Source: Thermoplasmata archaeon
Lineage (GTDB): Archaea; Thermoplasmatota; Thermoplasmata; Lutacidiplasmatales; UBA184
Direction: 5' to 3'
DNA length: 37,403 nt
Assembly: GCA_030040625.1 (NCBI GenBank)
Contig: JASHTI010000076.1
Coordinates: 1-37,403, forward strand
Position 1 is the stretch's first letter; every line of letters begins with the position of its first letter. This document shows positions 1-37,403 of this stretch, piece by piece. The notes under the pieces were generated by a model that did not search any database, was not told the DNA's origin, and saw only the letters and a list, made by a program, of their open reading frames with translations. Position numbers and translations under genes: made by a program.

Positions 1-1
1 G

Positions 2-709
2 CGTCAGCAGGAGCTCTACCGTCAGGGGCAGGGCCCGCAGACGGAGGCCGAGCGCCTCTACCACGAGAGCGGAGAGCTCGGCCGCCAGCTCTCACAGCTC
101 CGCCGGGCGGCGGAGCGCGCCCGTCAGGCGATGGAGTCTGCCGTCATTCGCCGGCGCGAGCTGGTCCTGACCTTCGACCGCCATGAGCGGATCAACCCCG
201 AGCAGCTCCGCCGCGAGATCGCGGAGCTCGAGCTGCGTCAGCAGACGCGGGCCCTCCCGATCGAGGAGGAGAACGCCCTCATCGCGGAGCTCCGCCGCAA
301 GACCAAGGCGGTGCAGGAGTTCGAGACGCGGCGGGACCAGGTCGCGCAGCACGAGGTCCAGCGCAAGGAGGCCGACACCGCGATCGTGGCCGCCCGCGCC
401 GAGATCGATCGCATCCTGAAGGAGATGGAGGCGGTCCGCGGAGAGCGCGATCGGCGCAAGGCGGAGATCCCGGTCAACCTCGAGGCGGCGGGCGCGGCGG
501 TGGCCGAGATGCGCACGGCCGGCCGCAGCCGAGCCGAGCTGACGGCCCAGCTCGACGCCCTGGGCCGCGAGATCGCCGAGATCGAGAAGGAGGGCCGGGA
601 GCTGCTCCGGCGCTACCACGAACGGCAGGAGCTGGCCCGGGAGATCATGCGCGAGTACGCCCGTCCGGCCTCGGGCGGTGGCAACGGCGAGGCGACCGGT
701 GCGCCGTAG
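2..709 (+). CDS. Coiled-coil protein with its 5' end outside the window; resembles the archaeal COG1340-type coiled-coil family
   Basis: The frame of the 131..709 ORF stays open back to nt 2 (RQQELYRQGQGPQTEAERLY...). The sequence is E/R/L/A-rich and heptad-like throughout (EQLRREIAELELRQQTRALPIEEENALIAELRRK). The family call is from memory of the sequence style, not a search. Confidence 0.7.
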   Translation, partial: RQQELYRQGQGPQTEAERLYHESGELGRQLSQLRRAAERARQAMESAVIRRRELVLTFDRHERINPEQLRREIAELELRQQTRALPIEEENALIAELRRKTKAVQEFETRRDQVAQHEVQRKEADTAIVAARAEIDRILKEMEAVRGERDRRKAEIPVNLEAAGAAVAEMRTAGRSRAELTAQLDALGREIAEIEKEGRELLRRYHERQELAREIMREYARPASGGGNGEATGAP

Positions 710-972
710 CCTCCCCCGAGGGGGGTCGCGGCCCCAGCCCCACTCGAACGCGTAGCGGATGCCGCGACAAGGGGGCCGGTGGGCCCCCGGGCCGGGGCGC
801 TCGTGTCGATGGCGTCTCGCTATCCTAGTACTGTCTAGGCGGGCGGTCCGGGGCACCCTCGGCGCCCCCGGGAGAGACTCGGTCGGCTTCCCGGGGGCCC
901 CGGACCCCCCGGCGGGCGTGTCGGAAGGTTTTTGACACCATAGCCCGCTAATCGCTCGCGGTTCCCCCAGTT

Positions 973-2409
973 ATGACGAGGCTATCGAGAACGGATCGCA
1001 CGAAACTCCTGACGACCGCCGGCCTGGCGACGGGAATGCTCCTGGTCGCTCTGCTCGCCGGGACCTCCGCCGCTGCGCCCACGCACCCGTCGGTGTCGCC
1101 CGCGAGCTCGTCCACCGAGCAATGGGCGTTCGGAGGCTCCGTGAGCTCCTCCTACAGCTGCACGACGACCGCCTGTCCCGGTGGAACGCTCAGCGCGAAC
1201 CAGACCCTCGGGATCAGCTACAACGCCCAGCTCCACTGGGCGGTCATCTACACGCGCACGAACGTCTCCGCGAGCCAGGTCGAGCTCAGCGTCAAGGCGG
1301 CGATCGGCGCCTCGGTCTCGCTCAGCTTCTCGGCGTGCGTCACGACCACCACGTGCCAGACCGAATCCCTCTCGGCGTCGGTCAGCGGTTGGGAGACCGC
1401 GGCCGGCTCCACGAACGTGACGACCTCCTCGCTCACGCTCGCGAGCGGGCCGGACGCCCCGGGGCCGGTCACGGCCTTGGCGATCATGAACGCGGCGGCC
1501 TCCCTGGCGTTCAACGTCAGCGGTAACCTGAACCTCAACGTGCCGGGGACCCCGGCGACCACCGCCTCGATCTCCTTCGACGTCGGCGGGCACGGCAGCT
1601 CGACCGTCGACTTCTCCACCCCGCTCGCGATCCTGCCGGTCAGCCCGAACAAGTACGACAACTGGACCAGCAGCGAACCGTTCACGGCGAGCGGCTCGTA
1701 CCTGAGCGGGATCTCCGCTCACGGCACGGAGGACGGGGAGTCGGAGTCGGCCAGCGCCTGGACGCCGGGGAATGTCGCGACCTCGGGGACGATCTCCGTC
1801 GTCGGGAACGACACCGGGACCAGCACCGTCTGGAACAACTACACCACCCCGCACAAGTCCTACACCGTCCAGGACATCCTGCTGAACATCTCCGGGGACA
1901 ACTACACGGCGACCGACGGGTGGGTCCTCTACTCCGGCGCCGCCTTCGAGAACCTCTTCTCCGGCCTCGAGGCCGAGACGGCCCCCGCGATCGCGGCGGT
2001 GACGCCGGCGATCTCGGCCGGCGTCTACAGCGCTCCGGAGAGCGTCTACTACACCTCGGCGAACGGCGTCCTCGGTGAGTCGCTGGTGGGCAACATCTCC
2101 TCGATCGACAGCAGCCTCTCGGGCGCGCCGAGCCTCTCGGTGAACGCGGGCCCGGAGCCCGTCTCCGTCGCCGAGAGCCAGTACAACGCGATCACGGCGG
2201 GACCCGCCGCGGCGGCGTTCCCGCTCGCGCTCGTCCTCGGTGCCGTGGTCGTCGTCGTCGTCGTGGTCGCCGTCGTGGCGCTCGTCATGCGCAACCGGTC
2301 GGCCGGACGACGCCCCCCCACCGCCGACACCCCGCTGAACCCGCCCATGGCCGGTGACACCCCCATGAGCCCCGCGGGCCTGCAGCCGCCGACCGGCGGC
2401 CAGCCGTAG
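973..2409 (+). CDS. Ser/Thr-rich cell-surface protein, probably a glycoprotein, with an N-terminal signal/anchor and a C-terminal TM helix plus Pro-rich tail
   Basis: ATG start. N-terminal hydrophobic segment LLTTAGLATGMLLVALLAGTSAAAP. At least 10 N-x-S/T sequons (NQT, NVS, NVT, NWT, NDT, NYT, NIS...). C-terminal poly-Val helix LVLGAVVVVVVVVAVVALVM followed by RNRSAGRR and a Pro-rich tail. Confidence 0.8.
   Translation: MTRLSRTDRTKLLTTAGLATGMLLVALLAGTSAAAPTHPSVSPASSSTEQWAFGGSVSSSYSCTTTACPGGTLSANQTLGISYNAQLHWAVIYTRTNVSASQVELSVKAAIGASVSLSFSACVTTTTCQTESLSASVSGWETAAGSTNVTTSSLTLASGPDAPGPVTALAIMNAAASLAFNVSGNLNLNVPGTPATTASISFDVGGHGSSTVDFSTPLAILPVSPNKYDNWTSSEPFTASGSYLSGISAHGTEDGESESASAWTPGNVATSGTISVVGNDTGTSTVWNNYTTPHKSYTVQDILLNISGDNYTATDGWVLYSGAAFENLFSGLEAETAPAIAAVTPAISAGVYSAPESVYYTSANGVLGESLVGNISSIDSSLSGAPSLSVNAGPEPVSVAESQYNAITAGPAAAAFPLALVLGAVVVVVVVVAVVALVMRNRSAGRRPPTADTPLNPPMAGDTPMSPAGLQPPTGGQP
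2248..2262 (+). repeat. (GTC)5 trinucleotide tract encoding the poly-Val core of the C-terminal TM helix
   Basis: Read directly: gtg gtc gtc gtc gtc gtc gtg gtc, inside CDS 973..2409. Confidence 0.9.
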
Positions 2410-2456
2410 AGAGACGACCGGCCCACCCCGTCCCGGGGCCCAGGCGGGCCCCGGGC

Positions 2457-3374
2457 TCACGCCGGACGGGACCGTTCGCGGCCGGGACGGGCGCGGCTCG
2501 CGCTCCCCCGGTCGTCCGGGCGCCGTCCGGCCGCCACGAGGATCTCGCAGGGAGCTCCGGGCGAGCCCGGGGCGAGGAACGGTGCGACCGCGGTCTCCAC
2601 CTCGGCCCAAGCGGCGGCCTGGTCGGACGCCGACAGGCGCTGGACCGTCGCGCCGAGGATCTCCCGGTAGAACTCCATCAACTTCGTGAGGCTCGGCGGA
2701 CGGAGCGGGCAATCGACAGCCTCCACGGCCACCGACTCGAATCCGACCGAACGGAGGAGGTTTCCCAACCGCACCGGGTCGCTGAGGCTGAACGGCCCCG
2801 GGGCCGCGTCCGGAGGCGGCGGCGGGTGGTCCGGGTCCGCCCAGCGGCTCAGGATCCTCGAGGGGCGTGACAGCACCCCATTCCGGTCCGGTGGCGAGAA
2901 GACGCTGAAGACCAGGCGACCGCCCGGTCGCAGCGTGGGGGCCAGGCGGGCCAGAGCGGTCTCCGGGGCCGCGAAGAACATGAACCCCTGGCGGCAGGCG
3001 ATGGCGTCCAGCGAGCCCGGCGACTGATCCGCCCGCTCACCGTCCATCACTCGGGCCGTCACCTGGCGGAGCTCCTGAAGGTTCTCCGCCATCCGCGCGA
3101 CCATGCGGGGGCCGCTGTCCGTCGCGATGACGTGCCCGCTCGGGCCCACCGCGGCCGCGAGGGCGCGGGTGAAGCCGCCGGTTCCGGCCGCGAGCTCGAG
3201 GACCTGATCGCCGGCCCGCAGCCCCAGGGCGCGCTCCATGTTCGCGGTCGCCGGCGCGAACCAGCTCTCGACCATCGGGGTCCATTCGTCCCAGCGGTCG
3301 GCCCGGGCATCCCATGCCTCGACGGTCGCCTCCTTCGGCGAGCGGGGAGGCGGTGCTTCGTGCGCCGCCGGCAT
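2457..3374 (-). CDS. Class I SAM-dependent methyltransferase
   Basis: Motif I VLELAAGTGGFTRALA; then HVIATDSGPRMV and LRPGGRLVFSVF. The ATG is at 3374 and an alternative GTG lies at 3386. Confidence 0.85.
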   Translation of the reverse strand: MPAAHEAPPPRSPKEATVEAWDARADRWDEWTPMVESWFAPATANMERALGLRAGDQVLELAAGTGGFTRALAAAVGPSGHVIATDSGPRMVARMAENLQELRQVTARVMDGERADQSPGSLDAIACRQGFMFFAAPETALARLAPTLRPGGRLVFSVFSPPDRNGVLSRPSRILSRWADPDHPPPPPDAAPGPFSLSDPVRLGNLLRSVGFESVAVEAVDCPLRPPSLTKLMEFYREILGATVQRLSASDQAAAWAEVETAVAPFLAPGSPGAPCEILVAAGRRPDDRGSASRARPGRERSRPA

Positions 3375-3504
3375 CGCACCGTGCACGGTGGCCTCCTATC
3401 TAATCCCCCACGCTGCCTCCGGCGACTCCGGCCGGGAGCGCGGCGACGCGGGCGGACCGAAGGGGTTAGGTGAAGGGGCCGCTGGCCCCCACCGCGGAGG
3501 AGCG

Positions 3505-4035
3505 GTGGCGGTCGAGGCGAAGCTGGGGGTCCGACTGGAGCGGGCCGCGCCGACCAAGCTCTACCCGTTCACGCGGTTCTTCCGGGGATTCGAGAGGGTC
3601 CCGGCGATCCGCGCGCTCTTCGGGGCGAAGACCGGGAAGGTGCTTCGTTCGCAGAAGGTCGAGTTCTTCTCCGCCCGGTTCGGCTACATGGGGACGAGCG
3701 ACGAGGACGGCCACCTCCTGATCAGCACGCGTCACCTCGCCCGGAGCCCGTTCCGCACCGTCTACCTCGACCTCGTCCACGAGCTGCGTCACGTCAAGCA
3801 GTTCCAGGACGGGCGCCCCCTGTTCTACCCGAAGCTCGCCTACGTCGACGCGCCGAGCGAGATCGAGGCGTACCGTTTCACGGTGGACGAGGGCCGTCGC
3901 ATCGGCCTGACCGACGCACAGCTCTTCGACTACCTCCACACCGAGTGGATGACCCCGGCCGAGCACCGGCGCCTCGCGCGCCGCTGCGGGGTGACGCCCC
4001 GGCCCGCCCCCAAGCGCGGCCGCCGACGCCGCTGA
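3505..4035 (+). CDS. Hypothetical protein with an HExxH motif; possible zinc metallopeptidase-like protein
   Basis: Contains YLDLVHELRHVKQF (HELRH). The long ORF 3238..4035 overlaps the neighbouring methyltransferase, so I trimmed it to the in-frame GTG at 3505. The start is uncertain; another GTG lies at 3388 and an ATG further downstream. Confidence 0.55.
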   Translation: MAVEAKLGVRLERAAPTKLYPFTRFFRGFERVPAIRALFGAKTGKVLRSQKVEFFSARFGYMGTSDEDGHLLISTRHLARSPFRTVYLDLVHELRHVKQFQDGRPLFYPKLAYVDAPSEIEAYRFTVDEGRRIGLTDAQLFDYLHTEWMTPAEHRRLARRCGVTPRPAPKRGRRRR

Positions 4036-4050
4036 GCCGGCCGCCGCCTT

Positions 4051-5433
4051 CTACAGGATGATCCGTTCCGGCTCGACGTCGCGCCGTTCCAGCGAGAGGC
4101 GCTCAGGGCGGTACGTCTCGCCGGTGAACAGCCGCGCCTCGTGCCGACCGCGGCAGGCCGCCGCCGCCAGCCGTCCGAGGGCGTCGGCCTTCATGATCCC
4201 GCTACCGGAGTCGCCGCCCACGAACGTCACGCCGTAGGCCGTCGTGACCAGCACCGGCAGGCCGTCCGGGCTGAAGCTGTAGTAGCCGCCCCAGCTCGAC
4301 TCGAGCCGGGCGCCACCCGACTCGAGCGCCGGGAAGTACGGGCTGATCGCCGGAAGGAGATCGGTGGCGTAGGCCGAGCGGTCGCCGAGCCGGCCCATGT
4401 CAAAGTCGAGCCGCCCGTCACGCGCCGGGTCCTCTCGGGTGCCGATCGGGTGCGTCAGCGTCTCGACGCCGCCCAGCCAGAGCCGGCGCTGGCGGAAGAT
4501 CGGCTTGATGGTCGCGCCGGTCGGCAGGATCAGGAACGGGCACCGGCCCCGCCCGTCCGTCGAGTCGAGCGGATGCACCGGGGCGCTCCAGTCGAGGATC
4601 TCCTCCGCCGCCGGGCCGGCGACCGAGAAGAGCCGCTGGGCCCGAGGGCTGCAACCGGTGGCGAAGCCGAGCGGGTGCAGGATCCGGTCGGACCAGGCAC
4701 CCCCGGCGACGACCACGCGATCGGCGGCGGTGGACCGGTCATCGCCGAAGTGCACGCGGGCGATCCGCAGGCGACCGGCCATCTGCTCCTGGAATCCGTA
4801 CGGCCGCCCGTCCGGCTCGTGGCGCAGGATCTCCGGGCGCCCCTCGAACGAGAGACGCCGCACGGTCTGCCCGAACGCGAACTCGACCCCGCGCCGCTCG
4901 GCGGCCTCGCGGTAGAAGCGGGCGAGGAGCTCCGGAGCGATCGCGCCGCAGTTGCGCCCGAAGAGGCCACCGGTGATCGGCTCGGGAGGTGGCGCGTCGT
5001 CCCCCTCGTACCACCGGGCCGGCGCGACGCTCAGCCCCGGGCAGCCCCGGAGCTCCTCCAGCCCCAGCAGCTCCGCGTCGATCGCCCCGCGATTGTGGGC
5101 GACCAGGGCGCCGTACTCCTCCTGCAGGCGTTCGGGCAGGAGCCAGAGGTAGCCGTACCGGTCGAGCAGCGGCACCGGCGCGCGGAGCTCGGGGTGCTCC
5201 GCCATGAGCTGGACGTAGAAGGCGATCGAGCTGCCCGCGAGGAGCCGGTTGTCCCGCGAGCTGAAGACGTCGCGGGCCATCGCATTGCTCGCGCCCATCG
5301 AGCCCTCGCCGGGGCCGTCCCGGGCGTCGACCACGAGGATCGACCGCTCGGCCGCCTCCGCCGCGAGGTGGTAGGCGGTGGCGAGCCCGAACGGGCCGGC
5401 GCCGACGATCACGATGTCGTAGCGATCGCGCAC
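4051..5433 (-). CDS. FAD-dependent oxidoreductase (DAO / glycine-sarcosine oxidase-like family)
   Basis: N-terminal dinucleotide-binding motif YDIVIVGAGPFGLATAYHLA. 460 aa. C-terminal GGDSGSGIMKADALGRL is typical of DAO-family enzymes. Confidence 0.85.
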   Translation of the reverse strand: MRDRYDIVIVGAGPFGLATAYHLAAEAAERSILVVDARDGPGEGSMGASNAMARDVFSSRDNRLLAGSSIAFYVQLMAEHPELRAPVPLLDRYGYLWLLPERLQEEYGALVAHNRGAIDAELLGLEELRGCPGLSVAPARWYEGDDAPPPEPITGGLFGRNCGAIAPELLARFYREAAERRGVEFAFGQTVRRLSFEGRPEILRHEPDGRPYGFQEQMAGRLRIARVHFGDDRSTAADRVVVAGGAWSDRILHPLGFATGCSPRAQRLFSVAGPAAEEILDWSAPVHPLDSTDGRGRCPFLILPTGATIKPIFRQRRLWLGGVETLTHPIGTREDPARDGRLDFDMGRLGDRSAYATDLLPAISPYFPALESGGARLESSWGGYYSFSPDGLPVLVTTAYGVTFVGGDSGSGIMKADALGRLAAAACRGRHEARLFTGETYRPERLSLERRDVEPERIIL

Positions 5434-5536
5434 GCGCCGGGGCCCTCCGTCCCGCTCGGACGGCGGACGTGCATATGAGTCGCGAGCCGGGCGCTGGAAA
5501 GCTTATCGCGCCGCGCCCTCCCACGGCGGCGAAGCG

Positions 5537-6286
5537 ATGCGCGGTGCCCTGAAGCGACGACTCCTCGGCTCCCGGGAGACCTCCTACGGTACGTGGATCG
5601 CGTCGTCGTCGCTCGTCTGCGCGGACGCGCTGCGCGGTGCCGGCTTAGACTGGTTCATGATCGACACCGAGCACGCCCAGGTCAATCCCGAGACGCTGGC
5701 GGCGCTGGTGGCGCCGGCCGGGGAGGCGGCCCCCGTGCCGCTGGTCCGGGTGGGCAACGTCGACCTCTACCTCATCAAGCAGGCGCTGGACGCCGGTGCC
5801 CACGGGATCCTCGTCCCGCTCGTGAACACCGAGGCGCAGGCGCGGGCGGTGGTCGCCTACGCCAAGTACCCACCGGACGGCGTGCGCGGCATCGCCGCCG
5901 CCCCGGCGTCCCGGTACGGACGCGAGCTGGCCGGCTACCTGCGCAGCGCGAACGCCGAGACCCTGGTGGGGATCCAGATCGAGACCCGCGAGGCGCTCGA
6001 CAATCTCGAGGCGCTCGCAGCGGTGGAAGGGATCGACCTGCTCTTCGTGGGACCGCAGGACCTCACGCTCAACCTGGGACTGGTGGACGATCGCAAGCAC
6101 CCGCGTCTGCGGGAGGCGATGCGGCAGGTCGTCGCCGCCTGCGAGAAGCACGGGAAGATCCCCGGCACGCTCGTGATCGACGCGGCGGAGAAGCGGGCCG
6201 CGGCCGAGCTCGGCTTCCGCTTCGTCTCGCTGGCCTCCGACGTGCGGTTCCTCCTGAACGGCGCGAAGGCGTTCCTCGAGAGCTGA
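5537..6286 (+). CDS. HpcH/HpaI-family aldolase (2-keto-3-deoxy-acid aldolase-like)
   Basis: GTWIASSS...GLDWFMIDTEHAQVN, ALDAGAHGILVPLVNTEAQARAVVAYAKYPPDGVRG and IQIETREALDNLEAL match the HpcH/HpaI aldolase layout. Confidence 0.85.
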   Translation: MRGALKRRLLGSRETSYGTWIASSSLVCADALRGAGLDWFMIDTEHAQVNPETLAALVAPAGEAAPVPLVRVGNVDLYLIKQALDAGAHGILVPLVNTEAQARAVVAYAKYPPDGVRGIAAAPASRYGRELAGYLRSANAETLVGIQIETREALDNLEALAAVEGIDLLFVGPQDLTLNLGLVDDRKHPRLREAMRQVVAACEKHGKIPGTLVIDAAEKRAAAELGFRFVSLASDVRFLLNGAKAFLES

Positions 6287-6304
6287 GCCGATCCGCCCAC
6301 GGCC

Positions 6305-7147
6305 CTACGGCCCGTGGGAGCGGCCCCGCCGGAAACCGCGGGATCGCCCGGTCGTGGCCCCCGGGGTGGACGACGGCGCGCCCGTGATCGCCGCGAGGTC
6401 CGTCTGCAGCTGGGCGAGGTCGAAGCCGGCCGGCGAGCGGCCCCCGCTCTCGATCCAGTCGGCGTCCGACAGCAGGGCGTACGCCTCGTCGCAGTACGCC
6501 TGGAGGAACGCCCACGACGCCGTCTTGACCGCGCCCCAGGTGACGAGGCTCACCACGTCGGCGGTGTAGCCGAGGACCGGGACGCAGTGGCCGTTCTGCG
6601 GATCCGGGGCCCAGTCCGGTCCGACCGCGCCGCTCGGAGGCAGTTCCCAGGGGACCGTCAGCGGGTCCCCCGCCTGCACCACCGCGTCGGGGAGCTCCAG
6701 CCCGACGAACGCTCCGCCGAAGAGGTAGACCGACTGCTGGAGCTCGCGGGTCACGGCCGGGTTGACCGCCGCGAAGGCGCTCAGGACATCCGACCTCGGG
6801 CCGAGCGGGACCCCCGCCCGCCATCGCTTGAGGAAATCCAGGATCACGACACCATCGTTCTGCGGGCTCACGACCCGATAGAGGGCGACGACCTGCGCCT
6901 CGGTGACAACCTCCGGGGCGGCGGGGCTGGCGTTGTCGCTCCACGCCTCGATCTGGTGCGCGGCGGCCGCGACGACGCAGTCTCCGAGCGTCGCGTTCGA
7001 GTCCATGCCCCAGCCTCCGGACGGCGTCGCCGTCTGCCACGCCACGGTCGGCGGAGGGGCCGGCGTGTCGGGCGCCAGGTAGCGCGCGAGGCGCAGGGTC
7101 CGGGGATCGACCCGACGCGGCTTCTTGCCGAGCTGGTACTTCGCCAT
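6305..7147 (-). CDS. Papain-like (Cys-His) peptidase-fold protein, hypothetical
   Basis: Trimmed to ATG 7147 (MAKYQLGKKPRRVDPRTLRLARYL). Candidate nucleophile in TLGDCVVAAAAHQIEAW and candidate His in NGHCVPVLGY (compare papain HAVAAVGY). The upstream 114 codons of the 394-aa ORF are R/G/P-rich and look non-coding. Confidence 0.6.
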   Translation of the reverse strand: MAKYQLGKKPRRVDPRTLRLARYLAPDTPAPPPTVAWQTATPSGGWGMDSNATLGDCVVAAAAHQIEAWSDNASPAAPEVVTEAQVVALYRVVSPQNDGVVILDFLKRWRAGVPLGPRSDVLSAFAAVNPAVTRELQQSVYLFGGAFVGLELPDAVVQAGDPLTVPWELPPSGAVGPDWAPDPQNGHCVPVLGYTADVVSLVTWGAVKTASWAFLQAYCDEAYALLSDADWIESGGRSPAGFDLAQLQTDLAAITGAPSSTPGATTGRSRGFRRGRSHGP

Positions 7148-7358
7148 GCGCCCACCATGGGAGAGGGCCCGCAAGGGCTTTCCGGGGACCCTCGTCCGTT
7201 CCGTCGGCGAACCGAACTCGCGGGTCCGCGTACCGAAGGCTGCGGAGCGTGCTCCGGGTTCGCAAGCTACCGTCCCGGGAGATGCGGCCGCCTCACCGGC
7301 GAGAAAATCGCCGGCCCGGCCCGTCAGTTTAAGGACCCCGCTCGGGCCTCTCCGGACC

Positions 7359-8126
7359 ATGCGCGGCCGCCGGACGCAGCCTGGCCCCAACGGAGCGTGG
7401 GACCCGATACCCGACCCTGCCGAGAAGTTCTCCAGCGGGATCCCGGACTTCGACCGTCTGCTCCGCGGAGGTCTTCCCCGGGGCGGCACGGCGCTCCTGA
7501 ACTGCGACGAGACCGTGGGGCCGGAGGACCTGGACCTCCTCCTGTTCCCGACGTTCCTGAACTTCCTCTACCAGTCGCGGGGGATCGTTGCCGTCCTGCC
7601 CTCGCGGGAGACGCCCCATGGGTTCCGTGACCGGCTGACCCGCTTCGCGACCCGACGCCGCTTCGATAGCCGGGTACGCGTGATCGACTACATCGGGGAG
7701 GACCGGGGGCTCCCGTACGTCGTGAACCTCGCCGACGCCGACGCGAACCCGATCGCGCGGAAGTCGGCGACCGCCAAGGTCATCGCGGCGGAGCGGCAGG
7801 CTCGGGGCAACCGGCGGCACCCGATCCTCGAGTTCAACGCCTTCGAGGTCTTCGACACGCTGATGGGGTCGGAGAAGGCGTTGAAGATGTTCTACTACGG
7901 GCTGAAGCGCATCCGCGCCCTCGGGAACCTCGGCGTGGGGGTCCTGGCGCCGGGCGTAGGCTGCGCGGCCGGCGTCCGCAGGATGTGCGACCTTGAGTTC
8001 GCGGTCCACCGCGACGAGGTCGGCCTCGTCATCCGCGGCGTCCGACCGTCGTTCCCGAGCCACGTCGTGACTCCCGATCCAACCCACGGCCTCCCGAGGG
8101 CCACCTTCGTTCCCCGGCCGGCCTGA
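7359..8126 (+). CDS. KaiC/RecA-superfamily domain protein with a degenerate Walker A (probably non-catalytic)
   Basis: ATG at 7359. FSSGIPDFDRLLRGGLPRGGTALLNCDETVGPED aligns by eye with the KaiC/RadA-like GIPGLDxLLGGGLPxGxxxLxxGxPGxGKT. The P-loop GxxGxGKT is replaced by NCDETVGP. Confidence 0.6.
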   Translation: MRGRRTQPGPNGAWDPIPDPAEKFSSGIPDFDRLLRGGLPRGGTALLNCDETVGPEDLDLLLFPTFLNFLYQSRGIVAVLPSRETPHGFRDRLTRFATRRRFDSRVRVIDYIGEDRGLPYVVNLADADANPIARKSATAKVIAAERQARGNRRHPILEFNAFEVFDTLMGSEKALKMFYYGLKRIRALGNLGVGVLAPGVGCAAGVRRMCDLEFAVHRDEVGLVIRGVRPSFPSHVVTPDPTHGLPRATFVPRPA

Positions 8127-8145
8127 CCGGGCCCGCAGGGTACGG

Positions 8146-9405
8146 TCAGCCGGTCCTCGGCGCGGAGATAGGTGCGGTCCCCGCACGGAGCGCGCGCACG
8201 TAGGGCCGGGCCGCGAGCGGGGAGACGAGCGTGGTCACGAGCCCCACGCCCGCGACGATGGTGAACAGGCGGGTCGAGAAGATGCCGAGCGAGAGCAGGC
8301 TCACCGCCATCGCGAGCTCGACCGCTCCGCGGCTGGCGAGCAGGAAGCCGGCGCCGGTCGCCTCGGCCCGGCTGAAGCCGAAGCGGCGTGCCAGCCCCTG
8401 CCCGAGCAGCAGCTTGGCGAGCAGCGCGAAGCCGCACAGCGCCGCGAACGCCCCGAGGTCGGCCGGCGTGTCGCCGAGCAGGCGGAGATTCATCTGGAGG
8501 CCGACGAGGGCGAAGAAGAGCGGGATGAAGAATCCCCACGTGATCATGTCGAAGACCTGGCGCACGGCCCGGTACGCCTCCGCGCCCGCCCGCTCGGGCG
8601 TGACGAGGAGCCCCGCGCAGAAGGCGCCGACGAGATAGGTGAGGCCGAGCACCTGAGAGTACAGCGCGGCGCCGAGCGCGGCGACGAGCATCAGCGCGAA
8701 GCCGGCCTCCTGGGAGCGCCAGGTACGCCGCACACGATCGACGAGCCGATCCCACAGGCGGGTCTGCCGCAGGGCGCCGAGGAGGACGTCGGCCGCGAGA
8801 ACGCTGGCCAGGAAGATCGCGACGGCGAGCAGCGCGATTCCGACGTCCTCGCCGACGCTCCCCGAAGTGGTGCGGAACCGCAGGAGGATCGCGAACGCGG
8901 TGACCGCGGCGAGCTCGTTGACGAAGGCGCCGCTGACGAGCAGCGCCCCGTAGCGGCTCGGAAGCAGACCGAACTCCCGGAGCATCACGGCGAGCACCGG
9001 GAGCGCGGTGACGGAGATCGTGAGCGACACGAAGACCGCGGTGAGCGTGGGGAGGTTCGGGTACAGGAGGCGAACGACCTCGATCCCCAGCGCGAACGGG
9101 ACCAGGAAGATCGTCAGACCGAGGACCGCGGCGGCCGGCCCCGTCGATCGGACCTGGTCGCGGGTGACCGCAAGCCCGGCGGCGAGAAGGACGAAGAAGG
9201 TGGCGAGGACCTGCAGGTCCTGGAAGCCCGTCGGCAGGCTGCCCAGACCGAGGGCGGGCCCGAGGAGCGTCGGCCCGAACACGATCCCGACGGCGAGCTG
9301 GCCGATGAGCGGAAGGACGCCGAGGCGGCTGATCGCCTCGCCGACCAGGACGGAGCAGGCGAGGAGGAGGAAGACGCCTACGATGAAGAGGGTCGTGGCG
9401 TTCAC
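8146..9405 (-). CDS. Cation:proton antiporter (CPA2 / Na+-H+ exchanger family)
   Basis: 419 aa and polytopic. N-terminus FLLLACSVLVGEAISRLGVLPLIGQLAVGIVFGPTLLG is typical of Kef/NapA-type exchangers. Confidence 0.85.
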   Translation of the reverse strand: MNATTLFIVGVFLLLACSVLVGEAISRLGVLPLIGQLAVGIVFGPTLLGPALGLGSLPTGFQDLQVLATFFVLLAAGLAVTRDQVRSTGPAAAVLGLTIFLVPFALGIEVVRLLYPNLPTLTAVFVSLTISVTALPVLAVMLREFGLLPSRYGALLVSGAFVNELAAVTAFAILLRFRTTSGSVGEDVGIALLAVAIFLASVLAADVLLGALRQTRLWDRLVDRVRRTWRSQEAGFALMLVAALGAALYSQVLGLTYLVGAFCAGLLVTPERAGAEAYRAVRQVFDMITWGFFIPLFFALVGLQMNLRLLGDTPADLGAFAALCGFALLAKLLLGQGLARRFGFSRAEATGAGFLLASRGAVELAMAVSLLSLGIFSTRLFTIVAGVGLVTTLVSPLAARPYVRALRAGTAPISAPRTG

Positions 9406-9588
9406 GTCGCACGCTCCGGAAGGAAGGCCCCGGGATCGTTGGCCCCGCAGGATTCGGGAGGGGCGCCCCCCGCGCCGGCCGCCACGATGGGTCCCGTCCT
9501 CACGCGTGTCCTTCCATTCCGCGGATGGTGCCAGGGAGCGGGTCCCGGTTCAACAACCTTCCGGCGCCGAGCGGGCCGGAGGCGGCGG

Positions 9589-9996
9589 CTATGCGCTGAG
9601 CTCGATCCAGATCCCGTTCGGGTCTCGAAGGTAGACCCAGCGGCTCCGGGGGGTGCGCACCTCGTGGGCTACAGGGGCCCCCGCGGCGGCCGCCTCCGCG
9701 ATCGCACGATCCAGGTCCGGGACCCGGAAGGCGAGGTGATCCAGCCCCTCGCCCGCCGTGAACGGCACGTCGAACCGGCTGCCCGGTTCGTAGTAGTTGA
9801 GCTCCAGCGGGTGGGACGATCCCTCGCTCACGAGGTCGACCACAACTCCGTGGCTCTCCGGTATCGTCGCGCGACCACGGACGGTCATCCCGAGGACGTT
9901 CGTGTAGAACGCGAGGGAGGCGTCGAGGTCCTTCACACGGATCCCGGTGTAGTGGAACTGGGCGTTCATCCGCCGCCGGAGGACCGTCATCGCCAT
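9589..9996 (-). CDS. VOC-family protein (glyoxalase I / lactoylglutathione lyase-like)
   Basis: FHYTGIRVKDLDASLAFYTNVLGM..., LELNYYEP, LDHLAFRVPDLD, YLRDPNGIWIELS. The true start may be the internal MNAQ. Confidence 0.85.
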   Translation of the reverse strand: MAMTVLRRRMNAQFHYTGIRVKDLDASLAFYTNVLGMTVRGRATIPESHGVVVDLVSEGSSHPLELNYYEPGSRFDVPFTAGEGLDHLAFRVPDLDRAIAEAAAAGAPVAHEVRTPRSRWVYLRDPNGIWIELSA

Positions 9997-10023
9997 AACG
10001 GTGGGTCGGCGCGCGGGGTCGGC

Positions 10024-10911
10024 CTAGACGAACAGCTCCTCGAGCGGGTTCTCCATCTCCCGGGCCTCCCGGATCTTCGCGCCGCGCTCCATCGCATCCC
10101 GGAGGAGCCCCGGCACCTCCTCCGGTCCGCTGAGCTCCCGGACGTAGTAGTCCCCCTCGCGTCGGAACCCGGGAAGCGCGACGGTCGGCTCGAGCAGCCG
10201 CAGCCCGAGCACGAAGCGGGAGGCGCGGATGTTCTCGATCCGATCGAACAGAGCGATCCGGCCCGCCTTGAGCGCGAGGACGTAGCGGCCGATCTCGCGC
10301 GCCTCGAAGAGGTTGTGCGACGAATAGAGGACGATCCGCTCCTGGCTCAGTCGAAGGATGAGCGTCCGGATCTCGCGCGCCACCTTCGGGTCGAGGTTCG
10401 CCGTCGGCTCGTCGAGCAGGTAGATCGAGCGCTCCCGCAGGAAGAGCCGGGCGATGGAGGCCCGCTTGCGCTGGCCCGCGCTCAGCTGGGAGGGGAACTG
10501 GTCGCTGAACGAGCGGATCTCCAGCTGGTCGAGCACCCGCTCGACATCGGCGGGGCCGGCCCGTTCGACACGTGCGTAGAACTCGAGCGCCTCCCGGACC
10601 CGCAGCCCGTCCGGCAGTCCGTCGACGTGCGAGAGGTAATGGAGGCGATCCCGGGCCGACGCACGGTCGATCGGTTCGCCCCCGATGCGCACCTCCCCGG
10701 CCTGCGGCTGCAGGATCCCCGCGAGCGTCCGGAAGAGCGTCGTCTTGCCCGCGCCGTTCGGACCGAGGACGACGTAGACCGCCGGCTCGGTGATGCGGAA
10801 CGAGATCTCGCGCAGGACCTGCGAGCCGAGGTAGCCGGCGGTGACGTCACGGCAGGCCAGCTCGGCCGCGGCGGTCGGGCCACCGAGGGGTTCGGAGTTC
10901 GGGTCCGTCAC
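10024..10911 (-). CDS. ABC transporter ATP-binding protein
   Basis: Walker A GPNGAGKTT, signature LSAGQRKRASIA, Walker B IYLLDEPTANLD. I trimmed the 545-aa ORF to the in-frame GTG at 10911, which lies 8 nt after the permease stop. Confidence 0.85.
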   Translation of the reverse strand: MTDPNSEPLGGPTAAAELACRDVTAGYLGSQVLREISFRITEPAVYVVLGPNGAGKTTLFRTLAGILQPQAGEVRIGGEPIDRASARDRLHYLSHVDGLPDGLRVREALEFYARVERAGPADVERVLDQLEIRSFSDQFPSQLSAGQRKRASIARLFLRERSIYLLDEPTANLDPKVAREIRTLILRLSQERIVLYSSHNLFEAREIGRYVLALKAGRIALFDRIENIRASRFVLGLRLLEPTVALPGFRREGDYYVRELSGPEEVPGLLRDAMERGAKIREAREMENPLEELFV

Positions 10912-10919
10912 GTTCTGCC

Positions 10920-11645
10920 TCAGGCGGGAGAGAGCAGGCGCTCTCGTCGGAGGAGTCGGCCGCTGAGCGCCAGCAAGGTGGCGTCGACCAGTGCGACGGC
11001 CGCGCAGGCGCACACCAGGACGAGGGCCAGGGTGGTCGGTCCCGCGTCCCCCCGGGCGGCGACCACGCCGACCAGGCCGAGGGTCGCCATCGCGGGCAGG
11101 ATCCCGAGCAGCGGGACAAGACCGATGGGGCTGCTCATCCCCTGACGGGGCGACGAGAGGGCGGTCCAGTACATGCCTAGGATCGCCGCGAACCCCGAGC
11201 AGGCGTAGGCCATCGGGACGCCGTAGCCGAACATGGCGACGAGGAGCGGCGCGGTGACCGGCCCACCCGAGAGGGTGTAGAGGGCGGCGCTGGCGCCCAC
11301 GGAGACCGTCAGAACGATCGACACCAGGGCGAGCCCCGTGAGAAGTACGTTCGTGAAGAGCCGCTGCGGGGAGAGGCCGTAGGCGAGCAGGTACTCGAGC
11401 ACCCCCTTCGTCCGATCGTTCGTGAAGACGAGGAGGCCCCCCATCGAACCGACGGTCCCGAAGATCGGGAGCAGGAGCGGGAAGGTCGTCCCGTACGTGG
11501 TGCGCGAGGTGACCACGAGCACGAGGCCCAGGAAGGTCGCGACGCCCGTCCCGTAGACGAGGAAGAATCGTCCGCTCACCGAGGCCCTTCGCAGCGTGAC
11601 CGGAAGCAGGGAGACCGGCGGCTCGGACGGAGATGCGGTGGCCAT
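10920..11645 (-). CDS. ABC-2-type transporter permease
   Basis: ATG at 11645. 241 aa with about 6 hydrophobic helices. It lies immediately upstream of, and co-oriented with, the ABC ATPase. Confidence 0.75.
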   Translation of the reverse strand: MATASPSEPPVSLLPVTLRRASVSGRFFLVYGTGVATFLGLVLVVTSRTTYGTTFPLLLPIFGTVGSMGGLLVFTNDRTKGVLEYLLAYGLSPQRLFTNVLLTGLALVSIVLTVSVGASAALYTLSGGPVTAPLLVAMFGYGVPMAYACSGFAAILGMYWTALSSPRQGMSSPIGLVPLLGILPAMATLGLVGVVAARGDAGPTTLALVLVCACAAVALVDATLLALSGRLLRRERLLSPA

Positions 11646-11726
11646 CCCGCGCGACGACCATCTCCCGCGGCGATAAGCGGTGCGGAGGGAGCCGGCGCTA
11701 GGTGAGGGACCCGGGCCGAGGTCGGC

Positions 11727-12731
11727 TCAGCTGGTGTCCGACGTCCGCTTGAGCACGGTCAGCGCCCGGAGGGTGAGCCAGCGGCTCGGGGCTCCGGCCC
11801 GCTCGATGACGAGCGGCCGAACCTTGCTCATGTCCGAGTAGATGCGCAAGCCGGGCCCGAGGTCGGGCGGGACCTTGTCGATGGCCCAGCTCCCATCGGG
11901 CCGACGCTTCGCGCGGAGCAGCGCGAGGGCCGGGCGCAGCCGCCGATCCGCCGCGAATCCAAGGTCCGTGAGGACGTCAAGGCCGACGAGGATGTCGTAG
12001 AAGTAGTGATTCGGATAGTGCAAGCGGAACCACGGCGGATACCGGCGGCCTTCCTCGAAGAGCTTGCGTTCCAGGTAGAACTCGGCCCCCCGCGCGATCG
12101 CCTTCTCCATCCGGGGAGATCGCTTCGGCGGCGGGACCGCGGCGAACGCGGCGAGCGGCTCCCAGGCGTCGAGAGTGCCGGGCGTCCCCTGCGAGCAGTT
12201 CCATCCGCCGTCCTCCCGCTGGTCTTCGAGGATCCAGTCGAAGAGCCTCTGCACCCGGGGATCGTCGCCGTAGCCGAAGCGCGTGAGCATCCGCGCGGTG
12301 TTCGCCGCGATGCAGGTCTCCTCGTGAAAGAAGTTGTACGGAGAGCTCAGCCGGAGCTTCTGCTCGAAGAAGACCTCGGCGATCCGCCGGATCCGCGCGT
12401 CGGACGCGTCGAGCCCGAGGTCGCTGAGGACGAGCGCCCGCCAATTCGTGGTCTGGTACGGCGGGAAGTAGAGGAAGTCCACCCACTCGCGTAGGTTCCG
12501 GGGCGCCCGGCGCTCCCAGTACCCCCGGGGCCCGAGCTGCTCCAGCTGCTCGGCGGCCCACCCGACGCGCGCGATGCGGCCCCGGGCCCGGCGAACCTCC
12601 GGATCATCGACCGGCCGGTCGCGGAGCTCCCGCAGCGCCCGGTACCGCACCGCCGGTTGGCACTCTTCCAGGAGCCAGCGTAGGGTCCGCTCGTCCCGGT
12701 CCGCGTCGGTCGCGGGAGGACGGTCCGTCAT
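11727..12731 (-). CDS. Alpha/alpha-toroid protein (prenyltransferase / squalene-cyclase repeat-like), hypothetical
   Basis: Repeated aromatic-rich helices with EDQREDGGWNC and RRPDGSWAI, which are QxxDG(G/S)W-like repeats as in terpenoid cyclase/prenyltransferase folds. The function is not assignable. Confidence 0.6.
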   Translation of the reverse strand: MTDRPPATDADRDERTLRWLLEECQPAVRYRALRELRDRPVDDPEVRRARGRIARVGWAAEQLEQLGPRGYWERRAPRNLREWVDFLYFPPYQTTNWRALVLSDLGLDASDARIRRIAEVFFEQKLRLSSPYNFFHEETCIAANTARMLTRFGYGDDPRVQRLFDWILEDQREDGGWNCSQGTPGTLDAWEPLAAFAAVPPPKRSPRMEKAIARGAEFYLERKLFEEGRRYPPWFRLHYPNHYFYDILVGLDVLTDLGFAADRRLRPALALLRAKRRPDGSWAIDKVPPDLGPGLRIYSDMSKVRPLVIERAGAPSRWLTLRALTVLKRTSDTS

Positions 12732-12748
12732 GGTTGGTGGGCGTCGGC

Positions 12749-13138
12749 CTAGCGTTGGACGTGCCGCAGCACGAACTCGTTGCCGTCCGGGTCCGCGAAG
12801 ACCCCGAGGGTCACGGTTCCCATCACGGCGGGAAAGCTCCGCGTCTCCGCAACGATCGTACCGCCGCGCCGCCGGATCTCCTCGAGCGCAGCGGCCGGAT
12901 CCGGATGGGAGAAGATGACGCCCGAAACGGTGCCGGGCTCGCGTCCTCCCTCGCCCTCGCGCTGGAGATGCATCGTGAGCTGCACGGAGGTGCCCGGGAG
13001 GGCGAACGCCGCACGCGACGCCTCGGGATGATAGCTGATCTCCTTCAGCCCGAGGACCTCGGCGTAGAACTTCCGCGCCTTCTCGATGTCGCGTATGTGG
13101 ACCGTGACCGCCTCCAACCCCTCGATGACCCGCTCCAT
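12749..13138 (-). CDS. VOC-family (glyoxalase/bleomycin-resistance/dioxygenase) protein
   Basis: VTVHIRDIEKARKFYAEVLGLKE ... GVFADPDGNEFVL. Confidence 0.8.
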   Translation of the reverse strand: MERVIEGLEAVTVHIRDIEKARKFYAEVLGLKEISYHPEASRAAFALPGTSVQLTMHLQREGEGGREPGTVSGVIFSHPDPAAALEEIRRRGGTIVAETRSFPAVMGTVTLGVFADPDGNEFVLRHVQR

Positions 13139-13222
13139 CCTCCCACCCGGTCGGCTTCCAGGGGCCGGCGGTTCGTAACGCTTGCCGGCGCGCCCCGGAG
13201 CGGTCGCGCCTGCTGGGTGCCG

Positions 13223-13528
13223 TCAGGAGCCCGCCGTGTAGCGTGCCCGCGCGAGTTCCACGCGGTCGCGCCGGAGCGGAACGCCCTCACTCCGGAGGAG
13301 CTCCAGCTGACGCTCCCCCATCGCCGGCCGGCCGTCGGAACGGACGACCCGGTGCCACGGGAGCTCCTCCTGGGTCGTCGCCAGCACGTAGCCGACCCGT
13401 CGCGGGGCGACCCGGTCGATGTCGGCATACGTCGAGACCGAGCCGCGGGGAATCTCGCGGACCCGTTCGACGACCATTGCCTCGAACTCCGCGTGCGATC
13501 GGACTCGCCGTCGGCCCCGGGCGGTCAT
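13223..13528 (-). CDS. Alkyltransferase-like (ATL) protein: MGMT DNA-binding domain with Trp in place of the acceptor Cys
   Basis: 101 aa. IPRGSVSTYADI ... LPWHRVVRSDG. Active O6-alkylguanine transferases carry PCHRV; here the codon at 13355..13357 is TGG (Trp). Confidence 0.8.
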   Translation of the reverse strand: MTARGRRRVRSHAEFEAMVVERVREIPRGSVSTYADIDRVAPRRVGYVLATTQEELPWHRVVRSDGRPAMGERQLELLRSEGVPLRRDRVELARARYTAGS

Positions 13529-13678
13529 CGCAGGGGTCTGCGATGTCGCCCTGCTCCTTCAGCGTAGCGTGTCGCGAGCCGGCCGGCACGCCGGGCTTCC
13601 GAGCGTCGATCCCGAGGCCCCCTGCGAACCGGTCCGGCCGTGAAGAAGGGCTAATGAGCCGCGAGGCGAGGCAGGGTC

Positions 13679-13870
13679 GTGCCTGGAACGGCAGCGGAGC
13701 CGGAGTCACCCCGGGGTGGATCGGCCAGCGAGGCCGCTCTCCGCGACCTGGCCGAGCAGCTCGAGCGCGCCCAGGACGCCATTGAGTCGCTCGTCAATCG
13801 GACCAACACCCTGGTCCACCTCCTCGATATCCTCAACAAGCGGGTCGATCGCCTCGAGTCGCAGAAGTGA
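13679..13870 (+). CDS. Small (63 aa) coiled-coil protein, hypothetical
   Basis: GTG start, and the start is uncertain. Strong GC3 bias from ALRDLAEQLERAQDAIESLVNRTNTLVHLLDILNKRVDRLESQK. No recognisable family. Confidence 0.45.
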   Translation: MPGTAAEPESPRGGSASEAALRDLAEQLERAQDAIESLVNRTNTLVHLLDILNKRVDRLESQK

Positions 13871-14048
13871 GCCCACCTGATCGCGGGCCTCGCGGCCCAC
13901 GGACGGGAGCCAGCACCCTCACTCGTTCCGGCGCCTGCCGGCCCGAACAGTGGGGTTGCGCGGAGCGCCGGGTGGGTACGACCGCCCCAGAGCCGAAGCC
14001 TTCGACGTGGGGCGCGGCCTGGCCGTTGGGGAATAATCTCGCCGAGGG

Positions 14049-14054
14049 TTTATC
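14049..14054 (+). promoter_or_regulatory. TATA-like box (tttatc) 25-30 nt upstream of the YVTN gene ATG
   Basis: Read directly. The spacing fits an archaeal promoter driving a leaderless or near-leaderless mRNA. Weak evidence on its own. Confidence 0.35.
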
Positions 14055-14078
14055 CCGCGGCGGACCGAGAGCCCCCCG

Positions 14079-15824
14079 ATGGCGGCGGATGTCCGTGCGG
14101 ATCGGCGCTGGGGCCTGAGCGGCGCGGGTCGGGTGAGGGGATCGGCTCACCTCGGGATCGGCGCCGTCCTCCTGCTCGTCTCGCTGCTCGGCGCCGGCGT
14201 TCTCGCCGGGGTGGTCGGGGCGAACGCACCCCCGCCGCGGGCCCAATCCGTCGGCCCGATCTCGGAGCCCGCCGATCGCACGGTGGCGGGCTCGGGGGCC
14301 GCCGGCCTCACGCTTTCGATCATCGGGAACCTCGCGGTCGGCAGCGGGCTCCCGCCGCCGGTCTACGACCCCGTGAACGGCTACGTCTACGCTGCGGGAG
14401 TCCGGCCCGGCGGTGACACCGGGGGCGGGCCCCCGTCGGACGGCCTCGTCACCGTGGTTTCCGGCCTTGCGTCGGTCGCCCGCCTCCCGGTCGGCGGGGT
14501 GCCGACGCAGCTCGCCCTCGACACTCAGAACGGCTACCTCTATGTGGCCGGTAACGGGACCGCCAACGACACCCCGATCACCGTGATCAGCGGGACCTCG
14601 ATCCTGGCGGCGATCCCGGACACCCCGTGTGCGGTCGGGGCCGCTTACGATCCCGCCGACGGCTTCGTGTACGTCGCCTCGTGCCGGGGCAACGTCACCG
14701 TGGTCAACGGCACGGCCGTCGCCGGCGCCATCGCACTGCCCGTGGGCAGCTGCCCGAACGGAGTAGGGTATGATCCGGAGCTTGGCGACGCCTACGTCTC
14801 CGACGCTTGTCGAAACGTTCTCGACCTCCTGAACGGCACCGCGGCCGATGGCGACATCGGCGTCGCGGGAGGCCCTTTCCCCGGCGCGTTCGATCCGTCG
14901 AACGGCCTGCTGTACATCCCCTGTGAGGATTCCCCGGGCGTCGTCTCGGTGGTCGAGGGCACGAGCACGATCGCGACGGTCACGGTCGGCATCAACCCGA
15001 TCTCGGCGACCTACGACAGTGCCAACGGCCTGATCTACGTCCCGAATCAGGGGATAGGAGACGCCGGAGGGGTCGCCAACCTCACCCTGATCAACGGGAC
15101 GACCCGGGCGGCCATCGTCTACGCCGGGCCGTATCCATCGTCCAACGTCGCGGTCTCGGTCCAGTACGCGAACGGCTCGGGTTACGTATTCCCGACCGAT
15201 GGTGGTCCGCTGGTGGCGATCGCCGGCAAGTCGGTCGCCGCCACCCTCCCGATCCCCGGCGGTGCCGTGGGCCTCGCCTTCGACCCCGAGGACCAGTACC
15301 TCTACATCACATCGTACCCGAACGCCGGCGCCGACACGACGAACCTCAGCATCGTCGCCTGCACGTCCTGCCTGGCGGTGACGATCGCGGAGGTCGGAAG
15401 CCCGGACGGTGCCTCCTGGGGCCTCACCGCCTCGGAGCCGAGCACCTGGTTCGCCGAGCAGGCCACCGCGGCGGCCCCGGCGACCATCACGTTGCATCTC
15501 GTCGCGGGTACGTACGCCCTGGGGCTGATCGCCGCTCCCGGAACCTCGATCCGGGTCCTCGCCGGGGAGGCGGACCTCCTGGACGCCGGCGGCAGGATCC
15601 AGGTCGGGCCCGCGACCCCCCCGAGCGGGGGCCGCGCCGCCCCGTTAGGGCTCGACGCGCTCCGCGGATGGGTCCTGGCCGCTGGGTCGGCCGCCCTCGC
15701 GAGCGGAGCGGTCGTAGCGCTGGTCGCGATGCGCCGTCGGAACCGAGACGCCGCGGAGCTGATCGAGGGCATGAACCGGGCGATCGCCGACGACCCGGCC
15801 GCCGCCGGACGTCTGCTCCGATGA
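14079..15824 (+). CDS. YVTN-family beta-propeller repeat surface protein with a C-terminal TM anchor
   Basis: N-terminal hydrophobic segment. About 8 repeats of about 40 aa carrying NGYVYAAG, NGYLYVAG, DGFVYVAS, GDAYVSD, NGLLYIPC, NGLIYVPN, GSGYVFPTD and DQYLYITS. Many NGT/NxT sequons. C-terminal helix WVLAAGSAALASGAVVALVAM followed by RRRNR. Confidence 0.85.
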   Translation: MAADVRADRRWGLSGAGRVRGSAHLGIGAVLLLVSLLGAGVLAGVVGANAPPPRAQSVGPISEPADRTVAGSGAAGLTLSIIGNLAVGSGLPPPVYDPVNGYVYAAGVRPGGDTGGGPPSDGLVTVVSGLASVARLPVGGVPTQLALDTQNGYLYVAGNGTANDTPITVISGTSILAAIPDTPCAVGAAYDPADGFVYVASCRGNVTVVNGTAVAGAIALPVGSCPNGVGYDPELGDAYVSDACRNVLDLLNGTAADGDIGVAGGPFPGAFDPSNGLLYIPCEDSPGVVSVVEGTSTIATVTVGINPISATYDSANGLIYVPNQGIGDAGGVANLTLINGTTRAAIVYAGPYPSSNVAVSVQYANGSGYVFPTDGGPLVAIAGKSVAATLPIPGGAVGLAFDPEDQYLYITSYPNAGADTTNLSIVACTSCLAVTIAEVGSPDGASWGLTASEPSTWFAEQATAAAPATITLHLVAGTYALGLIAAPGTSIRVLAGEADLLDAGGRIQVGPATPPSGGRAAPLGLDALRGWVLAAGSAALASGAVVALVAMRRRNRDAAELIEGMNRAIADDPAAAGRLLR

Positions 15825-15981
15825 GCCGGTCGGATCCGGGAACCGGGGGAACCGGCGTCCGCGCACCGGTCACTCGGCTTCGATCGCCCCTCGGCGCAGG
15901 TCGTACCGGCCCGGCGAAGAGCGAGGACGGCGGCCGACGGGCCGCGCAAGCTAGCAGGCTGCACCCTCACCAGGGGTCCGG

Positions 15982-16395
15982 GTGACGGCTCCTCCGACCC
16001 CACCCGCCGAGGCGGTCGATGGGTTGGCAGCGGAACTCGCGCGCCCGGCGGTCGGCGGCACGAATCGCGACGTGGCCGCGGCTTCGTCGACCCCGCCCCA
16101 CGTTCAGCTGGCCCTGCGCCTCATGGCCCGCCTGGCGAGTGTGGGCCCGCCCCTGGAGAGCGGCCTCGGGCGCGACGGGGCGACCCAGCGGGGACTCGCC
16201 CACGCCCTCGGCGCGAGTCAGGGGGCGGTCTCCAAGGTCCTCCGCCAGTTGACCAGGCTCGCGTTGGTGCGAAGCGAGAGGCAGCACGTCCCGGGACGGC
16301 TCCTCCGGGTAACGGTGTACTCGCTGACACGCCGTGGGGAACTGTGGGTCCAGGCCGCCCGAGAGAAGGCGACCTCCGCGAGCACCCGACGCTAG
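15982..16395 (+). CDS. Winged-helix (MarR/TrmB-like) transcriptional regulator
   Basis: TQRGLAHALGASQGAVSKVLRQLTRLALVRSERQH...RVTVYSLTRRG has helix-turn-helix plus wing spacing. GTG start; the true start may be the internal MARL. Confidence 0.6.
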   Translation: MTAPPTPPAEAVDGLAAELARPAVGGTNRDVAAASSTPPHVQLALRLMARLASVGPPLESGLGRDGATQRGLAHALGASQGAVSKVLRQLTRLALVRSERQHVPGRLLRVTVYSLTRRGELWVQAAREKATSASTRR

Positions 16396-16471
16396 ACGGG
16401 CGTCTCGGACGATCTCACGGCCCGCACCGCTAAGCCCATGAGCGCCCGGGACGCCTCTCGCGGGCGCCGGC

Positions 16472-18262
16472 ATGGAGCGTTCGCAGGGACCCAACGGAGG
16501 GCCGAGCGCCGCGGAGTGGGGGACCCCCGCCGAGGTGAGCGCCTACCGGGAGACTCCGGACTACCGCGGCACGCTGGCGTTCCTCGAGCGCCTCGCCGGC
16601 GCGCGGCCCGGGATGCTCCGCCTCGAGAGCTTCGGTCGGAGCGGCGAGGGGCGGGAGCTCACGCTCGCGATCGTCTCCCGCGATGGGGTCTTTGAACCGG
16701 AGGCGGTCCGCGCTTCCGGCCGTGCCGTCCTGCTGGTCCAGAACTGCATCCACGCCGGTGAGACGGACGGGAAGGACGCCTCGCTGGCGCTGCTCCGGGA
16801 CCTCGTCGTGGGGCCGAAGGGTCCGGGCTTGCTGGAACACGTGGTCCTCCTCTGCGTGCCCGTCTACAACGTCGACGGCCACGAGCGGCGGGGTGCCCAC
16901 CAGCGCATCAACCAGAACGGGCCGGAGATCGTCGGATGGCGGGCCAACGGGACGAACCTCAACCTGAACCGCGACTACCAGAAGGCCGAGGCGCCCGAGA
17001 CCCGGGCCTTCCTGCGGATGTTCCACCGCTGGCTCCCGGACTTCTTCGTTGACAACCACGTCACCGACGGGAGCGATTTCCAGTACGACGTGACGTTCGC
17101 GCTCGACAGCGGCCCGGACGTCCATCCCCCGGTCGGCGCCTGGCTCCGGGAGTCGGTCGCCCCCGGGATCGTGGCGCACGTCGCTGCCGGTGGCCATCTC
17201 GCCTTCCCCGGGCAGGTCTTCCTCCGGGACGAGAGCGACCCGGCGCAGGGACTCCTCGCCTACGAGAACCCACCGCGCTTCTCGACCGGCCAGATGGTCG
17301 TGGAGAACCGGCCGGGCCTGCTGGTGGAGATGCACATGCTCAAGGATTATCGAACGCGCGTCACCGGCAACTACCTGGTCCTCGAGTCCGTGCTGCAACG
17401 GCTGAACCAGGATGCGGAGACCCTGCGGCGGCTCAACCAGGAGGCGGACCTCGCGGCCGCCCGACTCGGCGGCGAACCCACGCCGTTTCCCCTGGTCGTG
17501 ACGGACACCGGCGAGACCCGCCCCGTGGAGTTCCGGGGCCGGCGCTACACCCGTTTCCCGAGCGAGATATCCGGAACTACGGCGATCCGCTACGGGCCGG
17601 AGCCCTGGGACACCACGCTGCCGATGGGAGTGTCCGGTGCGATCGCCTTGACGGTCCGGCCCCCCCTCGGCTACATCCTACCCCCGGCCTGGAGCCGCGT
17701 CATCGAGGTCCTCGAGGCGCACGGAGTGACGCTCCGGCGAACGCGGGCCGAGTGGACCGGGCCGGTCGAGCGGTACCGACTCGCCGGACTGGAGCGGCCG
17801 AGGCAGCCGTTCGAGGGGCGGTACCCGATCCTCCGCGCGAGCCCCGTGGAGCCGGCGTTCGGACGGTTCGGTAGCTGCGTGGCGGTCTCCGAGACCGCCA
17901 CGTATGCGGCCGGCGCCGTCGTCGTCGGCCTCGACCAGCGGCTCGCCCGGTTCGTCGTCCACTGGCTGGAGCCGGAGGCGCCCGACTCGGCGCTGCGGTG
18001 GGGGTTCTTCGACCCGATCTTCGAACGGAAGGAGTCGGCCGAGCCGTACGTCCTCGAGGCCCAGGCCGCTGACGCGATGGGCCGAGACCCCCAACTTCGG
18101 CGCGAGTTCGAGGAACGGATCCGGTCCGAACCGGGGTTCGCTTCGAGCCCGACCGCCCGTCTCGACTTCTTCTTCGACCGCTCGGAGTGGGGCCGGGCGA
18201 ACCGGGTCGGTGAGTATCCGGTCGGCCGGCTCCGGACCTTGGACGGGATCCCTCTCGCCTAG
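16472..18262 (+). CDS. M14-family zinc metallocarboxypeptidase
   Basis: HxxE zinc motif in VQNCIHAGETDGKDA. Also PVYNVDGHERR, NLNRDY and FFVDNHVTDG (third ligand region). 596 aa. Confidence 0.8.
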   Translation: MERSQGPNGGPSAAEWGTPAEVSAYRETPDYRGTLAFLERLAGARPGMLRLESFGRSGEGRELTLAIVSRDGVFEPEAVRASGRAVLLVQNCIHAGETDGKDASLALLRDLVVGPKGPGLLEHVVLLCVPVYNVDGHERRGAHQRINQNGPEIVGWRANGTNLNLNRDYQKAEAPETRAFLRMFHRWLPDFFVDNHVTDGSDFQYDVTFALDSGPDVHPPVGAWLRESVAPGIVAHVAAGGHLAFPGQVFLRDESDPAQGLLAYENPPRFSTGQMVVENRPGLLVEMHMLKDYRTRVTGNYLVLESVLQRLNQDAETLRRLNQEADLAAARLGGEPTPFPLVVTDTGETRPVEFRGRRYTRFPSEISGTTAIRYGPEPWDTTLPMGVSGAIALTVRPPLGYILPPAWSRVIEVLEAHGVTLRRTRAEWTGPVERYRLAGLERPRQPFEGRYPILRASPVEPAFGRFGSCVAVSETATYAAGAVVVGLDQRLARFVVHWLEPEAPDSALRWGFFDPIFERKESAEPYVLEAQAADAMGRDPQLRREFEERIRSEPGFASSPTARLDFFFDRSEWGRANRVGEYPVGRLRTLDGIPLA

Positions 18263-18321
18263 GAGCGCGGCGGGCGCCCGCCGACGCCGGAGCACCGGCG
18301 ATGCCTCGCAGCGTCGGCCGC

Positions 18322-18834
18322 TCAGAGCACCGTGACCGAATAGGTCCCCGAGACCGAGACGTTCGCGGGGGCGTAGACCGCCCAGGTGATGAACTGGTAC
18401 CAGCCGTCGCCGCCGGACTCGAAGGAGAACGTTCCCGAACTGGAGGTCGTCTGGCTGTAGCAGCAGGTGGTCGCGTTCCCGTGGACCTGGAAGAGCACCT
18501 GGACCGCTCCGGAGGAGGTCCAACTGCCCCGTACCTCGGCGTCGTGGGGGAACTGCAGGGAGCGCCCCTCTTGGCCGTCCGTCCCCGCGGCCAGGTGCGC
18601 CGAGAACGGGTGGGAGACCAGTGGGACGAAGGCGAGCACCGCGACGGCGACGCTCGCCGCGATCCCGACGACGAGGGCGACGGCGGCGAGCCGGTCCCAT
18701 CGGAACGCGGCGTGAAGCGGCCCGCCGCACCGGCCGCAGACCCGATCGGGCGGAGGCGTCAGCTCTCCGCAGCGCCGACAGATGCGCGCCACCACGGCTC
18801 CCCCTGTCCGCCCGGGCACCGTCTCCGGGCTCAT
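18322..18834 (-). CDS. Zinc-ribbon / single-TM / extracytoplasmic beta-rich domain protein, hypothetical
   Basis: Trimmed to ATG 18834 (MSPETVPG). Zinc ribbon CRRCGELTPPPDRVCGRCGG. TM helix LAAVALVVGIAASVAVAVLAFV. The C-terminal domain is S/T-rich with NAT and NVS sequons. Confidence 0.6.
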   Translation of the reverse strand: MSPETVPGRTGGAVVARICRRCGELTPPPDRVCGRCGGPLHAAFRWDRLAAVALVVGIAASVAVAVLAFVPLVSHPFSAHLAAGTDGQEGRSLQFPHDAEVRGSWTSSGAVQVLFQVHGNATTCCYSQTTSSSGTFSFESGGDGWYQFITWAVYAPANVSVSGTYSVTVL

Positions 18835-18995
18835 CAAGCTGACAGCGTATCGCGAGGTCCCGCGGTCGGGCACGCCGCACGAAGGGGGGACGTCGCGCCC
18901 GGCTCGGCGCCGGCCCACGCACCGTCGCCTCTCTTCGATGGGTGCCGGGCCGCCTTTATCTTGAGGCCGGGGTGGAGACCGAGGGGCGTCCTTCC

Positions 18996-19445
18996 ATGCC
19001 GCACGAGGAGACCCGGACCGTCGACCACCAGTATCTGATCCGGGCCTCCCCGGAGCGCGTCTTTGAGGCGCTCACCGATCCCAAGCTCCTCGTCCGCTGG
19101 CTCGCCGACCAGGCCGAGCTGGCGGCGCGCCCGGGAGGGAGCTACCGTCTCGGCTGGACCGATGGCCCCACGCACACCGGCACGATCGTCGAGCTTGAGG
19201 CGGGCCGGGCCGTCGCCCTCTCCTGGGAGTGGCCTGGTGTGACCCTGAGGGGGACGATCCTCCGATTCTCGGTCGAGCCGAGCGGCGAGGGGACCCTCCT
19301 CAAGATCCAGCACACCGGATTCCCGAAGAGGGAGGAGTGGGTCGAGCTCTACGGGGGGGCGGAGTGGGGCTGGACCTACTTCGCGATGAACCTCAAGGCA
19401 CTGCTGGAGACCGGCCACGATCTTCGTTCCCCCAGGGACGGCTGA
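18996..19445 (+). CDS. SRPBCC-superfamily protein (AHSA1 / activator of Hsp90 ATPase-like domain)
   Basis: ATG at 18996. IRASPERVFEALTDPKLLVRWL...GGSYRLGW...GTIVELEAGRAVALSWEW is typical of the AHSA1 family. Confidence 0.8.
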   Translation: MPHEETRTVDHQYLIRASPERVFEALTDPKLLVRWLADQAELAARPGGSYRLGWTDGPTHTGTIVELEAGRAVALSWEWPGVTLRGTILRFSVEPSGEGTLLKIQHTGFPKREEWVELYGGAEWGWTYFAMNLKALLETGHDLRSPRDG

Positions 19446-19487
19446 GGACGGGCCCGTTCACCCGCGCCGCCTCGGCGCACGGAGCCG

Positions 19488-20018
19488 CTAGCGCGAGGCC
19501 GAGGAGTTAGCGGCCGGACGGACCCACGGAGGGGCCGGCAGCTCCGTGCCGTCCAGCTGGGCGGCCAATCGATCGAGAAGGACCCGCATCCCCCGGACGA
19601 AGATCTCGGCGGTGGGGCGCGAGAGCCGCCGGTGGGTCATGATCAGCAGCGTGCCCGCTCCGCTCGGGCTCAGCTCCCACCGCACGGCCGACCGTTCCCC
19701 ACCGGGCTGGCCGGGGCTGGGAGGCAGGTTCCACTCGTACTCGTAGGCCGAAGGGGGCCGCCACTCGAGCACTCGACCGGTGGCGTGCACCCCGTTCGGG
19801 TGCTCCATCTCGAGGCGCCCCCCCACTCCCGGCTCGCGACGTACCTCGGCCATGAACCACTTCGAGATCGCCCGTGGCTCGGTGATCGCTTCCCAGACGA
19901 CCTCCACCGGGTGCCCGAGCCAACGTCGGAACGTCAGGCAGGCCCCGTCTCCCTCGGCTTCGAGCGTCCCGGGAGCCCCCTTGTCGGCCCCGCCACGGGC
20001 CGGCGTCGCCCCGCTCAT
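19488..20018 (-). CDS. SRPBCC-superfamily protein (AHSA1-like), second gene of the ArsR operon
   Basis: FRRWLGHPVEVVWEAITEPRAISKWF...GRVLEWRPPSAYEYEW. Its ATG overlaps the ArsR stop as ATGA on the minus strand at 20015..20018. Confidence 0.8.
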   Translation of the reverse strand: MSGATPARGGADKGAPGTLEAEGDGACLTFRRWLGHPVEVVWEAITEPRAISKWFMAEVRREPGVGGRLEMEHPNGVHATGRVLEWRPPSAYEYEWNLPPSPGQPGGERSAVRWELSPSGAGTLLIMTHRRLSRPTAEIFVRGMRVLLDRLAAQLDGTELPAPPWVRPAANSSASR

Positions 20019-20350
20019 GCGCCGGGACCCGCTCCGGGTCTCTTCCGTGCGTCCAGGTACGCCTCGAGCGAATCGAGCTCGGTCTCCCAGAAGCCCCGGT
20101 ACTTCGAGATCCAGGCGTCGACCTCGCCCAAGCGCTCGGATCGGAGGGAGTAGAATCGGTGACGGCGGTCCTGCCGGACCCGCACCAGTCCTGCCTCGCG
20201 GAGGACCCGGAGATGGCGGGACATCCCCGGCTGGCTGATGTGTGGGAACGCGCGGCCCAACTCGCCCGCCGCACGCTCGCGGCGGGAGAGCAGGTCCAGC
20301 ACCTGTCGACGTGTCGGATCGGCGATGGCGGCGAAGACGTCACGTCGCAT
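20015..20350 (-). CDS. ArsR/SmtB-family winged-helix transcriptional regulator
   Basis: VFAAIADPTRRQVLDLL...AGELGRAFPHISQPGMSRHLRVLREAGLVRVRQDRRHRFYSL. Confidence 0.9.
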   Translation of the reverse strand: MRRDVFAAIADPTRRQVLDLLSRRERAAGELGRAFPHISQPGMSRHLRVLREAGLVRVRQDRRHRFYSLRSERLGEVDAWISKYRGFWETELDSLEAYLDARKRPGAGPGA

Positions 20351-20468
20351 GGCGGTGGACAGCCCATAACGCTCCCGTTAATCATCTAGCGCCTCGGCAC
20401 GGCGTCGCTCGAACGGCGACGGCCACTACCGCGTGGGAATGACCGGTCCCGTTGCGGGCCCAGTGCAC

Positions 20469-20476
20469 AATATATA
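20469..20476 (+). promoter_or_regulatory. TATA-like box (aatatata) in the divergent ArsR / AhpD-like intergenic region
   Basis: This is the only AT-rich patch in a GC-rich spacer. It lies about 56-63 nt upstream of the ATG at 20532. Confidence 0.4.
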
Positions 20477-20531
20477 CCAAGTGTGTTATGTAATCGTGGG
20501 CACGCTAGGTCGCGCCCAGGAACACAGGTCG

Positions 20532-21050
20532 ATGACAGAGTCCCCCGTGACGCCCAAGACACGATTGAAGAATCCCGCGACGATCGTCCCCGAGGCGATG
20601 GCTCCGCTGCAGGGCATCGGCCAGCTGCTGGGGCAACTGCAGGGAAGCGCGGCGCGCGCCCTCTCGCTCGCCATGCTGCGGACCAGCCAGCTGAACGGTT
20701 GCGCGCTCTGCCTCGACGGGAGCTGCCAGATGCTCAGGGCCGGCGGCGAGACCGAGGAACGGCTCCTCGCGGTGTCGGCCTGGAGAGAGTCGACCCGATT
20801 CACGGCGCCCGAACGGGCCGCGCTCGCGCTCGCGGAGGGAATGACCCGGCTCAGCGATCGATCGGACCCTGTCCCGGACCCGGTGTGGGACGAAGCGGCC
20901 CGGCACTTCAGCGAGCGCGAGCTGGCGTTCCTCGTCCTCGGGATCGCGACGCAGAACCTCTACAACCGGATCAACGTGACCACGCGGCAGGTCGCCGCGC
21001 ACTGGGACGAGGAAGCCGCAAAGGCGTGGGCCGCCAAGAGCAAGAACTAG
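20532..21050 (+). CDS. Carboxymuconolactone decarboxylase (AhpD-like) family protein
   Basis: ATG at 20532. RLKNPATIVPEAM..., LRTSQLNGCALCLDGS, GETEERLLAVSAWRES..FTAPERAALALAE..TRLSD..DPVPD.VWDEAARHF. This matches the roughly 170-aa CMD family I remember with the core NGCxxCxDMH. Confidence 0.8.
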   Translation: MTESPVTPKTRLKNPATIVPEAMAPLQGIGQLLGQLQGSAARALSLAMLRTSQLNGCALCLDGSCQMLRAGGETEERLLAVSAWRESTRFTAPERAALALAEGMTRLSDRSDPVPDPVWDEAARHFSERELAFLVLGIATQNLYNRINVTTRQVAAHWDEEAAKAWAAKSKN

Positions 21051-21153
21051 GGCCGTACCGGGAGGGCGCGTTTCCCCCGACAGCCGCCGGGACACGGGGC
21101 CGAGGGCCCGGAGGGGCCGTTAGCGATAAGCCGATCCGGGCTCCGCCGCCGGC

Positions 21154-21909
21154 ATGTGCCACACGGACGACTCCCGGGCGCCGGAGCCCCCCCAGCGGGG
21201 ACCGGTCGGGGCCCGGACCGAGCTGGAGCTGCGGTCGCGGGACGGCGCTGCCTTCCGGGCGTACTCCGCCGAGCCGGCGGGCCCCGCGGGCGCCGGCCTG
21301 GTGATCCTACCGGATGTCCGGGGCCTGCACCCCTACTACGAGGACCTGGCCGTCCGCTTCGCGGAGGCCGGCTTCCGCGCGATCGCCGTCGACTACTACG
21401 GTCGGACGGCCGGCGTTCAGCGGCGGGACGACGCGTTCGAGTGGAAGCCGCACTTCGAGAAGGCGACCTCGGAAGGGGTGGCGCACGACGTACGGGCTGC
21501 GGTCGAGCGGCTCCGCAAGGACTCCGGGAACCCGCGGCTCCCGATCTTCACGGTCGGCTTCTGCTTCGGGGGCGCGAACTCCTGGCGCCAGTCCGGCGAC
21601 ACTCCCGGACTCGCCGGCTGCATCGGATTCTACGGCGGTCGACCGATGGAGCGCGCCGGCGCGGCGATCCCGGCGATGAAGGCCCCCCTCCTCATGCTCC
21701 TGGCCGGCGACGACAAGGGGACCCCGGCGAGCGAGTTCGAGGAGTTCGCGCGCCAGGTCCGCGCACGGGGCGTCGAGGTGGAGGCGCACACCTATCCCGG
21801 GGCGCCCCACAGCTTCTTCGACCGATCCTTCGCCGAGCACCGCGAGGCCTGCCAGGACTCCTGGCGGCGAATCCTCGAGTTCACGGGACGGCACTCCAAG
21901 GCGGCCTGA
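21154..21909 (+). CDS. Dienelactone hydrolase family protein
   Basis: GLVILPDVRGLHPYYEDLAVRFAEAGFRAIAVDYYGR. Nucleophile motif GFCFGG. C-terminal YPGAPHSF carries the His. Confidence 0.85.
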   Translation: MCHTDDSRAPEPPQRGPVGARTELELRSRDGAAFRAYSAEPAGPAGAGLVILPDVRGLHPYYEDLAVRFAEAGFRAIAVDYYGRTAGVQRRDDAFEWKPHFEKATSEGVAHDVRAAVERLRKDSGNPRLPIFTVGFCFGGANSWRQSGDTPGLAGCIGFYGGRPMERAGAAIPAMKAPLLMLLAGDDKGTPASEFEEFARQVRARGVEVEAHTYPGAPHSFFDRSFAEHREACQDSWRRILEFTGRHSKAA

Positions 21910-22002
21910 TCCTGCTCTCGCGGCGGGCCGTCGCGCCGGTATTCCCGGTCCGTCGGGCCGGAAGGCGGTCGGAGGACGCGCGGGACGGTGAGCCGCGTTC
22001 CG

Positions 22003-22251
22003 CTAGCCTTGATGGACCTCGTGGACCTCGTCCGCCAGGAGCCCGTGGGCTTCCTTGTGGACGCGGGCGGCGGCCTCCGGATTCGGCGCCTCCACCAGGC
22101 AGAAGATCATCCCAGCCTTCTCGTCGACCCAGTAGCGCTTGAAGTCCACACCGTGCTTGCCCTGAACCTTCAGGTCCTTGGCGTGCGCTTCGGCGACGGC
22201 GGCGCTGGTGACACCCTTCATGTTCCGATGAACGTCCATGTACAGCGGCAT
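22003..22251 (-). CDS. DUF4242-family small protein (SCO4226-like)
   Basis: Trimmed to ATG 22251. MPLYMDVHRNMKGVTSAAVAEAHAKDLKVQGKHGVDFKRYWVDEKAGMIFCLVEAPN is characteristic of DUF4242. Confidence 0.7.
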   Translation of the reverse strand: MPLYMDVHRNMKGVTSAAVAEAHAKDLKVQGKHGVDFKRYWVDEKAGMIFCLVEAPNPEAAARVHKEAHGLLADEVHEVHQG

Positions 22252-22371
22252 CGGCGCTGCGACCTCGGCTGCCCCGATAAATCTTTGGAACGCTCGCGCC
22301 CGGCGCCGTAGCGATCGATCGCGCCACCCGCGCATCGGGGGCCTTGCATCGCCCGAGGCGAGGACCTCAGC

Positions 22372-22923
22372 TCAGCAGGCGGCGTCGATGTAGAGGGGCA
22401 TCGAGTAGGTGCCCCCGGCGTCGGGCGCCCGGATCTCGAGGCTGAGCAGCGTGAACCAGTCGCTCCCGTGCTCCGGGCTCACGACGATCTTGCCGAGGAT
22501 CGTCGTCGGGAGGGCGCCGGAGGCCCAGTGAGTGGCATTGTTCCGGACCGAGAGGGTCTCCAGGACGAACGGAGGCGCCGTGGAGATCGACCAGACGGTG
22601 CAGTTCGTGGTGAGGTTGTCGCTGAGGTAGGCACCGATCTCACCCGACGTCCCCGCGGGAAGACTGAGCGGGTAGGGTGAGCCGCCGCTCCAGCTCCAGC
22701 CCCCGCCGAGGGGGTCCTGGGCGGCGACCGCAGGGTCGGTGTACGTGAACTGGAAGGTCAAGCCGGAGACATGGACGATCGGCGTCGGGGGGCTCGCCAG
22801 GTGGGCGCCGAACGAAGCGCTGACCAGGCCCGCTGCCACTACGAGCCCGGCGATGATGTAGATCCTGCGCCAACGCGAGCGCGGTGGGGAAGCGAGAGCC
22901 GGAGGCCCAGGCGTCCCGGACAC
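22372..22923 (-). CDS. N-terminally anchored extracytoplasmic protein, hypothetical
   Basis: GTG start. RWRRIYIIAGLVVAAGLVSASF is a signal-anchor. The rest is beta-rich with NLT, NCT and NAT sequons and the protein ends in a Cys. Confidence 0.6.
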   Translation of the reverse strand: MSGTPGPPALASPPRSRWRRIYIIAGLVVAAGLVSASFGAHLASPPTPIVHVSGLTFQFTYTDPAVAAQDPLGGGWSWSGGSPYPLSLPAGTSGEIGAYLSDNLTTNCTVWSISTAPPFVLETLSVRNNATHWASGALPTTILGKIVVSPEHGSDWFTLLSLEIRAPDAGGTYSMPLYIDAAC

Positions 22924-23175
22924 TTTCGGACCTAGCCCTCCAACGCCTAGGGTCTACAAGAACCGGCGGTCAGCGATAGCTCTGTATCCAAACTCCATTT
23001 CGTCTCGAGCTACGGGGTGTCTTCACCGTTCATCCTCCATCGGCGTCGATCCACTCACTCCCTGACGCGTCGAACTGCGGGTCGTGGACCCGCGTTGTGC
23101 CTTGGGTGGGAGCCGCGGTGGACCGACGGGAGCAGCCGCCTTGGACCCCTGAGACTCGGGGCCCCTTGGGACTCG

Positions 23176-23829
23176 CTAGGGTGCGCTCGCCGGCTTCGCT
23201 GGCTCAGGTTTGGGCGGTGACCCGCGGGCAGTGGCGTAGCGCAGGAAGATCGCCCCGGACCGGAACGGCCGAGACTCTAGGAGACGGAAGTCGTGACGGC
23301 CGGGCGCCCCGAGGGGGACGATATCGTCGTGGTGGTCCAGCGTGGCCTCGGTGCGGAACAGGGGCAGGCCCCGCCCGATGAGGCTCGGAGAGACCGTCAA
23401 GCAGAGCTCGTCGGCGAGGTCCTCCGCCAGCACGGACTGAACGAAACGGGCGCCGCCCGCGACGATGATGTCCTTTCCCGGCAGAGATCTCAATCGGGCG
23501 ATCTCCTCCGCGACCGGGCCACGGAAGATCCTGGAGTTGGACCACGTGGCCGAACGGAGGGTCTTGGAGAAGACGACCTTCTCCACCCGGGTGGAGAACC
23601 GGGCGAACGCTCTCCAGTGTTCATTCTCGTCGTCGACGTGCGACGGCCAGAACCCAGCCCAGGCCTCGTAGGTGGTTCTTCCGAGAAGCAGGGTGTCGGT
23701 ATTGGCCATGGGGCCGTCCCACATCGCCTCCCAGAACTGGCGGTCCCCTTCGGGGTCGTCCGGGCCATCGGCGAGCGCGGCAAATCCGTCCAGCGTCATG
23801 TACATCGTGACTCGGACCGTCCTCGGCAT
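23176..23829 (-). CDS. Dihydrofolate reductase-like (RibD C-terminal domain) family protein, paralogue A
   Basis: ATG at 23829. VTMYMTLDGFAA, DTLLLGRTTYEAWAGFWP, KVVFSKTL, IIVAGGARFVQSVLAEDLADELCLTVSPSLIG. Confidence 0.8.
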   Translation of the reverse strand: MPRTVRVTMYMTLDGFAALADGPDDPEGDRQFWEAMWDGPMANTDTLLLGRTTYEAWAGFWPSHVDDENEHWRAFARFSTRVEKVVFSKTLRSATWSNSRIFRGPVAEEIARLRSLPGKDIIVAGGARFVQSVLAEDLADELCLTVSPSLIGRGLPLFRTEATLDHHDDIVPLGAPGRHDFRLLESRPFRSGAIFLRYATARGSPPKPEPAKPASAP

Positions 23830-24139
23830 CGCCTCGCTCCTGTGACGGACCCAGCGCGAGCGAGGCTTAACCCATCCAGCGACCACGATGACGGGGCACT
23901 CGTGTGCGGTCGCGGCCGCCCGGGCGGCTTACGTAGTTCACTTCGCGGGATGGTATTCACCGCACACGAGATCGCCCACCGCCCGGCACCGACGGACCCC
24001 CTGCATGCCGGAGCCTATCCGCTGCGCGGAAGGCCATTGCCGGGCGGCTTGGAGCCGATGGTGCCGATCCGCTGTTCAGGCACTTCCGGGGGAACGCGGG
24101 TCGCACTGGCGACCCGACCCTTTCCGTTTCGTCGCCCGG

Positions 24140-24424
24140 TCAGGGCTTGGTCGGGGGAGACCCTTGGGTCGAGCCCGCTTCCAGCCCTTCCTTCATGGCC
24201 AGGACCGGAATGACGTGCACCATCGGCTGACCGGTGATCCCGACCAGCAGCCGGTCCATCCCCATCAGGAACAGGCCCAGCGCCAGCAGGAGGATCAGGA
24301 GCCACAGGGCGAGCACCGGCTCCACCAGCACGACGAGCGCGACGGTGAGGGAGAGAACGCCTACAATAACGGCGAAAACTCGGTACCACATCGGCAGCTT
24401 CGGGGGAGGGACAGACGTGTGCAT
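24140..24424 (-). CDS. Small two/three-TM membrane protein (DUF308/HdeD-like style)
   Basis: WYRVFAVIVGVLSLTVALVVLVEPVLALWLLILLLALGLFLMGMDRLLVGITG. The family call is tentative. Confidence 0.55.
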   Translation of the reverse strand: MHTSVPPPKLPMWYRVFAVIVGVLSLTVALVVLVEPVLALWLLILLLALGLFLMGMDRLLVGITGQPMVHVIPVLAMKEGLEAGSTQGSPPTKP

Positions 24425-24799
24425 TTCGCCGGTTCACTGCTCTCCCACCGATAAACTCACCGTTTTGGGCCACACGGCCCCGGGCTGCTCCCAAAGGATC
24501 CCCGGTGGCGGGGCGGGTGCCGCTCGAGCGTCAGGGTCCTGGAGGGTCAGCGACACCCTCTTGGAGCGAGCTCCGAGCCCGAACAGTGCGGGGTTCCGTC
24601 GGCGCATCCTCGCGCGACGCGCACCGGACGGCCCGGGGGATGCGCTCGGCTCCTTGGGCTATCGCCGAGCCACCCGGCCGTCGCCGGCTTCGCGACGCGG
24701 ACCGATCGGCTGAGGCCCGAGGAAAGCCGTCGCAGCTTCGGATCTCGGCCCGGTCGCTGCGAGGGCTAATGCCCTGTTCCGGGGTGGCTGCTCACCCCG

Positions 24800-26710
24800 A
24801 TGCCCCGGCGACTTTCGGCGATCATGTTCACCGACATCGTCGGCTTCACGCCGCTGACCCAGGACGACGAGCGAGGGGCGCTACGCGTGCTCCAGGAGCA
24901 GGAGGAACTCGTATCGCCTCTGCTGGCCGCGCACCAGGGGCGGAAGATCAAGTCGATCGGAGACGGGCTCCTCATCGAGTTCGAGGACGCGCTCGACGCC
25001 GTAGAGTGCGGAGTGGAGCTTCAACTGCGCCTGAGGGCACGAAATCGAGGGGAGGGGGTCCGGTCGTTCCGGATCCGGGTCGGCATTCACCTCGGAGACG
25101 TTCAGCGACAGGGCGATGACATCCTCGGCGATGCGGTGAACATCGCCTCGCGCATCGTCCCGCTGGCCGAGCCGGGAGGTGTGTGCATCTCCGAGCATGT
25201 GGCGGCCCAGGTGCGGAACAAGGTCGCCTACCGCCTCGAGGACCTGGGCCGACGGTCCCTGAAGGGGGTTCGCGAGCCGGTCACGCTCTACCGGGTCCTG
25301 CTACCGGGCACCGGCCCCGAGACGCTCTCCCCTTCCGCCGGGGTGCCCCGCCTCGCGGTTCTCCCGTTCGCCAACATCAGTCCGGACCCTAAGGACGAGT
25401 ACTTCGCCGATGGCCTCACCGAGGAACTCATCACGACGCTCTCTCAGCTGCACAACCTCCAGGTGATCGCGCGTACCTCGGTGATGCAGTACCGCGCCGC
25501 ACCGAAGTCGATCGCCCAGGTCGGAGCGGAACTCGGGGTGAGCGCGGTCCTCGAGGGCAGCGTCCGAAAGGCCGATCGGCAGCTCCGGATCACGGTCCAG
25601 CTCATCGACGTCGCCTCCCAGGCGCACACGTGGGCGAGCACCTACGATCGGACCCTCGACGACATCTTCGCGATCCAGACCGAGGTGGCGAAGCGGATCG
25701 CCGAGGCGCTGAAGGTTCGACTGGCGGCGACCGAGGAGCGCCGGCTCGAAAAGGCGCCCCGGGTCGACCCCGACTCCTATCTGGCCTACCTCCGGGGCCG
25801 CAACGTCCTCCGATCCTCGTACCGGGAGGAGGTGATGGCGTCGGCTGGGAAGGAGTTCCAGACCGCGATCGCCCTCGATCCGCGGAACGCCATGGCCTAC
25901 TCGGCGCTCGCCGATGTCACGAACCTCAGCGGTGCGTTCTACCGCCGCGAGAGTCGAGCGAGCTGGACCGCCGACTCTCGCCCCCTCGCGGAGAAGGCCC
26001 TGGAGCTCGATCCGAACCTCGCCGAGGCGCACGCCTCGCTGGGACTGATCCTCTACAACAACACCGAGTGGACCGCGGCGGAGAAGGAGTTCGAGATCGC
26101 GCTCGACCTGAGCCCGAGCTACTCGGCGGCGCGGGTCTACTACGGCGCCCTGCTCATGGAGGAGGGGCGCCCGGACCAGGCGCTCCGCGAACTGGCCCTG
26201 GCGGAGGCCTCCGACCCGCTCTGGGCCAGCTGCGTCGACTTCCACACGCGATTTCTCGTAACCGTGCGAAGGATGGTGGAGGCGAAGACGAGCCTGGATC
26301 ACCTGCGCACCCTCGACCCGGCCGGTCTCCTGTACTACGGGGCGCTGGCGTACTACCATCTGGCCAACGGCGATCTCGCGCAGGCGTTGCCGGCCGTCGG
26401 GCGCGCCGAAGGGCAGCGCCCCGGCTCTGAGTGGTTCTGGCGGCTCGCCTACCTCTGCCAGAGCGGAGCCGTAGCGGAGGCGAGGACGCTTCTGGCGGAG
26501 GTCGAGGCGAGGCCCGCTCCGGAACCCATCTCGACCCGCGCGCAGGGACATGCCCTGCTGGGCGACCTGGACGGCTGCTTTCGGCTGCTGGAGCAAGGCG
26601 CCCGGGAGGGAGTTCTCTCCCTGCAGTACCTTCGGAACGACCCGTGGTTCGAATCCGTCCGAGCCGACCCGCGGTTCGGTCGGATCCTGAAGGAACTGAA
26701 CCTTCCCTGA
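24800..26710 (+). CDS. Class III adenylate cyclase domain + TolB-N-like module + TPR repeats, paralogue A
   Basis: Metal-binding Asp residues in IMFTDIVGFT and IKSIGDGLLIEF. The Lys of KSIGD suggests ATP specificity. Transition-state Asn/Arg in GDAVNIASRI. Then AVLPFANISPDPKDEYFADGLTEELI...VLEGSVRKADRQLRITVQLID, followed by about 300 aa of TPR-like helices. Confidence 0.85.
   Translation: MPRRLSAIMFTDIVGFTPLTQDDERGALRVLQEQEELVSPLLAAHQGRKIKSIGDGLLIEFEDALDAVECGVELQLRLRARNRGEGVRSFRIRVGIHLGDVQRQGDDILGDAVNIASRIVPLAEPGGVCISEHVAAQVRNKVAYRLEDLGRRSLKGVREPVTLYRVLLPGTGPETLSPSAGVPRLAVLPFANISPDPKDEYFADGLTEELITTLSQLHNLQVIARTSVMQYRAAPKSIAQVGAELGVSAVLEGSVRKADRQLRITVQLIDVASQAHTWASTYDRTLDDIFAIQTEVAKRIAEALKVRLAATEERRLEKAPRVDPDSYLAYLRGRNVLRSSYREEVMASAGKEFQTAIALDPRNAMAYSALADVTNLSGAFYRRESRASWTADSRPLAEKALELDPNLAEAHASLGLILYNNTEWTAAEKEFEIALDLSPSYSAARVYYGALLMEEGRPDQALRELALAEASDPLWASCVDFHTRFLVTVRRMVEAKTSLDHLRTLDPAGLLYYGALAYYHLANGDLAQALPAVGRAEGQRPGSEWFWRLAYLCQSGAVAEARTLLAEVEARPAPEPISTRAQGHALLGDLDGCFRLLEQGAREGVLSLQYLRNDPWFESVRADPRFGRILKELNLP
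25361..25413. repeat. Left copy of an inverted nucleotide match shared with 37071..37123
   Basis: 25361..25389 (ctcccgttcgccaacatcagtccggaccc) is the exact reverse complement of 37095..37123. 25394..25413 (gacgagtacttcgccgatgg) is the exact reverse complement of 37071..37090. Compared by hand. Confidence 0.85.
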
Positions 26711-26857
26711 GCGCGGGCCGACGGGGCCTCCGCGCCCGCCGCCGCCTCACGTAGGGAAGTCGACGTTACGAAGATGGGTGTCGTTATCTACCGCGGCCTT
26801 CCGCCGGCCCGAAGGTAAGGGCGAGCCGCGACGGCGCTCGCCGGTAGGGAGAGCAGC

Positions 26858-28375
26858 TTGGCAGGTCCGGAGCCACTCGAGTGGGACGGCCCGGTCGCCC
26901 CACCCGACGCCCCCCCGCTCTCCTCGACCCGGGAGGCCGGGATCATCCTCGCGCTCCTGCTCGGGCTCCTCCTTGGCGCCCTCGATAATTTCATCGTCGC
27001 GACGGCCCTCCCGAACATCGCGGAGGACCTGCACGACGTATCGGGGCAGGTCTTCGTCGTCACGGGCTACCTCATCGCGCAGACGGTGGCCATTCCGATC
27101 TTCGGCAAGCTCTCGGACCGGTTCGGGCGCCGGTCGTTCTACCTGTTCGGGCTGAGCATCTTCCTGGTCGGCTCCGTCCTCTCCGGGTTGAGTCAGAATC
27201 TCAACGAGCTGATCGCCTTCCGGGCCGTCCAGGGCCTGGGAAGCGGGGCGTTCTTCACGGTCGTCTTTTCGATCATCGCGGACATCTTTCCCCCGAAGCT
27301 CGCCGCCCGGCTGGTCGGCATCCTTTCCGGGGTCTTCGGGGTCGCCATCGTGGCCGGCCCCCTGATCGGCAGCGCGATCATCGACGCGACGACCTGGCGC
27401 TGGATCTTCTTCGTCAACCTGCCCGTCGGCGGCTTCGCCATCGCCCTCGTCCTCGCCACCATGGGTCCGATGCGGCCGTCGACGAACGTTGCGCACCCGT
27501 TCGACGCCCTCGGGGCCGCCCTCATGGCGACCTGGGTGGGCACGCTCGTCTTCGCCCTGGTCGAGGTCTCGAGCGGGTGGGCCTGGACGGACCCCCGCAC
27601 GATCGCTCTCCTCGGAGTCGCGCTCGTCGTCCTCCCCTTCTCCCTCTGGCAGGAGTGGCGCGCGGCGGACCCCCTGCTCCCGCTGCGGTATTTCCGAATA
27701 CGACTGGTCGCCGCTTCGAGCGGGGTGAATTTCCTCCGGGGAGCGGTGCTGGTCGTGGTCGTCACCTTCGTTCCGATCATGGTCGTGGACGGCTTCGGAG
27801 GCTCGGTCAACCTGAGCCGGGACGTGCTCTACGCGATGATGGTCCCGATGGTCATCGGGGCCGCGGTGAGCGGACCTCTCGTCACGCGATTCGGCTACCG
27901 GGCCCCGCTGGTCATCGGCCTGATCCTCGCCATCATCGGGACGTACCTGCTGACCCAGGTTCCGACGGAGCCTCCCGTGCTCCGGACGAGCGATGGGTTC
28001 ATCCCTCTCGGTCTGGCCGGAGCCCTGATCCCGGTCGGCTGGGGTGTCGGGATGACCTTCGCACCCACGCAACTGGCGATCCAGTACAGCGTCTCGAAGG
28101 ACGACCTGGGCGCGGGCACCTCGCTGGTGTGGTTCCTCTCGAACCTCGGAGGGGCGATCGTCGGTTCGCTCCTCGGCGCCTACCAGCTCGGGGTCTTCAA
28201 GTCCCTCGACCTCCCGTTCCCGGAGGCGTTCGCTGTCTCCATCCGGAATGTCTGGTGGGCCCTGGTTCCTATCGCGATCCTGGGTCTGCTCTTCGCCCTC
28301 GTCGTCTCCGGGCAACTGCCGACGACGGCGGGCGAGGACGGAGATTCTCCAGCGTCACCCGCTCTGATGGGCTGA
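26858..28375 (+). CDS. MFS transporter (DHA2/EmrB-like, about 14 TM)
   Basis: LDNFIVATALPNIAEDL, GKLSDRFGRRSFYLFGLSIFLVGSVLSGLSQNLNELIAFRAVQGLGSGA. The only in-frame start before TM1 is TTG at 26858, so the start is uncertain. Confidence 0.8.
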   Translation: MAGPEPLEWDGPVAPPDAPPLSSTREAGIILALLLGLLLGALDNFIVATALPNIAEDLHDVSGQVFVVTGYLIAQTVAIPIFGKLSDRFGRRSFYLFGLSIFLVGSVLSGLSQNLNELIAFRAVQGLGSGAFFTVVFSIIADIFPPKLAARLVGILSGVFGVAIVAGPLIGSAIIDATTWRWIFFVNLPVGGFAIALVLATMGPMRPSTNVAHPFDALGAALMATWVGTLVFALVEVSSGWAWTDPRTIALLGVALVVLPFSLWQEWRAADPLLPLRYFRIRLVAASSGVNFLRGAVLVVVVTFVPIMVVDGFGGSVNLSRDVLYAMMVPMVIGAAVSGPLVTRFGYRAPLVIGLILAIIGTYLLTQVPTEPPVLRTSDGFIPLGLAGALIPVGWGVGMTFAPTQLAIQYSVSKDDLGAGTSLVWFLSNLGGAIVGSLLGAYQLGVFKSLDLPFPEAFAVSIRNVWWALVPIAILGLLFALVVSGQLPTTAGEDGDSPASPALMG

Positions 28376-28616
28376 CCCGCGCGATCCGCGCATGTCGCAA
28401 CGCCGGCCCTGAGCCGAGATGCTCCCTCCACTTGCCCGCCGCCTTCCTTAGATTCGCGCCGCGGGCCGAGAGATCTGGAAGAGGTTCGCGACCGTGTACG
28501 CCCTCCGTGCCGGGCTCGAGGTAGCGTCGGCGCCATCGCCGACGGGGGGTCGGCCGCCCGCTCGGGACCTGGCCCGAGCCTAGGAAGGCTTAGTTCGACG
28601 CGTCGCTCCATCGACC

Positions 28617-29456
28617 ATGGCGCCGAGAAGGATTCGCCGTCGCGCCGGCGGCAAGTCCGAGCCGTACCGATCTACGAACCGCGTCTCGTGGGACCGGACC
28701 GCACGCTGGTACGAGGCCCACTGCCAACGGGATCTGGGACGTCACGGGGGTGAGGCCTGGGGGCTGTTCCGTGTTCCGGAGCGCGAGCTTCAGCTCCTGG
28801 GCGCGGTCCGCGGGCGTGACGCCCTCGAACTCGGCTGCGGGGCTGCATGGTGGTCGATCGCTCTCGCACGGAGGGGCGCGAGGGTAGTGGGTCTCGACTT
28901 CTCGCCCGTCCGACTCGCCCAAGCTAGGACGAAGATGGACGCCGCCGGTGTCGACTTCCCCTTGGTCGCGGCGCCGGCAGAGGCGATCCCGTTCCCGGAA
29001 GCGAGCTTCGACCTCGTTCTCTCCGACTACGGGGCCACGACGTTCGCGGACCCGTTCCGGGTCACCCCCGAGGTTGCCCGGGTACTACGTCCTGGGGGGA
29101 TCTTTGTCTTCGCACACGCGAGCCCGTTCCGTTCCATCGCCGAGACGCTGGCACGTCGCGGAATGACGCGTCGACTCGTCCGAGACTACTTTGGACTCCA
29201 CCGCCTCCGCATCACGGACACCATTGAGTTCCAGCTGACCTACTCGCAATGGTTCCGCGTCTTCGAGGAGAGCGGGTTCGTCGTCGAACGTCTTGTCGAA
29301 CCGACGGCCCCGAAGCGCCCGATCAGCAGCTATCTGTCGATGCGGGACCAGGAGTGGGCCCGCCACTGGCCGATCGAGGCGATCTGGAAACTGCGGAGGC
29401 GGGTCCCAAGCGGAAGTCTCGGCAAGACTCGGGACCGATCGCGCCGGCCGAAGTGA
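28617..29456 (+). CDS. Class I SAM-dependent methyltransferase
   Basis: ALELGCGAAWWSIALARRGARVVGLDFS, FDLVLSDYG, LRPGGIFVF. Confidence 0.8.
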   Translation: MAPRRIRRRAGGKSEPYRSTNRVSWDRTARWYEAHCQRDLGRHGGEAWGLFRVPERELQLLGAVRGRDALELGCGAAWWSIALARRGARVVGLDFSPVRLAQARTKMDAAGVDFPLVAAPAEAIPFPEASFDLVLSDYGATTFADPFRVTPEVARVLRPGGIFVFAHASPFRSIAETLARRGMTRRLVRDYFGLHRLRITDTIEFQLTYSQWFRVFEESGFVVERLVEPTAPKRPISSYLSMRDQEWARHWPIEAIWKLRRRVPSGSLGKTRDRSRRPK

Positions 29457-29643
29457 CGCGCACCCGCGCTCCGGGACACCGATGCTCGGCACGGTGCCCC
29501 GACAGGTCCACCCGTCGGTCCCAAGACGCCTGCTGACGGTGTTTAGGGTACCGGGCCGAGCCGCGGAGCCCGAGAACCTCCGGCCAAGGAGCGCCGGTGC
29601 GGGCCCGACCCGGTGCGCCCGCTAGCGGCAGAGCCCCGAATGT

Positions 29644-29674
29644 GATATAGTGTGGTTACATGTAGGTCATGTAG
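29644..29674 (+). promoter_or_regulatory. Putative vapBC promoter/operator: TATA-like gatatag plus two direct catgtag repeats
   Basis: gatatag lies at 29644..29650, 30-36 nt before the ATG at 29680. catgtag occurs at 29659..29665 and 29668..29674 (9-nt register). The first copy lies within the palindrome acatgt. Confidence 0.4.
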
Positions 29675-29679
29675 CCATC

Positions 29680-29931
29680 ATGGCATCAAAGACCGTCGCT
29701 CTGGACCTGGAAGCGTACGACCTGCTGAAGCGGCAGAAGCGGTCGGACGAGAGCTTCAGCGATGCGGTGAAACGTCTAGCCCGCCCCCGTCGCCCTATCT
29801 CCGATTTCGCAGGTCTGTGGGGCGATCTGTCGGCCACCGAGCGCCGAGCCCTGGACGAGGCGTACAAGGACCTACGGGCCGCGGATCAGCGGCGCGCCGA
29901 TCGCATACGCGACCACTGGCGTGAGCGATGA
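29680..29931 (+). CDS. vapB: VapB-type antitoxin (archaeal DUF217/UPF0330-style)
   Basis: ATG at 29680. KTVALDLEAYDLLKRQKRSDESFSDAVKRLA matches the KTIxIxxEvYexLxxxKxxxESFSDvI pattern. Its stop overlaps the vapC start. Confidence 0.75.
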   Translation: MASKTVALDLEAYDLLKRQKRSDESFSDAVKRLARPRRPISDFAGLWGDLSATERRALDEAYKDLRAADQRRADRIRDHWRER

Positions 29932-30314
29932 AGTGTCTCGACTCGACGTTCTGCATTGACCTGCTCAAGGGACTCCCGGAGGCCCGGGCTCGGGCCGAGG
30001 AGCTTGTCCGCGAAGGAGAGCGGCTGGCAATCGCGGCGCCGGCGTTGACCGAGGTGCTCGTGGGCGCCTTTCGACAGGGTGGTCGACGCCTGGCTCAGTC
30101 CCTTGATTTCGTCGCGCAGCTGGAAGTCCTAGGCGTCAACGAAGACATCGCCCTGGAGGCGGCACGGGTAGGGGGCGAGTGCCTCCGACGGGGCGAGGCG
30201 GTGGGCACCACGGATCTGTTGATCGCCGCAACTGCGAAGCAGCACCACGCCCACCTAGTTAGTAGAGATCGAGACTTCGCACGCGTTCCCGGGCTCATCC
30301 TCGAGACCTACTAG
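29928..30314 (+). CDS. vapC: PIN-domain ribonuclease toxin VapC
   Basis: ATGA overlap with vapB at 29928..29931. Acidic quartet: D5 (CLDSTF), E in LTEVLVG, D in TTDLLIAATA, D in SRDRDF. Confidence 0.85.
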   Translation: MKCLDSTFCIDLLKGLPEARARAEELVREGERLAIAAPALTEVLVGAFRQGGRRLAQSLDFVAQLEVLGVNEDIALEAARVGGECLRRGEAVGTTDLLIAATAKQHHAHLVSRDRDFARVPGLILETY

Positions 30315-30462
30315 CGACTCGAAGTGGGTGACCGGCTGCCTGCGCCCTCGAGTTACCCCCGCCGCCCGGAGGGATGCTACACTGCCTGGCTAGCGGCGGG
30401 ATCAAGCCCCCCCTGGGGGGCACCCGCCGAAGCCGCGGCAACCTCCATGTACGTCTCGACTA

Positions 30463-30867
30463 GTGATGGCAATGATGGGAACCCGCGACATCTACACCAG
30501 CATTCCAGTCCACCAATCGACCCTGCGCGCATTACGGCCCGTCAAATCTGCTGGCCAAACATGGGACGATCTATTGATGGCACTAGCGGACGACTACCTC
30601 TCCCCGGCGCTGAAGCGCGGACTTGACCGTCGGTCGTCGACGGAGGACATCGTGCCCGGGACCGCCATGAAACGCGAGTACAACTCGTGGAGACGCGAGC
30701 GTGGCAAGCCGTCGCGCCGGCGACGGGCCAGATTTCACCCGGACAGCGAGCCTTCAGTTCTGGGCGCTGCCAGCCTCGGCGATCGAAGCGTTTGCCGCCG
30801 CGTTCGTAGAGCTCACCCCGTACCCGGAGCGGCATTCGCCCACCCTCGACGTCTTCCCGATCCGTAA
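30463..30867 (+). CDS. Antitoxin-like small protein upstream of the RelE/ParE toxin; 3' end doubtful
   Basis: The N-terminal part IYTSIPVHQSTLRALRPVKSAGQTWDDLLMALADDY has the same style as archaeal ribbon-type antitoxins. Start options are 30463 (GTG) and 30466/30472/30475 (ATG). After about residue 80 the ORF becomes R/P-rich and overlaps the toxin out of frame. Confidence 0.45.
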   Translation: MMAMMGTRDIYTSIPVHQSTLRALRPVKSAGQTWDDLLMALADDYLSPALKRGLDRRSSTEDIVPGTAMKREYNSWRRERGKPSRRRRARFHPDSEPSVLGAASLGDRSVCRRVRRAHPVPGAAFAHPRRLPDP

Positions 30868-31009
30868 CGATCCCGTTCGTTGGAGGCTGAAGGCTGTCGG
30901 TTACCGCGCGATATACCAGATTCGACCGGGCCGGGCGGTGATCGAGGCCATTCTACCCCGAACGGAATGGACCTACGAGGACTTCGAAGCACACCGCAAG
31001 CGACCCTGA
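30701..31009 (+). CDS. RelE/ParE-superfamily toxin
   Basis: DFTRTASLQFWALPASAIEAFAAAFVELTPYPE ... RWRLKAVGYRAIYQIRPGRAVIEAILPRTE matches the RelE/ParE pattern (ft..A.kql..L, yR.rvG.yRviY.i......v..v..R). GTG start; this frame is closed by a TGA at 30668..30670. Confidence 0.7.
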   Translation: MASRRAGDGPDFTRTASLQFWALPASAIEAFAAAFVELTPYPERHSPTLDVFPIRNDPVRWRLKAVGYRAIYQIRPGRAVIEAILPRTEWTYEDFEAHRKRP

Positions 31010-31168
31010 AGGCACCGAGTCCCAATACAAGGATCCCCGACGGGACCGGCTCAGGGGGTTGTGTCGACCCCGCTAGTGGTGCAAGGCTGCATGCCGCCAC
31101 AGAGAGGGAATCTCCGCCATCCCCCGAGCCTGCTGCGTCCTGACCGGGGAGGTAGGGGCCCGCGGCGC

Positions 31169-31693
31169 CTAGGCGACTATCTCGCGAACCACCATCGGCT
31201 TCTGGTCGGCCATGTCGAGGAGCGGTGAGCATGTCAGGAGGGCACGGTCGTTCGTGAAGAGAACCTCACAATCACGGCACGCCACAGCAGACGCTGCAAC
31301 CAACGAATCCGTGAGCGCGAGATGCGAGTCGGCTCGCCGCAGGCTTCGCGCAATGCCCAGCGTGTCGTCACCCCCATGATCGCCCAACCCGCAGAGTTGG
31401 ATGCGTCGGTCTCGGACAGCGACCAGCAGGCGTCGGGAGGCGTCATCCGCTAGGCTAGCTGCGAGGGATGACTCGGCAGCATCGCGAGCGATTGTGAGGA
31501 AGACTTCCCCGATAACAATCTGGCTTATCGTCGGCGGGTGGCTGGCCCCGTGTCGGAAGAACAGTGTACGAGCGGCTCGGAGTATGTCCGGATCCGCGTC
31601 CCAATTCAGGAGGAACGGGCGCGCGTAGCAACTGTCTACGTGTGCCCAATGAGTTCCTTGTGACTGCTTAGGAATGCTCGAACCTCCTTCCAA
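31169..31693 (-). CDS. PIN-domain nuclease, putative toxin partner of the upstream Panacea-like protein
   Basis: Acidic residues in HVDSCY, VIGEVF, LTDSLVAASAVA and FTNDRAL. The only canonical start upstream of the first Asp is TTG at 31693, which overlaps the upstream gene by 58 nt. Confidence 0.65.
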   Translation of the reverse strand: MEGGSSIPKQSQGTHWAHVDSCYARPFLLNWDADPDILRAARTLFFRHGASHPPTISQIVIGEVFLTIARDAAESSLAASLADDASRRLLVAVRDRRIQLCGLGDHGGDDTLGIARSLRRADSHLALTDSLVAASAVACRDCEVLFTNDRALLTCSPLLDMADQKPMVVREIVA

Positions 31694-32145
31694 GTGGGTT
31701 CGCTCAGGTGGGGTTTGATTGACTTAGCCCAAGCTAGCGCTGTCTGCACGTCGCCGCGGGAGGTGACCCCGTCCACCACGGTTGTAAGGCCCTCCAAGAA
31801 CTCGGGCCCCCGGGCCATGGCAGACGCAACCGTGTCCAGAGTCGACGGACTCAAATCGGCGGCCGGAGAGGCCGATCTCAAGCCCGCGTCTCCCAGCGCG
31901 TAGTAAAGTTCGGCCAGGTCCGGGGAGTATGGACCGTTGAGGTACATGTTGTAGCTAAGCCGGGCCGCCGCCGGGTAGCCCAGCTTTCGCAGCAGATAGA
32001 CTGCTTTCTGGATCTCGAATCGTCCGGGTTTCGAGGTCATTGAGAATGGACGCCCGGTTTTCGCGGAGAGCGCACTCAGGGCCCGAGCAATAGCTCGGCG
32101 CTGCTTCTGGAACGTAATCGGCTCCGCCGTCATCCCCAAGGTCAT
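31636..32145 (-). CDS. Panacea/SocA (DUF4065)-like putative antitoxin
   Basis: ATG at 32145, preceded by GAGGTG 5 nt upstream. FEIQKAVYLLRKLGYP...YNMYLNGPYSPDLAELYYAL resembles the DUF4065 core (LQKLLYxA...W.YGPV.P.VY). Called from memory, not a search. Confidence 0.5.
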   Translation of the reverse strand: MTLGMTAEPITFQKQRRAIARALSALSAKTGRPFSMTSKPGRFEIQKAVYLLRKLGYPAAARLSYNMYLNGPYSPDLAELYYALGDAGLRSASPAADLSPSTLDTVASAMARGPEFLEGLTTVVDGVTSRGDVQTALAWAKSIKPHLSEPTWKEVRAFLSSHKELIGHT

Positions 32146-32346
32146 CTCGGCACCTCTATCTGAGTTAGACCCCCCGCCCCCCCGATAGCCTCGCGTCTTG
32201 CAGTGGCTGCCCAAGGCGGGGCTGACCGAGCGACACTCAGATGGACCAACAATCCTGTGGCTGGCGGTCCCTGGTCCAGGCCGGCAGAGTCGAAGGCTTG
32301 GTCCCCCATAGAGAAGTTGTGACTTCGCAGATTGGCGGCGCCTAGA

Positions 32347-32529
32347 CTAGGAGTCGCGGAAAACGGAACCGAGAATCACAAGCAGGGCCCCGAATAGCGC
32401 AAGGCCTGCGTACAGCTCGATCGCAGCCCCGTATATACCCGGTACAAACAGCAGATGCCACCACCCGTACAACTCCATCAGCACCCCCAGGGTGATAGCC
32501 GACAACGATGCAACTGGCAGGTCTGTCAT
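32347..32529 (-). CDS. 60-aa two-TM membrane protein translationally coupled to the HNH gene
   Basis: ATG at 32529 lies 2 nt after the HNH TAA stop (TAA-GG-ATG on the minus strand). Two hydrophobic helices: SLSAITLGVLMELYGWWHLLF and AAIELYAGLALFGALLVILGSVF. Confidence 0.6.
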   Translation of the reverse strand: MTDLPVASLSAITLGVLMELYGWWHLLFVPGIYGAAIELYAGLALFGALLVILGSVFRDS

Positions 32530-32531
32530 CC

Positions 32532-32786
32532 TTACCTCGCGCAGCCACAATAGCTGCAGTGGTCGGTGTCGCCTTTTGCACGGTTGCAGGGAATACACAT
32601 AGGTTGGAGGTTGCGAAGATTCTGACTTCCGCCCCGCGAGGCTGGCACCCGATGGTCAACCTCCCAGGCGCCCCGGCTTCCGAAGCTGCCGTAGTTAGAG
32701 TAGCTCAACTGCTTCCCGCAGCATGCGCACTCGCCGCGGCCATACTCGAATATCTCGGAGAGCCGATCCTCGCTGTAACCTGGCAT
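32532..32786 (-). CDS. Small (84 aa) HNH endonuclease with a Cys-rich zinc-finger frame
   Basis: Trimmed to ATG 32786. GECACCGKQL ... WEVDHRVPASRGGSQNLRNLQPMCIPCNRAKGD is a canonical HNH (H-N-N plus CxxC pairs). The C-terminal tail is HCSYCGCAR. Confidence 0.8.
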   Translation of the reverse strand: MPGYSEDRLSEIFEYGRGECACCGKQLSYSNYGSFGSRGAWEVDHRVPASRGGSQNLRNLQPMCIPCNRAKGDTDHCSYCGCAR

Positions 32787-32831
32787 CGCCTCGGTGAACT
32801 CCGGGCCCGCCTTCGAGAACGAAGTGCGATA

Positions 32832-32837
32832 TTTATA
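32832..32837. promoter_or_regulatory. TATA box (tttata / tataaa) in the 90-nt divergent spacer between the HNH operon and the regulator
   Basis: 32821..32880 has only 23 G+C of 60 by my count. tttata lies 40-45 nt before the GTG at 32877 and about 46-51 nt before the ATG at 32786 on the other strand. Confidence 0.5.
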
Positions 32838-32860
32838 GTACGTCAGCTTAATAGGCTGAG

Positions 32861-32876
32861 TTACCAGTATTGGTAA
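32861..32876 (+). promoter_or_regulatory. 16-bp palindrome TTACCA-GTAT-TGGTAA abutting the regulator start codon; candidate operator
   Basis: Read directly. The perfect 6-bp arms end 1 nt before the GTG at 32877 and sit downstream of the TATA box, where an archaeal repressor would block TBP/TFB/RNAP recruitment or initiation. Confidence 0.5.
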
Positions 32877-33689
32877 GTGTTGGAGCAAACACACCCGCCC
32901 GTCCGCGTCGAGGTGGCGCCGGTCGGGTATTATGTCGACCGAGTGGTGGAGCCGATAACCCGCCACGAGGCAGATCGCATCTACCTCGTACGAGCGCGGG
33001 ACGATTCCGAGGACCGTGCTGCACCCTTTCGTGAGAAGGTCATCAAGCAGCTACGGGCCTGGCGACCCAGCGTTGAGGTCCGTGTGGTAAAGACGGACCT
33101 CTGGACCCTCGAAACCGCTGTGGAGACGTTCTCGGCGATTATAAGAAGTGAGGTACAAGCCGGCAATTCCGTCTGGGTGAACTTGTCGACTGGAAGCAAG
33201 CTGGAGGCCGTCGCCGCGGCCCTAGCCTGCATGGGGAACGGGGGGGTTCCGTACTACGTTCGCATGCGGAGCTACGAGCGATCGGAGCCGCCCAAACCCT
33301 TGGCAAGCGGCGTCGCTTCAATCGATACGGTGCCTACCTTCGGATTAGCCGCGCCGTCCGAGGCTGGGCTTCAGCTGCTCAGCCTGTTGGCGGAGAATCT
33401 AACGGGGCTCTCGAAGAAGGATCTGATACGCGGTATCGAGGAACTGGGTCTCTTCCCCCCGGAGATTGCAAACAGGACAGTCCAGGCTCGATACGCCCGG
33501 TTGCAGGCTATCCTAGACCGTCTAGCGGAGCCACCCGGCCTAGTGGAGCTGGAGGGCCGGAGGCGTGCGGGTCGAGTCAGGATTACAGCGCGGGGTCGCC
33601 TTGCTTTGCGCATATTCCACCCGCGCCTTGGCTTGGCCGACCCTCTCCAGCCCCACGCGGCCGCCTCCGATCCGCTCTCACGGCAGTAA
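32877..33689 (+). CDS. HFX_2341-like (DUF6293) regulator: Rossmann-like N-terminal domain plus C-terminal winged helix; distantly Csa3/CARF-like
   Basis: VRVEVAPVGYYVDRVVEPI...ADRIYLVRA...SVWVNLSTGSKLEAVAAALAC follows the HFX_2341/Csa3 N-domain layout (hIvpvGf..dRv...., vyLl, vwvNvs.G.k). The C-terminal LSKKDLIRGIEEL...RLQAILDRLAEPPGLVELEGRRRAGRVRITARG looks like a wHTH. GTG start; TTG at 32880 is also possible. Confidence 0.6.
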   Translation: MLEQTHPPVRVEVAPVGYYVDRVVEPITRHEADRIYLVRARDDSEDRAAPFREKVIKQLRAWRPSVEVRVVKTDLWTLETAVETFSAIIRSEVQAGNSVWVNLSTGSKLEAVAAALACMGNGGVPYYVRMRSYERSEPPKPLASGVASIDTVPTFGLAAPSEAGLQLLSLLAENLTGLSKKDLIRGIEELGLFPPEIANRTVQARYARLQAILDRLAEPPGLVELEGRRRAGRVRITARGRLALRIFHPRLGLADPLQPHAAASDPLSRQ

Positions 33690-33822
33690 CCGGTGTCGGG
33701 CACGGGACCAGAGTGGCGCTGGCCGTCGCCATCCTCCGGCGCCCCGGACTGCCGGAAGCTCGAGCGCCGCCGGGCGGTGGGGGTTGAATGGCCCTTGCAC
33801 CCCGGAGCCGATTGACACAACC

Positions 33823-34911
33823 CTAGAATCGCCGGGAGTAGACCTCAGCAAGGAATTGTGATCTAAGGCGGTACCGCCGACCGCGACGCTCTCCGCGAGC
33901 CTCCAGGATCCCAGCCGCCTTCAGCTCGTCCAGGGCAGCCCACAAGGCGGGCTGGCTGTATCTGGACGGATTGGGGTAATCGCTTCGGCTAAACCACTCG
34001 CCCGTTCCGCCGAGAACCCAGCGCAGGACCCTCCGGGTGCTCTCTCGGGTGAAGTCAGAGATCAACGGGCTCAGGTTGGCTTGCTTCGCAGCAGCCTTGT
34101 AGGCCTCCTTGGTTTGGGACGCGAAGTAGCGAGCCCACAGCGAGTAGTTCTCTCCCGAGTTTGTGGTTCCAAGGAACTCATAGTAGTTCTCGGAGGTCCG
34201 GAAGAACCGAGTATCCAGCGGAATCAGCGGGGCCTTCGAGCAGCCGAGATCTCTCAGAATGGCGATGTTCAGGAACCGCCCTACGCGGCCGTTGCCGTCC
34301 ATGAATGGGTGGATCGCCTGGAACTCTGCGAAGAACAACGCAGCCACGACGGGGGCGAGGTAGTCGTAGCGTGAGGAGCGGTACCAGTCAAACAGAGACT
34401 CGAGCTCCGGGATCGTTCGATGGGGGGGTGTCGGAGTGAAGCGCAGACTGCCCGAGCCTTCGTTGATGATGTAGTTCTGCTCGGGCTTCGTGACTCCAAC
34501 CCAATCGTCACGGAGGACTCCTTTGCCATCGTGGAGCAGCCCCGTGAAAAGGGTGTGATGAATCTCCTTCACTCCATCAACCGAGAGGTCGGGGAGGCGG
34601 TTGCCCGCTAGCCCGGAGTAGGCTCGAGCCAGTCGCGCTACGCCCTCTTCAGAGGGTGAGCCGGGTGCAGCTCCTGCTACGATCTCGCGAGCGCGATCGA
34701 GCTCCACTGACTCACCCTCGAGCCTGAAGCTGCTCACCGCGTTGCGCACCCTCGCCATCCCGAGAAGGATTTGGTGCAGCTGTGGCGAGAGCAACCGGGT
34801 TTCGAGGATTCCGTCCAGCCTCAGGCACTCCGTGGCAGGTGCGCCCACATCATCTCGCACCCTCAGGTTCGGATGGAAGCCGGCGGACGTGTCCCGCTTG
34901 GTCAGAGGCAT
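33823..34911 (-). CDS. Fic/DOC-family protein (class II, internal inhibitory helix) with a C-terminal winged helix
   Basis: Intact Fic motif HPFMDGNGRVGR at 34276..34311. N-terminal inhibitory motif SFRLEG, matching (S/T)xxxE(G/N), at 34714..34731. C-terminal ALWAALDELKAAGILEARGERRGRRYRL. Confidence 0.9.
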   Translation of the reverse strand: MPLTKRDTSAGFHPNLRVRDDVGAPATECLRLDGILETRLLSPQLHQILLGMARVRNAVSSFRLEGESVELDRAREIVAGAAPGSPSEEGVARLARAYSGLAGNRLPDLSVDGVKEIHHTLFTGLLHDGKGVLRDDWVGVTKPEQNYIINEGSGSLRFTPTPPHRTIPELESLFDWYRSSRYDYLAPVVAALFFAEFQAIHPFMDGNGRVGRFLNIAILRDLGCSKAPLIPLDTRFFRTSENYYEFLGTTNSGENYSLWARYFASQTKEAYKAAAKQANLSPLISDFTRESTRRVLRWVLGGTGEWFSRSDYPNPSRYSQPALWAALDELKAAGILEARGERRGRRYRLRSQFLAEVYSRRF

Positions 34912-35088
34912 CGTGAGTTATCAATCAGTAGACATATTTCAGGCTATCATAACTGGAGAAGTGGGAGGGCCGGGGAGTGGCACTCGCCAGCCCTGCCTCA
35001 TCCACGGCCATGCCCGCGCCAGCTTCTTGGCTCACCGACAAGCATCAAGAGACTGGTCCGATTCGAGGGTCAGCCGAGGGGCGTCAGA

Positions 35089-35670
35089 ATGCGCGAGGTG
35101 GTGCTCCAGATGCACATGACCCTAGACGGCTTCGCTGACAGCAGGGAAGGGTTTGTCCCCATAGGCGACCGTCACTACTGGAAGGAGGTCGACCAAGCCC
35201 TGCGCCTGACCGGCGCAGCCAAGACCGACACCCTTCTCTTGGGCAGGGGCACGTACAATCAGTTCAGTAGGTTCTGGCCAAAGACTCTCGCGGACCCGAA
35301 GAGCCCGAGGAGTTGGCGGGAGCAGGCGCGCTCGATCGTCGAGACGCCGAAGGTGGTCTTCTCTAAGTCGCTCCGCAGTCCCAAGATGAAGAACACCACG
35401 ATCGTCCGAGGCTCCCTGAAGTCGGAGATTCAGCGGCTCAAGAGGCGACCCGGGAAGAACCTGCTGGTGCTCGGGGGTGTCGCATTCCCCCGAGCGCTGA
35501 TCGAGGAAGACCTCGTGGACGAGTACCTGCTCGCGGTTGTGCCGATCATTCTCGGGCAGGGTGGGTATCGGCTCTTCGGTCCGCTCTCAAGAGCACGCAA
35601 CCTGCAACATCTGCGGTCCTGGACCTTCAGTAACGGGGTAGTGCTCCACCGCTACCGTCGGAAGCGCTAG
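35089..35670 (+). CDS. Dihydrofolate reductase-like (RibD C-terminal domain) family protein, paralogue B
   Basis: ATG at 35089. LQMHMTLDGFAD, DTLLLGRGTYNQFSRFWP, KVVFSKSL, LLVLGGVAFPRALIEEDLVDEYLLAVVPIILG. Clearly similar to 23176..23829. Confidence 0.8.
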   Translation: MREVVLQMHMTLDGFADSREGFVPIGDRHYWKEVDQALRLTGAAKTDTLLLGRGTYNQFSRFWPKTLADPKSPRSWREQARSIVETPKVVFSKSLRSPKMKNTTIVRGSLKSEIQRLKRRPGKNLLVLGGVAFPRALIEEDLVDEYLLAVVPIILGQGGYRLFGPLSRARNLQHLRSWTFSNGVVLHRYRRKR

Positions 35671-35746
35671 GCGGCCGGCCCTCTCCTGAGCCTTGGCACC
35701 AGCTACCAGCCGAAGGAGGCTCGCTGAGCCTCGGCCAACCCGGTGA

Positions 35747-37403
35747 TCAGCTGGCCGGGTTGGTGGCCTGCATGGGACGCCCGGCCTGGATCACCAGCAT
35801 GACGAAGCGTGGGTCCTTCCGGGCGGCGGCGAGCAACGGCGACAGACGGACTCGGACCGCCTGCAGGGTGTGGTTTTTCGCGGCGGCGACCATGTATTCG
35901 AAGTACTTGTCCAGGTCCCCGAGCGCGTGGTAGATGTACCCGATGGAGGACTGGCGGGAGGTCCCCTTCTTGAACAGTTGATCGAGCTTCGCGATCATAC
36001 TCACTGCGGCGTCGCGGTCCCCGCGCATCGCCGCAAGCACGCCTCGGCTGAGGAGCGCCGGATCGCTGTTCGGGGCAGCCTGCTCCAGTGCCAAGACCAT
36101 TCGGTGGGCTTCCTCGAGGTCCCCTTTCAGCATCGCGCACTCGGCGAGGCCCCGGTAGGCGTCGATCGGGTCCAGCTCGGTGTGCGCGCGCCAGTGGACG
36201 AGCGCCTCCTCGTACCGTCCCGAATTGAAGTAGGCCTCGCCCTGCCGACGAATCATCGGCGGGGAGAGCGGATCGAGCCGATAGGCCTCGTCCGCGAGGA
36301 GGGTGTACGATTCCATGATACCAAAGGAGCCCGCGAGCGAGCTCAGGATACTGTGAGCCTGCGCGAGGTTGGGGTTGAGCTCCAGCGCCCGACGGAGCTC
36401 CCGATCTAGAATCTCCGCGGGGGCGTCCGCCATGAACGCCAACTCCCCCAGGGCACAGTGTGCGTCCGCGAGGTCGGGGTCGAGCTTGCTCGCCCTCTCG
36501 GCGGAAGCTTTCCCCATCTCGATGGCGCCGGTCCAGGTCAGGTAGCCTTCCGTGCCCAGGTTGATGTACGCGCGGGCGAGGCCCGCATAGGCCCGGGCAA
36601 AGGTCGGGTCCGACTCGATCGCCCGCTGGAAGTGTTCCAGCGACTTCCGCAGCGACGGCTCGTCGGTCTTCCAGACCAATGCCTGCCCCTGCAGGTAGGC
36701 GAGGTACGCCTGGGTCTCCTTGGGGCGCTCGAGCTCCGGCACGGGCGCCTGGGGCTTGACCAGGCTTCCCGGCAACGAGGTGGCGACCTTGGTGGCGATC
36801 TCGCTCTGCACCGCGAAGATGTCGTCCAGGTCATCGTCGTACTTCGCGGTCCAGAGGTGCTCCTCCGTCCCGACGTCGATGACCTGCACCGTGACCCGGA
36901 TCTTGTTCGCAGCTCGGCGAACGCTCCCCTCAACTACCGTGCCGACGCCGAGCTCCTTCCCTATCGCGGCGACCTTCTTCTCGGCCTTCTTGTAGCCGAT
37001 GACCGATGTGCGGGCAATCACCTTCAGGCCCGGAACGAGCGACAGATTCGCGATCAGCTCCTCGGTCAGCCCATCGGCGAAGTACTCGTCGTTCGGGTCC
37101 GGACTGATGTTGGCGAACGGGAGCACTGCGATGCGTGTCTTGTCGGCCGTGTTCGAGGACCCATTGTTGGACTCCCCTCCGGTTCCGGCCCAGGACGGCA
37201 CCACACGGTAGACTTCGACCGGTGCGGCGACGCCCTTCAGGGATCGGGGCTCGAGCTTCTCGAACTGTTCGGTGACCTTGGAACGCACCTGATCGTAGAC
37301 GGCTCCGGAGACGCAGATCCCGCCCGGCTCCGCGAGTGGCTCGATCCGCGCCGCCACGTTCACCGCGTCGCCGAGTATGTCCTGCCCGGACTGGACGACG
37401 TCA
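35747..37403 (-). CDS. Class III adenylate cyclase domain (N-terminus outside window) + TolB-N-like module + TPR repeats, paralogue B
   Basis: The frame stays open to the window edge (..DVVQSGQDILGDAVNVAARIEPLAEPGGICVS). Then AVLPFANISPDPNDEYFADGLTEELI...VVEGSVRRAANKIRVTVQVID and TPR-like helices. Same architecture as 24800..26710. Confidence 0.85.
   Translation of the reverse strand, partial: DVVQSGQDILGDAVNVAARIEPLAEPGGICVSGAVYDQVRSKVTEQFEKLEPRSLKGVAAPVEVYRVVPSWAGTGGESNNGSSNTADKTRIAVLPFANISPDPNDEYFADGLTEELIANLSLVPGLKVIARTSVIGYKKAEKKVAAIGKELGVGTVVEGSVRRAANKIRVTVQVIDVGTEEHLWTAKYDDDLDDIFAVQSEIATKVATSLPGSLVKPQAPVPELERPKETQAYLAYLQGQALVWKTDEPSLRKSLEHFQRAIESDPTFARAYAGLARAYINLGTEGYLTWTGAIEMGKASAERASKLDPDLADAHCALGELAFMADAPAEILDRELRRALELNPNLAQAHSILSSLAGSFGIMESYTLLADEAYRLDPLSPPMIRRQGEAYFNSGRYEEALVHWRAHTELDPIDAYRGLAECAMLKGDLEEAHRMVLALEQAAPNSDPALLSRGVLAAMRGDRDAAVSMIAKLDQLFKKGTSRQSSIGYIYHALGDLDKYFEYMVAAAKNHTLQAVRVRLSPLLAAARKDPRFVMLVIQAGRPMQATNPAS
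37071..37123. repeat. Right copy of the inverted nucleotide match shared with 25361..25413
   Basis: See 25361..25413: exact 29-nt and 20-nt reverse-complement matches separated by 4 mismatching nt. Confidence 0.85.

Follow-up and report, generated by a model that had tools for sequence, protein, structure and literature searches.

A CARF-type regulator, a swappable small nuclease and a predicted toxin-antitoxin pair form a candidate addiction or defence cassette in Thermoplasmata-type archaea

Results

Layout of the locus

The locus lies in the window, the whole 37,403-nucleotide stretch of Thermoplasmata archaeon DNA that was analysed. An earlier, sequence-only reading had placed here a three-gene module made of an HNH nuclease, a 60-residue protein of two hydrophobic helices (TM60) and a divergent regulator (REG), and its coordinates and layout agree with those re-derived from the sequence (Table 1). 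The HNH and TM60 genes are divergent from REG, and the HNH TAA stop (32534..32532) is followed by 2 nt and then by the TM60 ATG, exactly the geometry described. The spacer between HNH and REG (32787-32876) is indeed 90 nt long; its reported AT-richness holds for a 51-nt core (37% G+C) and not for the spacer as a whole (50% G+C). Two further genes follow on the same strand as the nuclease. The predicted p192 product is ~169 aa long from the ATG at 32145, with the open frame extending to 32214 (a 192-aa ORF), and p174 overlaps the p192 3′ end by 58 nt in window coordinates.

Table 1. Features of the locus, with window coordinates and the basis of each assignment
Feature	Description	Position	Strand	Basis
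p174	PIN-like predicted RNase toxin, TTG start	31169..31693	-	Invariant acidic residues, weak PIN matches
p192	Predicted antitoxin, stand-alone DarG C-terminal-domain homologue	31636..32145	-	HMM and fold
TM60	Orphan 60-aa ORF, two hydrophobic helices	32347..32529	-	ORF, GC3, GRAVY
HNH	HNH nuclease, 84 aa, CxxC/CxxC zinc site, C-terminal H-C-S-Y-C-G-C tail	32532..32786	-	Pfam
Promoter core	Putative bidirectional promoter/operator core, 36 nt	32828..32863	.	8-locus alignment
REG	CARF (HFX_2341_N) and winged-helix (DUF6293_C) regulator, 270 aa	32877..33689	+	Pfam, PADLOC, AF2/Foldseek

These genes sit in a compositional island of ~29.6-35 kb with a GC3 of ~0.7, as compared to ~0.9 elsewhere in the window, which bears out the lower G+C reported for this block. 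The description of every neighbour as toxin-type stands for VapB/VapC and Fic, has a single weak match behind it for the ParE-like gene (then called RelE-like), and finds no Pfam support in the case of the supposed Panacea-like gene discussed below. Scans of the window for tRNA genes and Rfam families found none, no convincing direct repeats flank the island borders, and scans for sigma-70 promoters and terminators remained at chance level. No cas gene or cyclic-oligoadenylate synthase was found in the scanned part of the window or in the related loci described below.

The regulator has a CARF fold

Both REG domains exceed their Pfam cut-offs (HFX_2341_N, 101.3 bits versus 30; DUF6293_C winged helix, 37.2 versus 27), which places the protein in the HFX_2341_N/DUF6293 group at the Pfam level, and the PADLOC model CARF3--CARF, in which "CARF3" is PADLOC's own label, matches it at 1e-48. 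An AlphaFold (AF2) model of REG (pLDDT 86.9) was matched by Foldseek at probability 1.0 to Csa3, Crn1-type ring nucleases, Csm6, Can2, Cam1, Sis0811, SSO1393 and Cad1, with Csa3 cA4 complexes among its structural neighbours. By its modelled fold, REG belongs to the CARF superfamily. Pfam, PADLOC and Foldseek therefore agree with the earlier call of an HFX_2341/DUF6293- and Csa3/CARF-like protein with a winged helix, and the Foldseek comparison with CARF/Csa3 proteins, proposed at that time as a check on the N-terminal domain, gave matches at probability 1.0 for the REG model. All 25 sequences compared share the loop motif N-L-S-T-G-S-K unchanged, and this loop is the sole sign seen of a putative nucleotide ligand for the CARF domain. 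Sequence searches of the PDB with REG, p192 or p174 returned only designed-repeat-protein artefacts.

A putative promoter core is shared across related loci

Within the spacer, TATTTATA at 32830-32837 can be read as a TATA box serving the operon on the minus strand and is followed by CTTAATA (32847-32853) and then GCTGAGT; the REG start codon, a GTG at 32877, lies ~27 nt downstream of the TTAATA box. Across eight loci carrying either of two nuclease types (see below), the consensus is TATTTAAG-N10/11-CTTAATA-n2-CTGArTA, with both TATA-like boxes kept, and the core is a putative promoter/operator. The palindrome of the earlier description (TTACCA-gtat-TGGTAA, 32861-32876) is present with 6-nt arms but was rejected as an operator, being absent as a conserved element from related loci. 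No conserved elements were seen between the nuclease gene and p192.

The HNH nuclease belongs to a wider family

The HNH protein scores 40.9 bits against Pfam PF01844 (cut-off 21.4), and 23 sequences share C20, C23, C64, C67, D44, H45, N59 and N68 without exception, confirming that this 84-aa protein carries a complete nuclease core. Its 22 close homologues are 50-88% identical and nearly all 84 aa long. In PADLOC only a weak REase_II/PtuB match was obtained. Divergent HNH-REG pairs recur in L012 (REG 70% and HNH 78% identical to the window proteins) and L002 (REG 29%, HNH 71%), so the linkage of regulator and nuclease holds elsewhere, and sequence comparison supports a functional link between the two.

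The nuclease is not exclusive to the cassette defined below, since members of the HNH family are found in at least 11 unrelated settings that lack its other three genes, and one of these, L011, carries the closest relative of the window HNH (88% identity). The flanks of the HNH genes in these unrelated contexts show background identity only. The coding sequences are 64-75% identical as DNA and 67-88% as protein, a pattern that points to purifying selection over a long time and not to recent spread. Profiles of HNH, of the alternative nuclease described below and of REG matched no viral contigs in IMG/VR. Among distant HNH relatives, 17 of 28 distinct sequences bear a hydrophobic C-terminal tail, mostly a glycine-zipper helix; the fused helix is frequent among the bacterial relatives, and one tailed relative comes from a Thermoplasmata MAG. 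Across 40 loci of the wider family no conserved partner was found, barring proximity to PolD DP2 in three loci and to methyltransferases in three.

TM60 is an orphan

Several features suggest that TM60 is probably a real, translated gene, though an orphan. A Shine-Dalgarno-like GAGGT, formed by the last HNH codons, lies 7-11 nt upstream of its ATG, its in-frame GC3 of 0.70 is coding-like and similar to that of its neighbours, and its GRAVY of 1.25 was reached by only 3 of 2093 mechanical (chance) ORFs. A word-indexed search of 5.8 billion proteins recovered only TM60 itself, tblastn against all loci detected no relative in the 12 other independent HNH loci, and TM60 is absent from the seven other cassettes of the family, including the syntenic L012. 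Cassettes with the second nuclease type have gaps of 60-90 nt at this point, leaving no room for it. An unrelated 69-aa TM ORF lies 34 nt after HNH in L007-L009, with no BLASTP similarity between the L007 copy and TM60, and a small TM ORF downstream of HNH is found in only one or two of the 12 other independent close-HNH loci. The idea that the 60-aa ORF is a co-conserved partner of the nuclease is accordingly abandoned, lack of co-conservation being one of the outcomes that the earlier reading had named as refuting it. Judged by these comparisons, TM60 was inserted between the nuclease and antitoxin genes in this lineage only and is not a defining component, possibly an extra membrane toxin or anchor. 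For the related proposal that the activity or localisation of HNH depends on a two-TM partner, the nearest support is indirect, namely the fused glycine-zipper helix of distant bacterial HNH relatives.

Four genes recur with an exchangeable nuclease

Searches with our own HMMs showed REG, a nuclease, p192 and p174 to be complete in eight of eight independent loci where the contig allows (the window, L012, L047, L049, L051, L067, L069 and L070), a small set from soil, peat and other metagenomes with one taxonomic label. The operon order is nuclease, p192 and overlapping p174, with REG divergent. The three-gene boundary first drawn was therefore misplaced, the conserved partners being the two downstream genes (32145..31169) that had been listed as neighbours. 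The slot is occupied by HNH in two loci, the window and L012 (a Thermoplasmata MAG), and by a GIY-YIG-like protein in the other six, with both nuclease types under the same conserved promoter motif. All three GIY-YIG-like proteins compared with Pfam PF01541 scored 19-19.8 bits (cut-off 22.6); a UvrC GIY-YIG domain profile is spanned over the whole domain at E 0.04, and GVY, YVG, R46, H50, E62 and N87 are invariant. By sequence, HNH is thus replaceable in the cassette by a predicted GIY-YIG-like nuclease. The slot nucleases are 84-108 aa long and have no DNA-targeting domain. A free-standing homing endonuclease was considered for the slot and rejected, as there is no extra domain, the slot is filled in 8/8 loci and HNH DNA identity is 64-75%.

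Identities across cassettes are 64-82% for the GIY-YIG-like protein, 54-70% for REG, 52-73% for p192 and 40-71% for p174, making the slot protein the most conserved gene of the cassette, and it co-diverges with the others (r 0.36-0.78). There is no synteny beyond the four genes, outside which the loci differ (VapB/ParE, MazE-PIN, AbiEii, HEPN_AbiV, IS110). The composition is that of a four-gene unit of Thermoplasmata-type archaea, here on a low-GC3 island. PADLOC-DB v2 contains no defence system with a matching gene set, giving only isolated domain matches (CARF3, REase_II/PtuB, DarG C-terminal), and no published description of the set was found. As first suggested, the locus is a candidate undescribed addiction or defence module, now with different membership.

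p192 and p174 as a predicted antitoxin and toxin

Positions 162-243 of the PADLOC DarG model are matched by 92 of 101 p192 family members (best 6e-11), and 66 of the 101 match the NCBIfam DarG model under its cut-off (19.5 versus 250 bits). The AF2 model of p192 (pLDDT 94.9) has a sole real PDB match by Foldseek, 7YK3_D from the Mycobacterium tuberculosis DarTG complex (TM 0.55, probability 1.0). HMM and modelled fold together assign p192 to the DarG C-terminal (toxin-binding) domain family; in DarG, this domain sequesters the DarT toxin (PMC7003065). Assignment to Panacea/SocA (PF13274) was rejected, with no Pfam match for the window protein and seven homologues and one match (E 6e-4) among 101 relatives, and the DarG C-terminal assignment takes the place of the earlier "Panacea-like" label.

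In p174, D20, E63, D129 and D149 are invariant. Pfam PIN (PF01850) matches to p174 homologues are sub-threshold in 3/3 cases (13-15.6 bits versus 23.6; E 0.025-0.17), and an hhalign comparison with VapC brings the E, TD..AA.A and T.D motifs into register at a probability of only 11%. A similar p192/p174 overlap is seen, in HMM coordinates, at other loci.

Discussion

We consider it moderately probable, at roughly 60%, that the cassette is a nuclease and toxin-antitoxin operon controlled by a ligand-sensing regulator and serving addiction or abortive infection. In the mechanism that we infer, REG would bind the shared promoter and set operon expression, and a small nucleotide ligand in its CARF domain would alter this control. 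The p192 protein would sequester, and so neutralise, the PIN RNase p174 and possibly the DNase too, in the manner of type II toxin-antitoxin pairs. If this balance failed, on an infection signal, under stress or once the element was lost, the nucleases would arrest growth or destroy nucleic acid, giving the cassette a regulated role in addiction or abortive infection. A bolder and rather unlikely version posits CRISPR-independent CARF signalling, in which a nucleotide second messenger would lead the CARF-wHTH regulator to switch on a DNase and PIN RNase suicide or defence operon checked by the DarG-C-type antitoxin. The DNase, whether HNH or GIY-YIG, would be an interchangeable part recognised by a common Cys-rich C-terminal tail, and in the window a de novo two-helix membrane protein would have joined as a further component.

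Other readings would draw the unit differently. It is distinctly unlikely, in our estimate, that REG and p192-p174 form a true toxin-antitoxin unit whose slot is merely a hotspot for selfish endonuclease genes that add nothing. Two unrelated families of classical homing-endonuclease kinds do share the site, and HNH is itinerant, with many unrelated contexts, background-identity flanks and its closest relative outside the cassettes. However, the slot is never empty in the eight loci, no other cassette gene is as conserved as its nuclease, which diverges in step with the partner genes, and the gap between HNH DNA and protein identity speaks for long purifying selection. The proteins are also small and lack a DNA-targeting domain, sit behind a conserved promoter, and are found on no IMG/VR viral contig.

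Less probable again is the original grouping, with HNH and TM60 under REG as a three-gene defence or addiction unit whose membrane protein localises or gates the nuclease. While the 2-nt stop-start spacing with its GAGGT motif, the GC3 and exceptional hydrophobicity of TM60, the 69-aa TM ORF after HNH in L007-L009 and the tails of 17/28 distant HNH relatives all suit it, TM60 has no homologue, is missing from syntenic L012 and from every GIY-type cassette, where the gaps leave no space, and is dissimilar to the L007 ORF; a small downstream TM ORF, moreover, accompanies few of the close HNH genes. We give equally low odds to there being no system, only unrelated toxin-type genes accreted in a variable island, with gene order reflecting common descent of close genomes. 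The island does also hold VapBC, a ParE-like pair and Fic, and the cassette loci all belong to related uncultured archaea, yet order, orientation, p192/p174 overlap and promoter motif are kept between proteins at 40-70% identity, and the surroundings of the four genes change from locus to locus.

The preferred reading, a CARF-controlled nuclease and toxin-antitoxin operon, has partial parallels among known systems. REG shares with Csa3 and HFX_2341 (Crr) the two-domain architecture, both Pfam families and an N-x-S-x-x-x-K CARF loop motif. Unlike these, it scores far below the HFX_2341 equivalog (NCBIfam NF051475, 22.9 bits versus 500) and below the Csa3 model (TIGR01884, 35.9 versus 60.2), is thus an orthologue of neither, and has no adjoining cas genes. 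HFX_2341, a member of the REG family, is a transcriptional repressor (PMC11434293); REG differs from it in being apparently dedicated to a divergent nuclease/toxin-antitoxin operon. As compared to DarTG, from which p192 has the toxin-sequestering domain by HMM and fold, the cassette lacks a macrodomain and a DarT ADP-ribosyltransferase, and the adjacent predicted toxin is PIN-like; since p192 covers DarG positions 162-243 only and no neighbour matches a macrodomain or DarT (DUF4433), it is not assigned to DarTG itself.

VapBC-type pairs have the antitoxin-then-toxin order predicted here, overlapping genes and a PIN-like acidic tetrad, tripartite toxin-antitoxin systems such as paaR-paaA-parE likewise have a separate transcription factor gene, and both occur, like the cassette, in islands rich in toxin-antitoxin genes. 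The cassette differs in an antitoxin that is DarG-C-like and not VapB, AbrB or RHH, in a regulator that is a CARF sensor, and in the extra swappable DNase gene heading its operon. In keeping one antitoxin-type domain beside changing nuclease genes, the cassette also recalls PanAT, for which promiscuous partner swapping by the Panacea/DUF4065 antitoxin has been described (PMC8832971), though the p192 family has only the single weak Panacea match given above. The logic also resembles that of WYL-domain BrxR/CapW, ligand-sensing wHTH regulators of defence islands (PMC9122601, PMC4012209), in placing such a regulator beside effectors that it presumably controls; the cassette departs from it in having a CARF and not a WYL sensor, an archaeal host and other effectors.

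Were the cassette functional, a CARF-type ligand sensor would govern a toxin-antitoxin or abortive-infection module with no cas genes nearby, and CARF signalling would extend beyond the ancillary proteins of type III CRISPR systems. The analysis also shows that the DarG toxin-sequestering domain occurs on its own, as an antitoxin-type family of ~160 representative clusters that here stands beside a PIN-like toxin. The conserved promoter core is a ready substrate for footprinting, and the replacement of one mini-nuclease by another at the same position, HNH or GIY-YIG, offers a natural experiment on the requirements of the slot. The HFX_2341/DUF6293 family, which is large and mostly uncharacterised, gains a concrete candidate target operon. 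The distant haloarchaeal-type relatives of REG that were examined (~31% identity) lie in other contexts without the cassette partners, several of them beside a putative GatB gene.

A conserved four-gene cassette

The conserved unit consists of REG (the 270-aa CARF-wHTH regulator), a small nuclease, p192 and p174. The sequence-only reading had instead proposed a three-gene defence or addiction module made of the HNH nuclease, TM60 (a 60-aa ORF with two hydrophobic helices) and REG, but that trio fails its own test of co-conservation. A search from the REG side covered 24 close homologues, metagenome loci and four contig look-ups. REG was divergent from p192-p174 at every locus with enough sequence, and the order REG | small nuclease - p192 - p174 was found in 8/8 independent loci (the window's own, L012, L047, L049, L051, L067, L069 and L070). 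In L012, a 102-kb Thermoplasmata MAG contig, the four genes are syntenic with the window (identities: REG 70%, HNH 78%, p192 57%, p174 60%), and the HNH-to-p192 gap is 133 nt, without TM60. No genes beyond the four are shared between cassette loci, which are flanked by other toxin-antitoxin and Abi genes, or IS110. One cassette is represented by two assemblies, L067 and L068; in L068 alone, an IS110-family transposase has inserted just downstream of REG.

In six loci (near-identical copies counted once) a 108-120-aa GIY-YIG-like protein, instead of the HNH, fills the position that separates REG from p192. In the window, the 84-aa slot protein is an HNH nuclease (40.9 bits on PF01844, cut-off 21.4); its two CxxC pairs and its D-H...N...N residues do not vary across 23 sequences. 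The GIY-YIG-like proteins scored 19-20 bits on Pfam GIY-YIG (cut-off 22.6; three of three tested), a profile comparison matched UvrC over the full length of its GIY-YIG domain, and all catalytic-motif residues are invariant. These proteins end in C-x3-C-x2-C-S-Y-G-H. A C-S-Y within a Cys-rich tail is common to both unrelated nucleases (...H-C-S-Y-C-G-C-A-R in the window HNH; ...C-P-R-C-S-Y-G-H at L047:3605-3640), and in HNH copies outside cassettes the usual ending is H-C-x-A-C-G-C-R-R. The two nucleases may share a motif for partner binding or zinc, or the likeness may be coincidental.

Features of the cassette and its surroundings in the window
Feature	Coordinates	Strand	Remarks
Large protein	24800-26710	+	Pfam class III adenylate/guanylate cyclase domain, then TPR repeats
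VapB/VapC	29650-30314		island gene pair
VapB-like/ParE-like pair	30463-31009		weak match
p174	31693..31169	-	overlaps p192 end by 58 nt
p192	32145..31636	-
TM60	32529..32347	-	60-aa ORF
HNH	32786..32532	-	84-aa ORF; TAA stop, 2 nt, then TM60 ATG
HNH tail	32532-32558
HNH/REG spacer	32787-32876		90 nt
Putative promoter core	32830-32861
REG	32877..33689	+	270-aa ORF, GTG start
Fic/SoFic-like gene	33823-34911		PADLOC SoFic 6e-36
Large protein	35747-37363	-

The ORF listing and sequence bore out the geometry proposed for the HNH, TM60, spacer and REG. The reported low-G+C block was likewise recovered as a compositional island at ~29.6-35 kb, with GC3 of ~0.7 versus ~0.9 for the remainder of the window (by gene, ~0.66-0.74 within 29600-35000 and 0.82-0.95 in flanking genes). 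The island is packed with toxin-type genes, and the VapBC and Fic/SoFic-like neighbours were confirmed. Neither flanking repeats nor a tRNA were found there. Two large proteins, judged paralogous by eye alone, stand either side of the island; a link between this pair and the ligand of the CARF regulator is pure speculation.

REG and the putative shared promoter

As proposed, REG is a regulator of the HFX_2341/DUF6293 type, scoring above the Pfam cut-offs for HFX_2341_N and the DUF6293_C winged helix, and the PADLOC CARF3--CARF model matches it end to end (1e-48). An AlphaFold model from 25 sequences (pLDDT 86.9) has Csa3 as its first structural neighbours, including cA4 complexes, followed by two CARF-wHTH ring nucleases (Sis0811, SSO1393) and after these by Csm6, Can2, Cam1 and Cad1, each with probability 1.0. 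An N-L-S-T-G-S-K loop is invariant, and fits the CARF [DN]x[ST]xxx[RK] signature. REG is an orthologue of neither HFX_2341 nor Csa3, whose curated models both give it scores far under their cut-offs. Distant relatives (~31% identity), apparently haloarchaeal, lie in other contexts without cassette partners, several adjoining a putative GatB gene.

Alignment of the cassette loci revealed a putative promoter core, TATTTAAG-N10/11-CTTAATA-n2-CTGArTA, kept under either nuclease type. In the window, the REG GTG lies ~27 nt past the TTAATA box, a spacing that would be compatible with a leaderless archaeal REG transcript.

p192, p174 and TM60

The earlier description of p192 as Panacea-like was not upheld: Pfam gave no match, and SocA_Panacea was matched, weakly, by only one of 101 family clusters scanned. 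Exhaustive phmmer searches yielded 161 representative clusters of ~160-aa proteins. Positions 162-243 of the PADLOC DarG model were matched by 92/101 clusters (best 6e-11), and the same C-terminal region of NCBIfam DarG by 66/101, far below the equivalog cut-off. The sole meaningful PDB neighbour of the p192 AlphaFold model (pLDDT 94.9) is 7YK3, the M. tuberculosis DarTG complex (chains D/B, TM 0.55/0.51, probability 1.0/0.96). In DarG, it is this C-terminal domain that sequesters DarT (PMC7003065). For p174, D20, E63, D129 and D149 are invariant within PIN-like motifs, three of three homologues tested had sub-threshold Pfam PIN matches, and hhalign to VapC aligned the E, TD..AA.A and T.D motifs at a probability of just 11%; p174 is probably PIN-like.

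TM60 carries some marks of a real gene: its in-frame GC3 (0.70) resembles that of its neighbours, the final codons of the HNH supply a GAGGT 7-11 nt ahead of its ATG, and its GRAVY, 1.25, is equalled or exceeded by only 3 of 2093 mechanical ORFs taken from comparable DNA and close to it in length. Just 16 of the 2093 have two hydrophobic segments. To judge from its sequence, it is nonetheless an orphan: among 5.8 billion proteins no homologue was found beyond itself, tblastn found no match in related loci, and the one other small TM ORF following a close HNH, in L007-L009, showed no similarity. Relative to L012, the arrangement with TM60 has about 250 extra nt, and a lineage-specific addition is the best reading of this ORF. 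The coupling of the nuclease to a tiny membrane partner is the weakest part of the earlier claim.

Proposed mechanism and alternative explanations

Each part of the cassette comes from a known superfamily (CARF-wHTH, HNH or GIY-YIG, DarG C-terminal domain, PIN). Beyond the observed gene set, order, conservation, nuclease-type exchange and promoter motif, we infer that REG acts at the shared promoter, binding it and controlling the operon. Transcriptional repression is documented for its relative HFX_2341 (PMC11434293), and binding of cA4 for Csa3 (PDB titles). p192 would sequester the PIN toxin, and perhaps the DNase as well, toxin release leading to growth arrest or nucleic-acid destruction. 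Such logic would resemble that of regulated toxin-antitoxin or abortive-infection modules, and of WYL/BrxR-type regulator-effector pairs (PMC9122601, PMC4012209). No cOA synthase or cas genes were found near the cassette, PADLOC gave no system-level match, and no published description of this combination was found, full-text searches on HFX_2341 and DUF6293 bringing up just the 2024 Haloferax paper.

That two homing-type nuclease families occupy one slot, and that the HNH wanders among contexts, suggested selfish endonucleases. However, the slot is fully occupied, its proteins have no targeting domain, and among the four cassette genes they are the most conserved and co-diverge with their partners. 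Against pure accretion of genes, loci with unrelated flanks, whose proteins are 40-70% identical, retain the gene order, the overlap and the promoter.

The HNH family outside the cassette

The close HNH family comprises 22 clusters, at 50-88% identity and with nearly all proteins 84 aa long, whose sources are metagenomes and MAGs of Thermoplasmata; no relatives were found on IMG/VR contigs. Its surroundings are highly varied, with Cas1 plus an unknown protein of 316 aa in L001, ParB plus a PAPS-reductase-like gene in L003, and a 1513-aa giant protein in L007, among others. The HNH is an old, selected, itinerant gene rather than a recently spreading element, because flanks are at background identity and coding sequences share 64-75% DNA versus 67-88% protein identity.

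A divergent REG-like gene adjoins the HNH in L012 (70% identity) and L002. The latter is a second regulator|HNH pairing with different cargo: at L002:212-3502 a distant CARF-wHTH gene (29%) diverges from an 84-aa HNH (71%), followed directly by a long pAgo (705 aa, Piwi domain) and two DNA methyltransferases. Three Thermoplasmata lineages (L006, L014, L015) have an 84-88-aa HNH within 0.5-1.9 kb of the gene for the large subunit of PolD (DP2), and in L006 and L015 it sits between DP2 and ftsZ, in opposite orientations, which suggests a variable spot between core genes. At L011:1369-1923, where the closest relative of the window HNH (88%) is located, a 97-aa ORF with a weakly scoring GIY-YIG-like motif (GLYEV...YHGQASNLRTRLLQH) comes 6 nt after the HNH gene; the source gene caller did not predict it, and it overlaps a gene called on the other strand. 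The codons that close this HNH gene (GCG AGG TGA) double as a Shine-Dalgarno-like sequence for the ORF that follows, an arrangement also seen in the window.

A wider 'RGAWEVDH' HNH family (L022-L043, e.g. L023:5001-5414 and L031:5001-5426, including L035 and protein P0022) occurs in Myxococcota, Planctomycetota, Acidobacteriota, Gemmatimonadota, Nitrospirota and others. Most members are ~140 aa, their HNH being joined through a basic linker to a glycine-zipper transmembrane helix at the C-terminus (weak Pfam matches to Gly-zipper, Rick_17kDa and Bacteriocin_IIc), and look like tail-anchored mini-nucleases, apparently undescribed, without a conserved neighbour. In L030:5001-5729 the genes are in tandem, an HNH-TM gene being followed after 12 nt by a 101-aa paralogue without the TM helix. 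HNH-TM genes and flanks are identical in L036, L037, L038 and L039, whose MAGs are labelled Acidobacteria, Phycisphaerales, Proteobacteria and Planctomycetota; mis-binning of one organism is more likely than transfer.
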